Shown here piece by piece: positions 1 through 64,000 of a stretch of 64,000 bases of DNA (positions are counted from its first letter, which is position 1; each line of letters begins with the position of its first letter). A program made the translations under genes and the position numbers. A model generated the notes under the pieces. That model was not told where the DNA came from. It saw nothing but the letters and a program-made list of their open reading frames with translations, and searched no databases. Source of the stretch: a virus (Duplodnaviria; Heunggongvirae; Uroviricota; Caudoviricetes); IMG/VR virus record IMGVR_UViG_3300029305_011675; one strand, written 5' to 3'.

Positions 1-11
1 TAGCATTTTTA

Positions 12-1514
12 TTGGCAGTTGTTTTGGTATTTGGTCTTGTTGCTTGTTCTACAGATAATAAAAAAGAAAATTCAACTGATGGAACAATCTCCGAAACACA
101 AACTGATACAACCCCATCAACCGAAAACACAGAAACAACCGAGCCATCAGAAGAAAACACCGAAGAAACAACAACCCCGACAGAAGGTTCTGACAATACA
201 GAAAATAAACCTTCTGAAGAAACAACAAATAAAAATGATAAGGAAACCTCCACTCCTTCAGAAAATCGTCCTGTAGTAAAAGATGAAGATTCAAACACTT
301 CTTCACAAAAAAAGGATGATACTATGTTCAATAGTTATGAAAGTTTTGTTCAAAATTCAGTAACTTCTGAAAGTTTCTCTTTAAGTAATGCACCGTCAAA
401 TCTGACAGAACTTAAACCCGTTTGTAATTGCAATATTAAATTTAATGGTAACCTCAAAAGTGGAAGTGTTGAGGTTGTTATCAATGGTGTTGGACACGGT
501 CATTCTTGGGGAACAGCAGAAATGCATTCAACTGCCAGTTCTTCTAAAAGCACAAGCACCGCATCTGCAGGTGTAAGTGCTTTCGCACCTAATGGTCAAA
601 TGCTTATCGCTTGTGGTCAATGCGGTTTTGTAAAAGGCGAGAATTTTATTTTTGTAAAAATTCCAGGAAAATCACACGGTCACGGTTGGAGTTGGCCAAA
701 GGAAAAAGTTGAGGATAAAACTTGTCATTGTTTAGAGTTCTTAACAGGTGATTTTGAAAACGGCAGTTATTCTCCTGAAATATACGGTATTATTAGCGGC
801 GGTGCTCCATATGTTTGCGGACACGGATGGTCAACATCAAAAAGTGTTAGCACAGGTATTAGTTCTGATGTCTCTGTTGGCGTAAGTCCAAGTGTTGGCA
901 CAGGCATTGTTGGAAATGCTGTAAGTGCTGGAGGTAGTGTGAGCGAATCTGTTAGTAAACCACAAAATTTAACTGGTGTACCTCCTTGCCCAAATTGTGG
1001 TTTCAGAAAATATGAAAATATTTATGGAAGTAAAATCATCACATTCAGATGTTTAGAAAACGGTGGTTCACACACAATTGATTTTACAACTTTCCACAAA
1101 ATTGGCGAAAAAGTAAATTGCCCCTGTGGTTTAACTACAAGCGGAGATAAGGCTAATGGCAGTTTTGGTTTCGCACTAAAATATTCAGGTCACGGTCACG
1201 GTTGGTCAACCAGTGTCTCTGTTGGAAGTCCAAATACACAAAGTTCTTCTACAGGGGGATACAATGCTGGTGCCAGTCAAACTGTTGGTTCATCCCACAG
1301 CAACACGGTTTCTGAAAGTTGGAGTGCTGGCACAAGTCATTCCGTTGGCACAACCCAAGGTGTAACAAATTCTGAAAGTTGGAGCACTGGTACATCGCAC
1401 AGCACTGGTTCAAGTATTGTATCAAGTTGTTCTTGCGAATATGAAGAAGTTGAGAACGGTTTTATTGTAAAATGCCCAGCAACCAACAAATATCATGTAA
1501 TTAACTATAGTTAA
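12..1514 (+). CDS. Secreted lipoprotein with Cys/His (GHGW) repeats and Ser/Thr-rich segments; true start probably upstream of the window
   Basis: Lipobox LVAC, acidic T/E linker, four (G/S/C)HG(H)(G/S)W motifs with CxC/CxxC. Confidence 0.75.
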   Translation: MAVVLVFGLVACSTDNKKENSTDGTISETQTDTTPSTENTETTEPSEENTEETTTPTEGSDNTENKPSEETTNKNDKETSTPSENRPVVKDEDSNTSSQKKDDTMFNSYESFVQNSVTSESFSLSNAPSNLTELKPVCNCNIKFNGNLKSGSVEVVINGVGHGHSWGTAEMHSTASSSKSTSTASAGVSAFAPNGQMLIACGQCGFVKGENFIFVKIPGKSHGHGWSWPKEKVEDKTCHCLEFLTGDFENGSYSPEIYGIISGGAPYVCGHGWSTSKSVSTGISSDVSVGVSPSVGTGIVGNAVSAGGSVSESVSKPQNLTGVPPCPNCGFRKYENIYGSKIITFRCLENGGSHTIDFTTFHKIGEKVNCPCGLTTSGDKANGSFGFALKYSGHGHGWSTSVSVGSPNTQSSSTGGYNAGASQTVGSSHSNTVSESWSAGTSHSVGTTQGVTNSESWSTGTSHSTGSSIVSSCSCEYEEVENGFIVKCPATNKYHVINYS

Positions 1515-1567
1515 CAAAAAGAAAACCGACTTTTGCCAATGTTTAATCTTTATTTAAGATAAAAATA

Positions 1568-1632
1568 ACGAGCAGTTCATCCTACCACTTAATTTTGTAA
1601 ACAAAATTTGAAGTAGAGGTGTTCTTGCTCGT
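1568..1632. other. Long imperfect hairpin: terminator or remnant IS200/IS605-type end
   Basis: ACGAGCA...TGCTCGT outer stem with inner AATTTTG/CAAAATT stem, followed by a T-run. Confidence 0.4.
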
Positions 1633-1770
1633 TTTTTTGATAAAAACTTTTTTAATTTTTTCACCAATTATGCATTCAAAACGGACACTGAAATACAAAA
1701 ATCAGGTTTCTATAGCAATTTACATAGTTTCACTTGCAAAGCATCTTAACATTTGCTTTCTAAAGTTTCA

Positions 1771-1799
1771 TTGACAAGAAAAAGAAAATCATATATGAT
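1771..1799 (+). promoter_or_regulatory. sigmaA promoter of pilin-like gene 1
   Basis: TTGACA-17 nt-TATGAT; spacer resembles those at 38992 and 43934. Confidence 0.7.
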
Positions 1800-1831
1800 T
1801 AGTTTATCAAATGTGAAAGGAATGATTTCTT

Positions 1832-3637
1832 ATGAAGTTTAACATAAAATCAAAGAAAGGCTTCACCTTAATCGAGTTACTTGTGGTGATTGGCATTCTT
1901 GCAGTGCTTGCAGCAATTGCGATACCATCAGTAGCAGGTCTCATTGATAGAGCAAATGTATCTGCCGACAACAGCAATGCAACTGCTATGACAAATGCAA
2001 TTGAACAATTTACATCGGAGTTTGAATTAGTGAAGCAAGATATTGCATCAGGAGTTCTTGATGAGAATGACTTGGATGCAGTACAAGGTAGAATATTCAA
2101 CATTTTTGAAATTACGATGCGAAGTCAAGTTACTCACATTGAAAACGAGGATGGCATTAATGGATATGGTGTCAATATCAATACCAAGTATCCAGTAAAT
2201 GAGAAAACATTTAAGAGTGTAATCACACACTATTTGAAGACTGCATCTGACACCTTTATCCCAAAGCAAAGTGATAAAGCATTTTACTATTCACCCGAAA
2301 TTGGTATCGTTATCGTAGCAGAAGATGGTTCTACAACTGATGAACTGAATAAAATTGCATTGGTTGATGAAGACGGAGTAAGCATAAATAACAAAGGTTT
2401 TGTTACACTTTCGGTAACTCCACTTGCTGACGATATTGAAGATAATAACATTCAGTGGATTAACCTTACTCTCAATGCTTTGAATGAGAAGAGTGGCACT
2501 ACAATCACTAATGTTTATGTATCTACCGATACTAAAAATCAGTATACCACATTAAGAAAAGATGTGCTTGGTTATCAGGAATACGATAGCGAAGGTAGCG
2601 GTCTTTTCGTACCAGGAACTAATGAATATATTAAAATCAATGTGAATGGTAAGCAAGTTGATGCTACTTGGAAAAACTTAATCCGTGGCGATTACATACG
2701 CATTATAAGCGGTGAGTTAGAAAACGGTTCTAATGCTCGTTTAATGTCGGGCGAACTTGTTATTGGTCCAGAGATATCAGCTATCATAAGTAAAGCATGG
2801 AATTCTGGAAATGCATTCTTGCAATACTCAAATGTAACATCTATTGTGTTTAAGGAAGGAATCACAAATATTGGAAACTGGGCATTTCGAGAAGCACGTG
2901 CGCTCAAAACAGTAACTATACCAAGCACAGTCTCTTATATTGGTGGAGGCGCATTTGGAGCTTCATCTTTACAAACCATAAATCTTTCAGAAGATAATCC
3001 ATATTTTTCATTATACAATGGTGTACTTTACACCTCTGATTATTCAGAATTAATTAAGGTTCCTGCAATGGCAAACATTGTTGATTTAACATTGCACGAA
3101 AATACAAAGATTGTGAGAAATTATGCATGCACGAGTCAAAGCATAATTCAAAATGTATACTGCAATGAAAATTTAGAACAAATTGGGCAACAATCTTTCA
3201 CTGGTTGCTCACAGTTGAAAAATATATACATAAATGATAAGTGTAAGATAACATCTTGGGCACCTTTTAGGGGTTCAAATAATGTAATATTCCACATGAG
3301 TGAAAACCACCAATATAATACAGTGTATGATAATGCCATTTACGACAAAGATTTAACTACTATTTATGCTGCTGGAATACAATCCGATGGTATTTTGGAA
3401 ATTCCAGATGGTGTAGAGTATATTTATAACATGACCAACAGAACGATACACACAATAATTTTACCCAATAGTGTAAAAGACTTTAATACTCATGCAATGT
3501 ATGAATATGTAAAAAATATTTATTATGCAGGTTCGCAAGAAGAATTTGATGCAATTGATATTATTTTGACTGATGAAGAAGGAATATGTGAAGAAGTGCT
3601 ATCAAAAGCAAATATCATATATAATTATAACCCATAA
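1832..3637 (+). CDS. Type IV pilin-like protein 1 with C-terminal BspA-type leucine-rich repeats
   Basis: Prepilin motif KG|FTLIELLVVIGILAVLAAIAIP; LRR_5-like repeats (GITNIGNWAF, TIPSTVSYIGGGAF). Confidence 0.85.
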   Translation: MKFNIKSKKGFTLIELLVVIGILAVLAAIAIPSVAGLIDRANVSADNSNATAMTNAIEQFTSEFELVKQDIASGVLDENDLDAVQGRIFNIFEITMRSQVTHIENEDGINGYGVNINTKYPVNEKTFKSVITHYLKTASDTFIPKQSDKAFYYSPEIGIVIVAEDGSTTDELNKIALVDEDGVSINNKGFVTLSVTPLADDIEDNNIQWINLTLNALNEKSGTTITNVYVSTDTKNQYTTLRKDVLGYQEYDSEGSGLFVPGTNEYIKINVNGKQVDATWKNLIRGDYIRIISGELENGSNARLMSGELVIGPEISAIISKAWNSGNAFLQYSNVTSIVFKEGITNIGNWAFREARALKTVTIPSTVSYIGGGAFGASSLQTINLSEDNPYFSLYNGVLYTSDYSELIKVPAMANIVDLTLHENTKIVRNYACTSQSIIQNVYCNENLEQIGQQSFTGCSQLKNIYINDKCKITSWAPFRGSNNVIFHMSENHQYNTVYDNAIYDKDLTTIYAAGIQSDGILEIPDGVEYIYNMTNRTIHTIILPNSVKDFNTHAMYEYVKNIYYAGSQEEFDAIDIILTDEEGICEEVLSKANIIYNYNP

Positions 3638-3809
3638 ACAAAAACCACTGTAAAAACAGTGGTTTTTTATTTTACAACCACACATTAACCATTTACAAAA
3701 CAGCATTATATAAAACAAATTGACTTTTTGATAAAAATATTGTATACTTATAAAAACAAACTGGTCGATTTCGACCAGTTTAAGTATATGGTTTGAAAGG
3801 AAATAAAAT

Positions 3810-4325
3810 ATGAGCAAAAAAGCAACTTATTTCATATTGGGTATAGCATTAGTTATTGCCATTGTGCTTGGCATCGGCATCGGAATTAAAAATAGAAGCA
3901 TCGACATAGACCAAATCATTATGGACAATGCAAAACCAAAAACTATTGAATTTAATATCGAAAACGAAACTTACAAAATCACAATGCCTGCAAATCTTGA
4001 TTATGCAATTCAAAAAATTGATGAAAAAACTTTTGTAATTGCTTATGCGATTGGCGGAACACCCATTGCAGAAGACCACCAAATTCACTTTATAAAAGAG
4101 TTACCAAATGATAATTTTGAGAAAATTAAAAATGGTTCTCACACTTCTTTTACAGTCCCAAAAACCAACGGGGAAGTTGCTATCTACAAATGCACAAGCG
4201 GAGAATTAGAAGGAACAACTTGTTTTCTTATAACATTTAGTGATAAAAATCATTTTGTCTACTTTGAGACAAGTGAAGACCTTGAAAAACTCAAAGAATT
4301 AGCACAAAAACTATCTTTTGAATAA
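3810..4325 (+). CDS. Membrane-anchored hypothetical protein, paralogue 1 of 3
   Basis: N-terminal TM helix; motifs shared with the next two ORFs. Confidence 0.75.
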   Translation: MSKKATYFILGIALVIAIVLGIGIGIKNRSIDIDQIIMDNAKPKTIEFNIENETYKITMPANLDYAIQKIDEKTFVIAYAIGGTPIAEDHQIHFIKELPNDNFEKIKNGSHTSFTVPKTNGEVAIYKCTSGELEGTTCFLITFSDKNHFVYFETSEDLEKLKELAQKLSFE

Positions 4326-4337
4326 GGAGAGAATATT

Positions 4338-4856
4338 ATGAATTCACCAGGAAAATATTTATCAATCATTGCAGTCATTATAGTCGTAACAAGTTTACTC
4401 CTCGGTGTTTTAAGTAATACCGATTTGCTTAATGTTAGTTCTGCTGGCAATTCAAATAATAAAAAACAAGAATATAGTGATTTCACATATATGGGCGAAG
4501 ATTATCGAATTAGTTTTAGGAACAAAAATCACGATTATAAAATTGTAAGAGTAGACGACCAAACTTTTGCAATTTGCGATAAAAACGGGACACCATTGGT
4601 AACTTCATGTCAATTTATTAGTGAAAAACCACTCCCAATTACCACTCTGGAAAATAAGCGTTCACTTAATATAGCGAGAAGTGTCCAAGAGGCAAGATTT
4701 ACAATCAAGTTATTTACAGATAAAACAGGCAGTTATTATCCAGACACCAGATTTATGTTGATTTCGTTTTCTAGTAATTATGATATGATATATTGTGAAA
4801 CTGACTTATCTCTTGCGGAGCTAAACAATATCGCTGATGTTTTGTTTATATATTAA
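4338..4856 (+). CDS. Membrane-anchored hypothetical protein, paralogue 2 of 3
   Basis: N-terminal TM helix; DYKIVRVDDQTF and YCETD motifs. Confidence 0.75.
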   Translation: MNSPGKYLSIIAVIIVVTSLLLGVLSNTDLLNVSSAGNSNNKKQEYSDFTYMGEDYRISFRNKNHDYKIVRVDDQTFAICDKNGTPLVTSCQFISEKPLPITTLENKRSLNIARSVQEARFTIKLFTDKTGSYYPDTRFMLISFSSNYDMIYCETDLSLAELNNIADVLFIY

Positions 4857-4869
4857 GGGAGAGAACAAG

Positions 4870-5388
4870 ATGCACAATACGACAAAGACATTAATTGGTG
4901 TAGGTGTTGGATTTTTCATAGCAATTGTATTGGTGTGCATAGGTCTATCGAATAACTGGTTTTTACCAGAACAGAAATCTGAAGAACCTGAATGGACATA
5001 CTTTCTATCTGGTACAGAAACCTATTATATTGCACCAAAACCAGACACAAAATATAATATTGTGAAATTAGACGATTCGAGCTTCAAAATTGAGTACGAT
5101 GGAAAAATGTATTTTGATACACCACTTACTTTCTACAGAATATTGCCAGAAACCTTCCAAGAGGTTCAATCAATCGAAAAAGGTTATATGAGAAAATCAA
5201 CTGCAAACAGCGATGATATATTCAATATTGATGTTTACCAAAAACATAAAAACGGAAATGGTTATGGCACAAAGTATGTTCTCATACAGATAAAAAATGG
5301 AGAAAGCAGAATTTGTTGTGAAACAGATATGCCTGCAGAACAAATTTTTCACATTTTTGATTATATGTTAGCAAAAAATGTTGAATAA
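4870..5388 (+). CDS. Membrane-anchored hypothetical protein, paralogue 3 of 3
   Basis: GGAGAG RBS before ATG 4870; KYNIVKLDDSSF and CCETD motifs. Confidence 0.75.
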   Translation: MHNTTKTLIGVGVGFFIAIVLVCIGLSNNWFLPEQKSEEPEWTYFLSGTETYYIAPKPDTKYNIVKLDDSSFKIEYDGKMYFDTPLTFYRILPETFQEVQSIEKGYMRKSTANSDDIFNIDVYQKHKNGNGYGTKYVLIQIKNGESRICCETDMPAEQIFHIFDYMLAKNVE

Positions 5389-5450
5389 CATTTTGCATGC
5401 AATATAATTAGACAATACAAAAACCGACTTCGAAGCGAAGTCGGTTTTCA

Positions 5451-5744
5451 TTATGGTGCAGAACAAATATTGTTTGGGTTCATTGGATATTCCCTGAACA
5501 TTTCTTCTTCACGGAGTTCTTCACCGTAATTAAATTCATCAATGACTTGTTTCCATTCTTCAATGGAAATACCGCTATGTTTTTCCAAGAATAAGCACTC
5601 TTGTTCTGTTACCTCTTGCAAATGAAAAAATTTGCGGACAATATTCTTGCACTTGTTCTCGTAAAACAGATATTGGCAATTAGAAAACTTATCATTGTTT
5701 TCTTTAAGAAACAAATCCCAATTAGCAAATCGTGTATAGTCCAT
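5451..5744 (-). CDS. Hypothetical protein
   Basis: ORF with RBS; ends at the bidirectional terminator near 5420-5449. Confidence 0.65.
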   Translation of the reverse strand: MDYTRFANWDLFLKENNDKFSNCQYLFYENKCKNIVRKFFHLQEVTEQECLFLEKHSGISIEEWKQVIDEFNYGEELREEEMFREYPMNPNNICSAP

Positions 5745-5756
5745 AATATCACCTAA

Positions 5757-6110
5757 TTAAACATCATAGAACTTATACCGACCATCACGGTCAAGTTCAA
5801 GCATTTGAAGTTTCTTTTGCTGCTCCTCGATTACACGACTAATCGCCTTGCGAAGTTCTTCTTCATACTTCTTGTCGTTATTTTCGAGAGAAAACATAGT
5901 GTATTTACCATTCCTATCCGCAATTTCAGGAATGATATCAAGGTCTGCTTCACAGGGAGGATAAACACCATACTGACCAAAGAAACTGCTATAAGTAGTT
6001 CCTTTTGGAATGAAACAATAACCAGTCTTTTGTGTTGCAGGTTCTACATCAAAAACATGCTTTTTGATAATATTGAAACCCTCAAAACGATACATATATA
6101 ACTTCAACAT
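5757..6110 (-). CDS. Hypothetical protein
   Basis: GAGG RBS and upstream TTGACA/TATAAT promoter on the minus strand. Confidence 0.7.
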   Translation of the reverse strand: MLKLYMYRFEGFNIIKKHVFDVEPATQKTGYCFIPKGTTYSSFFGQYGVYPPCEADLDIIPEIADRNGKYTMFSLENNDKKYEEELRKAISRVIEEQQKKLQMLELDRDGRYKFYDV

Positions 6111-6328
6111 ATTAACCTCTCCTTATCCTTTGATGTAATTATATTATATCACAAATCAACACCAATGTCAACCATTTTTTGATTCCGCATAGGGAACTTT
6201 TGAAACTATTTTTATCGAAAATGTTCCCTAAAATACAAGAAAAGCATCTGTTTTCACAGATGCTTTTAATGTTTTTGGACAAGTTAAATAAATTGGTTTC
6301 GGTTTTGTTTACATATCGATAAAACATA

Positions 6329-7051
6329 TTATTCCTCTGGGTGATTCTTTTTCCATTCTCTTTCAAATTCCTCTTCCCAAGCAATGTGTGCTTCGTGACA
6401 ATATTTTACAAAAGCAATAATTTCACGAATCTCATAATTGCCATAAACAGAGAAAAATATGGACTCTTCTTCACAATAAAGTTCGTTGCTCAATTGCTTC
6501 CAAATATCGTCATAGGCAAAAGAACGCCTATAATAATCGATTTTTTTCTGAAGTTTTTCTCCCGTATAACCCTCGTAACAATCATTAAAACTGCCGTGAT
6601 ATCTCTGTCTATATGCTCTTTTTACATATGCATTAGAATATGAGTGCCAACGGTCGAAAATCTTCGTAAAGGCATCAATACCCTCCCATTCTTTTCTCTC
6701 GTAGTCTTGGTCACAAGAATTTTGGAAATATACTGTTTTATCAAACTGGTCTCTCATGCAAGTTGGGACACCAAATACACCGAGTAACCCGTGTTTTCTG
6801 TTGTAGAAATATTTGTATTGGAATACACTACAGCGAGCCCACGAGCGTGCCTCACGAACTTTTTCGTCAGGTACTTCTTTTAGTGTTTTTGGAATCTCCA
6901 AACTGTTTCGGATATAAGGCGGATAACTATGGTTTTCTTCCGCAATATCCTTCAATCTTTCAGTTGTGATTTTCTTATAGTTTTGCAAAAACGGAATAAT
7001 GTCCTTTTCATCCATTTTCTTAAAACTAATAAAACAACTATAACTCATCAC
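6329..7051 (-). CDS. Hypothetical protein
   Basis: 240-aa ORF with AGGAGG RBS. Confidence 0.75.
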   Translation of the reverse strand: MMSYSCFISFKKMDEKDIIPFLQNYKKITTERLKDIAEENHSYPPYIRNSLEIPKTLKEVPDEKVREARSWARCSVFQYKYFYNRKHGLLGVFGVPTCMRDQFDKTVYFQNSCDQDYERKEWEGIDAFTKIFDRWHSYSNAYVKRAYRQRYHGSFNDCYEGYTGEKLQKKIDYYRRSFAYDDIWKQLSNELYCEEESIFFSVYGNYEIREIIAFVKYCHEAHIAWEEEFEREWKKNHPEE

Positions 7052-7198
7052 TATTCCTCCTTATATATGAAATTTAGTTGTATCACAATTATGATTTCTA
7101 AACTTTTTTCTCTCAAGAATTTTCATATTTATTATATCATAAAACACTACCGATGTCAACACAAATTAAAAAGACCTTTGTTTCCAAAGGTCTTTAAG

Positions 7199-8380
7199 TT
7201 ACTCATCTATATCAACTGGATTGTATTCAGTATCGTTTAGCTCATCTTCGCCCATAGGTTCTTTATCTTCTGGAACTTCGCCCACATCAGGTGGGTCAAC
7301 TTCATCTGGGTCACTCTCAACACCAATAATTTCGCATAGATGTTCATATCTGTCATCATCTGGTGTAATCGCAAAAGAATCTGTCATTCCATCTGCCGAT
7401 GCCTCAACCAAAATATTTCCACTTTCCACATCATATGTATATTCATATTTTGTTTCAACTTCGATTGTTTCACTATCTGTATATACAATTTCTGTAAAAG
7501 TTTCGTTTACAGTACCATCTTCTCTTTCGTAACTGTTGTCCAAGAATCGTTCAACAGTTCCATCAATAGCGCCATTTTCAAACTTGCCGTCAGAAATTTC
7601 ATAAACTGTTTTTTCTGCCAATTGGCCATCTCTATCGTAACCATAAATTTCGATAGAACCTATGCCTCTACCATCTTCAGAATATTCTACGGCAGCAACT
7701 AATTTACCGTCTTCATCATAGTAACACATTTTCATATCTTCATCAAGGTTCTTATCAGCATACTCAATACTAATTGATGTTGGCGAATCTTCTGTTTTGT
7801 ATGATAATTCTGCTTCAAAAACTCCACCATTATCTGGAGTTCTTTCCTCTACTACCTCTGTGTATGTGTCTTTTTCAATTTCTTCGACAGGAAAACTCCC
7901 ATCTTCGCTTATTGCAATAATTCTGTCTGCCAAATCACTATCAAAAACCAATTCTCCATCTAAAACACCTGTTTCAAGATAAGCATCAAGTTGGTCTGCA
8001 TTCAATTCATACACATCTCCGTCTTCAACTATATAAAATTTTTCTGTATCATTCTGCATGGAGACACTACCATCTGTATCATACATTGTCGAAACTTCTG
8101 TTTGCCTTATAATACCATCGCTATCTTTTTCGTAAGATGTCTCTATGGTTTGAAACCCAATTTCTGGCAATAATTCATATTCTGAAACAGAAATTGCACT
8201 ACCATCTTCTGTGAATTCACTAACAGTAAGACTCGAATCTCCAAAATCCCCTTCATACAAAGTAGCAACATTGTTTCCGTCAACATCGTAATAATCTGTT
8301 GTATTATCATTTTCTATTTTGCTTGTAAATTCTATATCAATAGAACCGAACCTACCAAAATCAATGCTATCTTTTGCCAT
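7199..8380 (-). CDS. Very acidic hypothetical protein
   Basis: 393 aa, extremely D/E-rich, no signal peptide, AGGAG RBS. Confidence 0.75.
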   Translation of the reverse strand: MAKDSIDFGRFGSIDIEFTSKIENDNTTDYYDVDGNNVATLYEGDFGDSSLTVSEFTEDGSAISVSEYELLPEIGFQTIETSYEKDSDGIIRQTEVSTMYDTDGSVSMQNDTEKFYIVEDGDVYELNADQLDAYLETGVLDGELVFDSDLADRIIAISEDGSFPVEEIEKDTYTEVVEERTPDNGGVFEAELSYKTEDSPTSISIEYADKNLDEDMKMCYYDEDGKLVAAVEYSEDGRGIGSIEIYGYDRDGQLAEKTVYEISDGKFENGAIDGTVERFLDNSYEREDGTVNETFTEIVYTDSETIEVETKYEYTYDVESGNILVEASADGMTDSFAITPDDDRYEHLCEIIGVESDPDEVDPPDVGEVPEDKEPMGEDELNDTEYNPVDIDE

Positions 8381-8476
8381 AAGTCAACACTCCTTTTTCA
8401 TTTTTTGTTATTATATTTTTCTTTACTTTTTTTCTCCAGAAAAAAATAGACCAGAACAAGGTTCTGGTCTGTAATA

Positions 8477-9010
8477 TTACTTATTGCTACCAAGCAAAAT
8501 ATCCGTATTTGGTTTTGTGTCTTGTTCTGGGAAATCACCATCTGGCAAAGGTGCAGGCGTTACTTTATCATTGTCTTTTTCGGGTTTTTCGTCTTGCTCG
8601 CTATCAATAATTGTAATTTTATAATGAATTAGTTCTGCCTCTGTTTCTGCCTTTGTGTAGAAAATTCCGATAAATGGGTTTTTGATATATTTTTGAGCAT
8701 CTTTAATACCATCATTATATTGTTCAATTCTCTTTACAGTAGAAGAATTATATTCATTATTTTGAACCTTATAAATCAAGTATACCCGTTCCATTTCGAG
8801 ACTTTCTTCGGTAGTATTTGCCTGACATCCAATAACAGCAACACTTAAAATGACAATACCGACAAATGCCAGAACAGCGACAACCATCCCCGTTCTCTTA
8901 ATGACTTTTGCTCGCTTATTCTTCTCTCCCTTTTCTTTTGTGAGAAAAGCACATGCGATTGATGCTACCAAAATAACACCAAGAATTACATAAAATAGCA
9001 TGTTTTTCAC
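8477..9010 (-). CDS. Membrane protein
   Basis: Two N-terminal TM helices; GTG start with AGGAG RBS. Confidence 0.7.
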   Translation of the reverse strand: MKNMLFYVILGVILVASIACAFLTKEKGEKNKRAKVIKRTGMVVAVLAFVGIVILSVAVIGCQANTTEESLEMERVYLIYKVQNNEYNSSTVKRIEQYNDGIKDAQKYIKNPFIGIFYTKAETEAELIHYKITIIDSEQDEKPEKDNDKVTPAPLPDGDFPEQDTKPNTDILLGSNK

Positions 9011-9103
9011 TCCTTTTTTAATTTTGTTTGTATTTTATTGATGTACCATAGATACATTTTTTCACGATATTTTTTTGTTATTGGGAATGCGACAATCAAT
9101 GAT

Positions 9104-10120
9104 TTACCTCACATTCATTATCTCGTAAATCTTTTTGGCAGTATTTCCAATTACTTTATTGTCATAACTATTTCCTTCGGAATTTGTAAAAATAGCAAAT
9201 AAATAGTCATTACCTGTCCAAATAATACCAGCATCATTATGAACTGCATTTGGAGGGAAATTGTCACCAGATTTATGTGAATAATCAACATCCAATGCTT
9301 TTACACCATAAGCAAATTTTGTGTTAGTGCAAGCATTTTTCAGAATTTCCGCACCAATACTACCAGTTTCGAAATATTCATACACTTCTCGCCAAATCTT
9401 AATAAAATCATTGACCTGTGCTTTTGATGCCCAAATTGACCAATTAGGCACTATGGTTGAAGTGCAACCAAGTTCTTTCATCATTGCATTAAAACCATCG
9501 TGTCCAAGATACTCAACTATCATCTCGTAAGCAACATTGTCACTGATTGAAAGACCAAGTGTAATAAGAGTTTCGATAGAATACTTGCTACCAAAAGCAT
9601 TATAACGAATACTGCCAGAACCGCCATGATAATGTCGTTCTTCATAAGTCAAAATTGTATCTTTATCAATTTTCCCCTCGTCAATTTGTTTACAACAGTA
9701 TAGCATAATCGGCATCTTAATAGTGCAAGCAGAGAAATATGTTTGATTTGAATTATAAACCAATGCTTTTTCGCCATCGAGAGAATATGCTGCAACAGAA
9801 ATGTTTTTATTATAATCTTTTAGTATCTTTTCCAACTCTGCTGCTAATTCTTTATCTACATTCCCGTAAATTTTCAATTCTTTATTCACATATTCTAATT
9901 CACCAACAGAGATAAAATCTATTTCTGGTTGAACAACATCTTGATTTTCATCTATTTGATTTTCTGATGTATCTTCGCTTGGTCGTGTAGTCTCCGTTTC
10001 TTGCTTTGTTGTTTCTGCGATGCTTGGTTTTACAACTCCAGTTGGGTTTTCTGTTGCATTGTTGCAGCCTACACAAGTAATAGCAATAACCAATGCCATC
10101 AGAAAATAAATAAATTTCAT
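9104..10120 (-). CDS. Lipoprotein with class A beta-lactamase/serine hydrolase fold
   Basis: Lipobox CVGC; motifs ACTIK, SDN and HKSG. Confidence 0.8.
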   Translation of the reverse strand: MKFIYFLMALVIAITCVGCNNATENPTGVVKPSIAETTKQETETTRPSEDTSENQIDENQDVVQPEIDFISVGELEYVNKELKIYGNVDKELAAELEKILKDYNKNISVAAYSLDGEKALVYNSNQTYFSACTIKMPIMLYCCKQIDEGKIDKDTILTYEERHYHGGSGSIRYNAFGSKYSIETLITLGLSISDNVAYEMIVEYLGHDGFNAMMKELGCTSTIVPNWSIWASKAQVNDFIKIWREVYEYFETGSIGAEILKNACTNTKFAYGVKALDVDYSHKSGDNFPPNAVHNDAGIIWTGNDYLFAIFTNSEGNSYDNKVIGNTAKKIYEIMNVR

Positions 10121-10278
10121 AATCCACCTCTTATTTTTGCGATATTTAGTTGATAATACAATTTTATCATAAAACGATACATCTGTCAACACTTTTTTCA
10201 TTGATTACAACAAAAGGTTGACTTTTTGATGGATTTGTGTTATAATTAAGGAAAGAAAACCAAGAAAGGAAGTAAAAT

Positions 10279-10743
10279 ATGAAAAAGATTATCGCATTTG
10301 TGTTAGTTGTTTTAATGTTGTTCTCAATGGTTGCTTGTTCAAATAAAACATCTATTTTAACACACACATTTAAGTCTCAAGACGAAGAAATTGTGTTTAG
10401 TATTGACACCGATAAATCCATGGAATTTTCAACCGATGAACACCCTGTAAAATTTTATTACAAAGGCGAAATGGTTGGCGAAGGTAGTTTTTATGTAATT
10501 GACTATTACCAAAGTTTTACTGAAAATTATAACACATCATACAATAAGATTTATAATCGTGATGCAAACGGAACATTATATACCGTTTATGAAAACAAAG
10601 ACGAATCCAGAGGTGCTTCTGTTGTTGCCATAATCAATTATGGAAGCGAAAAGTCTTTTATGCTTATTACCTCCCAGTCATCTGCCGAAAACTTGAAAAC
10701 AATAATCGAGAATATCAACATCAAATTACAAACTAAAAAATAA
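10279..10743 (+). CDS. Lipoprotein
   Basis: MKK-hydrophobic-MVAC lipobox. Confidence 0.75.
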   Translation: MKKIIAFVLVVLMLFSMVACSNKTSILTHTFKSQDEEIVFSIDTDKSMEFSTDEHPVKFYYKGEMVGEGSFYVIDYYQSFTENYNTSYNKIYNRDANGTLYTVYENKDESRGASVVAIINYGSEKSFMLITSQSSAENLKTIIENINIKLQTKK

Positions 10744-10754
10744 GGAGAAAGAAT

Positions 10755-11057
10755 ATGGAACTAAAGATTAGACACTCGCTGTTTACAAAGATTGCAAACG
10801 AACAGAAGAAAAGCACAAGTCGTCTTGGTGAAAGAGATGTTAAAGTCGGAGAGAAACTCATCTTCCGTTCAACAGATGATGAAAACTTTGCATATGAAAC
10901 GACTGTTATCGGTGTTAAAGTGTGTAAGTTCTCCGATATCACAGAAGAAGATGCAAAGATGGAAGGTTATGCCTCTCTCGAAGAAATGACGTCATCTCTA
11001 AAAAATGTATACGAATTCGACGAAAACTCTGTATTTACACTAATCAAATTTAAGTGA
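10755..11057 (+). CDS. ASCH domain protein
   Basis: KKSTSRLG...VKVGEKLIF...ITEEDAKMEGY pattern. Confidence 0.8.
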   Translation: MELKIRHSLFTKIANEQKKSTSRLGERDVKVGEKLIFRSTDDENFAYETTVIGVKVCKFSDITEEDAKMEGYASLEEMTSSLKNVYEFDENSVFTLIKFK

Positions 11058-11085
11058 AATTAAGGCACTCAATACGAGTGCCTTT

Positions 11086-11979
11086 TTATTTTTGCTTAAA
11101 AACATCTGCAACTTCTGAAATTGTTATATATGCGGATGGGTCTTCACTATGTACCGCATCTTTCATCCTTGTGATTTGGAAACGGTTTACTACAATATAA
11201 ATGACTTTTTTGTTGGTATCAGAATAATACCCTTTTGCATCTATAACTGTCATCCCGCTTCCCAGCAATTCTGAAAGTATAGCACAAATTTCATCCGCTT
11301 TATCTGTAATAATCATTGCAGATTTTGAACGGTCTAAACCCTCTACAATAAAGTCTACCGTTTTCAATCCAGCACCATAAGCAACAACAGAATATAGTGG
11401 TAAAATCCAACTTTGCAACATTATACCACACAACATATACAAAATCACATTATATATCATTACAAAAGTTCCAACAGTGATTCCAAGTTTTTTCGCAAAT
11501 ATTACCGCCATAACCTCAATGCCATCTATCGCACCGCCATTGCGAATAGTTATACCGCTTCCTACACCAGATATCATACCACCAAAGATTGCACATAAAA
11601 GCAGGTCTGTGCCCGCCAGAGGCGATGCAATGCTCACATCTATTGGAAGTATATCTGTTATGAGAAATGCCGACAAAGAGTAAATAGCGACCGTATAGAT
11701 AGCATATATTGTGAAGGCAAGTCCTTGTTTTTTAAGGCCAAACAAAAATAGTGGCACATTTAGCATTAAAAGGAAAATTGATAAGTCCCACGGTGTGATT
11801 TGGGACAAGAACACAGATGTGCCAGAAATACCACTGTCATACAAATTAACAGGCGTCAAAAACATAGTAACACCTATTGAATTGATAATTCCTGCTATCG
11901 TAAGGAATATGAAATTTTTCAATTTGATTTTATTTAACTGTTTTTTAAGTTTTTCAGAGTATTTACTCATTTCTTTCAC
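11086..11979 (-). CDS. YitT family membrane protein (DUF2179 C-terminus)
   Basis: Multiple TM helices; GGAIDG, GYYS and DPSAYITISEV motifs. Confidence 0.85.
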   Translation of the reverse strand: MKEMSKYSEKLKKQLNKIKLKNFIFLTIAGIINSIGVTMFLTPVNLYDSGISGTSVFLSQITPWDLSIFLLMLNVPLFLFGLKKQGLAFTIYAIYTVAIYSLSAFLITDILPIDVSIASPLAGTDLLLCAIFGGMISGVGSGITIRNGGAIDGIEVMAVIFAKKLGITVGTFVMIYNVILYMLCGIMLQSWILPLYSVVAYGAGLKTVDFIVEGLDRSKSAMIITDKADEICAILSELLGSGMTVIDAKGYYSDTNKKVIYIVVNRFQITRMKDAVHSEDPSAYITISEVADVFKQK

Positions 11980-12161
11980 CGCCTCACTACTTAATTATGT
12001 TAACTCGGCAACGAAAAATCAATAATTATTTGTGCGAACGTTTACAAAAACGAATATTCATTTCTTACCTATCTACTTGTTTTTTGTTTAGAAAAAGGTT
12101 GACTTTGGTAGTGTTTTATGATATAATTATAGTAGAAAAATCAAAAGGAGATAAGACGATT

Positions 12162-12491
12162 ATGGGATGGAGTTCAGCAGGAAACATTGTGAGCGAGCAA
12201 ACAATTTCGCTTTATAATGCCAACAAATTAGACAAAGAAGCATTGGAAACAATTATAAAACCATATATCGGAACAGATTGTGATACCGATACTTTTTATG
12301 ATAAAGCAAACGATGGCAAAGATGTACACGAAATTATTTGCCTCACTATACTCCCAGAGGAGTATAAAAAGGTGAAAAGCAATCTAATTTTTGCAGAAAA
12401 CACACCGCCAGAAGACAAATTTTTTGTAAACAGCAATAATGGAACTGATTTGTTTAATAAAATCTGGCGCGAAATGTGGAAAATGTGGTAA
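12162..12491 (+). CDS. Hypothetical protein
   Basis: AGGAG RBS; start MGWSSAG; upstream promoter at 12099. Confidence 0.7.
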   Translation: MGWSSAGNIVSEQTISLYNANKLDKEALETIIKPYIGTDCDTDTFYDKANDGKDVHEIICLTILPEEYKKVKSNLIFAENTPPEDKFFVNSNNGTDLFNKIWREMWKMW

Positions 12492-12506
12492 AGGAGAATT
12501 TGCACA

Positions 12507-12800
12507 ATGGGAAGCATTATCAATATTTGGACTGACCCTAAAAAGTGGTATATCGAAACAACCCCAAATCCACTTTTTACCAAAACCACAAGCGAAGAAC
12601 TTCTTAAAGCACATGTCGGTGTTGGAGATTATGATTATCACGGTGCTGACGATGTTGTAATATATGTAAGAAAGTCAATCTACGAAAAACTGATAAGTGG
12701 CGAATATATCGTCAAAAGAAACCAAATCAAGTTGGTTGTAGAAGATAAAAATGGAAATTTAATCAAACCATTTTATGAAGATGGTCAATTTGTATATTAA
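12507..12800 (+). CDS. Hypothetical protein
   Basis: RBS; operonic position. Confidence 0.7.
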   Translation: MGSIINIWTDPKKWYIETTPNPLFTKTTSEELLKAHVGVGDYDYHGADDVVIYVRKSIYEKLISGEYIVKRNQIKLVVEDKNGNLIKPFYEDGQFVY

Positions 12801-12811
12801 GGAGTGAGACT

Positions 12812-13111
12812 ATGAGTTGTTATAGAAGTGGCGGTTGCGGACCTTATGAAAATAGACCGTGTAACGAATGTCCCGCAAGCAAGAAAGAGTACATGCTAAA
12901 AGACAAAAACATCAGCATTTATGTCGCTGTTCTCAATGGTGAGGTAAAAGATAATTATATGGCAATTGCTTTCTCCGAAAAAGAAGCAAAACAGCAGGTT
13001 ATCGATGCATATTTTAAAGAAAAAGAGCATACTGAAAAAGACCTTGAAGAAAACGGTATCTATATTACAGTAACACCATTCTTAAATGGCAAAACAGTTG
13101 CAATTTATTAA
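12812..13111 (+). CDS. Hypothetical protein with Cys-rich N-terminus and domain A
   Basis: RBS; C-terminal half similar to the C-terminus of 13452-13976. Confidence 0.7.
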   Translation: MSCYRSGGCGPYENRPCNECPASKKEYMLKDKNISIYVAVLNGEVKDNYMAIAFSEKEAKQQVIDAYFKEKEHTEKDLEENGIYITVTPFLNGKTVAIY

Positions 13112-13122
13112 GGAGGAAGATT

Positions 13123-13449
13123 ATGGAGGTAAAGAAATTCAATTTTCCCGCATATAAAGAATGGGAAAAGACAGAAAGTGCTTCCTGTGAGATTGGAAAT
13201 TATGTAGCACTAATTAAAGTCGCAGGTGTAAGAAATTTTGACAAGGCATCTTGCAAATTAGTTTCTGGTATTGTGTATCCAAAAAATTCTGCAGACCCTT
13301 GGGAAAATGCTATTTTTGAGCATTGTTATGCCTATGTGCCAGCGACCACAAGCGATGAGGAACTTGAAAGAATGTATAACGAAACCTGCGAATGCATTAA
13401 TGATAAATTTTCTGACCACATTTTTGCAGAATATATTAAGGAGGAATAA
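13123..13449 (+). CDS. Hypothetical protein (domain B)
   Basis: AGGAGG RBS; similar to the N-terminus of 13452-13976. Confidence 0.7.
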   Translation: MEVKKFNFPAYKEWEKTESASCEIGNYVALIKVAGVRNFDKASCKLVSGIVYPKNSADPWENAIFEHCYAYVPATTSDEELERMYNETCECINDKFSDHIFAEYIKEE

Positions 13450-13451
13450 CA

Positions 13452-13976
13452 ATGTTCTTCAAAAAATTCGATTTTGAATCTTTCGATAAATGGGTAGGCA
13501 ACAAGAAGAGGAAAATCCAATTAGGCGACTACATTGCTGAAATAGGTGTTTTTTCTTATGGGTGTAATGGGAATACCGTAAACACCTATTGTGCCGCCCT
13601 TGCTTGTCGTCAAAACCCGCACAATGTATATTCATCTTGCATTTATCGTGAAATATTCAATTATGACCATAAAAATGGAAATATTGAAGAACTAAAAATG
13701 TGGTATGAAAAAGTGTGCGAGGAAATCAATCTCGCATATAAAGAATATATGAGAAAAAATTATTTCATTCCCAACCAAGACTTGTATATTGCACTTGCTC
13801 GTGGAGATGAAAGGGAAGAATATATTGCAATCGGTTTTACCGAAGAACAAGCAAAAATTAACTGCATTAAGGAATTTTTCAAAGAAGACAATCATACAGA
13901 AGCAGAATTAAATCAAAGCGGTTACGAAATCACCGTAAGCAAGTTTTCTAAAAATCATATGTCGGAGGGTATTTGA
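13452..13976 (+). CDS. Hypothetical protein (domain B + domain A fusion)
   Basis: Similarity to both preceding ORFs. Confidence 0.7.
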   Translation: MFFKKFDFESFDKWVGNKKRKIQLGDYIAEIGVFSYGCNGNTVNTYCAALACRQNPHNVYSSCIYREIFNYDHKNGNIEELKMWYEKVCEEINLAYKEYMRKNYFIPNQDLYIALARGDEREEYIAIGFTEEQAKINCIKEFFKEDNHTEAELNQSGYEITVSKFSKNHMSEGI

Positions 13977-13977
13977 T

Positions 13978-14706
13978 ATGGCAAAAAAAATGGAGTTAGA
14001 CTTTTTGTTGAACGATACTGCTTGGAAGATTGAAAACATTTCTACAAACGGTGCAAAAATCAAACCAATTCAAATTACTGCAATTTCGATTTATCAAAAC
14101 AATATCCGCTATGAATATGCTGGTGAATATGAAACTGGTTTTTTCTTTCATAAAGATGTTGGCGAAACTATCTTCGAAACAAGCACGGATGCACAAATGC
14201 ACTCCCAAAATGTTAAAGATGAAAATATCGATTGTGATTTTTCTTATATATTTTTTGCTGTCAGAAAACACATCACAAACTTTGACAATTTCACCCGTTT
14301 CAATATTCGTTTACGACACACAATCAACACCAACATTGCATACTTTGTAATTGACAAATGTGACAAGATTAACCCCAATTTGAGAAATAAAGCGGTTGTG
14401 GACAAACTCATCGGCGAATTAACAGAAGATGATATAGACAGCATTTGCGAAAAGCGAGGTATTTGCTACAAATACCATTCTGGTGTTCATGAAACTTCTG
14501 CTTATTCGCATGTTTCAAACCATAATTTTGATTCCGAAGAGGATTGCTACACAATCGACGCTTGGAAGACAGATGACGAAAACGAGGAGGGCAAAGTAAT
14601 CGCAAAAGTATCTAAAATAGGTGCATTGATTTTTATGCCTGAAACAAATTGTGCCGACCCTAAACTTTGTGCCGCAATCGAAGAAGTGCTAACAACAAAG
14701 TTTTAA
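13978..14706 (+). CDS. Hypothetical protein
   Basis: 242-aa ORF with RBS; ends at a bidirectional terminator. Confidence 0.7.
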   Translation: MAKKMELDFLLNDTAWKIENISTNGAKIKPIQITAISIYQNNIRYEYAGEYETGFFFHKDVGETIFETSTDAQMHSQNVKDENIDCDFSYIFFAVRKHITNFDNFTRFNIRLRHTINTNIAYFVIDKCDKINPNLRNKAVVDKLIGELTEDDIDSICEKRGICYKYHSGVHETSAYSHVSNHNFDSEEDCYTIDAWKTDDENEEGKVIAKVSKIGALIFMPETNCADPKLCAAIEEVLTTKF

Positions 14707-14743
14707 CAAAAAAGAGAGTAGGTTTTTCAAACAACCTACTCTC

Positions 14744-15520
14744 TTATTTTTTTACAAACATTTTCGGATATAATTTACGAACATTTTCGTTTGTGATACG
14801 GATAACTTCCTCAACCGATACGCCTTTTAATTTAGCAATTTCTTCAATTACATATTTAATCTTACCAGAGTCGTTTCGCTGTCTACGAACCGCATCTGGT
14901 GTCAAAAATGGACAGTCTGTTTCGAGTACAATCCTTTCAAGTGGCATTTTGCGAATAGCATCTCGCAATTCTACATTGTTTTTATAAGTGGAAGTACCAC
15001 CAATACCAAAATAATAGCCCAATTTAACAAGTTCTTGCATAGTCTTCACACCATATGCATAACAGTGAATAACACCGAGCATTTGGCCGTTGTTTTTAAG
15101 AATGTCGAGAGTATCTTTTTCAGCATCTCTCGAATGAATACATACGGGAAGTCCAATCCTTTTTGCAAGTTTCAATTGTTCGATAAACCACTTTTTCTGT
15201 TGTGGCGGATTGTTTTTGTGGTAGTAATCAAGTCCGATTTCGCCAATGCCAATAATCTTATCATGCGACAATTGTTTGACAAAGGCATCAAAAGCATTTT
15301 TGTCTTCCAATTGCTCTGTGCTGGTTGGGAAAAATCCAATAACACCATATACATTGTCGTACTTATTGATTAAATCAATAACTCTTTTGTTAGAATTTGT
15401 ATCCGTTCCGCACTCAACAATATATTCAAGGTCTGTTTCTAAAAGAGATTTAATTAAAGCATCTCTATCGCCATTAAACAATCTATGAATATAATGCGAA
15501 TGCGTGTCAATATATTGCAT
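14744..15520 (-). CDS. tatD: TatD family deoxyribonuclease
   Basis: IDTHSH, IGEIGLDY, IHSRDA, IHCY and LETDCPFL motifs. Confidence 0.93.
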   Translation of the reverse strand: MQYIDTHSHYIHRLFNGDRDALIKSLLETDLEYIVECGTDTNSNKRVIDLINKYDNVYGVIGFFPTSTEQLEDKNAFDAFVKQLSHDKIIGIGEIGLDYYHKNNPPQQKKWFIEQLKLAKRIGLPVCIHSRDAEKDTLDILKNNGQMLGVIHCYAYGVKTMQELVKLGYYFGIGGTSTYKNNVELRDAIRKMPLERIVLETDCPFLTPDAVRRQRNDSGKIKYVIEEIAKLKGVSVEEVIRITNENVRKLYPKMFVKK

Positions 15521-15543
15521 GTTTATTCTCCTTTCTTCAATTT

Positions 15544-16110
15544 TCAGAAACCGTATTCAGACAAATCAATATCTCCTCCCTTTCTCGGCATAGGTTCATA
15601 GCCTTCGCTGATAAGGATTTGACGCACTTCTTCGTCAGATAATACGCGGTGGATAAATATTTCGCCAGACAAAATCCACTCTCCAAGTTGCTGTGGATTT
15701 GTTTTATATTTATAGTATCCATTAACAGGCACATAATCCAAATATGCCTTTTTATGCACCAACTTACCATCAATCATACCTTGCTCGTTAGCAAGCGGTT
15801 GGTAGTCCACATCATCCTTGTAGGACACCTCACACCAAACATGTTCTGGGTTCATGTATTCAATCTTACCACTGTCGCCCTTCATACCGATATGAACAGC
15901 GAGAGGGATGTCAGATAGATGCCAAGCAGGTCTGAAAGCAAGCGGACCAAGTCTGGATTTTACTTTCTCTCCAACCTTTATACCACATTCTGCAGGCAAC
16001 CACTTTTGCATTTCAGTTTCTTTGTCGCTCAAAACAAAAAGCGGAAACAATTTTCCTTTTTCACTCTTTTTCAATCTAAACATTTTATATGCTTTTGGCA
16101 TATTATTCAC
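15544..16110 (-). CDS. Hypothetical protein
   Basis: 188-aa ORF with RBS and upstream promoter. Confidence 0.7.
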   Translation of the reverse strand: MNNMPKAYKMFRLKKSEKGKLFPLFVLSDKETEMQKWLPAECGIKVGEKVKSRLGPLAFRPAWHLSDIPLAVHIGMKGDSGKIEYMNPEHVWCEVSYKDDVDYQPLANEQGMIDGKLVHKKAYLDYVPVNGYYKYKTNPQQLGEWILSGEIFIHRVLSDEEVRQILISEGYEPMPRKGGDIDLSEYGF

Positions 16111-16199
16111 TTCCTTTCCTTGATATTATTATACCACAAAATCATAACAGAGTCAATAGAAAAAAGCAGTTGGTGACAAAACGACACCAACTGCTTATA

Positions 16200-16463
16200 T
16201 TATAGTTTCATCAACTTGCGCCAGCCATTATATTCAAACAACTTCTTTGCACCATGGTCGATGTATTCGATTTTGTTATCTGTTACAATAACTTTAACAT
16301 AGTAATCAAACTCGATTCGCTCCAAAGTCATAGGCAGGAGAGGGTTGTCTGCTGGAGTGGTATATACTACATTAACTTTGCCTTTGGTTACCACATCCCC
16401 GCAATCAGGATGATATTTCAGAAGTTGTTGGACTTTTGCGATAATTTTTTGTGCATTTCTCAT
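16200..16463 (-). CDS. Hypothetical protein
   Basis: GAGGTG RBS; operonic position. Confidence 0.65.
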   Translation of the reverse strand: MRNAQKIIAKVQQLLKYHPDCGDVVTKGKVNVVYTTPADNPLLPMTLERIEFDYYVKVIVTDNKIEYIDHGAKKLFEYNGWRKLMKL

Positions 16464-16856
16464 ACATTCACCTCAATCTTCAATCGGTTCGTGCGGTGCA
16501 ATTTCATACATTGCTTCAAATCGTTCCGCCGACAAAAAACAAATTTTATTGTTTTCATCAACAACCATATAATCACCGACCATCGGATATGCATGTCTAT
16601 GGTCAGACAATCTGATATAACCGATTTTTCTGGCATGCTCACAACCACCGCATTCTTTCATGCAGTGTCCATCATCTTCATAATCGCAACGGAAATCAGA
16701 ATTGCGATATGCTTCTTCTTCTCGCCGTTCATCAATAAAGAGAAGAGAATCAAGGTGATGTGCACAAACGGTCACATAGCCATCGTATTTTTCATCGGTA
16801 ATTCGCTCTGCACGAACAACCTCTGGAATCTTCCTTACATATTTATTCATATCCAT
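16460..16856 (-). CDS. Hypothetical protein (ORF 16473-16856)
   Basis: AGGAG RBS; operonic position. Confidence 0.6.
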
Positions 16857-17640
16857 TCTCCTTTTTCATAACAGGTCCTTTATCCTTCGCCCACAGTTGC
16901 AGTTCTTTAACGGAAAACCATCCAAAGTTATAAAGATGTTGTTCCATAGGGTTCAACCAAAAAACAACTTCTTTTTTCTTTTCGTCTTTCCATCGAGGAG
17001 TAAGAGCAAAATATCTTTTCCCCGCCTTTTTTAGAAGTTCAAAAATACCAGTATCAACTGCACGAATGGCAAGTCGTTTCTGGTCTTCATCCTTTTCTTT
17101 CATCTCATTTAAAACTTCTTCATCCATACGAGAAAGAATAACGACATTCAAACCGCCACGAGAAAAAGGATTGCTCGTCTTACCAACGAAAAGCAAAGCA
17201 TCGTTGGTCTTAATTGCATTCAAAAGCTCCTTACCGAATTCAATATACTTTTCGTCAAAAAGCAACTGAAAACCGCCCTCATCCCAGAAAGACATAAACC
17301 CATACTTTTCGAGGGTCATTTCACCAGGATACATGTGAAGACCGTCCATAATTTTTCTTAAAGTAATCTTATCCTTATCCATCAAATAATTGATATTTTC
17401 GGAATAGATGTAAAAATATTTCTTTTTCTTAATAGTTACCTGTCCGCCATCAACACTTTCGCCCTTTGTGATTTTACGACGGTCAACTCCAACGGTAATA
17501 CTATTATTGGCGACACCAAGGCGAGTACACATTCTCTGAATACCCCACTCGTGTTCGGCACAAAAATCAGCACCAAGATTAACACCTACAAACTCGTTAT
17601 TCTTATTGTAAATAATGTTTCCACCATAACTTTGTCTCAT
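16843..17640 (-). CDS. Hypothetical protein
   Basis: 265 aa with AGGAG RBS and divergent promoter near 17700. Confidence 0.75.
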   Translation of the reverse strand: MRQSYGGNIIYNKNNEFVGVNLGADFCAEHEWGIQRMCTRLGVANNSITVGVDRRKITKGESVDGGQVTIKKKKYFYIYSENINYLMDKDKITLRKIMDGLHMYPGEMTLEKYGFMSFWDEGGFQLLFDEKYIEFGKELLNAIKTNDALLFVGKTSNPFSRGGLNVVILSRMDEEVLNEMKEKDEDQKRLAIRAVDTGIFELLKKAGKRYFALTPRWKDEKKKEVVFWLNPMEQHLYNFGWFSVKELQLWAKDKGPVMKKENGYE

Positions 17641-17780
17641 TTTTCATTCTCCTTTTAGTGTTTTTCTTTGATATCATTATACCACAAATCAATCCTAATG
17701 TCAACTACTTTTCGCAACAAAAAACCGTTGACTTCTAATGTTTTTTGTGGTATAATATAAGAAAAGAAGGGAGAATACTT

Positions 17781-18332
17781 ATGGAAAAAATAACAAAAAT
17801 GGACAAATGCAGATTTTGTTTTCCAGATATCAAAAGAGTTGGTAATGAAACAAAACTGTTCTATAATTGTTCTAAAAAAGGCGAATTCAATGATGAAGGT
17901 TTTTGCGAAGGATGTGAAAGTTTTTCATCTCGATATATTGAATACCCAATTGAGGTTTCTGCAATCAATACGGAACACTTCAATGCAGACGGTCTTTATT
18001 CAAAACGTATTGGCGAAATCGTAAAAATCCGCCCATGTGGTAAAGAATATGAGGGGAAAACTTTTCTCGGAATTTTGCTTGGAGATTTAATTGTTTCTCC
18101 GCACATTTCACATGACAAGAAAACCAACGAATTAAACATCGGTGCGATGACAAATCCTGCAATTTTTGTTCCCGAATTAAAGAAAATCATTTATGGTTAC
18201 GAATCGTGGTGGGGAACAATCACAAATAAAGATGATTTGTCAGATTTGAATATTTCCGACGATGATATTGAAAACACTTGGTATGTACAATTACTAAAAT
18301 CAATGATTAACACAGAAGAAAAGCAGTCGTAA
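17781..18332 (+). CDS. Hypothetical protein with Cys-rich N-terminus
   Basis: RBS before ATG 17781; CxxC motifs. Confidence 0.7.
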   Translation: MEKITKMDKCRFCFPDIKRVGNETKLFYNCSKKGEFNDEGFCEGCESFSSRYIEYPIEVSAINTEHFNADGLYSKRIGEIVKIRPCGKEYEGKTFLGILLGDLIVSPHISHDKKTNELNIGAMTNPAIFVPELKKIIYGYESWWGTITNKDDLSDLNISDDDIENTWYVQLLKSMINTEEKQS

Positions 18333-18420
18333 GACTGCTTTTCCTAAAGTTTATTTGACATTGTTGCGAAATTATATTACATTTTTGATATAATTTTTAT
18401 GCAAAGGAGTGTCGTAAACT

Positions 18421-18597
18421 ATGTTAATGAAAATTAATAAAGACGACTGTGCCGCTTGTGGAATCTGCAAAGAAGCATGTCCTAATGCAGCAATTGATTT
18501 TGTAGATGGAGAATACACCATTAACCCAGAAATATGTATTGGTTGTGGCATTTGTGCAGAATTCTGCCCTGCGGATGCTGTTTTTGAGGTAGAATAA
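18421..18597 (+). CDS. 2[4Fe-4S] ferredoxin (58 aa; absent from the ORF track)
   Basis: Translated by hand; two CxxCxxCxxxCP motifs (CAACGICKEACP, CIGCGICAEFCP); AGGAG RBS. Confidence 0.93.
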   Translation: MLMKINKDDCAACGICKEACPNAAIDFVDGEYTINPEICIGCGICAEFCPADAVFEVE

Positions 18598-18598
18598 A

Positions 18599-19684
18599 AT
18601 GTTGAAAAATCATCTTAATTCAATAATTAAAGGTGATACAATAGAAACATTAAAGCAATTCCCAGACAATTCAATTGATGTTATATTCGCTGACCCACCA
18701 TATTTCATGCAAACATCGGGAAAAACTTTACAAAGAGCAGATGGTACAGGCGAATTTAAGGGGTGCAATGATGACTGGGATAAATATGAAGATTATCGTG
18801 AATACGATAATTTTTCAACCAATTGGTTAAGAGAATGCAAAAGAATCTTAAAACCGAACGGAACAATTTGGGTCATCGGTTCTTTTCAAAATATTTATCG
18901 AATTGGTTACATAATGCAAAATCTTGGATTTTGGATTTTAAATGACATCGTGTGGTCAAAAACAAACCCAACTCCCAATATGGCAGGAACAAGGTTTTGC
19001 AATGCACACGAAACATTGCTTTGGTGTGCAAAATCTGAAAACAGTAAGTTCACTTTTAATTATAAAACAATGAAACATCTTAATGGTGGCAAGCAAGACA
19101 AAAGTATTTGGACTCTTGGTATTTGCCAAGGTTATGAACGCTTAAAAGACGAAACAGGAACAAAACTTCACACGACACAAAAACCAGAAAGTCTTTTAGA
19201 AAAGGTTATTTTGTCTTCTACAAAACCCAATGATATTATCTTGGACCCGTTTTTTGGAACGGGCACAACAGGTGCCATTGCTAAAAAATACGGAAGGAAC
19301 TTTATTGGCATCGAAAGAGAAGATAAATACATACAGGGAGCAAACGAACGCATTAAAAACCAAAAAATTTGTTCCAACGAAATTTCAAATTTGTCCTTGG
19401 AAACAAAACCACCAAAAGTATCACTAATACAACTCATTGATGCTGGTTATATTTCTGAACACGAAATGTTATACGATAAAAACGGCAAAGAAATTGCTTT
19501 AATAGCAAAAAACAACAAAGTATTATACCAAAACGAAGAATATTCCATACACAAATTGTCAGCAAAATTATTAAACAAAAGCAATAATAACGGTTGGTCA
19601 TACTTTTTTATTAAAAGGAATGATGAACTTATTTGCATCGACGATTTAAGATATAAATTTCAAAATAAGGAGTGTATTTTATGA
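18599..19684 (+). CDS. Beta-class N6-adenine DNA methyltransferase, CcrM/M.HinfI-like
   Basis: DPPY, NDIVWSKTNPTPN..GTRFCNAHETLLW, HTTQKPE, DPFFGTGT; C-terminal extension ending NNGW. Confidence 0.88.
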   Translation: MLKNHLNSIIKGDTIETLKQFPDNSIDVIFADPPYFMQTSGKTLQRADGTGEFKGCNDDWDKYEDYREYDNFSTNWLRECKRILKPNGTIWVIGSFQNIYRIGYIMQNLGFWILNDIVWSKTNPTPNMAGTRFCNAHETLLWCAKSENSKFTFNYKTMKHLNGGKQDKSIWTLGICQGYERLKDETGTKLHTTQKPESLLEKVILSSTKPNDIILDPFFGTGTTGAIAKKYGRNFIGIEREDKYIQGANERIKNQKICSNEISNLSLETKPPKVSLIQLIDAGYISEHEMLYDKNGKEIALIAKNNKVLYQNEEYSIHKLSAKLLNKSNNNGWSYFFIKRNDELICIDDLRYKFQNKECIL

Positions 19685-19872
19685 AACAGAGATTTTTAGG
19701 TTTGTATGATTTGGCATTTGATGAAAACGGGAACATCAAAGCATGCGGAAGAGAGGTTTGTAAAGAGCTAATTGTTCTCGCAAACCAAATCGAAAAAAAT
19801 GTAAAGCACGGAGACGAAACAACTGGTATGATGGATGTTGATACTATCAAGTCTCTGCGAGCAACTCTATAA
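19681..19872 (+). CDS. Hypothetical protein
   Basis: AAGGAG RBS; overlaps the MTase stop. Confidence 0.6.
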   Translation: MKQRFLGLYDLAFDENGNIKACGREVCKELIVLANQIEKNVKHGDETTGMMDVDTIKSLRATL

Positions 19873-19893
19873 CAAAAAAGGAGAAAAAACCTT

Positions 19894-20640
19894 ATGAAGA
19901 AAATTATTGCACTTTTATTGGCATTACTCTGTATCGTTTCAGTAATGTCTGGATGCTCTGCACTTGAAGATTTTGCAGAGGGTTTCAAAGACGGTGTTAA
20001 AGAAGAAATTTCCACCCCTGTAGATGATGATACAGAAAACAAAAACGACAATGAAACATCTACTCCTGCCGTAGATGATAAAGAAGAAGAAAAAGAAGAA
20101 AAAGAATTTGCCTTTGGCGTCACAAATGGAAAACAATATAAAAGCGACTTTATTGGCATTTCTTGTACAATCCCAGAAGATTGGGACTTTTTTGATGAAG
20201 CATCAATCAAAGAACTCAATAACATTGCACTCGATGCAATGGATGATGATATCGCAGAAAAACTTAAAAATGCAAATGTAATTTATGATATGTATGCATC
20301 CAATGCAAGCACTGCTGATAATGTAAATATCAATTTGGAGAAAATTCCATCTTATATGGTTTCTAACCTTAATGTTGAAGAAGTTTTAAAGAAGCAATTC
20401 ACCACAATTGAACAATCTTTGGAAAGCGCAGGCGCTTCTGTCGATGAAATCAAATACATGGAAATCGAAGTTGATGGACAGAAATTCGATGGAGTTTCTA
20501 TCGCTTCAACAGTAAGTGGAACAAAATTGTATCAAAAAATGATTGCCTTCAACAGAGGTAATTACCTTGTGTATATTACAGCAACTTCTTTTGATGCAAA
20601 CGGTGCTGATGAAATTTTGTCCTTCTTTAATTTTGACTAA
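19894..20640 (+). CDS. Lipoprotein
   Basis: Lipobox MSGC; acidic linker. Confidence 0.8.
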   Translation: MKKIIALLLALLCIVSVMSGCSALEDFAEGFKDGVKEEISTPVDDDTENKNDNETSTPAVDDKEEEKEEKEFAFGVTNGKQYKSDFIGISCTIPEDWDFFDEASIKELNNIALDAMDDDIAEKLKNANVIYDMYASNASTADNVNINLEKIPSYMVSNLNVEEVLKKQFTTIEQSLESAGASVDEIKYMEIEVDGQKFDGVSIASTVSGTKLYQKMIAFNRGNYLVYITATSFDANGADEILSFFNFD

Positions 20641-20762
20641 TAGCGAAATCCTTGTTGTTAATTCAACAAGGATTTTTTGCATTTTTATAAAAAAGTAGTT
20701 GACAAATGCTTTGAGTTGTGATATAATAAGTTTACACTAAAGAAAGGAGCGAAGGAATATCT

Positions 20763-30741: not shown

Positions 30742-31437
30742 TTAGATTTTTTGGATGTTTTTCAGTTTCTTGAAGTCAACAACAACTTCGCTTTCTCCAC
30801 GAGTAGAGAAATAAGCAAGAATGTCCTTCTTGTCGATTTCTGCCGAATAGACATCGCCATCGTCGGTCCATCTGTTTGCAAACCAATGTGCTGTCTGATA
30901 ATCGGTTGTCCAAGACAAAGCGCGAACCTTTGCTCCATCACGAATACCACGATAAATCTTCACGGTTTCAGGAAGATTCTTGTAATATTCCCAATCTTCT
31001 TCAGACATCATAATCTGCTTATTCGCCTTCTTAAAAAGATTAACAAACTGAAATGCAGTAATATTTTTGTCATTATTGGGGAATTCGACAGTAATCCACA
31101 TTTCAGAAAGAAATCTTGCATAGTCTGCCGCAGACATATAAGAATTGGCAAACTTAAAGAAAGCAGGCAGGTAAGGTTTGCTCATCAGCATAAACAAATC
31201 GAAAACATCATCAATTCTGCTAATGAGAGTTTCCACATTTGCACGAGCAATTTCCAATTCATCATCCTTGGTAATGTCGAGCAATTTCATCCCGTTCGCA
31301 TCCTGTATAGGATAAACGGAATTCTGGAAAAACGGGTGGTGAACGATAAAAGCAAAATCATCGTTAAAATGCACTTCTGTATTCAGAAGAACCCTCGCAA
31401 CTCTTTTGATTTCATCCATATTGGTAATCATACTCAT
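30742..31437 (-). CDS. Hypothetical protein; C-terminus has an ART-like R-S-E pattern
   Basis: IYRG, LSWTT and RGESEVVV motifs; AGGAGG RBS. Confidence 0.65.
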   Translation of the reverse strand: MSMITNMDEIKRVARVLLNTEVHFNDDFAFIVHHPFFQNSVYPIQDANGMKLLDITKDDELEIARANVETLISRIDDVFDLFMLMSKPYLPAFFKFANSYMSAADYARFLSEMWITVEFPNNDKNITAFQFVNLFKKANKQIMMSEEDWEYYKNLPETVKIYRGIRDGAKVRALSWTTDYQTAHWFANRWTDDGDVYSAEIDKKDILAYFSTRGESEVVVDFKKLKNIQKI

Positions 31438-31574
31438 ATCCTCCTTCTTATTTATGTAAAATACCAACAAAAACATTATATCATAACGACATAAAATCCT
31501 CAAGAATTATTTTTCACAGTTGACAATGTTTGTGTTTTATGGTATAATATTAGCAAGAAAAAGGAGGGGTAAAT

Positions 31575-31703
31575 ATGCTTTTCAAAAAGAAATATCAAAG
31601 TCATTCTATTATGAGCAGATTCAATTTTTCAAAACTAAAACGCCCAACTCTTAAAAAAGGAACTTCTTTAATGTCACAATGTCGATACAATAAAGATGCA
31701 TAA
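31575..31703 (+). CDS. Small basic protein (42 aa; absent from the ORF track)
   Basis: AGGAGG RBS after the consensus promoter at 31520; its stop overlaps the next RBS. Confidence 0.5.
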   Translation: MLFKKKYQSHSIMSRFNFSKLKRPTLKKGTSLMSQCRYNKDA

Positions 31704-31714
31704 GGAGAAAAAAT

Positions 31715-32254
31715 ATGTCTTACACATTTGTATACAATAAAAAAGATGGATGGTGGTTAAAAATTTCCAGCATTCGAGAACTTTTGATATACTGGGAAAC
31801 CTATACTGACTTATTCGATAAAGCATTGGAGCATTTGCCCCAAACCAAAGAATTTGGTCGTGGAATGGAACATGCCAACACAATTGATACACTAATTGGT
31901 TTTTATGCAAAATCCCACAAACTTTTGTTTGAAGAAGCAAAAAATGAAATTCTGTGCGATATTAAGAAGGAACAATATAAAGCGCTGAATGAAAAAGGTG
32001 CAATTTTTATCAATCAGAAACACGGTTGGAATTCTGTTGAAAGAGAAACCGAACAGTTCGTTCATCGAAGAAATTTAGTTTTTCCAGATGTAAAGAATGG
32101 AAAAATCAAAATCGAGCGGTATCCTCTCGGTAATCATTATTATATCTTTATTGATGATATCCAACTTCGAAATGGAGATAATCTCAAATGGAATACTCCA
32201 GAAGAAGCAAAAGAATTCGTTGAGAATTTCATCAAGGAGGCAAACGATGGATAA
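31715..32254 (+). CDS. Hypothetical protein, paralogue of 28852-29412
   Basis: Shared motifs; RBS. Confidence 0.7.
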   Translation: MSYTFVYNKKDGWWLKISSIRELLIYWETYTDLFDKALEHLPQTKEFGRGMEHANTIDTLIGFYAKSHKLLFEEAKNEILCDIKKEQYKALNEKGAIFINQKHGWNSVERETEQFVHRRNLVFPDVKNGKIKIERYPLGNHYYIFIDDIQLRNGDNLKWNTPEEAKEFVENFIKEANDG

Positions 32255-32510
32255 GATTGGTTTCAAAAATGTTTCTTTGGAGTTTATGCTCCAACATCTT
32301 GTAGACGAAATCACAAAGGGTGTAGAACCAATTGATTTCTATTGGTATCACGAAGATACTGGTTTGCACGAAATTGTAGAATGTGATTTGTATCGAGGTC
32401 GTTTTATTACAGACGATGGGGATTTTTCAGAATTTGAATGGGAAAAAGAACACTCCCTTATCTATATAAAAGACACAGATTATATGGCACAAAATAACAA
32501 GGTAGGTTAG
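32247..32510 (+). CDS. Hypothetical protein
   Basis: AGGAGG RBS before ATG 32247. Confidence 0.65.
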   Translation: MDKIGFKNVSLEFMLQHLVDEITKGVEPIDFYWYHEDTGLHEIVECDLYRGRFITDDGDFSEFEWEKEHSLIYIKDTDYMAQNNKVG

Positions 32511-32622
32511 CAAAACCTACCTTGTTTTGTTAAACAAAAGTTTTTACATCTCTATTGACATTCGATGGTTTTTGTGCTAAAATTAAACTAAACCAAATAA
32601 TAAACAAAGGAGTTTTCCAACT

Positions 32623-33123
32623 ATGATGGATGTTTATCTTACTTATGATAGATATGAGCACAACGAATGGTTTTATGTTTATCACATTGACACTGATTAT
32701 GACAGTGCATACAAATCTCTTATCGAAGAAGATTTATTTAGTTTCATTTCTTACGGACCTGATGATTGCCACTCTTTCCAAATGGTAAAAATCAGTGTAT
32801 CTCGCAGCACTTACTACAAACTTCGCAAATGGGTAAATGCAGATGAACTCGATAAAGAAGAACAAGATAAGTTTGACAAGTTCATGACGAAGGTTTACCA
32901 AAATTATTTTGAATGCGAAAGTCTTGTCTTTACCGATGGTCAATCTGACTTTTTTGAAATTATTGAAGAAGTTTGCGGTGAAGAACCCAACGAAGAAGAT
33001 TACGACAGCGAAGAAGAATACGAAGAAGCATTGGCAGAATACGAAAATCTAAAAGATGAATTATGTTCTGTTGATGAAAAGTTTAAAGAAGCACTTCGCA
33101 GTCACATCGCTAATTGTTATTAA
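32623..33123 (+). CDS. Acidic hypothetical protein
   Basis: RBS and promoter. Confidence 0.7.
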   Translation: MMDVYLTYDRYEHNEWFYVYHIDTDYDSAYKSLIEEDLFSFISYGPDDCHSFQMVKISVSRSTYYKLRKWVNADELDKEEQDKFDKFMTKVYQNYFECESLVFTDGQSDFFEIIEEVCGEEPNEEDYDSEEEYEEALAEYENLKDELCSVDEKFKEALRSHIANCY

Positions 33124-33140
33124 TTGGAGGTTTGTAAGAA

Positions 33141-33779
33141 ATGTATAAAGAAAAAGATATTAGAGAAGTTTTAGAAAAGATGATAGAAGACGAAAATACA
33201 GAACTTTCTTCTTTCAAAGATATAATTGTTAAATTTTTTAACGATTATAAAAACATTGGTGCATTAAGTCCCGTATTTTGTTGCGATGCATTTGAAGCAA
33301 TGTGTGAACATTTGGGTATCGAAGATGCACACGATTATCCATATGCAGAAGAAAATGCCAACGAAATGTTAAAACTTTTTCAGCAATTTTTCGACCTCGA
33401 TATTGACGAAAAAAGCAAAAGAGAACTTGTGCATAATTTTGCTAAAAACTTTGCGGAATGTTCGGATGATGCAGATTACTGCGAAGGCAAAATCTACATC
33501 ATTGTCAAAAACCTATCAGAAAATAACGAATATAGCATCGTAGAAGAATTTGACGATTGGGATGCGGCAGAAAAATATGCTGACGAATGGTATACTGGTT
33601 GTTGCGACGACCTATATATTGGAGAAAATATGCTATTCCCAATTCTTTGCCAAGTTCAAAGTCGTGAATGGGATACTGTAATGAACTTCTGCTCTATTGT
33701 AGAATTTGATGCTACTTGCATTGAAGAAGGGCGTGAATCTTGGGAGCAAGCAAATTGCGACGGCGAAGATGACGACTAA
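33141..33779 (+). CDS. Acidic hypothetical protein
   Basis: GGAGG RBS; terminator follows. Confidence 0.7.
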   Translation: MYKEKDIREVLEKMIEDENTELSSFKDIIVKFFNDYKNIGALSPVFCCDAFEAMCEHLGIEDAHDYPYAEENANEMLKLFQQFFDLDIDEKSKRELVHNFAKNFAECSDDADYCEGKIYIIVKNLSENNEYSIVEEFDDWDAAEKYADEWYTGCCDDLYIGENMLFPILCQVQSREWDTVMNFCSIVEFDATCIEEGRESWEQANCDGEDDD

Positions 33780-33887
33780 TAACAAAACTCCTTACTTTTT
33801 GTAAGGAGTTTTTTTGCATGATTTTTAAATGTAAAGCAAAAACATGACAGCAAAATTCGCAAAAAGTTAGGCTAAAAATGACCAAAA

Positions 33888-33950
33888 AGTTTTAAGAAAA
33901 TCGCCACTCCGTATTTTTGAGAGATGAAATAACCGTATTTTTTCGAAACT
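33888..33950. repeat. Spaced palindromic site, copy 1
   Basis: AGTTT-N20-ATTTTTGAGAGAT-N20-AAACT. Confidence 0.65.
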
Positions 33951-34089
33951 TCGACCAGTACATGATTTTTACATGACGGGCAGTCGGCACAGCATGCAAA
34001 CCCTTCCCTCATCAACATATAATTCTCCCTTGCAAAAATGCATTTTTTGTTATATAATTTTCACATCAAAAACGAAAGGATGTTTTTTA

Positions 34090-35565
34090 ATGAAAAAATT
34101 TTTATCAATATTGTTGGCAACCCTATTGCTTGTGTCTATGACCGCTTGCGGAGGTAATAAAGACACAAATACTGAAACAAATCCAGATACAAATCAAACC
34201 ACCCCTTCAACAGAAGAATCTACTCCCAATACTGAAGATAGCACTTCTGTCGAAAGTAAATTTGACTGGGAGATTAGAGATATTGAAAGACCTGACGACA
34301 AAATCACCTTAAGAACTGTTAAAAAGACAATTGCAGAAGGTGTGTCTACACAAAATACACTCACCGATTCTCGTTTGACAAATTACACGGCAGAGAGCGT
34401 AAAAGAAAAACTTTCGAAAAATGAATTTATCGCAAACAAATATGTTCTTGGTTTATCGTATAACGAAGAAACATATTATGAAGAGTATAGTGACATTGGC
34501 CTTCAAAAAAGATACCATTATAATCACTCTGTTGTAGGTGTACTAAAAGAAGATGCAACAGATTCGAAGTATTTTAACGACCTTCGCATTACTTATTACG
34601 GAGATACCAATATTACAACTGGTTACGATACCGTATCTGTGAAATTAAGCGATGTTGAAGCAAAGAAAGAAAATCAGGTGACAATTCTTAAAGTATTAGA
34701 AGATTGTATGCCACAAGAAATTGCTTACTATCTTGTTTATGCCCAAGATGATGATGGCAAAATGAAAGATGGTAAAAAACTTAATGACGGAAAAGATTTG
34801 TATATTACCTTCAAAGACGACAATTTTGTTTATTATTTGAAGCGTGAACTTAAAGAAGCAGAAAAATACAATGATGCAAGCGTTAGTTTCACCTATGGTG
34901 TGTTAGAAGAAAAATTCACCAACAAATATGAATTCTATACTGGTAACTACAAAAGCAAAAACGACAGTATGAAATATATGCCAAACGAATTTTTCAGCTC
35001 AAAACTTGGCAACCTCAATTTGACCACAGAACCATCTAAATTCATGGATGCTTATTTCAAAGCAGGTAGTGACAAATATGTTGGCACACAAATCAGAGAT
35101 GGTTGGTATTGGTTAACTCAAACAATTGGCGATAACGGTGTCAATGTATATGAAGTGAGAGTAGAACCAGTTGGTGGCGACGAAAACTATGCACTTATCG
35201 CTTGTCCATATTTAGAAATTACTTATGAAGTGGTTGAAAAAGACGGAAAAGTGATAGATATGTATTATACTATTGAAAATCAGTCAACCAATATTGACGA
35301 TAGTTCAGATGTAACAACAAGTCACAAGAAGTTATTAACAAATATGACAAAGCAAATGAAGATGATTCTTGGCGATGATGCAGATTTATCCGCTCTATCT
35401 TACGACAATCTCAAAGTATCCAGCGATACAAAACGAGAGGGTTCTACCGAAGTAACTATCAATTTTGGTGGAACAGAACAAAAAGTTAAAGTTACAGTAT
35501 CTCTTGGGCATAGCATGCTTGACACTTGGAGAGGTTCTTATAAGTTAAGTATTAGCATGTTTTAA
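34090..35565 (+). CDS. Large lipoprotein
   Basis: Lipobox MTAC; T/S/E linker; start at MKKFLS. Confidence 0.8.
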   Translation: MKKFLSILLATLLLVSMTACGGNKDTNTETNPDTNQTTPSTEESTPNTEDSTSVESKFDWEIRDIERPDDKITLRTVKKTIAEGVSTQNTLTDSRLTNYTAESVKEKLSKNEFIANKYVLGLSYNEETYYEEYSDIGLQKRYHYNHSVVGVLKEDATDSKYFNDLRITYYGDTNITTGYDTVSVKLSDVEAKKENQVTILKVLEDCMPQEIAYYLVYAQDDDGKMKDGKKLNDGKDLYITFKDDNFVYYLKRELKEAEKYNDASVSFTYGVLEEKFTNKYEFYTGNYKSKNDSMKYMPNEFFSSKLGNLNLTTEPSKFMDAYFKAGSDKYVGTQIRDGWYWLTQTIGDNGVNVYEVRVEPVGGDENYALIACPYLEITYEVVEKDGKVIDMYYTIENQSTNIDDSSDVTTSHKKLLTNMTKQMKMILGDDADLSALSYDNLKVSSDTKREGSTEVTINFGGTEQKVKVTVSLGHSMLDTWRGSYKLSISMF

Positions 35566-35651
35566 TACAAAAGATGTTCGGGCAACCGAACATCTTTTTT
35601 ACACTATTTTTCCCGAAAGACAAGTGTAACATCATATCTAATTTTTACAAT

Positions 35652-35695
35652 TTCCACCCACCCCTCCACCCCAATCCCCTAAAAAAGCAAACTCA
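35652..35695 (-). repeat. C-rich element, inverted relative to 37976-38020 and 38912-38954
   Basis: Reverse complement TGAGTTTGCTTTTTTAGGGGATTGGGGTGGAGGGGTGGG aligns with 37976. Confidence 0.65.
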
Positions 35696-35965
35696 ACCAC
35701 ATCACACCCATTAAATAAAATACACCCAAAGGGTGTATTTTTCATCTAAAAAGCGACAAGAATATGTCACATATAACATAATCCACTCAAAATATGTCAT
35801 ATATGACATAGCCTCACCGTTCACGATACTTAAATAAGTTAACAAAAAAGCATTAAAACACCCGTTATAAAAATCCACTATCCAGCGATAGTGGATTTTG
35901 TTTTCCTGAAAAACAAGCAAATCGCAACGAACTGGTGCACGACAAAAGGTCAAAGATTCACAAAA

Positions 35966-36027
35966 AGTTTCCAAGAGTCACCGCAGTCTCATCTTTCAGA
36001 GATGAAATCCGCTCCAAATTGAAAACT
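35966..36027. repeat. Spaced palindromic site, copy 2
   Basis: AGTTT-N20-ATCTTTCAGAGAT-N19-AAACT. Confidence 0.7.
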
Positions 36028-36356
36028 ATTTTTACCTGATTACTTCCCCTGCCAGAACCTGATTGGGCAATAACTGCCCGCCCTTTCCTGCATAACTCAT
36101 CAAAATAGCAAACAGACAATTTCTTATAACCCTCCATATGCAACAATATAACCTCTCCCCCACCAATCCCTTTGTCCACGATTCTCTAATATAGCAAACA
36201 TAATACAAGGATAACTATAGTTTCCCGACATACATCCATGTATAACCAAAAGCACAACACAGAATATATCCGACAAAAAGCAAATAAACAGTTGACACTT
36301 AACCTCCAGTATGATATAATAACAGCATAAAATAAAAGGATAAAGGAGGGCACACA

Positions 36357-37202
36357 ATGGAACATAAGACTTATAGGAGATACACAAAACCCGTAGAGCA
36401 CGAATACGAACTAAAATTTAAAATGCATTCTATCAGAAGAATCGCAGAAATCACTGGCAAAGTAACCAACTTTGAAGTACTCCAATTTTCCACAGGCAAC
36501 AATCTTCGTATAGATATGGGAAGAAACCATTACTATTTCCTATATGATGATGTAGCAAAAAGAATAAAAAAGGATTTAGAAAAGAATACACACCTCACCA
36601 TTCAATATATTGTAGATAAAGATAGTGAATGGCATATCGCATCTTGTATAAACCACACCCAAAACTATACGATTATCAATCAGTATTATCAGTCAGTACT
36701 GGAATATAAAGAAAAGACAGAGAAGGCATACCAAAAGGCATATAATATTCTATACCCTTATAGAGGCGAGGATATGCTATGGTTTGTATTGACTCGCAGT
36801 GATAAAGAAGGATATAAATACAAACTCGAAAAAATCGAAAAAGCATCCGATTATCATAAATCATACAATGACCCTTCTGCTATTTCCTTATTAGGTAGGA
36901 AATACTTTGGAGATAATTATAGAGAAGTCCTATATTCCTATTCGTATTGTTCACAGGGTTGTATTATCGATGAACCAGAGTACGATAAGGTATATGCATA
37001 TTCTCATACGACATCTTATAAACAGAAAGATTGCTCTTGGTGCAAGAACGAAGCATACGATAATTATTCTCTTCGAATGGGCGGATATGCGTCTGACTAT
37101 TTTTGTGCATATTGCTTCTTTGAGGAAAATGGTATTGAAGTTCCAGAAGAGTTCGTCACAGGAAATATAGACAAGGAGAACAAGGGATATGAAGTTGAAT
37201 AA
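36357..37202 (+). CDS. Hypothetical protein with C-terminal CxxC...CxxC
   Basis: Promoter at 36292; AGGAGG RBS. Confidence 0.75.
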   Translation: MEHKTYRRYTKPVEHEYELKFKMHSIRRIAEITGKVTNFEVLQFSTGNNLRIDMGRNHYYFLYDDVAKRIKKDLEKNTHLTIQYIVDKDSEWHIASCINHTQNYTIINQYYQSVLEYKEKTEKAYQKAYNILYPYRGEDMLWFVLTRSDKEGYKYKLEKIEKASDYHKSYNDPSAISLLGRKYFGDNYREVLYSYSYCSQGCIIDEPEYDKVYAYSHTTSYKQKDCSWCKNEAYDNYSLRMGGYASDYFCAYCFFEENGIEVPEEFVTGNIDKENKGYEVE

Positions 37203-37881
37203 GAAAGAATTTCTCGAAAATTGCACCTATGAAATCGAGCATAATGAAACATTTGATGTAATTACTAATAATGAGTGGTATAAAAGGTCTGCTCATTTTG
37301 GACACTTCACAATTAAACTCGTTCACGAGGATTTAGATACTGATGTTAAAACAGAAGTATGTAAAGTTACAGTAACCAAGATACCGAGTTCTTTCCACGA
37401 ATACGAAAAGTATTTGGATTACAGCATGGCACAAAAGATGGAGTTTCTCGATAAGGATGGTCTTGGCGAAGTGGCACGAACCCTTGGTCTTTTTGACGAT
37501 GGAGAAGTATCTCCTTTTGAAGAAAAGTGGGAGGGAGATTATAGTTATATGTTCTCCGAACTATATTATGGCAATCTGTATGTAGTAACCAATATTGAAG
37601 TAAATAAACTTTATCGTGGACATAAGTTTGGCAATATGGTTATTGGTGATTTAACAGATATTATTTCTGAATTTGCTTGCGACGAAGCACCCACTATTGC
37701 AGTACTCGCATATCCCCACGGTTATAGTGAGAAATATAAAGACCATTTTGAAAGTTGGCATAAGAGACTTTATAAGTTTTATTCCAGTTGTAAAAATGAT
37801 TTGATTGAGGTAACACCGAAGGTGTTCTTTTTCAGTCCTTGTGCTCATGCGCATAATGATAAAAGGTTGATGCCAGAATAA
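37189..37881 (+). CDS. GNAT-like protein, distant paralogue of 24121-24762
   Basis: IEVNKLYRGHKFG...AYP...LYKFY. Confidence 0.6.
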   Translation: MKLNKKEFLENCTYEIEHNETFDVITNNEWYKRSAHFGHFTIKLVHEDLDTDVKTEVCKVTVTKIPSSFHEYEKYLDYSMAQKMEFLDKDGLGEVARTLGLFDDGEVSPFEEKWEGDYSYMFSELYYGNLYVVTNIEVNKLYRGHKFGNMVIGDLTDIISEFACDEAPTIAVLAYPHGYSEKYKDHFESWHKRLYKFYSSCKNDLIEVTPKVFFFSPCAHAHNDKRLMPE

Positions 37882-37975
37882 TAATAGATAATAAAAGACA
37901 CTCATCAAAACGGTGAGTGTCTTTTTTGTATATGGGGTATATAATAGGTGTCGTTGACAGGAAGGTTAAGGAGAG

Positions 37976-38020
37976 TGAGTTTACTTTTTTGAGGGGTTAT
38001 GGTGGGAGGAGGGGTGGGAA
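37976..38020 (+). repeat. G-rich element with G-quadruplex potential
   Basis: GGGG/GGG/GGGG/GGG tracts; related to 35652 (inverted) and 38912 (direct). Confidence 0.65.
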
Positions 38021-38101
38021 GTTAACTTAATTAACTTATTTAGTAAGTTAACATTCTTTATAATGTCAAGACCCCCGACGATTGTCGGGGGTCTTTTTCT
38101 G

Positions 38102-38398
38102 TTATGCAGTTTCTTCTACAGTCTCAAAGCATCGCCAGAAATCGGAATAATCCTTATGCTCGGTACAGCACAGAGCATTGTACTCCTCAATCAGATTACC
38201 GTATACATCGTATGCTTCATCACGGATATAGAGAGTGGTTTCGCCAGACATAGCAATCGCCTTTTCGTAAAGGGGTCTTTCCTTCTTATCGAAGTTGGTG
38301 AGCAAATTTTCATCCTGCTCATTATAGGATTCCTGAATGTCGCAAGAACGCTCCATCTCAATCTCGTTGTGGTCAACATCGTGCATAAAAGTTTTCAT
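38102..38398 (-). CDS. Hypothetical protein
   Basis: AGGAGG RBS before MKTFMH; terminator 38068-38097. Confidence 0.65.
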   Translation of the reverse strand: MKTFMHDVDHNEIEMERSCDIQESYNEQDENLLTNFDKKERPLYEKAIAMSGETTLYIRDEAYDVYGNLIEEYNALCCTEHKDYSDFWRCFETVEETA

Positions 38399-38606
38399 TG
38401 TTGTTCCTCCTGAAAATATTATTAAGTAATTTGCAGTCTCCTTCATAGATGAAAAAGAATACGGATATATTGTAGTTGTTTGACAGTTTTTTCTCAAGAA
38501 ATGGTTTTTTAGGAGTGGCAACAAAATATTAGAAAGAGTGAAGAATATGACAAAAGTGTGAAGTTGCAGCAGGATGTGCCCGTAACTGCAGTATCAGGAA
38601 TATGAA

Positions 38607-38668
38607 AGTTTTCAATTTTACTACGATGGGAATTTTCAGAGATGCATTTTGGTCATTTTTCAGAAACT
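38607..38668. repeat. Spaced palindromic site, copy 3
   Basis: AGTTT-N19-AATTTTCAGAGAT-N20-AAACT; preceded by TAACTGCAGTAT. Confidence 0.7.
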
Positions 38669-38807
38669 TTCACTTGTGTCAGAATTGTGTCGCTTACGTA
38701 TAAATAGAAGAGCGACCTGTGCTTCAATGACACACTTTATTTTTACCTGTTAAGTATTAGTTTTTTGGCAGTTAACTGCAGTATGAATAACAGTTAATTA
38801 TAAGAAA

Positions 38808-38869
38808 AGTTTCAAAGAATTACGGTAGGATTATCTCTGAAAGATGAAATAGTGTTATTTTTGGAAACT
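38808..38869. repeat. Spaced palindromic site, copy 4 (core inverted)
   Basis: AGTTT-N20-ATCTCTGAAAGAT-N19-AAACT; preceded by TAACTGCAGTAT. Confidence 0.7.
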
Positions 38870-38911
38870 GTATCGGGTTTAAGTGTTACCTGCCAAGGGG
38901 CGGAATTGAGA

Positions 38912-38954
38912 TGAGTTAAGTGTGTGAGGGGTTATGAAGAGGAGGGAGGGTGGA
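38912..38954 (+). repeat. G-rich element, copy 3
   Basis: TGAGTT...TGAGGGGTTATG shared with 37976. Confidence 0.55.
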
Positions 38955-39053
38955 TAACTTATAAGATTTGTCGAAATTTTCACAAATATCTTTGACAAAA
39001 AAAGAAATATCATCTATGCTACATTTAACACAAATGAAAGGAATGATTTTCTT

Positions 39054-40730
39054 ATGAAATTATTTAAATCAAAAGCGGGTTTTACTTTGATTGAATTACT
39101 CGTTGTAATTGGTATTTTAGCAGTGCTTGCTGCTATTGCTATTCCATCAGTCGCTGGTTTAATCGATAGAGCGAATGTCTCTGCTGATAAAACCAATAGT
39201 AACGAGATGACTAATGCAATTGAGAGGTTCACTTCGGAGTATGAACTCTATTGTCAAGATATTGCTTCTGGTGTAATTAAGTCTGGTCAAACATCGGACT
39301 TCGATAGTGCTCAAGGCAGAGTATATAATGTAACGAAAGTTACGGACAGAAATGGTATTTCCACATTAGAAAAAGATGCATCTGCAGGACCAAGCACTAC
39401 AGGTCCCGCAATTTACAGAGATACAAAATATCCCGTAAATGCAGAAACAGTGAAAGCCATCGTCGAAAATTACACAAAAACTTCTTCATCAACCTTTGAA
39501 CCAAAACAAAGCGATATGCATTTTTGGTACAGTCCTGCTTGTGGTGTTGTGGTAGTTGCTACACCAGAATCCAGTATTGCAGAGAAAAACGATTTAATCA
39601 TCTCTGGCATGGATGCGAAAGGTAGAGAACTTGATGACAGTGCTGAAATTTGGATTGACCTCACAAGTAGTATTAATAATGGTGAGCAAAGTGGGGGAAG
39701 CAACGATGACCCTTCCGCAATAAGTGCACAACCTGGATTATACGAAACAGGGTCAAACTATACAGTACTAATCAAAACTTGGGATGAACTCATCGCAGAC
39801 GGCATTATCCAAGAAACCGATGGTGTTATTAAAGGTGTGTCCGCCAAAAAAGCAGATTTAAATGGTGACCTTTACTTATCAACAACTGCAACAACCATTG
39901 GTTCTTGTGCATTCCAGAATTGGCAAGGCATAACGGGTGTTTATGTACCAGACAATATAACTACCGCAGAATCAATGGCCTTCCAAATGTGTTATTCGCT
40001 TACGAGTGTAAGACTTCCAAAAACACAAATTACTAATGGCAGATATATGTTCCTTGAATGCAAAGGTCTTATAGAAATTACAATTCCAGACGGTTGGACT
40101 TCCATACCATATGGTTTTTGCCAATATGCAAATAAATTAACAACAGCAAACCTTCCAAGCACATTAAAGACTATCGAGCAAAATGCATTTAATAGTTGTT
40201 CTAAATTAACAAATTTCACATTACCAGAAGGTCTTGAAAAAGTTGGAAGAGCCGCCTTCCATTATTGTTATGGCATCAAAAATCTTGTATTGCCAAGTAC
40301 ATTGAAAGTTGTAGAACCTTATGCATTCCAATCGTTAACTGGTCTCGAAAGTATGACAATGAAAAGTGCTATTGGAGACATTTCTTCTTGGACGAATTGC
40401 TCTTATTACGACCAACCATTTATGAATCCTTGCAACATGGTAACTTTAACTATTGACGAAAGTGTCACAACAATTCCTACAAATACTTTCGTATATGCAA
40501 GAAAAATCAAAACAATTTATATTCCATCAACAATGACACATATCGCCGATGGTGCATTCCATTTAGACGAATTTAATCCCTATAATTATGAAATTACCAT
40601 CCACTATGATGGAACAATCGAACAGTGGAATAGTATTGCTACGAACAAAATGTTCTCAACTAGAAATGGTGCAGACACATTAACTTGTACAGTAATTTGC
40701 ACAGACGGTGAAACAATTATGACCAAATAA
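39054..40730 (+). CDS. Type IV pilin-like protein 2 with BspA-type LRR C-terminus
   Basis: AG|FTLIELL prepilin motif; LPSTLKTIEQNAF repeats; promoter at 38992. Confidence 0.85.
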   Translation: MKLFKSKAGFTLIELLVVIGILAVLAAIAIPSVAGLIDRANVSADKTNSNEMTNAIERFTSEYELYCQDIASGVIKSGQTSDFDSAQGRVYNVTKVTDRNGISTLEKDASAGPSTTGPAIYRDTKYPVNAETVKAIVENYTKTSSSTFEPKQSDMHFWYSPACGVVVVATPESSIAEKNDLIISGMDAKGRELDDSAEIWIDLTSSINNGEQSGGSNDDPSAISAQPGLYETGSNYTVLIKTWDELIADGIIQETDGVIKGVSAKKADLNGDLYLSTTATTIGSCAFQNWQGITGVYVPDNITTAESMAFQMCYSLTSVRLPKTQITNGRYMFLECKGLIEITIPDGWTSIPYGFCQYANKLTTANLPSTLKTIEQNAFNSCSKLTNFTLPEGLEKVGRAAFHYCYGIKNLVLPSTLKVVEPYAFQSLTGLESMTMKSAIGDISSWTNCSYYDQPFMNPCNMVTLTIDESVTTIPTNTFVYARKIKTIYIPSTMTHIADGAFHLDEFNPYNYEITIHYDGTIEQWNSIATNKMFSTRNGADTLTCTVICTDGETIMTK

Positions 40731-40783
40731 CATATGTAATATTTCAATCAATATCTTTTAATTAAACGAAAGGATGATTTCAA

Positions 40784-42373
40784 ATGAAATTTAATGCAAA
40801 ATCCCGCAAAGGTTTTACTCTGATTGAACTCCTTGTAGTCATCGGCATTTTAGCAGTACTCGCTGCTATTGCAATCCCATCTGTTGCTGGTCTGATTGAC
40901 CGTGCAAATCAATCATCAGATGCCACAAACAGCAATGAAATGACGAATGCAATCGAGAGATTCGCATCAGAGTATGAACTCTACAAACAAGACATCGCAA
41001 GTGGCACACTCGATGTAAATAATTTAGATTCTGCACAAGGCAGAGTTTATAATGTAACCAAAGTTGTTGACCGTAATGGTATTACAAATTTGGAGAAAGA
41101 TACATCTGCTGGTCCAGAAACAACAGGCCCTGCAATTTATAGAGATACAAAATATCCTGTAAATGCAGAGACAGTTAAATTAATTATCCAAAACTACACA
41201 AAAACTTCCAGTTCTACATTTGAACCAAAACAAAGTGATATGCACTATTGGTATTCCCCAGAATGTGGTGTTGTAGTAGTTGCAACCCCCAATTCCTCCG
41301 TTGCAGAGAAAAATGATTTAATTATCTCTGGTATGGATGCAAAGGGTAATGCGCTTGTTGACGAAGGAGAAAATGTAACAATTTGGATTGATATCACAAT
41401 CAACATTACAATTAACGGTGGTGCTGGTGGTGAAGGTGGCGGAGAAGAACCTGTAACACCGCCTACTCCTGTGACTGCTGTAATTCCAAGTGGTGGTACA
41501 TATTATGTTGGTGTAGGTAGCGGAAATGTATCAAGTGCTTCTGAAGTTTTAAACGCTGGTGACAATTTCCCAGAAACTCCACAAAATGGAGATGTTTATG
41601 TTTACAACAAATACGAATACCGATACAACTATTATAGCAATATGTTTGGAACTTGGATTTCGAAAAACCAAGATGGTTGGGGTGTAATATATAAGAGCAC
41701 CGACACCATAGCACCAGATATGCTATTTGAAATTGCAGGTAAAAAAGTAAATAATCTTTCTGCGACATATTACACAAAGAAAATAACCAATACACCAGCA
41801 ATCCCAACAGATGTTATTAATATGGACTACACATTTGCATGCACAAATATCTCCACATATCCACAGTTAGAAAATTGCAACAAACTAACATCTATGGAAA
41901 AAACATTCTACCAATGCTATAATCTTTATGATGTATCTGGTTTAGTAATTCCTAAAAATGTCACAAAAATGGATTATACATTTGGAATGTCTAATGTGGA
42001 AAATATACCAGACTTTTCTAAAGCAACAAGTCTTACCACATTAAGTTATACATTCTTACAGTGCAAAAACCTCAAAACAGCAAACAATAGTGTATTGCCA
42101 CCCAATTTAACTGTTTTGTATTGTACTTTCCAACAATGCGAAAAACTCACAACTGCACCTGTAATTCATTCGAAAATTACATATATGCAACAAGCATTCT
42201 CTGGATGTTTATCTCTTACTGGCGAAATTCGCATTGAAGCAAATACAATGAGTGGTCAAAATTCTTTCTATCAAACAACAAAACCAATTGTGATTGTAAG
42301 CAATTTAAGTAATGATGTTTTAGAAAGTCTCTGTTCAGGTCAAAGTAATGTAACTTTCCAACAACCAAAATAA
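40784..42373 (+). CDS. Type IV pilin-like protein 3 with a different LRR-like C-terminus
   Basis: KG|FTLIELL; repeats of type IP..V..MDYTF..C. Confidence 0.85.
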   Translation: MKFNAKSRKGFTLIELLVVIGILAVLAAIAIPSVAGLIDRANQSSDATNSNEMTNAIERFASEYELYKQDIASGTLDVNNLDSAQGRVYNVTKVVDRNGITNLEKDTSAGPETTGPAIYRDTKYPVNAETVKLIIQNYTKTSSSTFEPKQSDMHYWYSPECGVVVVATPNSSVAEKNDLIISGMDAKGNALVDEGENVTIWIDITINITINGGAGGEGGGEEPVTPPTPVTAVIPSGGTYYVGVGSGNVSSASEVLNAGDNFPETPQNGDVYVYNKYEYRYNYYSNMFGTWISKNQDGWGVIYKSTDTIAPDMLFEIAGKKVNNLSATYYTKKITNTPAIPTDVINMDYTFACTNISTYPQLENCNKLTSMEKTFYQCYNLYDVSGLVIPKNVTKMDYTFGMSNVENIPDFSKATSLTTLSYTFLQCKNLKTANNSVLPPNLTVLYCTFQQCEKLTTAPVIHSKITYMQQAFSGCLSLTGEIRIEANTMSGQNSFYQTTKPIVIVSNLSNDVLESLCSGQSNVTFQQPK

Positions 42374-42390
42374 TCTATGTACGAATAACA

Positions 42391-42425
42391 AATAATGGCA
42401 TTCGAGAACGAATGCCATTATTTTT
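42391..42425 (+). terminator. Intrinsic terminator after pilin-like gene 3
   Basis: AATAATGGCATTCG/CGAATGCCATTATT + T-run. Confidence 0.85.
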
Positions 42426-42450
42426 ATAAAACATTTTTACTCGTTAAGTG

Positions 42451-42479
42451 TTGACAAAGTCGTTTTAATATGATATAAT
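42451..42479 (+). promoter_or_regulatory. Consensus sigmaA promoter of the RT cassette
   Basis: TTGACA-17 nt-TATAAT with extended -10 TG. Confidence 0.85.
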
Positions 42480-42485
42480 AAAAGT

Positions 42486-42673
42486 AGAACAAAAAATGTT
42501 CCTATATCGTTATTTTCAAATGCATAGCACCTGCGACGAACACAGCATCAAATGGAATAATATTGTGCAGGTAATATTTTGATGTACGGTTCAGTATCAA
42601 ATAAATTTGATTTTAAATTCTTTGAAAATAACTACAAAAGTGCCTGCAGTTCGTAGCAGGCACTTATCTTTTT
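42486..42673 (+). ncRNA. Putative RT-associated structured RNA or leader
   Basis: Perfect 12-bp inverted repeat 42509-42520/42621-42632; 10-bp hairpin 42638-42665; alternative pairing 42530-42541/42649-42660. Confidence 0.6.
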
Positions 42674-42686
42674 AGGAGGAAATCAA

Positions 42687-43874
42687 ATGAGCATTATAGA
42701 GTTGTTAAAAAACGAAAATGTTTGGTATGATTTTTTACAATATAAAATTGACGGTGGACACCTACCTAAACGAGACCAAGAAAGATTAGAAGACTATATA
42801 AAAAATAGAGAATACGAACCCGTTGTCGAAGATATTATAGAAGGAAAGCAATTTGCAATTCCAACTATAAAACACATAAACAAGAAAAATTCCACAAAAA
42901 AGAGAACCGTTTTCTTATTTGACGAAAAGGAAAATTTTGTATTAAAAGCACTTATGTTTCTTCTCTATAAATATGACAATATCTTTTCACCAAATTTATA
43001 TTCTTTTAGACAAAATATAAGTGTAAAAACAGCAATTGCCGATATTACCAAAAAAGATATTAAAAATATGTATGGGTACAAGGTAGATATTCATAATTAT
43101 TTCAACTCTGTTGATACAGAAATTATGACTAAAATTTTGCACGACAAAATAAAAGACGATGAGTCATTAGTTAATTTTATTATTTCAATTATTTCAGAAT
43201 CAAAAACTTGGTTCAATGGCAAAATGATAAATTGCGAGAAAGGAATTATGGCAGGCATCCCTATTTCTGGTTTTCTTGCCAATCTTTATCTCGAAGGACT
43301 CGACAGATGGTTTTATGAGCAAGGTATTTTATATGCAAGATATTCAGACGATATTATTGTTTTTGGAGAAACAAAGGAAAAGGTCGATGAGTACAAAAAT
43401 GTTATTAAACAATTTCTAACAAGTCGAAACCTGACTATCAATGAAAGCAAAGAGTTTGAGATAGAGCCAAACGGAAAATTAGACTTCTTGGGTTTCTCTT
43501 TTGTAGATGATAAAATTGATTTGTCCGATGTTGCTTTGAAAAAAATGAAAGACAAAATGAAACGAAAAGCAAAAGCACTTGTTCGTTGGAAGATAAGAAA
43601 CAAGGCAAGCGACGAAAGAGCAATTCGTGCATACATCAAACATTTCAATAAGAAGTTTTTTGACAACCTAAAGAACAATGAAATAACTTGGTGCAGATGG
43701 TATTTTCCAATTATTACAACCGATAATTCGTTGCATATATTGGATGACTATATGTTACAAAACATTCGTTATATTGCCACAGGAAAGCATACAAAGGCAA
43801 ATTATAACCTAAAATATGAAACCATAAAAGAATATGGTTTTAAAAGTTTGGTACATGCTTATTATAATTTTTAG
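42687..43874 (+). CDS. Reverse transcriptase, unclassified (not retron, DGR or group II intron by motifs)
   Basis: KVDIHNYFNSVD, GIMAGIPISGFLANLYL, YARYSDD and DFLGF motifs; AGGAGG RBS. Confidence 0.92.
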   Translation: MSIIELLKNENVWYDFLQYKIDGGHLPKRDQERLEDYIKNREYEPVVEDIIEGKQFAIPTIKHINKKNSTKKRTVFLFDEKENFVLKALMFLLYKYDNIFSPNLYSFRQNISVKTAIADITKKDIKNMYGYKVDIHNYFNSVDTEIMTKILHDKIKDDESLVNFIISIISESKTWFNGKMINCEKGIMAGIPISGFLANLYLEGLDRWFYEQGILYARYSDDIIVFGETKEKVDEYKNVIKQFLTSRNLTINESKEFEIEPNGKLDFLGFSFVDDKIDLSDVALKKMKDKMKRKAKALVRWKIRNKASDERAIRAYIKHFNKKFFDNLKNNEITWCRWYFPIITTDNSLHILDDYMLQNIRYIATGKHTKANYNLKYETIKEYGFKSLVHAYYNF

Positions 43875-43882
43875 TAGAATGC

Positions 43883-43912
43883 AAAACCGTCCATTATTAA
43901 TGGGCGGTTTTT
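43883..43912 (+). terminator. Intrinsic terminator after the RT
   Basis: AAAACCGTCCATTA/TAATGGGCGGTTTT. Confidence 0.8.
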
Positions 43913-43994
43913 ACATATATTTTTAAAATATCTTTGACAAGGAAAATAAAATCATCTATAATGATTTTATCACAAAAGAAAGGAATGATTTCTT

Positions 43995-45425
43995 ATGAAA
44001 TTTAATGCAAAATCTCGTAAAGGTTTCACACTAATTGAACTTTTAGTAGTGATTGGCATTCTCGCAGTTCTCGCCGCAATTGCTATTCCTTCGGTAGCAG
44101 GTTTAATTGACCGTGCGAACCAGTCATCCGACAACACAAATGCAAAAGAGATGACAAATGCCATCGAGCGCTTCACTTCTGAATACGAACTCTATTGTCA
44201 GGATGTAGCATCTGGCACATTAGATGTAACAGACCTTGATTCTGCACAAGGAAGAGTTTTCAATGTAACGGAGATTGAAACTCGCAAAGGTGTAGAGATG
44301 ACCGAAAACCTCGGTTATACACACGACATCGTTGCAGTTGACAGAGATACAAAGTATCCAGTTAACGAAGTTACTGCAAAAAAGGTTATCGAAAACTTTA
44401 TGAAGACAAGTTCTTCTACCTTTGAACCAAAGCAGAGTGACTGCAGTTATTACTATTCCCCACAGGTTGGTAAAGTAGTTGTTGCGAAAACTGGCAGTAC
44501 CATTGCAGAATTAAATAAAATTGCTATGGAAGACGAAGTAGAATATGCAACAATTAACAATGGAGAAATCATTGAATGGATTAACCTCTCCGTGAATGCA
44601 GGGAAAGAAGTAAATGATTGGACTTATGTTAATGCAGCAACCCCAACGAACAATCAGTATAAAGAATTAGGTACAAAAGCACCTACTTTCAATATTGAGT
44701 GGAGCGCAAAGAACGAAGCAACTGGTCAACCAGTTACGGTTGGTGTTTCCATTTCTAATTCAAATTATTCTGGTAATGGTACAACCCCTTGTACGATGAC
44801 GAATGTCCCAATGGGCAAATATGCATTGGTAGCAACTTATGCTGGTAATGAGTACAAATTCAACTTGCTTGTTTACCAAGAAGGAATTCAAACATTCAAG
44901 TTAACAATTCCAGGAACTAATATTTCTGTTGGTTCTGATAACGATACATATGTGCCAAGTGGTACTCCTAACACCCCTAACACTCCTGATACTCCCAATG
45001 TACCAACACCATCGATAAAATCCTTTAACATCATTACTGTCGATAAAACAATCCAGTATCAATACGAAGAAGGAATGACATGGCGTCAATGGATTGTTTC
45101 TGATTATAACGATGGCATATTGTTTGTAAAGGAAAGTGGAACAGCACCTGGCATACCACAAACCTTTAGACCTGTACCAGATGGTGTTCTTGCAACTAGT
45201 GTTGGTTATGCTAGAAACAATTCTTCTGTACAAACAGCAGATGCAAGAACCGACTACCAAACAATATTATTTGGAATATATGATACAGGACTTGGCGGAG
45301 GAGCATTTGTGTGCCATCCAGATGATGTAATAAATGGGTCAACACATGAATATGATATGTACTCATATTCCGAATCGGTTTCTAATTTTTCAGGGTATTA
45401 TCTTGTAGAGATTTGGGATGATTAA
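43995..45425 (+). CDS. Type IV pilin-like protein 4 with non-LRR beta-rich C-terminus
   Basis: KG|FTLIELL; TPNTPNTPDTP linker; promoter at 43934. Confidence 0.85.
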   Translation: MKFNAKSRKGFTLIELLVVIGILAVLAAIAIPSVAGLIDRANQSSDNTNAKEMTNAIERFTSEYELYCQDVASGTLDVTDLDSAQGRVFNVTEIETRKGVEMTENLGYTHDIVAVDRDTKYPVNEVTAKKVIENFMKTSSSTFEPKQSDCSYYYSPQVGKVVVAKTGSTIAELNKIAMEDEVEYATINNGEIIEWINLSVNAGKEVNDWTYVNAATPTNNQYKELGTKAPTFNIEWSAKNEATGQPVTVGVSISNSNYSGNGTTPCTMTNVPMGKYALVATYAGNEYKFNLLVYQEGIQTFKLTIPGTNISVGSDNDTYVPSGTPNTPNTPDTPNVPTPSIKSFNIITVDKTIQYQYEEGMTWRQWIVSDYNDGILFVKESGTAPGIPQTFRPVPDGVLATSVGYARNNSSVQTADARTDYQTILFGIYDTGLGGGAFVCHPDDVINGSTHEYDMYSYSESVSNFSGYYLVEIWDD

Positions 45426-45474
45426 TATTTATTCTCAAAAACAAAAACTCTTCGCATAATGCGAAGAGTTTTTA

Positions 45475-46203
45475 TTATTTTTTCAATCTATTTTTTGCAA
45501 CATCAAAATGTTTTTGTTCCAACTCAATACCAATAAAATCCCTATTAGTATTTTGACAAGCAACACCAGTACTGCCAGAACCCATACAACTATCTAAAAC
45601 AGTTTCTCCCTCATTAGTATAGGTTTTGATAAGGAATTCAAGCAAAGCGACTGGTTTCTGTGTGTCATGTAAGTTGCAAGTAAGGCAATCTCTTTGATAT
45701 CTCAACACTTGTGTAGGATATCGCCAACCAGTATCATTATACTCATAAGGTTTCTTTTCGTCTTCGTCAACAAGTTTTCCGAGTTTACCATTTTTAACTT
45801 TATTTGTTCTTTTTGGACCTTCATATTTAATCATTTGAGGATTGTATGTAGGTTGCTTTTTATAAAACATACTAATAACTTCAATAGTTTTGCCAGCACG
45901 ACGTTTCACCTGCGAAATATTCGTAAGTCGTTCTTTTTCCCAATACCAATCAAACTTAAAGTTTTCAATATTGCTTGCTCGCAAAAGAGAAGAAAAAGGC
46001 TCTTGTCCAAATATTGCAATAGCACCATTGTCTTTAATTATTCTATTATATTGTTCCCACATTTTATCAAATGGAATGATAACATCCCAAGGACATTTTG
46101 TAGTCCCATAAGGAGGGTCTACCAAGATAAAATCAACAGATTTATCTGGTATTTGTTTCATTATTTCAAGACAATCGCCTTGGTAGATTTCGATATTGGA
46201 CAT
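45475..46203 (-). CDS. Beta-class N6A/N4C DNA methyltransferase
   Basis: DPPYG, HDTQKPVALL and DSCMGSGSTG motifs. Confidence 0.9.
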   Translation of the reverse strand: MSNIEIYQGDCLEIMKQIPDKSVDFILVDPPYGTTKCPWDVIIPFDKMWEQYNRIIKDNGAIAIFGQEPFSSLLRASNIENFKFDWYWEKERLTNISQVKRRAGKTIEVISMFYKKQPTYNPQMIKYEGPKRTNKVKNGKLGKLVDEDEKKPYEYNDTGWRYPTQVLRYQRDCLTCNLHDTQKPVALLEFLIKTYTNEGETVLDSCMGSGSTGVACQNTNRDFIGIELEQKHFDVAKNRLKK

Positions 46204-46304
46204 TTTATTACCTCTTTTTTGTATTTCTATTGACATTGGTTTTCTTTTGTTTTATAATAGTATATAATAAAAAATTAACATTGTCAATTAATAGGAGGAC
46301 CAAT

Positions 46305-46682
46305 ATGTATATTGCATTTAATTGTTTAGATTTTTTTAGGAAAGGCGAATTTTTCGTTCATAAAAGCAAAAAGGAATGCCCAGAAGGGATGAAGGTTGTT
46401 AGAGTTTCTAAACCTTGTTATCTCGAAGTTAAATTTGGACATCACGAACAAATCGGGACATTTTCTCGTCAAGTTCACAAAATCAAAGAAAATAAAATTG
46501 ATGTTTATAAATGGGGTGCAAGTTTTTGCAATGCTCCCGATGATTTTTCTTCTGAATATGAAGACGATGGAGATGATGGTTATAGATTTATCACTTTTGA
46601 CAATCTTGGTCTCCCATTCTATTGTAGAACAATTCATATCACAAAAGAAATTCTAAATCAAAAGAAAGAAGTGACTTCATAA
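46305..46682 (+). CDS. Hypothetical protein
   Basis: AGGAGG RBS before ATG 46305. Confidence 0.65.
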   Translation: MYIAFNCLDFFRKGEFFVHKSKKECPEGMKVVRVSKPCYLEVKFGHHEQIGTFSRQVHKIKENKIDVYKWGASFCNAPDDFSSEYEDDGDDGYRFITFDNLGLPFYCRTIHITKEILNQKKEVTS

Positions 46683-47894
46683 ATGCAAATAATAGATTTG
46701 TTTGCTGGTTGCGGTGGTTTAAGCACTGGATTTGAGCAGGCGGGTTTTAATATTTCATTGGCAGTTGAAAAAGATTTAGGTGCAACAGAAACTTATAAGT
46801 TTAATCACCCAAACACACAACTTTTAGTAGAAGATATTACCAAATTAAACAATATAACACAATATATCGACAAACCAATTGATGGTGTAATAGGAAGTCC
46901 TCCATGCCAATCATTTTCCTTATCTGGCAACCGAAACCCCAAAGACCCACGAGGTTCTTTATTTATGGACTTTATGAGAATAACTCGTGAAGTTAATGCA
47001 AATTTTTTTGTTATGGAAAACGTAACAGGAATGTTGTCGATGAAAACAGCAAAAGGCGAAAAATATATTGATGTTATTCTCAACGAAATGACAAATAGTG
47101 GATACAATGTTGCTCATTTTGTATTAAATGCGGCAGAATTTGGAGTTCCGCAAAGTAGAAAAAGATTGTTTTTTATTGGTATAAGAAAAGATTTACCTTT
47201 TGACGCAAACTCATTAGAACCAAAAGGTTTTCTATTTGGAGATGACCAAATAACAATAGAACAAGCAATTATGGACTTACCACAAATAAACGCTTGTGAA
47301 GGAGCAGAACAGCAAAATTATAATTGTCTTCCACAAAATGAGTTCCAGAAATATTGTAGGCAAAATAGCGATTATGTTTATAATCATATTGCAATGAAGC
47401 ACACAAAACGTTTAGTGGAAAGATTCAATCAAATTAAATTCGGTCAATCTGTTGCTGATGTACCAGACGAATTTGGTCAAAGAAAAAGAGGAGATGCCTC
47501 TAAATTAAGTGGTAAAAAATATGCCCAAAACAATTTCAGACCGTTTCCGAACAAACCTTCTCCAACAATTCCCGCAAGTTTTCAAAGCAATTTTGTGCAT
47601 CCATTCTTAAACAGGAATTATACTGCACGAGAAGGGGCAAGACTTCAATCTTTCCCCGATACATATATTTTTAAAGGAAACAGAACCAATATGTCTTGGG
47701 AAAAGAACCTATCCCAATACCAACAGATTGGAAATGCAGTCCCACCTCTATTAGCAAAGGCAATTGCAGACACCATACAAAACTACGTGAACCTCACACG
47801 ACTAAAGTCGCGTGCTTCTCCGCTTGTTATTTACAGAGACTCTCTATCTACAGATACGACGCAAAATTCAGGAGAAAAGAACCGAAGTTCTTAA
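46683..47894 (+). CDS. C5-cytosine DNA methyltransferase; last codons replaced by read-through into TnpB element 2
   Basis: DLFAGCGG, PPCQSFS, ENV, QSRKR, RLQSFPD and GNAVPP motifs. Confidence 0.92.
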   Translation: MQIIDLFAGCGGLSTGFEQAGFNISLAVEKDLGATETYKFNHPNTQLLVEDITKLNNITQYIDKPIDGVIGSPPCQSFSLSGNRNPKDPRGSLFMDFMRITREVNANFFVMENVTGMLSMKTAKGEKYIDVILNEMTNSGYNVAHFVLNAAEFGVPQSRKRLFFIGIRKDLPFDANSLEPKGFLFGDDQITIEQAIMDLPQINACEGAEQQNYNCLPQNEFQKYCRQNSDYVYNHIAMKHTKRLVERFNQIKFGQSVADVPDEFGQRKRGDASKLSGKKYAQNNFRPFPNKPSPTIPASFQSNFVHPFLNRNYTAREGARLQSFPDTYIFKGNRTNMSWEKNLSQYQQIGNAVPPLLAKAIADTIQNYVNLTRLKSRASPLVIYRDSLSTDTTQNSGEKNRSS

Positions 47895-49333
47895 ACCCGC
47901 ATTAAGGTTAATTAGTGTAGACAAAGTGCATTGGGTTCTTTTCGCAACAGAAGGAACTTTTGCCTCCAGTTGCGACCTTACCGTTGCCGACAAGGGTTTT
48001 AGTATTTCTCTTATAAAATATCGTGCTCCGATATTATAAGATGCATTTAAATCACTGTGGTATTGTTTACCATTACCGAGAGTGCAGATACTATAATTAT
48101 CTTTCTCTCGTTTTACTTCACCACTACCATCGAATGATAGTTTGCTTGTATTCCAAGCACAGATGTGCGAAATGCGAATTCCCATTCGATGTGCTTTGCT
48201 TGTAACAATACCCTGAATATAGTTTTTTCTCCACATTGTAAGTTTTTGTTTCTTACTGCCAGAGATTTTGCCATTGATATCAAGATGCTCAAAAACGATA
48301 CAATGTACAGCGTTTTGAACAGCACAATCTACTATTGCTTGTGCAATTTTAATAGAATGCTGTTCATTACAGTTCTTGGCATAACTCCACAGTTTAGAAA
48401 CAGATTGATGTTTCTTCTGTTTCTTTTTAATCTTATTCAGTGTATGATACAGACGGTCTTTATCACTCGCAAAGTTGATAAACTTTCTATTGAGGACAGT
48501 TCCGTCCGCAGTCATTACCGAACAAACTGCATCGTTATTGATACCAAGGTCAACTGCTAATACTTTTTGGTTTTCTGCTTTTACTTCATTCAGTTTGACC
48601 TTTTCAGTAAAAGCAAATCTCAAATAGTATTTATTATATCTTCTCTCCAAAATTGGAGCAGACATCTCTTTATTTTGACAATACTTCCGAATATACTTAA
48701 TATCCGTAGCACGAAGATGCACTGGATACCAAACCCAATCATTGTTAATATAAAGTTTTAGATTAACAATGTTAGGATTATCCGTTTCTTCATAAGTATT
48801 ATCTCTATAGAAAATTGGACAACTATAATGTTTGGTCTGCAATCTTGGTGGTTTGCCAATCTTGCCATTCTTTTCCCAATTTTCATAGTTGCTTCTATAA
48901 GAAGATACAATGCCGATTGCATCGGCAATGACTCCTCTACGAAAGTAACTTGGCATTTTGTAAAACAATTGGTCGAACTCTGGGTATTTTGCCTCATTAT
49001 CCTTTGTCGTATGGATAAGATGTTCAACCAAATTATTTTTGCGATTGCCTTTTAGTGCAGAAATACTATCCCACTCATTATTTATAATGGGGATTAAGAA
49101 AGTGAGTGCTTCTCTATATTTATTTACGGTTGGTTTTAACATTTTGTTAATACCAACAATTTGAACCTTATAACTCGTAGTTATGTTCATTCTTTAATAA
49201 GCACTTCCTTTCTGTTTAAGATAGATATATTATAACATATTTTCTTAACAATTGCAACCTTTTTATTTAAGAATAATAAGAAACATCGCCTTACTCACGA
49301 CTAAAGTCACGAGAATGCGGCGATGTTGTTTTA
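47787..49333 (-). mobile_element. IS200/IS605 family non-autonomous element (tnpB only), copy 2
   Basis: Same ends as copy 1; excision restores the MTase end NY-FKNI-stop. Confidence 0.88.
47868..49190 (-). CDS. tnpB: TnpB RNA-guided nuclease
   Basis: RuvC D-E-D intact; highly similar but not identical to copy 1. Confidence 0.88.
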   Translation of the reverse strand: MNITTSYKVQIVGINKMLKPTVNKYREALTFLIPIINNEWDSISALKGNRKNNLVEHLIHTTKDNEAKYPEFDQLFYKMPSYFRRGVIADAIGIVSSYRSNYENWEKNGKIGKPPRLQTKHYSCPIFYRDNTYEETDNPNIVNLKLYINNDWVWYPVHLRATDIKYIRKYCQNKEMSAPILERRYNKYYLRFAFTEKVKLNEVKAENQKVLAVDLGINNDAVCSVMTADGTVLNRKFINFASDKDRLYHTLNKIKKKQKKHQSVSKLWSYAKNCNEQHSIKIAQAIVDCAVQNAVHCIVFEHLDINGKISGSKKQKLTMWRKNYIQGIVTSKAHRMGIRISHICAWNTSKLSFDGSGEVKREKDNYSICTLGNGKQYHSDLNASYNIGARYFIREILKPLSATVRSQLEAKVPSVAKRTQCTLSTLINLNAGLRTSVLFS

Positions 49334-49423
49334 TTCAAAAACATCTAAAAACTATGCACAATTTTCAATGTTTTCTATATTGGATTTTGTGCATTTTTTC
49401 TTTAACTTTTTTCGAAAAAGTAG

Positions 49424-49452
49424 TTGACATTAAGGTTTATCTGTGGTATAAT
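49424..49452 (+). promoter_or_regulatory. Consensus sigmaA promoter of the ncRNA operon
   Basis: TTGACA-17 nt-TATAAT with extended -10 TG. Confidence 0.85.
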
Positions 49453-49474
49453 AACGACAGTCAATGAGACACAT

Positions 49475-49550
49475 GCTCGTGTAGCTCAGTTGGAAGAGCA
49501 CCAGACTTTTAATCTGGGTGTCGAGGGTTCGAGCCCCTCCACGGGCACCA
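49475..49550 (+). tRNA. tRNA-Lys(UUU)
   Basis: Canonical cloverleaf; anticodon arm CCAGA-CTTTTAA-TCTGG; encoded CCA. Confidence 0.95.
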
Positions 49551-49553
49551 TAA

Positions 49554-49820
49554 TAAAACAGTTCCGAAAGGGTTTAATGAAACATCTGCTTCGACAGTAG
49601 ACTGACTTCAAGTAGGACTTGCAGAGAGACTGCAAGGAAATGTGGGACTCCTTATTAAGAATGGAGAGAGACGGGAAAAGAGTCGGGAAAACCGAATGAA
49701 ACCCGAAAACGAGATTAGACTTGGGCGAAACACCAAGTATCGACTGCTCGGCTGTAAATGATGGATATAATCTACCACTATCGCAGGCGCTTGAAATAGC
49801 GGAAATCACAAACTGTTTTA
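49554..49820 (+). ncRNA. ~267-nt structured RNA of unknown family
   Basis: Closing helix TAAAACAGTT/AACTGTTTTA; hairpins CTTGCAG/CTGCAAG, TCGG/CCGA and ACTTGG/CCAAGT. Confidence 0.6.
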
Positions 49821-49827
49821 TTTTTAT

Positions 49828-49945
49828 GTATCTGTATCGTGCTGGAAAACGAGGTTGTAAATACCAGTAACTACTTCGAGAAGTCATATCGAAGCAAGAC
49901 AGGTTGGCAATTGCGGTGTTGGTTCGAGTCCAACCAGATGCACCA
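49828..49945 (+). ncRNA. tRNA-like RNA with ~48-nt expanded anticodon loop
   Basis: Acceptor GTATCTG/CAGATGC + ACCA; D-arm TCGT/ACGA; T-arm GTTGG-TTCGAGT-CCAAC. Confidence 0.7.
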
Positions 49946-50119
49946 AGAGGCAGTAGCCCTAAATAGAGATTGTGACGAGTGCGAAATGCTTAAATAACCC
50001 GCAGAAAACATCTCCGTATCGCGCGAACGAAGATGTGGTTAACCCGAAGCAATCGAGGGGCGGAGTCACTGTTCGATATACAAACTCGGTGTTGGTGAAA
50101 CCCCAACCTGCCTCTAACA
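49946..50119 (+). ncRNA. tRNA-like RNA with large internal domain
   Basis: AGAGGCAG/CTGCCTCT stem adjacent to a T-like arm GTTGG-TGAAACC-CCAAC. Confidence 0.55.
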
Positions 50120-50124
50120 AATAT

Positions 50125-50188
50125 GTGCTGTCGTTTAAATGGAAGACGCGAAAAAGCATGATTGGGTCGATACCAGTCCAGCACACCA
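50125..50188 (+). ncRNA. Minimal tRNA-like RNA with vestigial anticodon arm
   Basis: GTGCTG/CAGCAC + ACCA; D-like arm; T-like arm ATTGG-GTCGATA-CCAGT. Confidence 0.6.
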
Positions 50189-50549
50189 ACAAAAGGAAGG
50201 TAGGCTTAAGAGTAGCCATCCTTTAAAGAGTGGGGAGTAGAAGAACCTGCATTTGCGCAACGTGGAGTTCAAGAAAAGGCGGGTCAGGCCAACCGAGGTC
50301 GCCGTACAAACTACAGGGAAACGAAAGCAGAACGGTCACAATACAGCAATAGTTTAGGAAGCAGTTGAAATACTGTGGAGCGTCTTGCGCTGTGTGATGC
50401 GAGACCACAAGTAGTGTGTAATATGGTAAGTTTCCAAAACGCGAGAGACGCTGGGAATTAAGTAAGCGATGCAATGTTCGGTAAAAGCTAACTTACAATG
50501 CCATATGTGCCCTCTGACCCTTTGGTGTAGCAACACACCTTTTGTACCA
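50189..50549 (+). ncRNA. CCA-ended RNA containing a split mimic of 23S rRNA H43-H44 (uL11-binding domain)
   Basis: AGGAAGGTAGGCTTAAGAGTAGCCATCCTTTAAAGAGTG ... GTGTAGCAACACAC; closing stem ACAAAAGG/CCTTTTGT + ACCA. Confidence 0.75.
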
Positions 50550-50553
50550 AAAG

Positions 50554-50586
50554 AAAAGTCCGTTGATTATTCAACGGACTTTTTTC
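50554..50586. terminator. Bidirectional terminator between the ncRNA operon and pyk
   Basis: AAAAGTCCGTTGA/TCAACGGACTTTT. Confidence 0.85.
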
Positions 50587-50590
50587 TATA

Positions 50591-52003
50591 TTATACATTG
50601 ACAATTCTTAACAAGTTTGTAGTTCCAGAAATATCGAGCGGTACTCCTGCCGTAACAACTACAATGTCTCCCTGTTTTAGGATATTTTCAGATTTTGCTC
50701 TATAAATAGCATCATCAATAAGTGTGCTTTCAGATGTTTGCTTTGATGTAAGAATTGGACAAACACCCCAAGATAATGCCAACTGGTGATAAGTTTTAAT
50801 AGAAGGTGTTGCAGCAATAATCATTTCTTTTGGTCTGAATTTTGATACAAGTCTTGCAGTTTCACCAGAAAGAGTAACCGCAACAATAGCATCAGCGCCA
50901 ATATCTTTCGCAGTAGTACAAGCAGCATCGCAAATTGCATTTGTCTTATCAAATTCCGACACTTCATAGACAAACTCTTTCATTTCCTCATTATCTTTTT
51001 CTGCTTGACGGACAATTTTATCCATTGTCTGAACAACGAGTACTGGATGTTTGCCCATGGCGGTTTCGCCAGATAGCATAACTGCCGATGTACCATCAAA
51101 AACGGCATTTGCAACATCTGTAATTTCTGCTCTCGTTGGCATAGTTTTTTCTGTCATGCTTTCGAGCATCTGTGTTGCAGTAATAACCATCTTACCACTA
51201 CATCTGCATTTTCTGATAAAATTCTTTTGAATACCAGGAATTTTTTCATATTCCACTTCAACACCCATATCCCCACGAGCAACCATAATACCACCCGATA
51301 CTTCAAGAATCTCGTCATAGTTTTCTACACCTTCAAGATTTTCAATTTTGGAAATAATTCTGATATTTTTACCACCATTAATGTCTAAAAATCTTCTTAT
51401 TTTTATAACATCATCAACATTACGGACAAACGATGCGGCGACAAAATCGATATCGTTTTGGATGCCAAATAAAATATCTGCTTTATCTTTTTCGCTCAAA
51501 TATTCCATTTCAATATGACATTTAGGAAGATTGATGCCCTTGTTGTTTGTTAACTTTCCACCAACAATAACATCGCAAACAATTTCCCTGTCTTTAATAT
51601 ATTTAACGATAAGTTCAATACGACCGTCATCAATTAAAACTTTTTGCCCTTTTTTAATTTGAGTATGTAGTTCGGGATATGTTACACTGACAATACGGTC
51701 ATCCCCGATAATATTTTCTGTTGTTAAGGAAAAAGTATTTCCCGCATATAACTCAATGCCTTCGTCACTCTCGAATTTACCAATTCTGATTTCTGGACCT
51801 TTTGTATCAAGCAATAAAGCACATGGCACGCCAACCATTTCTCGTGCCTTTTTGAAATTATCAATCGTTTTTTGATGACTTTCGTGTGTACCGTGAGAAA
51901 AATTAAGTCTGGCAACATTCATACCATTTTTCATCAATTTTCTCAACATTTCAACACTATCGCTTGCAGGACCAATTGTGCAAACTATTTTTGTTTTTCG
52001 CAT
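50591..52003 (-). CDS. pyk: Pyruvate kinase
   Basis: KTKIVCTIGP, RLNFSHG, DTKGPEIR, ARGDMGVE, TQMLESM and MLSGETA motifs. Confidence 0.97.
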   Translation of the reverse strand: MRKTKIVCTIGPASDSVEMLRKLMKNGMNVARLNFSHGTHESHQKTIDNFKKAREMVGVPCALLLDTKGPEIRIGKFESDEGIELYAGNTFSLTTENIIGDDRIVSVTYPELHTQIKKGQKVLIDDGRIELIVKYIKDREIVCDVIVGGKLTNNKGINLPKCHIEMEYLSEKDKADILFGIQNDIDFVAASFVRNVDDVIKIRRFLDINGGKNIRIISKIENLEGVENYDEILEVSGGIMVARGDMGVEVEYEKIPGIQKNFIRKCRCSGKMVITATQMLESMTEKTMPTRAEITDVANAVFDGTSAVMLSGETAMGKHPVLVVQTMDKIVRQAEKDNEEMKEFVYEVSEFDKTNAICDAACTTAKDIGADAIVAVTLSGETARLVSKFRPKEMIIAATPSIKTYHQLALSWGVCPILTSKQTSESTLIDDAIYRAKSENILKQGDIVVVTAGVPLDISGTTNLLRIVNV

Positions 52004-52090
52004 TACTTCAACTCCTTTATTTTTTCCAAATAATCATATACTATTTTTTCACAAAATGCAAAAAATCGGCATCAAACGATGCCGATTATG

Positions 52091-52498
52091 TTATTGCTCA
52101 CTGTTCTCTTGTTCCTGAATATGTTTCAGAAGTTCGATTTTAACAGGTGTGCCGTGAATAGCACTTAACTTAAAAATCATATCCTCTGCCATTTGGAAAG
52201 AAATGTCACGAACAGAATTTTTCATTGTTTCGTAAATAGTCTGTTCTTCTCCGAGAGCAAAAACCCTTGATTGAACAGCAACACTTACATGAAAACCAAC
52301 TTCGTCTGCCCCACAATGTACAATGGTATCTACAAGATAAATGTTTTCCTCATTTTCTGCTTTACGAGCACCAGATTCAACTCGAACTTCAAGTCCGACA
52401 GGACGCCCACAAGCAAGATTGCCAGCGAGAACATTGGATGCCACAGGTTTTGTATTAATCGGGATTACAACCGCTACTTTTTCTTTTCCATTTTCCAT
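52091..52498 (-). CDS. Hypothetical protein
   Basis: GGAGG RBS and promoter. Confidence 0.65.
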   Translation of the reverse strand: MENGKEKVAVVIPINTKPVASNVLAGNLACGRPVGLEVRVESGARKAENEENIYLVDTIVHCGADEVGFHVSVAVQSRVFALGEEQTIYETMKNSVRDISFQMAEDMIFKLSAIHGTPVKIELLKHIQEQENSEQ

Positions 52499-52632
52499 AG
52501 TATGTCAACCTCCATCTATTTTTGTACTCTCATTATACCATAACTCAAGCAATAATGCAACACTTATTTTCAAAAAATCGGTTGACATTAAAAATTTTTT
52601 GTGATATAATAATGATGCGGAGGTAGATAACA

Positions 52633-53229
52633 ATGCAATTAGATAAAATTACAAAAATACACAATGGGTCTTTTGTTAATAGATACGACCTTGAATATAC
52701 AACTAAAAAAGGCAACAAAAAGATTTACGAAATTGTCAGTCACGATAAAAATCTTTGTATAGAAAATGTGCCAAACACAAACAATATTAATGCAGTAGTT
52801 ATTATCCCTGTCAAAGAAGATTTTAGTGCAATTTGTGTAAATATGGAGTTTCGCCTTTCAGTCAATTCCAAAGTATTCAACTTTCCCGCTGGAATTGTAG
52901 AAAAAGATGAGGATATTGTAGTATCCGCAAAACGAGAATTATTTGAAGAAACAGGTCTCAAAATTAAAGAAATTCTTAAATCTTTTGTACCAGCATATAG
53001 TGCAATTGGTGTTTGCAACGAACGAACCGCCGTTGTATATTGCACCGTAGAAGATGGAGATTTTGTTCCGAGCACAGATGAAATGGAAGAAATTGAACCT
53101 GTTTGGTTAACAATAGAAGAAGCAAAAATAGTTTCTAATTCACCAGAATGCACCGCAAGAACACAGGTAATATTAAGTCTATTTGGTTCTGGTTTGTTCA
53201 AAGAATATATTAAAAGTATAAAGGAGTGA
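52633..53229 (+). CDS. Nudix hydrolase, ADP-ribose pyrophosphatase-like
   Basis: Nudix box FPAGIVEKDEDIVVSAKRELFEETG. Confidence 0.88.
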   Translation: MQLDKITKIHNGSFVNRYDLEYTTKKGNKKIYEIVSHDKNLCIENVPNTNNINAVVIIPVKEDFSAICVNMEFRLSVNSKVFNFPAGIVEKDEDIVVSAKRELFEETGLKIKEILKSFVPAYSAIGVCNERTAVVYCTVEDGDFVPSTDEMEEIEPVWLTIEEAKIVSNSPECTARTQVILSLFGSGLFKEYIKSIKE

Positions 53230-53234
53230 GATAA

Positions 53235-54458
53235 GTGATTTCTGCATACGAAATGTTTAAAGGTTTTTATGACAAAATGTTCAAAAACAGCAAAGACGAA
53301 ATTTTAATTGAATATAAAAACAATGTTGACGACAATTCTGTATTGCAGAATGCATCCGCTCTGGCGAATACACCTGCGAATATACAAAATGCATATGCTT
53401 CCGCATCGGCACAGCAAAGTTATGCTTATGGTTATAGTTCTGCTTCCAGTGCAAACACTTCTCATGCGGTTGGAACGAATGCTTCTCAATCTCGCACAAC
53501 TGGTTATCATAGCAATCCGTCCAATTACACTCCTTCTCGTGTAAATTCTTATACAAATGCATTTTCTGCGGCAAGCAATAGCAACTCTATCAATCAACAT
53601 TTGATTGATTCCAAATTAGAAGGTACTTTGCTTGGTATTATGGAGGTTGAGACACTTCAATATCACATTCACATGATGCCTGATGGAACATTCGCTTCTT
53701 TCCCGTTCAAAGATGTACAATACGAATATTATATGGAAGTTCCCGTTAGATTTGGCAAAAAGATTTATTACAAAATCAAACCTTATGTAAGGGAACGAAT
53801 TATTCACAACTATGAAACCAAAAAGAAAGATATCGGTTTTGCGTCTATCCTTCCTATGGAAAGCATTGATTCTGTTGATGACATCCCTGATGCAGAAGAA
53901 TTCACCTATGCACCAATTAACACACTTCCATTTAAAATCACAAATATGAGGCAATCTCTTAACGACAATACCTATCGTTTTTTCATCTACGATACCGAAA
54001 TTGCAGAATTGTACGATGACGAAGAAGAAGCATTTGTCAACAGCGACCTTTCTATGGTGTTGCAGTTTTTCAACCATAACAATATAAGAGTAGATAAATT
54101 CACAAAAGAATTTGAAAAACAAAGAAAAAAGTTTGTCAAAAAGTTTGGCGAAGATGTAGATGGTGTTTGTGAAGTATTTAAAGGTATTTGCACCTCCGAC
54201 TGGATTGACAGTAAAGGTTATGAAGTGCTTGAAATCAAAGATACTGAAAACAACACAACAGAACCATTTTATATCACATTCGGTAAAAATAAAATCTTAT
54301 TCAACAACAAACTTGTTCCACAACCGTCGTTAGATAATTATAGCAATCAAAACATTAAGTTGCTCTTGGGTGTTTCTAACGACAACAATACGCTCTATTA
54401 TGCATTGTTTGTTGGTGGCAACATTGAGACTTTTGAAAAATTCACCCCGATAAAATAA
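53235..54458 (+). CDS. Hypothetical protein with Ser/Ala/Asn-rich low-complexity region
   Basis: 407-aa ORF with AAGGAG RBS. Confidence 0.7.
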   Translation: MISAYEMFKGFYDKMFKNSKDEILIEYKNNVDDNSVLQNASALANTPANIQNAYASASAQQSYAYGYSSASSANTSHAVGTNASQSRTTGYHSNPSNYTPSRVNSYTNAFSAASNSNSINQHLIDSKLEGTLLGIMEVETLQYHIHMMPDGTFASFPFKDVQYEYYMEVPVRFGKKIYYKIKPYVRERIIHNYETKKKDIGFASILPMESIDSVDDIPDAEEFTYAPINTLPFKITNMRQSLNDNTYRFFIYDTEIAELYDDEEEAFVNSDLSMVLQFFNHNNIRVDKFTKEFEKQRKKFVKKFGEDVDGVCEVFKGICTSDWIDSKGYEVLEIKDTENNTTEPFYITFGKNKILFNNKLVPQPSLDNYSNQNIKLLLGVSNDNNTLYYALFVGGNIETFEKFTPIK

Positions 54459-54496
54459 CAAAAGAAAGACCGTGCTCTTCAGCACGGTCTCTTTGT

Positions 54497-54781
54497 TTAT
54501 TCTGCATGTGGAGGCATTGGTGGTTTTCTCATTACAAGAAGTTTAATCTCTACACCATCGTCATCTGTTCCCTCTTTTACGAGTTTTGAGATTTCTCTCA
54601 AATCTCTTTTCGAAAGCATAAGTTCAACAGTCTCTGCTTCGCCTTTTACTTTTGGGATAATGAAGGTCTTTTTACCTTCATCGTTTTTCATTACGACAGC
54701 GAGATTTTCATCTCCATATTTCTCGTCAATTTTGTCTGCGGCAATTTTTGAAACACCGAGAACAAGAGTTTTATCTACCAT
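54497..54781 (-). CDS. Hypothetical protein
   Basis: AGGAG RBS before MVDKTL. Confidence 0.65.
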   Translation of the reverse strand: MVDKTLVLGVSKIAADKIDEKYGDENLAVVMKNDEGKKTFIIPKVKGEAETVELMLSKRDLREISKLVKEGTDDDGVEIKLLVMRKPPMPPHAE

Positions 54782-54889
54782 TATTTTTGCTCCTTTCGGG
54801 TATTTTTTATAATTATAAAAAATCATATTAAAAAAATCAAAAAAATATTAAAAAATGACCACTCTCAAAAATGAGAGTGGTCGTCTTTT

Positions 54890-56848
54890 TTACTTAAGGT
54901 CTTCAAATTCTTGTTCAGTAATTACTTTAACACCAAGAGATTTTGCCTTTTCCAACTTACTTCCTGCCTTTTCTCCAGCAAGCAAATAATCAGTCTTTTT
55001 AGAAACAGAAGACGAGCATTTTCCGCCAAGTCTTTCAATTTCTTCAACGATAGAATCTCTTGTGTAATTTTGCAGTGTACCAGTAACAACAAATGTTTTA
55101 CCGTTAAATACACCAGAAGTCTGAATAGCAACTTCAACCTCGAATTCCATTTCGTCAGAAAGACCTTCAATGAAATTCTGCTCGAATGCATCACGATACC
55201 ATTCGTGGATAGAACGATTGATGATGTCGCCAATTTCAGCAATTCTTGTAAAATCATAATAGTTTTCGAGAGCATCGATAAACTTCTGATAATTTCCTCC
55301 AAATGCTTTGGAAATATCCTTTGCGGTTTTTTTACCAACATTAGGAATGCCCAAACCAGTCAGATAATTTTCGAGTTTAATCTTTCTGCTCTTTTCGATA
55401 GCAATCAAAAGATTATTACAAGATTGTTCGCCGAAACCTTCCATTGCCATAATTTCAGCAGCATGGTCTTCGAGTTTGTAAATGTCGCACATTTTCTTAA
55501 TCCAACCCTTTTCGACGAACTTTTCCAAAGTGGATTCGGAAAGTCCATCGATATTTGCACAAGGTTTAGATGCGAAATGACTATATCTACGAACCATTTT
55601 TGCAGAACAAAGGTCGTTAGAACAATAAAGGAAGCGTGCTTCCAATTTTGCCTTTGCAACAAGTTTAGAACCGCAGCAAGGACACACCGAAGGCAAAGCA
55701 TAGGTTCCACTTTTCGTCAGATTTTCTGCAACCTGCGGGATGATTTGATTTGCCTTGTAGACAGTAATCTTGTCTCCAATTCCAAACTTAAACTTCTCGA
55801 TAATATCAAGGTTATGCCCCGTAGCACGAGAAACCTTTGCATCATCAAGGACAACCTCATCAAACAAGATTGTCAAACTTACCATTCCAGTTCTGGTGGG
55901 ATTTAGTTCGATGCCACGGAAAATAGTTTCCTTTTTTTCATCATAAAACTTAAATGCCACACCATCTTTGAAATGATGCTCGGTTCGCCCAAGACTTTCG
56001 CTATAGTCAACATCATCATAGGCGAGGACCAAACCATCAATGGGCCATTGGCGTTCTTTTGCCTTTTCCACAAGGAAATCAATTCCGTTCTGGATTTCCG
56101 CTTCACTATAACTGTGATTGCTACATTGAGGATAAACAATCAAATTATTCTTTTCAAAACCAAAAGAAACCAAATGGTCGAGTTTATCAACCTTGGAATC
56201 GTATTGGTCAAGACCGTCTAAAACGGCAAACGGAACAAAAAGTAACTTTCTTTGTGCACAAACTTCGGAAGAAAACTGACGGATTGAACCCGCAGCGACA
56301 TTTCTTACAGGTGTAACTTCGCCGACCTGCTCGCAGTACTTCTCAAAGTCATCCAATCTCATAATGCTCTCTCCAACAACCCTCAATCTTTCGGTATAAC
56401 CGATTTTATGAGGAATGCCATCAATATGATAAGCATTATGTGTAACGACTTCACCTTCAATGCCATCTCCACGAGTAGATGCCATTACCAACTCACCATT
56501 TTCATAGATAAGTTCGGTAGTAAGACCATCTAATTTAAGGCCAAGATAAGTCGTGCCCTTATTCATAAAAGCAACAAGGTCTTCAACCAACTTTGTCTTA
56601 TCGAGAGATAGCAACGGAGTTTCATGCACATACTTTGGCAATTCGCTGACAGTTTTGTAGCCAACAGACTGTGTAGGTGAATTTTTTAGGATAACACCCG
56701 TTTCCTTTTCCAACTCAACAATCTCATCAAAAAGAGCATCGTATGCTTCATCAGAAACAAGAGATATATTATGGTTGTAATACATATCTCTATAATGATT
56801 TGCCTGTTTGATGAGTTCCTTAAGTCGGATAATCATATCCTCCTTCAT
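54890..56848 (-). CDS. ligA: NAD+-dependent DNA ligase
   Basis: KLDG, STRGDG, Zn finger CPCC...C..C, HhH and BRCT domains. Confidence 0.95.
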   Translation of the reverse strand: MKEDMIIRLKELIKQANHYRDMYYNHNISLVSDEAYDALFDEIVELEKETGVILKNSPTQSVGYKTVSELPKYVHETPLLSLDKTKLVEDLVAFMNKGTTYLGLKLDGLTTELIYENGELVMASTRGDGIEGEVVTHNAYHIDGIPHKIGYTERLRVVGESIMRLDDFEKYCEQVGEVTPVRNVAAGSIRQFSSEVCAQRKLLFVPFAVLDGLDQYDSKVDKLDHLVSFGFEKNNLIVYPQCSNHSYSEAEIQNGIDFLVEKAKERQWPIDGLVLAYDDVDYSESLGRTEHHFKDGVAFKFYDEKKETIFRGIELNPTRTGMVSLTILFDEVVLDDAKVSRATGHNLDIIEKFKFGIGDKITVYKANQIIPQVAENLTKSGTYALPSVCPCCGSKLVAKAKLEARFLYCSNDLCSAKMVRRYSHFASKPCANIDGLSESTLEKFVEKGWIKKMCDIYKLEDHAAEIMAMEGFGEQSCNNLLIAIEKSRKIKLENYLTGLGIPNVGKKTAKDISKAFGGNYQKFIDALENYYDFTRIAEIGDIINRSIHEWYRDAFEQNFIEGLSDEMEFEVEVAIQTSGVFNGKTFVVTGTLQNYTRDSIVEEIERLGGKCSSSVSKKTDYLLAGEKAGSKLEKAKSLGVKVITEQEFEDLK

Positions 56849-57044
56849 AAGAGAAACCTCCTTCAAAATTTTGGTTCTTTTATTTTAACATATAAGACTT
56901 TTCTTTTCAAAAAATCTTTCTTTTCCACTACCATTATTATACCACAAAACCACCGCAATGTCAACACAAAAGTGCAAAAAACAGTTGACATTACCATAAA
57001 AATATGGTATAATAAACATATCAAACAAGGAAAGGATTTTTATT

Positions 57045-57269
57045 ATGATTTTTGAAAATGAAATGATTTTGGCGAAGGAAACAGGAAGAAATTACGATTT
57101 TATCGCAACTATTGAGAATAAAACAGACCATGAAATTCTCATCACATTCGAAGACGAATATATCGAACCTATCGTAGTTGATGATTGGGTTGGTATTCTT
57201 GCAGACAGCAATGGTTACGAAACAGTGGAAGCACTTAAAGAAGGCAAGTTTATTGTTGAAAACTACTAA
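57045..57269 (+). CDS. Hypothetical protein
   Basis: Promoter at 56985; RBS. Confidence 0.65.
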   Translation: MIFENEMILAKETGRNYDFIATIENKTDHEILITFEDEYIEPIVVDDWVGILADSNGYETVEALKEGKFIVENY

Positions 57270-57368
57270 TTCTTGAGAAAAAACCATCAATATAATACAA
57301 TATTAAAACAACCTTATTTATATTTTCGGAGGAATATTAAGGTTAATAAATATTAAAGGAGAGTAATT

Positions 57369-58178
57369 ATGGCAAGAAAAAAGACTGCACCCCCTACAAG
57401 AGAAGAGATTCTCGCAAGTAATTTGAAGGATAGGCTTTCTCGAATGAAGTTTATTCCCGAACCCACTTACAGATTCAATGTCGGTGACCAAGTTGCCATT
57501 GGTCATCTCGCAAAGGTTTTTATCAAGGAAGTTCTTGCTGATGGCAAACTGTACCTCTTGGGGTATTCTGCCGAAATCAAGAACAAGCAGTATGTGAACG
57601 GCAAATACGAAGAAATTATCACCTATGAAGATGGACAAGAGAGATATGCATGGTGGATGGATGTTCGTCCCAAGACCACCAATACAGAATCTCTCATCAA
57701 GAACGATAATATCCATCTGTCCTTCTCCCAAAGAAGTTTGGGTTCTCTGTTCGGAAATGTGTATTTCTTCGGCACAGATATGGACCCCGAATATCAGAGA
57801 GATTATTGTTGGACATTGGAAGACAAGGTTGCACTTGTAGATTCCATTTTTTCCAACATCGATATCGGTAAGTTCGTCTTTGTCCACAACGATTACGGCG
57901 ACGAATATCTCTATGAAATTCTTGATGGAAAGCAGAGATTGCGTGCAATCTTGGACTACTACGAGAACCGATTCCCCTACAAGGGAAAGTATTTCAATGA
58001 CCTTTCCGTAAGAGACCAGAACTGGTTCTGCGATAAGTGTATTGCTGTTGCAGAGGTTTCCAAGTCCAGCAAGAAAGAACTTTTGAGATATTTCCTTATG
58101 CTCAATACCGCAGGTAAGAGCATGGATAAAAACCACATCAAAAAGATTTTCGAAATGTATGAGGAGTGTGAAGGATAA
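57369..58178 (+). CDS. DUF262 (ParB/Srx-like) domain protein
   Basis: PEYQRDYCW, ILDGKQRL and FLMLN motifs. Confidence 0.8.
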   Translation: MARKKTAPPTREEILASNLKDRLSRMKFIPEPTYRFNVGDQVAIGHLAKVFIKEVLADGKLYLLGYSAEIKNKQYVNGKYEEIITYEDGQERYAWWMDVRPKTTNTESLIKNDNIHLSFSQRSLGSLFGNVYFFGTDMDPEYQRDYCWTLEDKVALVDSIFSNIDIGKFVFVHNDYGDEYLYEILDGKQRLRAILDYYENRFPYKGKYFNDLSVRDQNWFCDKCIAVAEVSKSSKKELLRYFLMLNTAGKSMDKNHIKKIFEMYEECEG

Positions 58179-58771
58179 TGAGAGAAGTCAGAATGACCGT
58201 TTATAACTTTTACGAGTTGACGGAAGAAGCACAGGAAAAAGCATACGACGATTATCTTTCCTTCATCGAGGAAACAGCATCTGTTCTGTTCGCAGACAGA
58301 GAGGATGTGCAGAAGGCCATCGCAAAATGTGAAGAATTAAAAACTCCGTGGTTCTTCCGTCAGCATCTGCACGAAATCAACGGAGAAAACATTAAGAAGG
58401 AACTTGCCAATGAATTTGAGTTCTATGAAGACGGAACTGTCTTTGCAGAACCCGATGATACTAATTTGAAAGCACTACATTATGTATTTGCAACCAATAT
58501 GAATGCCGATGGCATTACGGTAATTCCGTATTTACTTCGTCAAACCTCCGAGGATGCAAATTTTGATATGGAAGATGCAATCAAAAAGGCAAGTGCAGAA
58601 TTTGTAACCACCGAAGATGGCAAGCGTGTTCTCGCCGACAATGGCGATTGTTTCAACATCGGAGACTTTATGTTAAATGTTCCAAATGATTTTTGCAGAA
58701 AATTCGGTTTTGAGCAGGTAATGCAAAATGCTGGGCAAACCATCTTCCATGAGGATGCAATTCTCATCTAA
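58178..58771 (+). CDS. Hypothetical protein
   Basis: Translationally coupled (TAATG). Confidence 0.7.
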   Translation: MREVRMTVYNFYELTEEAQEKAYDDYLSFIEETASVLFADREDVQKAIAKCEELKTPWFFRQHLHEINGENIKKELANEFEFYEDGTVFAEPDDTNLKALHYVFATNMNADGITVIPYLLRQTSEDANFDMEDAIKKASAEFVTTEDGKRVLADNGDCFNIGDFMLNVPNDFCRKFGFEQVMQNAGQTIFHEDAILI

Positions 58772-58950
58772 CAAATCAAAACACATCCCTCGTGGGATGT
58801 GTTTTGTTTCTTATAAATAGTTCAAAAATTTTTCGTATTTTCAGAAAAAAAGTAGTTGACAAACCGAATCAACTATGATATAATAAGACCACAAATCAAA
58901 CGAAACAGTTTGAGAAAGAAAAAATCTTAATTCAAGAAGGAGTTATTAAA

Positions 58951-59373
58951 ATGTATAAGTTTGATACCGAGAAGCAGGAGAATTTCACCTATCATAAGGA
59001 CGAAGAGAAGGGTGTCGTAGTTGCGGTACTGGATGTACCCAAGGACATCGTTGCAGAAGAGATGCTTAATGTCCTCAATAAGGCATCTGGTGCATCTTTT
59101 ATCGTTGATGGTGCAATGCTTCAGAATTCCATGCTGATTGCTGGCACTTATCGTGGTGTTGCTCATTGCCACGAGTCTGATGCTTTCGATTTCGAGACTG
59201 GTAAGTATTATGCAAAGCGCCGTGCACTTCTGCAGTACTATCAGGACCGCAAGCGAGTTTCCGACCGTGTTAAGGCAATCTTTGCAGATGCCGCTCGTCG
59301 TATGGCACTGGCAGCAGACCATAACGACTATTCCATTGCTCGCATCAAGGAGCAGTTGGCAGAGGAAGTCTAA
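58951..59373 (+). CDS. Hypothetical protein
   Basis: Promoter at 58856; AGGAG RBS. Confidence 0.7.
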   Translation: MYKFDTEKQENFTYHKDEEKGVVVAVLDVPKDIVAEEMLNVLNKASGASFIVDGAMLQNSMLIAGTYRGVAHCHESDAFDFETGKYYAKRRALLQYYQDRKRVSDRVKAIFADAARRMALAADHNDYSIARIKEQLAEEV

Positions 59374-59485
59374 TCGTACATCAAATCCTCCCCGTCACGG
59401 GGTGGCGGGGAGGAAAAAGTTTTAACTATTTTCATAAAAACACTTGACAAATACTTAAAGATGTGATATAATACAAATGTTCCAT

Positions 59486-59562
59486 CGGGATGTAGTTCAG
59501 TTTGGAAGAACGCGTGGTTTGGGACCATGAGGCCGCAGGTTCGAGTCCTGTCATCCCGACCA
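59486..59562 (+). tRNA. tRNA-Pro(UGG)
   Basis: Cloverleaf; anticodon arm CGTGG-TTTGGGA-CCATG; CCA; own promoter 59444-59472. Confidence 0.95.
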
Positions 59563-59648
59563 AGAGGAAATCCGCCTTCGGGCGGATTTGTTTTTTACTT
59601 TGCAACAAGAAAAGGTCGTTCAAAAAAGAACGACCTTATTTTTTCGTA

Positions 59649-60251
59649 TTAATCCCACTCGCTATCTTCTTCATAAGTTACTTCACATTCGTCAAGGTCA
59701 GGCATCGAAACATAACCGCCAGCTGCACCATCCTTTTCAAACTCGCAACCAAAAACATAACCAGTGTATTTATCATTTACCCTGTCATAGGTATATTCCT
59801 GTGTATATGTACGATAATTTTCCTCTTCGCCAGATACAAAAATCTTTGCGATATCGTCCATAGATTTTACTTTTTCTCTGATTTCTTTTACAAAATCATA
59901 AGCATCAAATGTAACGCCTTCGCTCTCGCCATCTTCGTCCCATGTTTCGCATTCAACAGGATTAGATTTCTCAAAAATCTTAATATGTTGACTTTCATCG
60001 CACCATTCATTACAGTCAATAACACCTTCTGTAAGGATTGCAATAAGTTCTTCAACATCTTTTGCCTTTCCCATCTTTTTAGGACTTGCCGTGATACCAG
60101 CATCACATTCGAAATAGTCAATGCGACCACATTCTGGTGTTCCGCCATTTCCATAGAAAGAAATTTCCCTACCATCTACTGTTTCAATCTTGATAGAAAC
60201 GATGAAAGAAGAACTTGAACTATTCGTTACAAAACCATTTCTAAACTTCAT
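59649..60251 (-). CDS. Hypothetical protein with MKxRxGFVTNSSSSSF N-terminus
   Basis: N-terminal motif recalled from phage and Bacillota hypothetical proteins. Confidence 0.7.
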   Translation of the reverse strand: MKFRNGFVTNSSSSSFIVSIKIETVDGREISFYGNGGTPECGRIDYFECDAGITASPKKMGKAKDVEELIAILTEGVIDCNEWCDESQHIKIFEKSNPVECETWDEDGESEGVTFDAYDFVKEIREKVKSMDDIAKIFVSGEEENYRTYTQEYTYDRVNDKYTGYVFGCEFEKDGAAGGYVSMPDLDECEVTYEEDSEWD

Positions 60252-60266
60252 ATTTTTCTCCTTGTT

Positions 60267-60536
60267 TTAGAATTCTTTATTCATTATTTTTAGTATAGAT
60301 TTGCCTTTGTCGGTAATCTGATACTTATTTTTTCGATTATCGTAGTTCACAACAAGACCATTTTCAATTAACCATTGCACATATTCATTGCACTTTGCCT
60401 TTGACAAATGACAAACATCAGCAAGTTCTTGTTGTGTAATAGATACATATTTTTCTTTTCTATATTGCAATTGCATTTCGTTTAATTTGTATAAAACATT
60501 AAACTTTTTATTACCAAATTCTTTACCCAGAATCAT
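60267..60536 (-). CDS. Winged helix-turn-helix DNA-binding protein
   Basis: ITQQELADVCHLSKAKC...LIENGLV...YQITDKG. Confidence 0.8.
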   Translation of the reverse strand: MILGKEFGNKKFNVLYKLNEMQLQYRKEKYVSITQQELADVCHLSKAKCNEYVQWLIENGLVVNYDNRKNKYQITDKGKSILKIMNKEF

Positions 60537-60680
60537 ACTTTTCTTCCCTTCTTTTTATTTACTTAATCATACAATATTTTTTTCAAAAAGTCAATGTTTT
60601 TACTAAAATACCTGTTGACATTCTTGAAGAAGTGTGGTATAATTAAGGTACAAAATAAAGAAAAGGAGGTCATTGAAACA

Positions 60681-61394
60681 ATGACTAATAACGAACATTT
60701 TAACCACGACGAAGAGGCTATGGAAGCAATGGAGGCAATGGGTTCTTTCCTCGCAGCAATGCTTGGCGAAGAGACCGCTAATGCTATTATGGCAGAAGCG
60801 GAAAAGGAAGGCGGTTCTTTCCATGTAGGACCTGGTTTTATCTGCGGTCATAGCACCCTTCCTCACAAGAATCCCACTCGTCCCGCACAGAATCCCATTC
60901 GTAAGGACATGAATTCTCACAATAAGGATGTCTGCGGTTGCAATCACTCCAACGAAGAGAAGCACAACTGCAAGTGCGATTGCCACGATGATAAGAACCA
61001 GAACAATATGGAAAAGGTTAAGCGACCTATCGCAACTCCTTGTCATACAAGTTTCTACGGTGCATCCAATGTTTATACCGATGCAAAGGGTAATTACACC
61101 ATCAAGATGATGCTTCCTGGTTTTGTTAAGGAAGAGATTACTGTTTCTTACCTTGGTAAGGAAATTACCGTAAAGGCAGTACATGAACAGAAGGTTTCCG
61201 CTATGTCCACCGACGACGGTGTAATCTTCGTAAAGGCGAAGGAAGAGTTCTCTGGTGCAGAGACTATCACTCGCAAGTTTGTATTTGAGAATGCACTTTT
61301 CGCACAGACTACTATGAGTCTCGAAGCAGGTATTCTCACTATTCATATTCCCGTAAAGGCAGAGGAAACTCCTACCACAATTTCCTTTGAATAA
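60681..61394 (+). CDS. Hsp20/alpha-crystallin family protein with His/Cys-rich N-terminal region
   Basis: MLPGFVKEEITVS...RKF...AGILTIHIP. Confidence 0.75.
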   Translation: MTNNEHFNHDEEAMEAMEAMGSFLAAMLGEETANAIMAEAEKEGGSFHVGPGFICGHSTLPHKNPTRPAQNPIRKDMNSHNKDVCGCNHSNEEKHNCKCDCHDDKNQNNMEKVKRPIATPCHTSFYGASNVYTDAKGNYTIKMMLPGFVKEEITVSYLGKEITVKAVHEQKVSAMSTDDGVIFVKAKEEFSGAETITRKFVFENALFAQTTMSLEAGILTIHIPVKAEETPTTISFE

Positions 61395-61524
61395 TCCTCA
61401 CAGCACTCACACAATAGTGGCACGAAAGTGCCACTATTTTTTTATAAAAGTGTTGACATTGCAAGTGGAATATGGTATAATATGAGTATAAAAACGGATT
61501 AAGAATAACAAAAGGAGAATGTTT

Positions 61525-62178
61525 ATGAAAAAATTTACTTTTGAAAGAGGAATCAATAAACACGGTCAAGAGGTCATTGAAGCATACAAGATGTACCTTG
61601 ATGTTAAAACCCCTCTTTTTGTAAGAGAAGCAATCAAAGCATCTTTAATCAAAGAAAAGGCACTCAAAGTTAAAACAGCATTAAGCAATAAAGTCAGTAT
61701 CGAAGAATTTTCAGAAATCGTTTCTTCTTATGAACTTTATCTCACAAGTGCAAAGGAGATGCAAGATGCTGCGATTCTCTTTATTGTTGAAAATGTACCC
61801 GCCAATACAAAAGTGGATATTGACAGAAGTGGAAAAAGCAAGGTTATGATTCAAAAAAGAATCGGACTGAAGTCTTCTGATTTCCAAAAGTATTTTGGTA
61901 CTTCTCCCGAACAAACTACTATGCTCTACACCAACGGTTTCGCTAAAACATTTGTCGATACCCGTATAAGAAAGTGCATTATAGATATTATTGAACAAAG
62001 AAAGTCAAAGAACTTTGATGTAAAACTTTCAGATGCTTTTAAGGATACCGAAAGAAAACTCTTCAATATTTCGATTGATTTTGAAATCCCTATGGATAAG
62101 TTAGACAATGTTGTTTGCGAGGAAGTAATCGACATTATCAAGCATCTTGAAAACGAACTCAAAGACTTTACCTGTTAA
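61525..62178 (+). CDS. Hypothetical protein
   Basis: Promoter at 61453; AGGAG RBS. Confidence 0.7.
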   Translation: MKKFTFERGINKHGQEVIEAYKMYLDVKTPLFVREAIKASLIKEKALKVKTALSNKVSIEEFSEIVSSYELYLTSAKEMQDAAILFIVENVPANTKVDIDRSGKSKVMIQKRIGLKSSDFQKYFGTSPEQTTMLYTNGFAKTFVDTRIRKCIIDIIEQRKSKNFDVKLSDAFKDTERKLFNISIDFEIPMDKLDNVVCEEVIDIIKHLENELKDFTC

Positions 62179-62187
62179 GGAGAGGTT

Positions 62188-62517
62188 ATGAAATATTTAG
62201 ATAATTGGCATGTTGTAAAAGACAAAAAGGGTAGAAAACATTACCTTTTTGGTCCTATTATTGAATATGGCGATGAAGAAGACTATATTTCTGAACAGCG
62301 CTTTACAGACATGACGGAAATCCCATTCAACAAATGGGAAGCAAAAGATTGTGCAGAAATTTTAGGAAATATCATGGAAGACCTAAATATGCACAACTAC
62401 ACCTATATACCAGATGTTGTATATGATATTTGCAAAAAGAAGTTTGTTTTACCGCAGAGGCGAAATGCCTTTATGAGAAAATTCTTACTTAAAATGATTG
62501 AGAATTTTCCGCAATAA
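62188..62517 (+). CDS. Hypothetical protein
   Basis: RBS; operonic position. Confidence 0.65.
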   Translation: MKYLDNWHVVKDKKGRKHYLFGPIIEYGDEEDYISEQRFTDMTEIPFNKWEAKDCAEILGNIMEDLNMHNYTYIPDVVYDICKKKFVLPQRRNAFMRKFLLKMIENFPQ

Positions 62518-62580
62518 GTTTTTTACACGACTTGTCGTGAAAAATAAATAAAAATCGCAATAGCGAAAGGAGAAAATTTA

Positions 62581-64000
62581 ATGAAAAAGGCACTATCTCT
62601 TATTCTGGCAATCATTCTTGTGCTTGGAATGTTTGCTGGATGTTCTTCGAATAAGAACGACCCCACAGAAGGCACGAAACCCAATGAAAATGGTCAAACT
62701 TCTCTCCACGGAAGTACAATGACTATTACACAGTTAAAGCAAAAGTATGGCGAAACTGACAAGGGTAAGATTCTTCCTCTTTACAATCTTGACCCGAATG
62801 AGCAGTTAGCAATTTCCTTGAAGTATACTCCAACCAATGAAAGAGATGTATTTTCTATTCATACTGACGAAAAGTGTCTCAAGGAAAGCGAAGTAGCACT
62901 TATGTGGTCTCCAAGTTCTTACATGCCGTCTGGTCCAAAGACTTATGAAGTAAGACCGATTATGGCACCTCTTGCAGACAGCAAAACACAAGGCCTTTGG
63001 GGCAATGTATCCACTTATTACATCAAGTTCAATTACGATATTAATGCAGAAACAGAAACAAAGTTGGATGAACCCGTAATTGTTCCTATGTCTATTAAGT
63101 CTCCTGCCGAAATTCCCAATGTAGGGTACGAAGTTAAAGATGGCAATTTTACCCTCACTTGGACCAAGGTTGAAGGAGCGACCTCTTATAAGATTTATCA
63201 GAGAAGTGTAATCAAATTGCTCGAAACTACAAATATTCCTCCAAAGGGTAAGGAAGAAGCATATGTTGGTAACTTCCCTCGTCTCGAAGCAGAAGTGAGT
63301 GCAGACACATTCTCTTACAATGATTGGATGAACGATGGCAAGGGCGGTCAATCTAAACTTGCAAGTGAAGATGTTATTGGCGGTTATATTACAAGTTATC
63401 AGAACCAAGGTGTAAACGGCGAATACTATGTTACTGCTGTTGTAGATGGAAAAGAATCCTTGTTTTCTGTTGGTGTAGCAACTTATGGTTTGTCGCTTCC
63501 TGCAGAATTTGCAAAAGGCACATCTTTGCTCGCCAACAGTTATGATTCCGCCGATGACCTTCCTCAAACTGTCAACATTCTTTATGTTGATGGTACCACA
63601 AAGTCCCACGGTGTAACTTACGAAACAAAGGCAGGTAGTACAGCAGTAACCTATCGTATTGATGGTACTTCGATTGTCGGTTATGTAACAGTTAAGTCTG
63701 GTGCAGAAAATGTAAAAACAGAAGACAAGGCATCTGACGAAATCGGTGGTTTTGTAGAGGTAGAAAATAATATTCCTCAAAATGCTCCTACAAATGTCCC
63801 AACTGTTAATGATGGAAAAACTTCCGACAAGGATATTGCTCCTATGCCACCCGCTGATGTGACACCTCCAGTCGAACCTAATGAACCCGACGAACCTGCA
63901 AAACCAGACGAACCCTCCACACCAGACAACCCCGACCCAGAACCTTCTACCGAAAAGACGGTTGTAGAACAGCAGGTTGAAAATACCGAAAAGGTTCTTG
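62581..64000 (+). CDS. Large lipoprotein, truncated at the window edge (absent from the ORF track)
   Basis: AGGAG RBS; MKKALSLILAIILVLGMFAGC lipobox; no stop seen before the window end; Pro/Glu-rich linker near the end. Confidence 0.8.
   Translation, partial: MKKALSLILAIILVLGMFAGCSSNKNDPTEGTKPNENGQTSLHGSTMTITQLKQKYGETDKGKILPLYNLDPNEQLAISLKYTPTNERDVFSIHTDEKCLKESEVALMWSPSSYMPSGPKTYEVRPIMAPLADSKTQGLWGNVSTYYIKFNYDINAETETKLDEPVIVPMSIKSPAEIPNVGYEVKDGNFTLTWTKVEGATSYKIYQRSVIKLLETTNIPPKGKEEAYVGNFPRLEAEVSADTFSYNDWMNDGKGGQSKLASEDVIGGYITSYQNQGVNGEYYVTAVVDGKESLFSVGVATYGLSLPAEFAKGTSLLANSYDSADDLPQTVNILYVDGTTKSHGVTYETKAGSTAVTYRIDGTSIVGYVTVKSGAENVKTEDKASDEIGGFVEVENNIPQNAPTNVPTVNDGKTSDKDIAPMPPADVTPPVEPNEPDEPAKPDEPSTPDNPDPEPSTEKTVVEQQVENTEKVL

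What the first reader, a model, noticed from the sequence alone, without database searches (positions are those of the whole stretch)
42451..43912. Self-contained cassette of structured leader RNA plus atypical reverse transcriptase inside the pilin cluster
Seen: the cassette has its own consensus promoter, a ~200-nt non-coding leader, a 395-aa RT (YSDD) and its own terminator, and it lies between pilin-like genes 3 and 4. The RT has GIMAG instead of the usual PQG. It lacks the retron NAxxH/VTG motifs and the DGR SQ motif, and there is no avd, cas1, intron domain V or effector gene. The leader has a retron a1/a2-like perfect 12-bp inverted repeat (GTTATTTTCAAA/TTTGAAAATAAC). Known: several defence-associated RTs (DRT2, DRT9) are single-gene systems with an upstream ncRNA template. 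Inference: an uncharacterised RT-ncRNA system making a defined cDNA, for defence, inter-element competition or possibly pilin diversification.
Basis: partly seen in the sequence, partly recalled or inferred. Interest (0 to 1): 0.85.

Follow-up and report, generated by a model that had tools for sequence, protein, structure and literature searches.

The report
UG26 reverse transcriptase with RT-5 RNA
This is a real, self-contained pair of a small reverse transcriptase and its own knotted non-coding RNA, but both parts are already catalogued (UG26 enzymes, Rfam RT-5 RNA), their function is still untested, and the neighbouring pilin genes are there by accident.

Summary
Window 42451-43912 carries a perfect promoter, a structured leader of about 200 nt, a 395-aa reverse transcriptase (RT) with YSDD, and terminator hairpins.

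The parts are not new. The RT is a full-length member of PADLOC group RT_UG26 (E 2.9e-157), which belongs to Class 2 of the UG/Abi RTs. The leader core is Rfam RF03026, "RT-5 RNA" (74 bits against a gathering score of 45.7).

In 76 further UG26 loci from gut Clostridia the same RNA sits once, upstream of the RT. Its structure covaries strongly.

The pilin link is local:
- No prepilin ORF lies near the RT in any of 80 other loci.
- A sister strain (95% nt identity) lacks the two upstream pilin genes.
- No template/variable repeat pair exists.

No paper in the searched library tests UG26. The defence-island signal is weak (my neighbour scan), and Mestre 2022 called it inconclusive.

My best model is inferred. 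The RT binds the RT-5 RNA and copies its variable P5 hairpin region into cDNA, as characterised Class 2 relatives do. The likely purpose is antiviral.

This scan found the same UG26/RT-5 pair four times before on other DNA. Verdict: a new member of a known but uncharacterised kind.

The parts
42451..42479 (+). Promoter of the ncRNA/RT unit (TTGACA, 17-nt spacer, TG-extended TATAAT)
   Evidence: 12 of 12 matches. The promoter is retained in relatives L081, L085 and L086, whose homology to the window begins at 42434-42446.
42484..42505 (+). Small, weak 5' hairpin ahead of the conserved RNA. I did not test its conservation.
   Evidence: -3.4 kcal/mol
42509..42632 (+). RT-5 ncRNA in its extended form, closed by helix P1. 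Helices: P1 42509-42520 / 42621-42632; pseudoknot 42529-42534 / 42567-42572; P2 42538-42541 / 42589-42592; P3 42545-42552 / 42578-42585; P4 42561-42564 / 42573-42576; P5 42596-42601 / 42606-42611.
   Evidence: Rfam RF03026 core at 42525-42625, 74 bits against gathering 45.7. My own covariance model R1 scores 108 bits at 42504-42645.
42612..42620 (+). Conserved single-stranded joiner (TTTAAATTC) between P5 and the 3' arm of P1. Candidate start site of the template (inferred).
   Evidence: Consensus TTaAa is conserved in 70-90% or more of 68 distinct sequences. The 3-5 nt after it are complementary to the 3' arm of P5.
42638..42673 (+). Intrinsic terminator between the ncRNA and the RT start (10-bp stem, 6 GC pairs, T-run)
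   Evidence: -18.1 kcal/mol, z = -5.4. A terminator-like signal at the RNA's 3' end is present in 59 of 67 distinct loci.
42674..42679 (+). Ribosome-binding site AGGAGG, 7 nt before the ATG
   Evidence: read directly from the sequence
42687..43874 (+). UG26 reverse transcriptase, 395 aa (P0001). Catalytic residues D134 and Y219-S-D-D222; family motif KGIMAG at 185-190.
   Evidence: PADLOC RT_UG26 E 2.9e-157, model positions 1-394 of 398. Pfam RVT_1. AlphaFold2 model pLDDT 88.8. Invariant residues.
43883..43911 (+). Terminator-like hairpin after the RT gene
   Evidence: -16.8 kcal/mol, z = -5.6

Best explanation
The cassette is a two-part module: a UG26-group reverse transcriptase (Class 2 of the UG/Abi family) and its cognate non-coding RNA, Rfam RT-5.

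Shown:
- The RNA has its own strong promoter.
- It folds into a compact pseudoknotted body closed by a 12-bp stem.
- It is followed by an intrinsic terminator directly before the RT's ribosome-binding site.
- RNA and RT travel together as one unit of about 1.45 kb that sits at unrelated chromosomal sites in related bacteria.

Inferred:
- Most transcripts stop at the terminator and give a free ncRNA. Read-through gives a little RT mRNA.
- The RT binds the conserved part of the RNA (pseudoknot, P2-P4) as a scaffold.
- The RT reverse-transcribes the adjacent variable part, starting in the conserved UUUAA joiner and running through hairpin P5. The product is either a short hairpin cDNA or a repeated cDNA.
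- This follows what the characterised Class 2 relatives do: DRT2, DRT9, DRT10 and UG27.

The biological role is most likely defence against phages or other mobile elements, but that is the weakest step. The position between pilin operons is incidental.
For: Identity:
- RT_UG26 521 bits against 126 bits for the next model.
- RT-5 above its gathering score here and in 18 of 20 further UG26 loci.

Pairing of RNA and RT:
- My covariance model finds exactly one copy per locus, upstream and on the same strand. It hit 77 of 81 sources. Three of the four misses are cut by a contig end, and there are no hits elsewhere in 1 Mb.

Structure:
- 88.5% of cells are paired against 70% in shuffles, and 38 of 40 pairs show compensatory changes.
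- The pseudoknot is paired in 100% of 68 distinct sequences although it was not part of the model.

Discrete RNA:
- Terminator at 42638-42665.
- A terminator signal at the RNA's 3' end in 59 of 67 distinct loci.

Mobility:
- Relatives with 73-96% RT identity lie in six different contexts, and homology stops at about 42434 and 43870.

Mechanism by analogy:
- Class 2 UG RTs use neighbouring ncRNAs as templates (10.1101/2025.10.16.682844).
- UG27, which also has YSDD, copies the variable central hairpin between conserved motifs (10.64898/2026.09.22.753630).
- In RT-5, P5 is the only hypervariable element. Its loop ranges from 2 to about 60 nt and it is flanked by conserved GU and UUUAA.

Host-encoded:
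- 306 loci in species genomes against 1 distant hit in IMG/VR.
Against: - No experiment on UG26 exists in the searched library. cDNA synthesis, the template and the primer are all inferred.
- The defence link is weak. Of 113 immediate neighbours of 60 RT clusters, only about 7-8 hit defence models and most are housekeeping genes. I had no matched control.
- Mestre 2022 rated UG26 'inconclusive' for defence and found two other Class 2 groups (UG4, UG27) not enriched.
- P5 in this window is only 6 bp with a 4-nt loop, so a hairpin cDNA would be very short.
- The structure search does not separate UG26 from group II intron RTs (TM 0.76) or from DRT9 (about 0.6).
- No effector gene is present here. 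The optional COG2852 partner found in 24 of 80 loci is absent.
Confidence: 0.6

Rival explanations
1. Retron-like system. The closing stem P1 acts as the a1/a2 repeat. The conserved G in the AAnGC motif just after the 5' arm supplies a 2'-OH primer. The RT then copies the 3' part (joiner and P5) into a branched msDNA-like molecule that holds a toxin or sensor in check.
For: The order of elements matches a retron ncRNA. This comparison rests on established retron anatomy recalled from knowledge, not on a test here. The order is: closing repeat, conserved G-containing motif, conserved stem-loops, variable hairpin, closing repeat. P1 is 12 bp and covaries. The RT is small and stands alone.
Against: The retron RT model NF038233 scores 63 bits against a cut-off of 235. 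The retron RT motifs NAxxH and VTG are absent. PADLOC places the RT in UG26, not among retron RTs. No Rfam retron msr family matched. No effector gene is adjacent. The characterised Class 2 UG RTs DRT9 and DRT10 prime from a protein residue.
Confidence: 0.12
2. Telomerase/DRT10-like or DRT9-like repeat synthesis. The RT repeatedly copies a short segment of the U-rich joiner (UUUAAA...UUU) and makes long tandem-repeat or homopolymer-like DNA, primed from a C-terminal tyrosine (candidates Y377 and Y393).
For: Class 2 relatives DRT9 and DRT10 work this way. The joiner is single-stranded, conserved and U-rich. The 3-5 nt after UUUAA repeat the start of P5's 5' arm, an A-B-A' like pattern: mean helix 3.75 against 3.16 +/- 0.10 when permuted, 0 of 500 permutations as high. 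The C-terminal tail has invariant Y377 and near-invariant Y373 and Y393.
Against: The A/A' signal is small and can equally be read as an alternative RNA hairpin. Relatedness of the sequences inflates it. Some clades pair that segment with the P5 loop or with the 5' flank instead. The first U-run is missing in several clades (GUGAAA variants). PADLOC scores to Drt9 and UG17 are only about 90-103 bits.
Confidence: 0.15
3. Pilin diversification or regulation. The RT makes cDNA that recombines into, or controls, the flanking pilin/LRR adhesin genes.
For: The cassette lies between pilin paralogues with constant N-termini and variable C-termini. In one relative (L083) LRR_5 genes also flank the RT.
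Against: No prepilin-motif ORF lies within 8 kb of the RT in any of 80 other UG26 loci. No repeat links the cassette to a pilin gene beyond a 25-nt, 76% AT-rich match. There is no Avd gene. Strain L085 has the cassette but not pilins 2 and 3. The cassette has its own promoter and terminators and is bounded by the pilin operon's terminator and the next pilin promoter.
Confidence: 0.02
4. A degenerate remnant of a group II intron or another retroelement whose RT gene survives without function.
For: The closest fold is the group II intron RT GsI-IIC (TM 0.76). TIGR04416 gives a partial hit (117 bits). One source annotates a homologue as 'group II intron RT domain-containing protein'.
Against: The TIGR04416 cut-off is 300. 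No intron ribozyme RNA was found. The ORF is intact with all catalytic residues invariant across more than 3000 homologues. A dedicated, covarying ncRNA is conserved with it. These are signs of purifying selection on a working RNA-protein pair.
Confidence: 0.03

Closest known systems
UG26 group of Class 2 UG/Abi reverse transcriptases (Mestre et al. 2022, PMC9226505; PADLOC model PDLC03764 RT_UG26)
   Same: Full-length match at E 2.9e-157. About 400 aa with no fused domain. Firmicute hosts. In other loci it is sometimes accompanied by the COG2852-type protein described for the group.
   Different: Nothing essential differs. This copy lacks the optional COG2852 partner. The 2022 description (35 members) reported no ncRNA for UG26. 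Here the RT-5 RNA is seen in 76 of the 77 other loci that keep enough upstream sequence.
Rfam RF03026, RT-5 RNA motif (Weinberg et al. 2017, PMC5737381)
   Same: Whole-model match (positions 1-104) above the gathering score, upstream of an RT gene.
   Different: The Rfam hit covers 42525-42625 only. The RNA here and in its relatives extends outward into a covarying closing stem of about 12 bp, and it ends in a terminator. The 2017 paper only guessed that its 19 RT motifs belong to retrons or DGRs.
UG27 systems (Class 2; bioRxiv 10.64898/2026.09.22.753630)
   Same: A small YSDD reverse transcriptase from gut bacteria. Its structured ncRNA has a variable hairpin between conserved motifs, and that hairpin is copied into short ssDNA. 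PADLOC UG27 is among the next-best hits (102 bits).
   Different: UG27 is prophage-borne, has arrays of ncRNA units, and needs two accessory proteins. UG26 has one RNA unit upstream of the RT, is nearly absent from viral contigs, and usually stands alone.
DRT2, DRT9 and DRT10 (characterised Class 2 defence RTs)
   Same: A single RT plus an adjacent, highly structured and pseudoknotted ncRNA. The ncRNA is probably far more abundant than the RT mRNA.
   Different: These are separate HMM families: Drt2 68.6 bits against a cut-off of 390, and Drt9 90 bits. A DRT2-style never-ending ORF is absent (7-11 of 65). There is no long poly-U tract as in DRT9 and no SLATT effector as in DRT10.
Retrons
   Same: The RNA is closed by an inverted repeat like a1/a2. 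The order is conserved scaffold, then variable hairpin. The RT is compact and lies immediately downstream.
   Different: The RT fails the retron HMM cut-off and lacks the NAxxH and VTG motifs. No effector gene is present. The RNA has a pseudoknot that, as far as I recall, is not part of retron msr.

Membership tests
UG26 (Class 2 UG/Abi RT) | Full-length match to the group's profile, well above matches to other RT groups | tested here: met
   PADLOC RT_UG26 521.5 bits, residues 1-394 on model positions 1-394 of 398. The next model scores 126 bits.
UG26 (Class 2 UG/Abi RT) | Class 2 architecture: an RT of about 400 aa with no additional known domain | tested here: met
   Only RVT_1 (residues 64-271) in Pfam. 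395 aa. A confident single-chain AlphaFold2 model with an RT-like fold.
UG26 (Class 2 UG/Abi RT) | Intact catalytic residues (motif A Asp, YxDD) | tested here: met
   D134 and Y219-S220-D221-D222 are invariant in 26 homologues of 51-96% identity.
UG26 (Class 2 UG/Abi RT) | Optional COG2852 (Vsr-like) accessory protein, seen in 9 of 35 members in Mestre 2022 | tested here: not met
   Present in 24 of 80 related loci (PADLOC RTasCOG2852). There is no homologue in the window. The feature is optional, so its absence does not exclude membership.
Rfam RF03026 RT-5 RNA | Covariance-model score at or above the gathering score, over the full model | tested here: met
   74.0 bits against 45.7, model positions 1-104 of 104, E 6.6e-14.
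Rfam RF03026 RT-5 RNA | Conserved secondary structure supported by covariation, next to an RT gene | tested here: met
   38 of 40 pairs show compensatory changes, and the pseudoknot is 100% paired. The RNA is always upstream of the RT on the same strand.
Defence-associated RT (DRT) system | Experimentally shown protection against phage | not testable with these tools
   No paper on UG26 function was found. Mestre 2022 calls UG26 inconclusive.
Defence-associated RT (DRT) system | Enrichment next to known defence genes | tested here: inconclusive
   About 7-8 of 113 immediate neighbours hit PADLOC models at 1e-8, and the rest are mostly housekeeping genes. There was no matched control. In this window two Type II methyltransferases lie 1.6-2.8 kb downstream.
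Retron | RT belongs to the retron RT family (HMM cut-off; NAxxH and VTG motifs) | tested here: not met
   NF038233 scores 63.2 bits against a cut-off of 235. The motifs are absent from P0001.
Retron | ncRNA closed by a1/a2 inverted repeats with a branching G | tested here: inconclusive
   The 12-bp closing stem and the conserved AAnGC after it are present. Branching cannot be tested, and no Rfam retron RNA matched.
Diversity-generating retroelement | Template/variable repeat pair (TR/VR) and an Avd accessory gene | tested here: not met
   No TR/VR-like repeat in 38900-45600. The neighbours are pilins and methyltransferases.
Group II intron | Intron RT/maturase HMM cut-off and ribozyme domains flanking the ORF | tested here: not met
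   TIGR04416 scores 117 bits against a cut-off of 300. No intron RNA family was found in 41500-45000 at E up to 5.
DRT2 | Drt2 HMM cut-off, and an ncRNA loop that gives a stop-free concatemeric ORF | tested here: not met
   NF041746 scores 68.6 bits against 390. A stop-free concatemer occurs in only 7-11 of 65 RNAs, and loop length is a multiple of 3 in 20 of 65.

The most novel reading that the evidence does not exclude
The UG26/RT-5 pair would be a non-retron RT that uses a retron-like RNA layout: closing stem, conserved G motif, conserved pseudoknotted scaffold, then a hypervariable 'payload' hairpin. It would make a defined short hairpin or repeat cDNA from the P5/joiner segment. That would be a further distinct product type among Class 2 UG RTs, and a possible bridge between retron and UG ncRNA architectures. 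With over 300 host species in animal guts, it would be a widespread, untested cDNA-producing system.
Probability: 0.3. Interest if true: 0.6.

Novelty: new member of a known kind. Interest (0 to 1): 0.3.

Why it matters
UG26 is one of the Class 2 UG reverse transcriptase groups whose product and role are still unknown. Every Class 2 group studied so far (DRT2, DRT9, DRT10, UG27) turned out to make a different, unexpected kind of DNA.

This locus is a clean, minimal example of about 1.45 kb: promoter, RNA, terminator and RT, with no accessory gene. That makes it a convenient construct for finding the UG26 product.

The analysis adds three things to the catalogue entries:
- RT-5 is the cognate RNA of UG26 almost without exception.
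- The RNA extends beyond the Rfam core into a covarying closing stem and a terminator.
- The module is chromosomal, solitary and mobile, rather than phage-borne or confined to defence islands.

It removes the more exciting pilin-diversification idea.

Tried and rejected
- DGR-like pilin diversification: no TR/VR repeat, no pilin linkage in 80 loci, and a strain polymorphism that removes pilins 2 and 3. Rejected.
- DRT2-style hidden never-ending ORF in the P1-enclosed loop: not conserved. Rejected.
- Retron, group II intron, Drt2, Drt3a, Drt4 and Drt5 membership: all below their curated cut-offs.
- Defence-island test on immediate neighbours: few defence hits and no control, so inconclusive.
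- Sequence search of solved structures and Foldseek against the PDB: only generic RT relatives (group II intron RT, DRT9, G2L4). This did not discriminate between mechanisms. The tool returns no coordinates, so I could not ask which C-terminal tyrosine approaches the active site.
- The window's whole genome is not held, so I could not look for further copies or for the host's identity.
- Viral collection: only one distant (27%) hit, so a phage-borne origin is not supported.
- One contig of a close relative (P0010) could not be fetched as DNA.
- Two malformed literature look-ups returned errors and were repeated correctly.
Full report
**What is there.** The region reads as the first-stage reader described.
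- A perfect sigma-70-type promoter with a TG extension lies at 42451-42479.
- It is followed by about 200 nt of non-coding sequence and an ORF at 42687-43874 of 395 aa.
- The ORF has a strong ribosome-binding site (AGGAGG, 42674-42679) and a stable hairpin after it at 43883-43911.
- The leader folds better than every one of 200 shuffles (z = -3.7).
- The 12-bp perfect inverted repeat is at 42509-42520 and 42621-42632.
- A second, strong intrinsic terminator (42638-42665 plus a T-run) lies inside the cassette, between the structured RNA and the RT's ribosome-binding site.

**What the protein is.**
- Pfam sees only RVT_1.
- PADLOC gives a full-length match to RT_UG26 (E 2.9e-157, 521 bits, residues 1-394 on 1-394 of 398). 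The next model scores 126 bits. UG4, UG17, UG27 and Drt9 score about 90-103 bits.
- NCBIfam models for group II intron maturase, Drt2, Drt3a, Drt4, Drt5 and retron St85 RT all hit far below their curated cut-offs.
- UG26 is a named group of Class 2 UG/Abi RTs. These are RTs without further domains. The group had 35 members in 2022, and 9 of them sat next to a COG2852 protein (PMC9226505).
D134 and YSDD are invariant too. So it is the family's signature, not decay.
- The AlphaFold2 model is confident (pLDDT 88.8). It resembles group II intron RTs most (TM 0.76), then DRT9 and G2L4. This does not decide the mechanism.

**What the leader is.**
- Rfam matches 42525-42625 to RF03026 'RT-5 RNA' over the whole model (74 bits, gathering 45.7).
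- RT-5 is one of 19 'RT motifs' found near RT genes by Weinberg et al. 2017. They offered only the guess that such motifs belong to retrons or DGRs (PMC5737381).
- I fetched 80 UG26 loci, the best 80 of 306 that encode a relative of the query in GTDB species genomes. All come from gut and rumen Clostridia and relatives.
- A covariance model built from 36 leaders finds exactly one copy per locus in 77 of 81 sources. The copy is always upstream of the RT on the same strand, with no other hit in 1 Mb. Three of the four misses are cut by a contig end.
- Rfam's own model scores above gathering in 18 of 20 further loci.

**Structure of the RNA.**
- On a plain MAFFT alignment the pseudoknot is paired in 216 of 216 cells. 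In the window it joins ACCTGC at 42529-42534 with GCAGGT at 42567-42572.
- On the 68 distinct model-aligned sequences the pseudoknot is again 100% paired, with compensatory changes at all six pairs. It was not part of the model.
- Overall 88.5% of cells pair against 70% in shuffles and 40-47% for slid partners. 38 of 40 pairs show double changes.
It closes the whole RNA and covaries freely, for example AACAGAGAGAAA with TTTCTCTCTGTT and GCAAGGGAAA with TTTCCCTTGC.
- The Rfam model does not include P1.
- The RNA's 3' end carries a terminator signal in 59 of 67 distinct loci. In 40 it is a U-run directly after P1. In 20 it is a separate hairpin, as in this window.

**Surroundings and the pilin question.**
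- The window is a 35% GC chromosome segment with pyruvate kinase and NAD-dependent ligase.
- It has four pilin paralogues with near-identical N-termini, starting at 1832, 39054, 40784 and 43995.
- The cassette sits between the terminator of the pilin 2-3 operon (42390-42423) and the promoter of pilin 4 (43934-43962). That promoter is a copy of the one before pilin 2.
- Nothing ties the cassette to the pilins:
  - No TR/VR-like repeat exists.
  - No prepilin-motif ORF lies within 8 kb of the RT in any of the 80 other loci.
  - Relatives of 73-81% RT identity lie among unrelated genes: peptidase M50 and gyrA, CpXC and LRR_5 proteins, TrkA and a type I-E CRISPR-Cas locus, and others.
- Homology of these relatives to the window runs only from about 42434-42514 to about 43870. 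That delimits a mobile unit of promoter, RNA, terminator and RT.
- In contig L085 (95% nt identity) the cassette directly follows the equivalent of window 38944. So the 3.5-kb block with pilins 2 and 3 is absent there. The upstream pilin flank is a strain-level polymorphism.

**Function.**
- The searched library holds no experimental work on UG26. Mestre 2022 rated its defence association inconclusive.
- My own look at the nearest gene on each side of 60 RT clusters (113 proteins) found mostly housekeeping genes. About 7-8 were defence-model hits: AbiO, Nhi, mad2/6, PD-T4-6, LmuA, MkoA and RTasMBL. I had no matched control, so this is inconclusive. It does show that UG26 is usually a solitary insertion, not an island resident.
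- UG26 is nearly absent from IMG/VR: 1 distant hit against 306 loci in host genomes. So it is host-borne.
- In this window two Type II methyltransferases and a TnpB-like gene lie just beyond pilin 4.

**Mechanism (inferred).**
- Class 2 UG RTs studied so far all use an adjacent ncRNA as template. DRT2 does rolling-circle synthesis of a gene. DRT9 makes poly-dA from a U tract. DRT10 makes telomerase-like repeats. DRT9 and DRT10 prime from a protein residue. UG27 copies the variable central hairpin of its RNA, between conserved motifs, into short ssDNA.
- In RT-5, the pseudoknot and P2-P4 are conserved in sequence. P5 is hypervariable in sequence and length (loop of 2 to about 60 nt). It is bracketed by conserved GU and UUUAA.
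- I therefore take P2-P4 and the pseudoknot as the RT-binding scaffold, and the joiner plus P5 as the template.
- The order of elements also mirrors a retron ncRNA: closing repeat, conserved G motif, conserved stem-loops, variable hairpin, closing repeat. So a 2'-OH-primed product cannot be excluded, although the RT is not a retron RT.
- A DRT2-like never-ending ORF is not conserved.
- One small extra signal remains unexplained. The 3-5 nt after UUUAA are complementary to the 3' arm of P5, so they repeat the start of its 5' arm more than permuted controls do (3.75 against 3.16 +/- 0.10). This could be an alternative hairpin or a re-alignment site.

**Verdict.** The interpretation as an RT-ncRNA system is right. 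However, the system is a typical member of two catalogued entries (UG26 and RT-5), and the pilin connection is incidental. Earlier reports of this scan reached the same identification on four other genomes, and I re-derived it independently here. Novelty: a new member of a known, functionally uncharacterised kind. Interest is modest.

Noticed in passing
window 1832-3637, 39054-40730, 40784-42373, 43995-45425; L085:1-2789: Four large pilin paralogues share an almost identical prepilin N-terminus of about 45 aa. The C-terminal parts differ, with LRR_5/BspA repeats in two of them. The promoter region before pilin 2 (38984-39049) is repeated before pilin 4 (43926-43991). A 95%-identical strain lacks the whole pilin 2-3 block (38945-42442).
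   Followed up: partly
window 21734-23056 (-) and 47868-49190 (-): Two 440-aa TnpB-like ORFs (weak OrfB_IS605 plus Cas12f1-like TNB hits). They are probably copies of one IS200/IS605-type element. One lies 4 kb downstream of the RT.
   Followed up: no
window 45475-46236 (-), 46230-46682 (+), 46683-47894 (+): An N4/N6 methyltransferase and a C5 Type II methyltransferase flank a 150-aa ORF with no family hit. This may be a restriction-modification unit without an identified endonuclease.
   Followed up: no
window 27143-28366 (-): A 407-aa protein with a C-terminal PARP catalytic domain (Pfam E 2.2e-23). It has no PADLOC hit.
   Followed up: no
RT-5 RNA, window 42606-42620; alignment A4: The 3-5 nt after the conserved UUUAA are complementary to the 3' arm of hairpin P5, so they repeat the start of its 5' arm. 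In L055 and L064 they pair with the P5 loop instead. In L050 and L053 they pair with the 5' flank of P5. This could be an alternative hairpin, a tertiary contact, or an A-B-A' re-alignment site.
   Followed up: partly
L014, L020, L021, L022, L028 (e.g. L021:7387-7995): In five loci a 202-aa SAP_new25 + DUF6434 protein is encoded between the RT-5 RNA and the UG26 RT, so the RNA lies about 620-650 nt upstream of the RT. This accessory gene differs from the COG2852 type.
   Followed up: partly
L072:644-1159 and 23 other loci: A 171-aa protein (PADLOC RTasCOG2852, no Pfam hit) ends a few nt before the RT-5 RNA in 24 of 80 loci. Those loci usually lack a separate promoter for the RNA.
   Followed up: partly
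L087:7660-12192: In one relative (78% nt identity over the cassette) the UG26 cassette lies 2.5 kb from type I-E CRISPR-Cas genes (Cse1, Cas5, others).
   Followed up: no
L081:6018-8786: The gyrA homologue next to a related UG26 cassette carries an intein (Intein_splicing between two DNA_topoisoIV hits).
   Followed up: no

What the first reader, a model, noticed from the sequence alone, without database searches (positions are those of the whole stretch)
49424..50586. 1.1-kb non-coding operon: one true tRNA followed by a train of tRNA-shaped RNAs with rebuilt anticodon arms
Seen: one consensus promoter and one terminator enclose back-to-back units. These are tRNA-Lys, a 267-nt multi-hairpin RNA, three tRNA-like units and the rRNA mimic. 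Each tRNA-like unit keeps the acceptor and T arm, while the anticodon arm is expanded (49828-49945), replaced by a large domain (49946-50119) or nearly deleted (50125-50188). The region is GC-richer than the flanking intergenic DNA and has no credible ORF. Inference: the tRNA ends act as RNase P/RNase Z processing punctuation or stabilising caps for cargo RNAs. Alternatively these are non-decoding decoys for anticodon nucleases, T-boxes or RelA. This may be an undescribed RNA-based translation-manipulation system.
Basis: partly seen in the sequence, partly recalled or inferred. Interest (0 to 1): 0.85.

Follow-up and report, generated by a model that had tools for sequence, protein, structure and literature searches.

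The report
Operon of tRNA and ribosome mimics
A very large gut mobile element keeps, behind one promoter, a real lysine tRNA, three tRNA-shaped RNAs that cannot read codons, an orphan folded RNA and a free copy of the ribosome's L11-binding site; all are under strong selection, so they are working RNAs that most likely imitate parts of the host's translation machinery, though what they bind is untested.

Summary
The operon is real: a perfect sigma-70-type promoter, a terminator and six back-to-back RNAs, with no ORF kept intact across strains. Across eight strain contigs the tRNA-like units vary at 0-8% of sites, against 42-43% at synonymous sites of both flanking genes, and 7 of the 8 stem pairs that vary stay paired, so they are not decaying pseudo-tRNAs. 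One correction: in 49946-50119 the large domain grows out of the D arm, and an anticodon-like arm remains whose loop is complementary to the domain's tip. The 267-nt RNA is a covarying relative of a full-length RAGATH-33. The last unit is a split copy of 23S rRNA H43/H44 with perfect covariation of the 1072/1092/1099 triple. Both appear in metatranscriptome contigs. Their relatives occur separately in other phage tRNA clusters, so this is a lineage-specific assembly of modules, not a fixed system. Best reading: a tRNA-punctuated transcript cut into stable mimics that occupy host tRNA- and ribosome-binding proteins; the targets are inferred, not shown. Closest known: T4 species 1/2 RNAs and polycistrons of irregular tRNAs. 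The scan found the rRNA mimic family and similar tRNA shells before on other DNA.

The parts
49424..49452 (+). Sigma-70/sigma-A promoter, 12/12 consensus, 17-nt spacer, extended -10
   Evidence: both hexamers kept in five strain contigs while the spacer varies
49475..49550 (+). Canonical tRNA-Lys(UUU) with encoded CCA
   Evidence: three alleles of pair 27:43 (C-G, U-A, A-U) and two compensatory T-stem changes among strains
49554..49820 (+). Unit A: 267-nt multi-helix RNA closed by a 10-bp terminal helix; divergent subtype of a full-length RAGATH-33 RNA
   Evidence: z -3.0; weak RAGATH-33 hit, 21 bits; shares an exact 20-nt motif with loci that pass RAGATH-33; 25 of 63 predicted pairs change on both sides among three same-subtype sequences; RNA contigs in three studies
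49828..49945 (+). Unit B: 118-nt tRNA frame (7/5, A73, CCA, D-loop GG, normal T loop) with the anticodon loop replaced by a ~48-nt irregular hairpin ending in a 9-nt loop
   Evidence: Rfam tRNA 27.4 bits with a 50-nt insert; all 10 variable sites lie inside the extended arm; one two-sided and two one-sided pair-keeping changes, one pair broken in 2 of 5 sequences
49946..50119 (+). Unit C: 174-nt tRNA frame with a ~95-nt branched domain in the D arm, a retained anticodon-like arm (7-nt loop, GAU centred, C at 33), T loop UGAAA type, no encoded CCA
   Evidence: 5 variable sites, the 3 in stems all exchange G.U and G-C; domain tip 50017-50021 is complementary to loop 50074-50078, chance about 0.02
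50125..50188 (+). Unit D: 64-nt minimal tRNA shape (6/6 acceptor-T stack, intact D arm with GG, A73, CCA), anticodon arm reduced to 2 bp plus an A-rich loop
   Evidence: no substitution in 64 sites across eight contigs, only a 1-nt indel in the stub loop
50189..50231 (+). Unit E, 5' part: closing helix plus copy of 23S rRNA 1055-1090 (H43; A1067 equivalent at 50208, U1072 at 50213)
50232..50520 (+). Unit E insert: 289 nt closed by a 3-bp stem, placed between rRNA positions 1090 and 1091
   Evidence: closing stem covaries in three forms across 17 family members; 7% variable sites among strains
50521..50549 (+). Unit E, 3' part: copy of H44 (A1095 equivalent at 50529; U1092-A1099 pair), closing helix, then ACCA
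   Evidence: invariant among strains
50552..50585 (+). Bidirectional intrinsic terminator shared with the convergent pyruvate kinase gene
   Evidence: only the loop and the U-tract length vary among strains

Best explanation
This is one non-coding transcription unit of a very large gut mobile element (megaplasmid or huge phage, not settled). Host RNA polymerase makes a ~1.1-kb RNA (promoter and terminator seen; parts of A and E seen in RNA libraries). Host RNase P and 3'-trimming enzymes cut at the tRNA frames and release six stable RNAs (inferred from the layout: 0-7 nt spacers, B's CCA abutting C). tRNA-Lys decodes and can replace a host tRNA that defence nucleases destroy (precedent: T5). 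B, C and D keep the acceptor end and the T arm but have lost, lengthened or masked the anticodon, so they cannot decode; E rebuilds the folded uL11-binding surface of 23S rRNA off the ribosome (structure supported by covariation). The most likely job (inferred) is imitation: the set occupies host proteins that recognise tRNA ends and the GTPase centre, first among them uL11 and Rel, which together trigger the stringent response, and toxins that act on the CCA end, so that translation continues for the element. A is an orphan RNA that shares the promoter and is dispensable.
For: Purifying selection: variable sites B 10/118, C 5/174, D 0/64, A 12/266, E insert 21/289, against 80/185 and 49/117 four-fold sites in the flanking pyruvate kinase and methylase genes. 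Stem changes keep pairing in 7 of 8 varying pairs. In E the bases at 1072, 1092 and 1099 are C,C,G in 12 and U,U,A in 5 distinct members, never mixed (a sixth U,U,A member); from my own knowledge these three form a base triple of the rRNA fold. E relatives lie in tRNA clusters of Pseudomonas phages pf16, UNO-G1W1 and Astolliot and of many uncultured phages. Near-identical RNA contigs cover A and E in two studies, with none on the adjoining 800 bases of pyruvate kinase in run X1. A phage tRNA-Lys rescues PARIS (PMC11464382).
Against: No binding, processing or aminoacylation datum. No raw reads, so ends, strand and level are unknown. The units do not travel together outside this lineage. A is disrupted in L070/L071. 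B, C and D have no distant relatives in my searches, so their folds rest on close strains with a single two-sided change. A's target is unknown and it resembles no rRNA beyond chance. The choice of Rel and uL11 as targets rests on known biology, not on a test here.
Confidence: 0.5

Rival explanations
1. The RNAs are scaffolds or partners for proteins of the element itself (as Y RNA is for Ro60), or substrates of its own RNA repair enzymes, and do not act on host factors.
For: The element encodes an RNA ligase (PF09414), an AAA_28 kinase-like protein and a deaminase 14-19 kb upstream of the window and carries a further tRNA-framed RNA at 21133-21426. Lineage-specific inserts suit lineage-specific partners.
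Against: No Ro60 or other RNA-binding gene among the annotated neighbours; no YrlA hit. E conserves the host uL11 surface across unrelated phages. B's loop begins with A32-A33, so excising the insert would not give a canonical anticodon loop.
Confidence: 0.2
2. The tRNA frames are processing marks and protective caps; the function lies in the cargo (B's arm, C's domain, A, E's insert), for example antisense or protein-binding small RNAs.
For: Back-to-back layout with spacers of 0-7 nt; inserts are structured and conserved among strains; E inserts differ freely in length, 75-354 nt.
Against: D has no cargo and is invariant; in B all variation lies in the cargo and none in the frame; in E the rRNA-like ends, not the insert, are what the family conserves.
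Confidence: 0.17
3. Some of the shells are unusual but working tRNAs, or are aminoacylated for a use off the ribosome.
For: B's frame aligns best to a phage tRNA-Ile(GAU); C's loop centres on GAU followed by A; B and C share an identical T-stem region. Irregular tRNAs can be charged yet not translate (PMC5389517).
Against: B lacks U33 and A14, C has C33, a probable loop pairing and no D-loop GG, D has no anticodon stem; none has G3.U70.
Confidence: 0.1
4. Decaying tRNA pseudogenes and insertion remnants under a leftover promoter.
For: A is broken by an IS200/IS605 remnant in one lineage; B, C and D have no distant relatives found.
Against: Five- to fifteen-fold (D: complete) suppression of variation relative to synonymous sites on both sides; pair-keeping changes; covarying families for A and E.
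Confidence: 0.03

Closest known systems
Bacteriophage T4 species 1 and 2 RNAs (rnaC, rnaD)
   Same: Stable RNAs of unknown function (PMC9697503) that, from my own knowledge, lie in the T4 tRNA cluster, are cut from tRNA precursors and end in a T arm and CCA.
   Different: No sequence match; here three different frames plus an rRNA mimic share one promoter with a single true tRNA.
Polycistrons of irregular tRNAs and allo-tRNAs (Mukai et al., PMC5389517)
   Same: Co-transcribed irregular tRNA shapes on mobile DNA, some charged but not translating.
   Different: Those keep anticodon loops and 8/4 or 7/5 stacks; none is described with a D-arm domain, a deleted anticodon arm or an rRNA mimic.
GTPase-associated centre of 23S rRNA (H43/H44, E. 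coli 1051-1108; uL11 and thiostrepton site)
   Same: Near-identical sequence, A1067 and A1095 kept, 1072/1092/1099 covary as a triple.
   Different: Free-standing, split between 1090 and 1091 by a 289-nt insert, closed by its own 8-bp helix and ACCA; not part of an rRNA gene.
RAGATH-33 RNA (Rfam RF03102)
   Same: Exact 20-nt core motif, same order of helices, same setting in phage tRNA clusters.
   Different: Scores 21 bits against a cut-off of 120; the Rfam model covers only 113 of about 245-290 nt; unit A is a second subtype.
YrlA Y RNA with Ro60 (PMC4201824) and the tRNA-like domain of tmRNA
   Same: Non-decoding tRNA mimics that RNase P and CCA-adding enzyme can process.
   Different: B, C and D have real open acceptor ends, not a permuted module; no Ro60 nearby, no G3.U70, no tag frame.
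Phage tRNA-Lys(UUU) that neutralises PARIS (PMC11464382)
   Same: Same isoacceptor on a mobile element.
   Different: Resistance to cleavage not tested; host is probably a Firmicute.

Membership tests
Canonical tRNA (RF00005), unit 49475-49550 | Cloverleaf, 7-nt loop with U33, CCA | tested here: met
Canonical tRNA (RF00005), units B, C, D | 5-bp anticodon stem with a 7-nt loop and U33 | tested here: not met
   B has a 50-nt insert, C has C33 on a bulged 7-bp stem, D has a 2-bp stub
Canonical tRNA (RF00005), units B, C, D | 12-13 bp acceptor plus T stack with T loop | tested here: met
Intron-containing tRNA | Removing the insert restores a canonical loop; group I or II core present | tested here: not met
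   B's loop starts A32-A33; no intron family at E<10
tmRNA | G3.U70 alanine pair, tag reading frame | tested here: not met
   pairs 3:70 are A-U (B), G-C (C, D); ARAGORN calls no tmRNA
YrlA Y RNA | Rfam model match and adjacent Ro60 gene | tested here: not met
   no hit at E<10; no Ro60 among neighbours
T4 species 1/2-type RNAs | tRNA-like ends in a tRNA transcript of a mobile element | tested here: met
T4 species 1/2-type RNAs | Sequence homology to rnaC/rnaD | tested here: not met
   no T4-like hit beyond a generic T arm
T4 species 1/2-type RNAs | Accumulates as a discrete processed RNA | not testable with these tools
   only assembled contigs were available
RAGATH-33 (RF03102), unit A | Reaches the gathering score | tested here: not met
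   21.4 against 120.4 bits
RAGATH-33 (RF03102), unit A | Core motif and helix order shared with true members | tested here: met
23S rRNA GTPase centre fold, unit E | H43/H44 sequence with A1067, A1095 and the 1072/1092/1099 triple | tested here: met
23S rRNA GTPase centre fold, unit E | Binds uL11 or thiostrepton | not testable with these tools
   needs a binding assay
rRNA gene or fragment | Flanking rRNA sequence | tested here: not met
   similarity ends at the core; insert at chance level against 16S, 23S, 5S

The most novel reading that the evidence does not exclude
A mobile element switches off the host's stringent response and tRNA-directed immunity with RNA alone: a free GTPase-centre copy titrates uL11, anticodon-less CCA-ended shells hold Rel and CCA-directed toxins away from the ribosome, and a spare tRNA-Lys replaces the cleaved one, all cut from one transcript.
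Probability: 0.15. Interest if true: 0.88.

Novelty: new variant of a known kind. Interest (0 to 1): 0.6.

Why it matters
tRNA-like RNAs in phage tRNA clusters have been without a function since T4 species 1 and 2. This locus packs three different frames and a ribosomal RNA mimic into 1.1 kb under one strong promoter, with strain data that show selection, so the question can be tested by cloning one short fragment. I found no paper describing a free-standing copy of the uL11 site (the library lacks most subscription papers). If these RNAs titrate uL11, Rel or CCA-directed toxins, mobile elements would have an RNA-only route to control host translation and immunity.

Tried and rejected
No genome is held for the window. 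Synteny with pyruvate kinase is lost in relatives at 83-89% protein identity, so only strains gave the whole operon. A as an rRNA mimic: at chance level against 23S, 16S and 5S. A as a group I intron or RNase P RNA: no Rfam support. C's insert and D each resemble 16S 949-978 (p 0.02-0.16 and <0.003 before correction); with about 30 comparisons, and D's match lying on an ordinary D arm, I treat this as chance. A 7-bp complement between B's tip and A breaks in strains L073/L075; rejected. No sarcin-ricin loop seen in E's insert. RNA contigs did not cover B, C, D or the element's tRNA-Lys; small structured RNAs are often lost from such libraries, so this shows nothing; contigs of two studies begin at the same base inside A (49572), a weak hint only. 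The very high depth at 50198-50232 is true rRNA mapping onto the mimic. Folding the whole transcript at once did not even recover tRNA-Lys and is uninformative. Models of B, C and D found only ordinary tRNAs or nothing: C and D in 25 phage or MAG records, B and D in 46 fetched sources; a T-arm pattern for C gave no relative. No match in plasmids or in 300 other genomes of the family of the MAG holding L046. A review on large ncRNAs was not held.

Full report
Setting. The window belongs to a very large element: the pyruvate kinase next to the operon is on record on contigs of up to 678,911 bases, yet it has no relative in the viral collection and none above 59% identity among species genomes. 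The genes around it are a patchwork: DNA methylases, NAD-dependent ligase, NUDIX, reverse transcriptase, type IV pilin-like proteins, PARP, TnpB and many unknowns, with no ribosomal or other housekeeping block among those annotated. Gene order is lost in relatives at 83-89% identity. I read it as an extrachromosomal element of a gut Firmicute; whether it is a megaplasmid or a huge phage is not settled. A relative of unit A lies on a contig binned with a Lachnospiraceae MAG.

The observation. A 12/12 promoter (49424-49452) and a terminator (50552-50585) enclose six units. Only tRNA-Lys(UUU) is called by ARAGORN and Rfam; B reaches 27.4 bits with a 50-nt insert. A descriptor for acceptor plus T arm finds B, C and D and nothing in 500 shuffles. 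GC is 46% against 28% upstream. One description needs correcting. In C the first helix starts two bases after the acceptor strand, one base separates it from a second arm, and three bases separate that arm from the T arm: the spacing of a class I cloverleaf. The ~95-nt domain is therefore in the D arm, and the second arm is anticodon-like, with a 7-nt loop centred on GAU but with C at 33. Both stretches are invariant among strains, so there is no covariation for it.

Selection. Seven strain contigs carry the operon in whole or in part beside the same kinase gene. Four-fold synonymous sites vary at 43% (80/185) in the kinase and 42% (49/117) in the methylase on the other side; B varies at 10/118, C at 5/174, D at 0/64, A at 12/266 and E's insert at 21/289. 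In B all changes lie in the long arm and none in the acceptor, D or T arms; one pair changes on both sides (C-G to U-A), two on one side, and one is broken in two of five sequences. In C the three stem changes all exchange G.U and G-C. These strains are close, so the pair counts do not beat their shuffle controls; the strong evidence is the low rate, not covariation. One lineage (L070, L071) has A broken by the 3' remnant of an IS200/IS605 element, so A is dispensable there.

Unit E. Its two ends rebuild 23S rRNA 1055-1104 around a 289-nt insert placed between 1090 and 1091. Relatives lie unannotated in the tRNA clusters of Pseudomonas phages pf16, UNO-G1W1 and Astolliot and of many uncultured phages and contigs. 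Among 17 distinct members the outer helix differs in sequence, the stem closing the insert takes three covarying forms, and positions 1072, 1092 and 1099 read C,C,G twelve times and U,U,A five times, never mixed. From established knowledge of the rRNA domain these bases form a triple, so selection acts on the three-dimensional fold that uL11 binds; A1067 and A1095 are kept. The terminal ACCA is not general in the family. The scan reported this family before on other genomes (e1-5324979, e1-5344361).

Unit A. It shares an exact 20-nt motif with five viral and two MAG loci, two of which pass RAGATH-33. Those RNAs extend well beyond the 113-nt Rfam model to 243-291 nt, closed by a terminal helix. 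A, L043 and L046 form a second subtype: 25 of 63 predicted pairs change on both sides, and 13 of 59 in the RAGATH-33 subtype. Most of these loci are tRNA clusters. It resembles no rRNA beyond chance.

Expression. Assembled contigs of RNA libraries from two studies cover A (49572-49767) and E (50205-50511) with 1-3 differences each; run X1 has nothing on the adjoining kinase gene or upstream DNA; a third, bovine gut study holds an exact piece of E's 3' end and more distant copies of A and E. Contigs show presence only, not ends, strand or level.

How it most likely works. Shown: one promoter and terminator, six folded units, purifying selection, a conserved rRNA fold in E, RNA for A and E. Inferred: cutting by RNase P at the 5' ends of the four tRNA frames and trimming to CCA releases separate RNAs (a tRNA-like Y RNA is so processed, PMC4201824). 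B, C and D cannot decode but offer an acceptor end and, in B and D, an intact elbow; D keeps U8-A14, A15-U48, G18-U55 and G19-C56 partners. The spare tRNA-Lys has a precedent in counter-defence (PMC11464382). The simplest common purpose is imitation of the translation apparatus: E for uL11 and the factors that dock there, the shells for proteins that grip the elbow or an uncharged CCA end, such as Rel or CCA-directed toxins (own knowledge). Decoys for anticodon nucleases or T-boxes are less likely because the anticodon is the part removed or masked. I put this at about 0.5; partners encoded by the element (0.2), cargo carried on tRNA caps (0.17), odd charged tRNAs (0.1) and decay (0.03) are the rivals.

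System or assembly? Records with A relatives lacked the E pattern (0 of 5; several are incomplete), and B, C and D had no relatives outside the lineage. Other expanded shells, including two with D-loop rods beside an E relative in L026, occur in the fetched clusters. The operon is thus a local collection of RNA types that recur in tRNA clusters of large mobile elements.

Novelty. tRNA-framed stable RNAs of unknown function are known from T4 (PMC9697503), and polycistrons of irregular tRNAs from Mukai et al. (PMC5389517); a survey of 10,006 viral candidate RNAs mentions no rRNA overlap, L11 or RAGATH in its main text (PMC10690425; supplement not read). I found no paper on a free GTPase-centre mimic or on RAGATH-33. 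I class the operon as a new variant of a known kind, with E the most unusual part, and score it 0.6: real, selected, compact and testable, but function unshown and the parts not tied into a fixed system.

Noticed in passing
window 21133-21426 (+): A second tRNA-framed RNA of 294 nt with ACCA, T loop and its own terminator; no Rfam family.
   Followed up: partly
window 47868-49190 and 21734-23056 (-): Two copies of an IS200/IS605 TnpB element; the first is absent from strains L070-L075, so it is a recent insertion beside the operon.
   Followed up: partly
L070 about 10230-10620; L071 about 10230-10463: 3' remnant of the same TnpB element inserted into unit A just after a TTGAA site, with about 42 bases of A lost.
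   Followed up: partly
window 49475-49550: The true tRNA-Lys varies more among strains (8 of 76 sites, all pair-keeping or unpaired) than units C and D, with three alleles of pair 27:43; could reflect an arms race or recombination.
   Followed up: no
window 42525-42625 and 42687-43874: Rfam RT-5 RNA directly upstream of a reverse transcriptase.
   Followed up: no
L041:6566-6711 and L045:11335-11470: Small tRNA-like RNAs with reduced anticodon arms nested inside the anticodon loop of another tRNA in gut phages.
   Followed up: no
L026:14202-14336 and 13789-13983 (-): Two tRNA-shaped RNAs with long rods in the D loop on a contig that also has an E relative.
   Followed up: partly
L004:3660-3985: Pseudomonas phage Astolliot appears to carry a second, more divergent GTPase-centre mimic just upstream of the first.
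   Followed up: no
L041:6122-6364, L047:880-1139: RAGATH-33 is about twice as long as its Rfam model and is closed by a covarying terminal helix.
   Followed up: partly
L093:1-5921: Deaminase, AAA_28 protein and RNA ligase genes 14-19 kb upstream of the window.
   Followed up: no
window 23261-23983, 27143-28366: A small metallopeptidase with a weak ATLF/M90 domain match and a PARP catalytic domain protein.
   Followed up: no
window 50018-50025: The tip of C's domain holds an 8-base palindrome that could allow two molecules to pair.
   Followed up: no

Follow-up and report, generated by a model that had tools for sequence, protein, structure and literature searches.

We report a 357-nt RNA, encoded at positions 50189-50545 of the window (the whole 64,000-nt stretch of DNA that was analysed), whose two ends form a fold like that of the GTPase-associated centre (GAC) of 23S rRNA and hold between them an altered sarcin-ricin loop (SRL) hairpin (Table 1). 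On comparative grounds we are highly confident that the ends rebuild the H43-H44 fold of 23S rRNA, its tertiary contacts included. The RNA belongs to a family that is widespread in phages and apparently undescribed. Mimicry of rRNA is known from mRNA leaders, and mimicry of tRNA from many RNAs; in the open literature we found no description of this family, nor of any free non-coding RNA that copies the factor-docking centre of the ribosome.

Table 1. Features of the GAC-mimic RNA and of the operon that encodes it (window positions; E. coli numbering for 23S rRNA)
Feature	Position	Strand	Remarks
Sigma-70-type promoter, extended -10	49424..49452	+	12/12 perfect match; retained in orthologue L409
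tRNA-Lys(UUU), first operon unit	49475..49550	+	CCA encoded
~265-nt structured RNA with terminal stem, same operon	49553..49820	+	84% identity to L409
Three tRNA-shaped units without normal anticodon arm	49828-49945, 49947-50118, 50126-50188	+	
Closing stem, 5' strand (top of H42)	50189..50196	+	8 bp with 50538-50545; G1055 = 50196
H43 copy (1056-1081)	50197..50222	+	U1060 = 50201, A1067 = 50208, G1071 = 50212, U1072 = 50213
1082-1086 mini-hairpin (U-A trans pair) and H44 5' strand (1087-1090)	50223..50231	+	A1088 = 50229; contacts as in PMC2952862
Insert, between U1090 and G1091	50232..50524	+	293 nt
Basal helix of insert	50232-34/50518-20	+	Covaries
k-junction-like three-way junction	Tandem GA 50235-36, 50516-17; 3-nt bulge 50513-15; helices 50237-40/50311-14, 50316-18/50510-12	+	
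Hairpin with UGAAA T-loop-type loop	50362..50375	+	Conserved in most long members
SRL arm	50423..50504	+	Anchoring helix 50423-26/50501-04; stem 50430-35/50453-58; GAGA 50443-46, C-G closed
UUUG linker	50521-24	+	Conserved
H44 hairpin (1091-1103)	50525..50537	+	U1092 = 50526, A1095 = 50529, A1099 = 50533
Closing stem, 3' strand	50538..50545	+	
ACCA after closing stem	50546..50549	+	Window copy; no L409 counterpart; not a family trait
Intrinsic terminator, bidirectional	50552..50585	+	Also serves convergent pyruvate kinase gene

The 5' half of the RNA matches Salmonella 23S rRNA (positions 1055-1090; reference L145) at 27 of 36 positions, against 24 of 36 for the best of 100 shuffles of the window, and BLAST found similarity between the mimic and 23S rRNA over 41 nt (E 1.5e-4). 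Both loop adenines contacted by thiostrepton and factors, A1067 and A1095, are present in the window copy, where U1090 (50231) pairs with A1101 (50535). A search of 50189-50545 against Rfam 15 returned no family at the gathering score (GOLLD, ROOL, LSU rRNA, group I introns, Y RNA and others), nothing at E values up to 10 and no LSU match. Folding of the single sequence was uninformative (z -0.08), and the support for the fold is therefore comparative. The first-pass annotation had recognized a GAC split by an insert of ~290 nt; both halves (5', 50191-50232; 3', 50525-50544), the closing stem, the ACCA and the terminator all lie where it had placed them, and the insert measures 293 nt.

Two pattern scans of viral contigs found at least 118 and at least 120 such stretches, and a third, 5'-anchored scan found 61; the parsed set holds at least 205 distinct elements in at least 145 lineages (70% insert identity). 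Members share a common plan, with a paired but freely varying closing stem of 2-26 bp, H43, an insert of ~29-370 nt after U1090, and H44; the insert opens with a helix and closes with UUUG in 139 of the 145 lineages among the matches listed. Carriers include phages of Pseudomonas, Aeromonas, Yersinia, Erwinia, Cronobacter, Xanthomonas, Ralstonia and Acinetobacter as well as the Lak megaphages, all 15 records of which (MK250015-MK250029) have a long SRL-type member ~73% identical to L002. The cultured phages pf16, UNO-G1W1, Astolliot, GAP32, fHe-Yen9, XacN1, RSP15 and ME3 carry the family, which is thus testable now. BLAST of the operon matched unannotated gaps in tRNA arrays of cultured phages, these matches being confined to the 5' half of the mimic, and among the matches listed a tRNA lies within 600 nt on the same strand in 89 of 166 and on the opposite strand in 1 of 166. 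No conserved protein partner was found in cis, the top clusters reaching 12 and 10 of the 145 lineages among the matches listed, one of them HNH-like. Two members per locus, some in tandem, were seen in L012 (phage Astolliot), L062, L070 and L275, where the inserts and triple states of the two differ.

In rRNA the GAC is held by the base triples 1071/1091-1100 and 1072/1092-1099 and by a trans pair 1082-1086 (PMC2952862, PMC8614978). The triple 1072/1092/1099 reads CCG in 73, UUA in 66 and UUG in 3 of the 145 lineages among the matches listed, with 3 discordant, so that 142 are concordant; positions 1072 and 1092 lie on opposite sides of the insert, yet switch together. As the 3' positions in the 145-lineage tallies were set in part by the search patterns, the 5'-anchored sample provides the unbiased test, and there U1072 predicts U1092 in 37 of 38 members, the exception being a misplaced 3' half. 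Among independent close pairs, 1072 differs whenever 1092 differs (17/17, the window and its orthologue L409 included). The other triple has G1071 in 143 of the 145 lineages among the matches listed, the trans 1082-1086 pair is UA in 91, CG in 25 and AU in 18 of these listed lineages, and U1060-A1088 occurs in 142 of them. Further covarying pairs are 1058-1080, 1057-1081, 1064-1074 and 1055-1104, and H43 and H44 are both present as covarying helices, with the top of H42 closing them. Conservation across the family reaches 100% for U1060, 99% for A1077 and 98% for A1088; A1095 is retained in 35 of 38 members of the 5'-anchored sample. Substitutions that had been called compensatory from the window alone are compensatory across the family alignment too, and covariation among homologues extends to a three-position tertiary contact. 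The versions U1072/U1092-A1099 and A1082-U1086 are also found in authentic archaeal LSU rRNA from a metagenome scan, so a functioning ribosome can accommodate these swaps, and the C-G version of the triple is that of Haloarcula rRNA (PMC2952862). Metagenomic LSU rRNAs with U1072/U1092-A1099, A1082-U1086 and A1087-U1102 were seen in L270-L272, L274, L276 and L277, of which L271 and L277 are archaeal by Rfam.

A related element, L409, shares its gene order with the window and has all of the operon, which is 78.5% identical. From the window copy to that of L409, the triple 1072/1092-1099 goes from U/U-A to C/C-G and the 1058-1080 pair from G-C to U-A, and compensatory changes are seen in two insert helices. 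Identity reaches 151 of 160 positions in the insert core (50311-50470) and 42 of 43 in the SRL hairpin arm, the comparison level being 75 identical of 162 four-fold sites in the neighbouring pyruvate kinase gene; the RNA is under strong selection. The view taken at first pass, of a stand-alone, selected fold rather than a decayed piece of rRNA, is borne out by the secondary and tertiary covariation, by a promoter and terminator of the RNA's own and by the lack of an Rfam match. A functionless rRNA fragment, decayed or captured, would account for the 41-nt similarity to 23S rRNA, but it is refuted by covariation at three tertiary positions and further contradicted by a closing stem that is free to vary yet paired, an insertion site that is always the same, strong purifying selection and an operon of its own, and we give it practically no chance of being correct.

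Compared with the 23S GAC (H42-H44, E. coli 1051-1108; the 58-nt uL11/thiostrepton domain), the mimic keeps, or varies in a compensatory manner, H43, H44, 1082-1086, U1060-A1088, both base triples, G1093-A1098 and A1095. It differs in being free-standing and not a continuous 58-nt domain within LSU rRNA, in being split between 1090 and 1091 by a branch of 29-370 nt (293 nt here) with a UUUG linker, in having A1101 and often G1067, and in having a plain stem without Kt-42 for H42. A1101 (98%) pairs with U1090 in 142 of the 145 lineages listed, whereas rRNA has U1101. The single insertion site, after a U and ending in the G of UUUG (in 139 of the 145 lineages listed), recalls group I boundaries, and the two ends, once joined, would give an unbroken GAC, so that the insert might be seen as an intron, splicing of which would yield a continuous 58-nt GAC, perhaps as a patch for damaged 23S rRNA. 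The shortest inserts, however, are simple hairpins of 29-45 nt without a catalytic core, there is no Rfam intron match, no insert-less copy occurs in the 5'-anchored viral sample, and A1101, unlike rRNA U1101 and the unsplit cyanobacterial form described below, looks like an adaptation to a retained branch; an intron is in our opinion highly improbable.

Position 1067 is A in 69% and G in 26% of the family (G in L409), and A1067-A1070 vary, so that the tip of H43 appears to be under relaxed selection, whereas the uL11-C-terminal face does not vary. Since the uL11-binding face is intact, the RNA probably picks up host uL11, although the fold itself also depends on the conserved bases that face uL11, and conservation therefore cannot separate folding from binding. 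Binding of uL10, which the first-pass annotation had also put forward, is not borne out: the Kt-42 site positions 1047-48 and 1110-11 are unconserved, as is the whole of 1046-1050 and 1109-1113, and a plain stem replaces the H42 kink-turn. The isolated 58-nt domain is known to bind uL11 tightly, and the stringent response requires this protein. The RNA might thus act purely as a sponge that titrates uL11, leaving uL11-poor ribosomes on which RelA-dependent (p)ppGpp would be blunted while translation continues, and this would fit both the contrast between a variable H43 tip and a constant uL11-C-terminal face and the fact that the GAC half is the sole part common to all members. It leaves the SRL arm and the 94%-conserved insert core unexplained, however, and ribosome-held uL11 would be unlikely to exchange fast in a lytic cycle; we regard such a sponge as distinctly unlikely.

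The insert is on sequence comparison a conserved scaffold with an SRL-derived hairpin, a feature overlooked at first reading. Translation factors contact two rRNA elements, the GAC and the SRL, and ribotoxins attack the latter, reading its GAGA loop and the bulged G2655 (PMC2896532). The window insert is homologous to the SRL-bearing long inserts (nhmmer E 3e-5) and aligns to them block by block, through the junction, the T-loop-type hairpin and the anchored SRL arm. In the structure of the long subfamily (20 members), 94.7% of cells are paired and 29 of 39 pairs are compensatory, which exceeds 500 of 500 shuffles (slid controls 39-47%); related sequences inflate compensatory counts, so that the independent-pair test carries more weight. 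An SRL 12-mer with two or fewer mismatches is found in 20 inserts among the matches listed, all of 310-358 nt, against 2.6 in shuffled inserts; by lineage, again among the matches listed, it is present in 10 of 14 with inserts of at least 300 nt and in 0 of 131 with shorter ones, a tally in which L280 was mis-parsed as having a short insert. Of 125 SRL-pattern matches, 96 were unrelated to the family. The inserts of L028 and L079 each contain two SRL-like copies.

Set against the SRL of rRNA (H95, E. coli 2654-2665), the long relatives have an intact 12-mer in a covarying stem, compensatory at 5 of 6 pairs, and C-G closes the GAGA in 20 of 20 long members. In the window copy the stem with its flanks and C-GAGA-G cap (50442-50447) persists at the homologous position, but the letters of the bulged-G (loop E) motif (2654-2657 with 2663-2665) have drifted and the motif is missing; in the window copy and L409 alike the 12-mer has more than three mismatches. 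The loop of the mimic sits in the H44 branch and that of rRNA in domain VI. A copied domain VI was considered for the insert and rejected, as the insert has no BLAST similarity to 23S rRNA and its T-loop precedes the SRL, the reverse of the order in domain VI. The base of the insert resembles a k-junction (3-nt bulge, tandem G-A pairs and a third helix in the non-bulged strand; PMC5061560), which in the mimic is known as a sequence pattern; the pattern occurs in 29 of the 145 lineages among the matches listed, and it and the flanking helices covary. We infer that the SRL hairpin is placed next to the GAC in three dimensions. A different long-range helix had been proposed for the insert (50281-87/50514-20). 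The 7-bp complement exists, but it is out of register in L409, which shows only a shifted 6/7 G-rich match, no column pair of the family alignment supports it, and across the family its 3' strand is taken up by the covarying basal helix, with which it is incompatible, and by the tandem G-A pairs of the junction; as a conserved fold it was rejected; by nearest-neighbour energy the structure with this helix scores -88.6 and the family fold -84.5 kcal/mol, and the helix could be an alternative conformer of the window copy.

The mimic is the last unit of an operon that runs from a promoter through tRNA-Lys and tRNA mimics to the terminator, and the 1.1 kb between promoter and terminator contain no conserved ORF. 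The CCA end of the third tRNA-shaped unit directly adjoins the start of the mimic; because the mimic starts right after this CCA, its 5' end could be made there, through release by tRNA-processing enzymes. The first of the tRNA-shaped units has an enlarged anticodon arm, the second is enlarged in the region of the D-arm, and the third is a mini form that lacks the anticodon arm; the CCA of the first and third is retained in L409. The structured RNA at 49553-49820 has no Rfam family at the gathering score (RAGATH-33 scores weakly, far under threshold); it is GNRA-rich and shares a 10-nt word with 23S domain I (around position 190 of L145), for which BLAST gave no alignment.

Leaders of ribosomal-protein mRNAs that mimic rRNA, such as the L10 leader RF00557, are likewise RNAs that copy an r-protein site off the ribosome. 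Those are cis-acting leaders of r-protein operons, whereas the mimic is the terminal unit of a non-coding operon; a leader was rejected for the window RNA, downstream of which there is no ORF on its strand and no ribosomal-protein operon, only the terminator and then the convergent pyruvate kinase gene. T4 species 1 and 2 (rnaC/rnaD), GOLLD, ROOL and the tRNA-mimicking YrlA also lie among tRNAs, with release by tRNA-processing enzymes probable, but the mimic has no sequence or model match to them and none copies the GAC or the SRL; on comparison, T4 rnaC/rnaD are not members of the family. A CCA-ended, tRNA-like stable RNA of the T4 rnaC/rnaD type was also rejected. The CCA end had at first been read as a trait of the RNA, but CCA is found in 9 of 186 listed members, about chance level, and does not follow the closing stem in L409, so that it is not a property of the RNA class, in which the length of that stem varies as noted above.

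A second RNA that joins the two sites was found in cyanobacteria. It stands alone, is ~200 nt long and places an unsplit GAC after a perfect SRL. The first example came from an Aphanothece MAG; a locus lies at L137:5440-5670 (minus strand) and further loci are L413-L442. A pattern scan of genome contigs gave 15 chance matches and one cyanobacterial locus, and within the phylum the RNA occurs at 39 places in 38 of 401 genomes. The SRL 12-mer is perfect in 30 of 30 loci; apart from it no homology to the phage inserts was detectable, and there was no Rfam match. These 30 loci lie in tRNA arrays (16), in a vWA/ThiF cassette (9) or beside the RNA 2'-phosphotransferase Tpt1 (4). In Anabaena, translational stress induces expression of the trn array (PMC8421152, PMC10272220), and a search of both papers by term turned up no SRL-GAC RNA; the PCC 7120 trn array, the one studied experimentally, lacks the two-site RNA, and the link to stress is thus by context only.

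The cassette raises the idea that the fold is a handle for a non-ribosomal partner, for instance a Ro60-like vWA protein in RNA surveillance, comparable with the tRNA mimicry of Y RNA. Besides the 9 of 30 cyanobacterial loci, DUF2828/DUF7788 proteins are found within 5 kb of a member in 5 of the 145 phage lineages listed (L170, L171, L295, L231 and L061), in L295 directly upstream, and the operon neighbours of the mimic are tRNA mimics. Against this, the window contains no DUF2828 or vWA homologue, none is nearby in 140 of the 145 lineages listed, the loci being short, and Pfam gives only vWA for the cassette protein. We consider a handle of this kind very unlikely.

That the two rRNA elements contacted by factors (PMC2896532) are joined in two architectures without detectable homology beyond the SRL 12-mer may also point to an active miniature factor-binding centre, in which the uL11-bound GAC and SRL arms would dock and trigger or trap EF-G, EF-Tu, IF2, BipA, LepA or RelA, so that translation is retuned off the ribosome rather than attackers soaked up. 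A1095 is kept in about 95-97% of the family, and the conserved scaffold with its putative kinked junction could set the geometry. However, 131 of the 145 lineages listed have short inserts without an SRL, down to hairpins of 29 nt, the SRL of the window departs from the canonical form, A1067-A1070 are variable, a Kt-42 through which the uL10/bL12 stalk could be recruited is absent, and wasted GTP would harm the phage. This is rather unlikely, and to the same modest degree we entertain the form of it in which the long members, loaded with uL11 and engaging GTPases or RelA directly, are ribosome-free factor-binding centres that phages and cyanobacteria built independently, with the non-canonical but strictly conserved hairpin of this lineage retuned (for example, to bind but remain uncut, or to trigger no hydrolysis).

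Our current working hypothesis, to which we give an even chance of being right, is that the RNA is a decoy of the ribosome's factor-docking centre that binds uL11. It would be cut from a polycistronic transcript of tRNA and tRNA mimics and, away from the ribosome, adopt the fold of the 23S GAC, with the insert branching from H44 via the predicted kinked junction and displaying the SRL-derived hairpin as a second ribosomal landmark. Loaded with uL11, it may then decoy proteins that recognize the docking surface, for instance defence toxins directed at rRNA or a stress sensor such as RelA, with the presumed outcome that host translation keeps running for the element. The tRNA-Lys(UUU), the tRNA shapes without anticodon and the RNA-repair genes beside the sister RNA favour a role in counter-defence or stress protection. 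tRNA-Lys(UUU) is a target of PrrC and PARIS; we know of no bacterial defence toxin that targets H43-H44. Also against the decoy, about 90% of lineages among the matches listed lack an SRL, and the SRL of the window lacks the bulged-G motif read by sarcin-type toxins (PMC2896532). Should the proposed role be correct, it would add a new layer to the contest between phage and host over translation and would point to undiscovered host factors that attack or sense the docking surface. The family in any case offers a series of natural mutants of a textbook RNA tertiary fold, and its long members allow one to ask whether the GAC and SRL alone are enough to bind or activate a translational GTPase.

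The window is part of an element of more than 200 kb, carried by contigs of 194-215 kb; of 24 blocks none is longer than 1 Mb. Its gene content (pilin-like adhesins, TnpB, methylases, PARP, macro domain, NAD ligase and pyruvate kinase) suggests a large mobile element, and no capsid or terminase genes were seen among the annotated genes of the window and its flanks, so that the element could be either a phage or plasmid-like. Near-identical TnpB copies lie at 21734-23056 and 47868-49190, with an L409 counterpart at 11448-12602; TnpB adjoins the RNA operon in both related elements, but on opposite sides. At 42525-43874 an Rfam RT-5 RNA precedes a gene for a reverse transcriptase, the two lying among genes for LRR adhesins with prepilin signals (1832, 39054, 40784 and 43995). 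At 27143-28831 (minus strand) a PARP-domain protein adjoins a macro-domain protein, possibly a writer and eraser pair for ADP-ribosylation.
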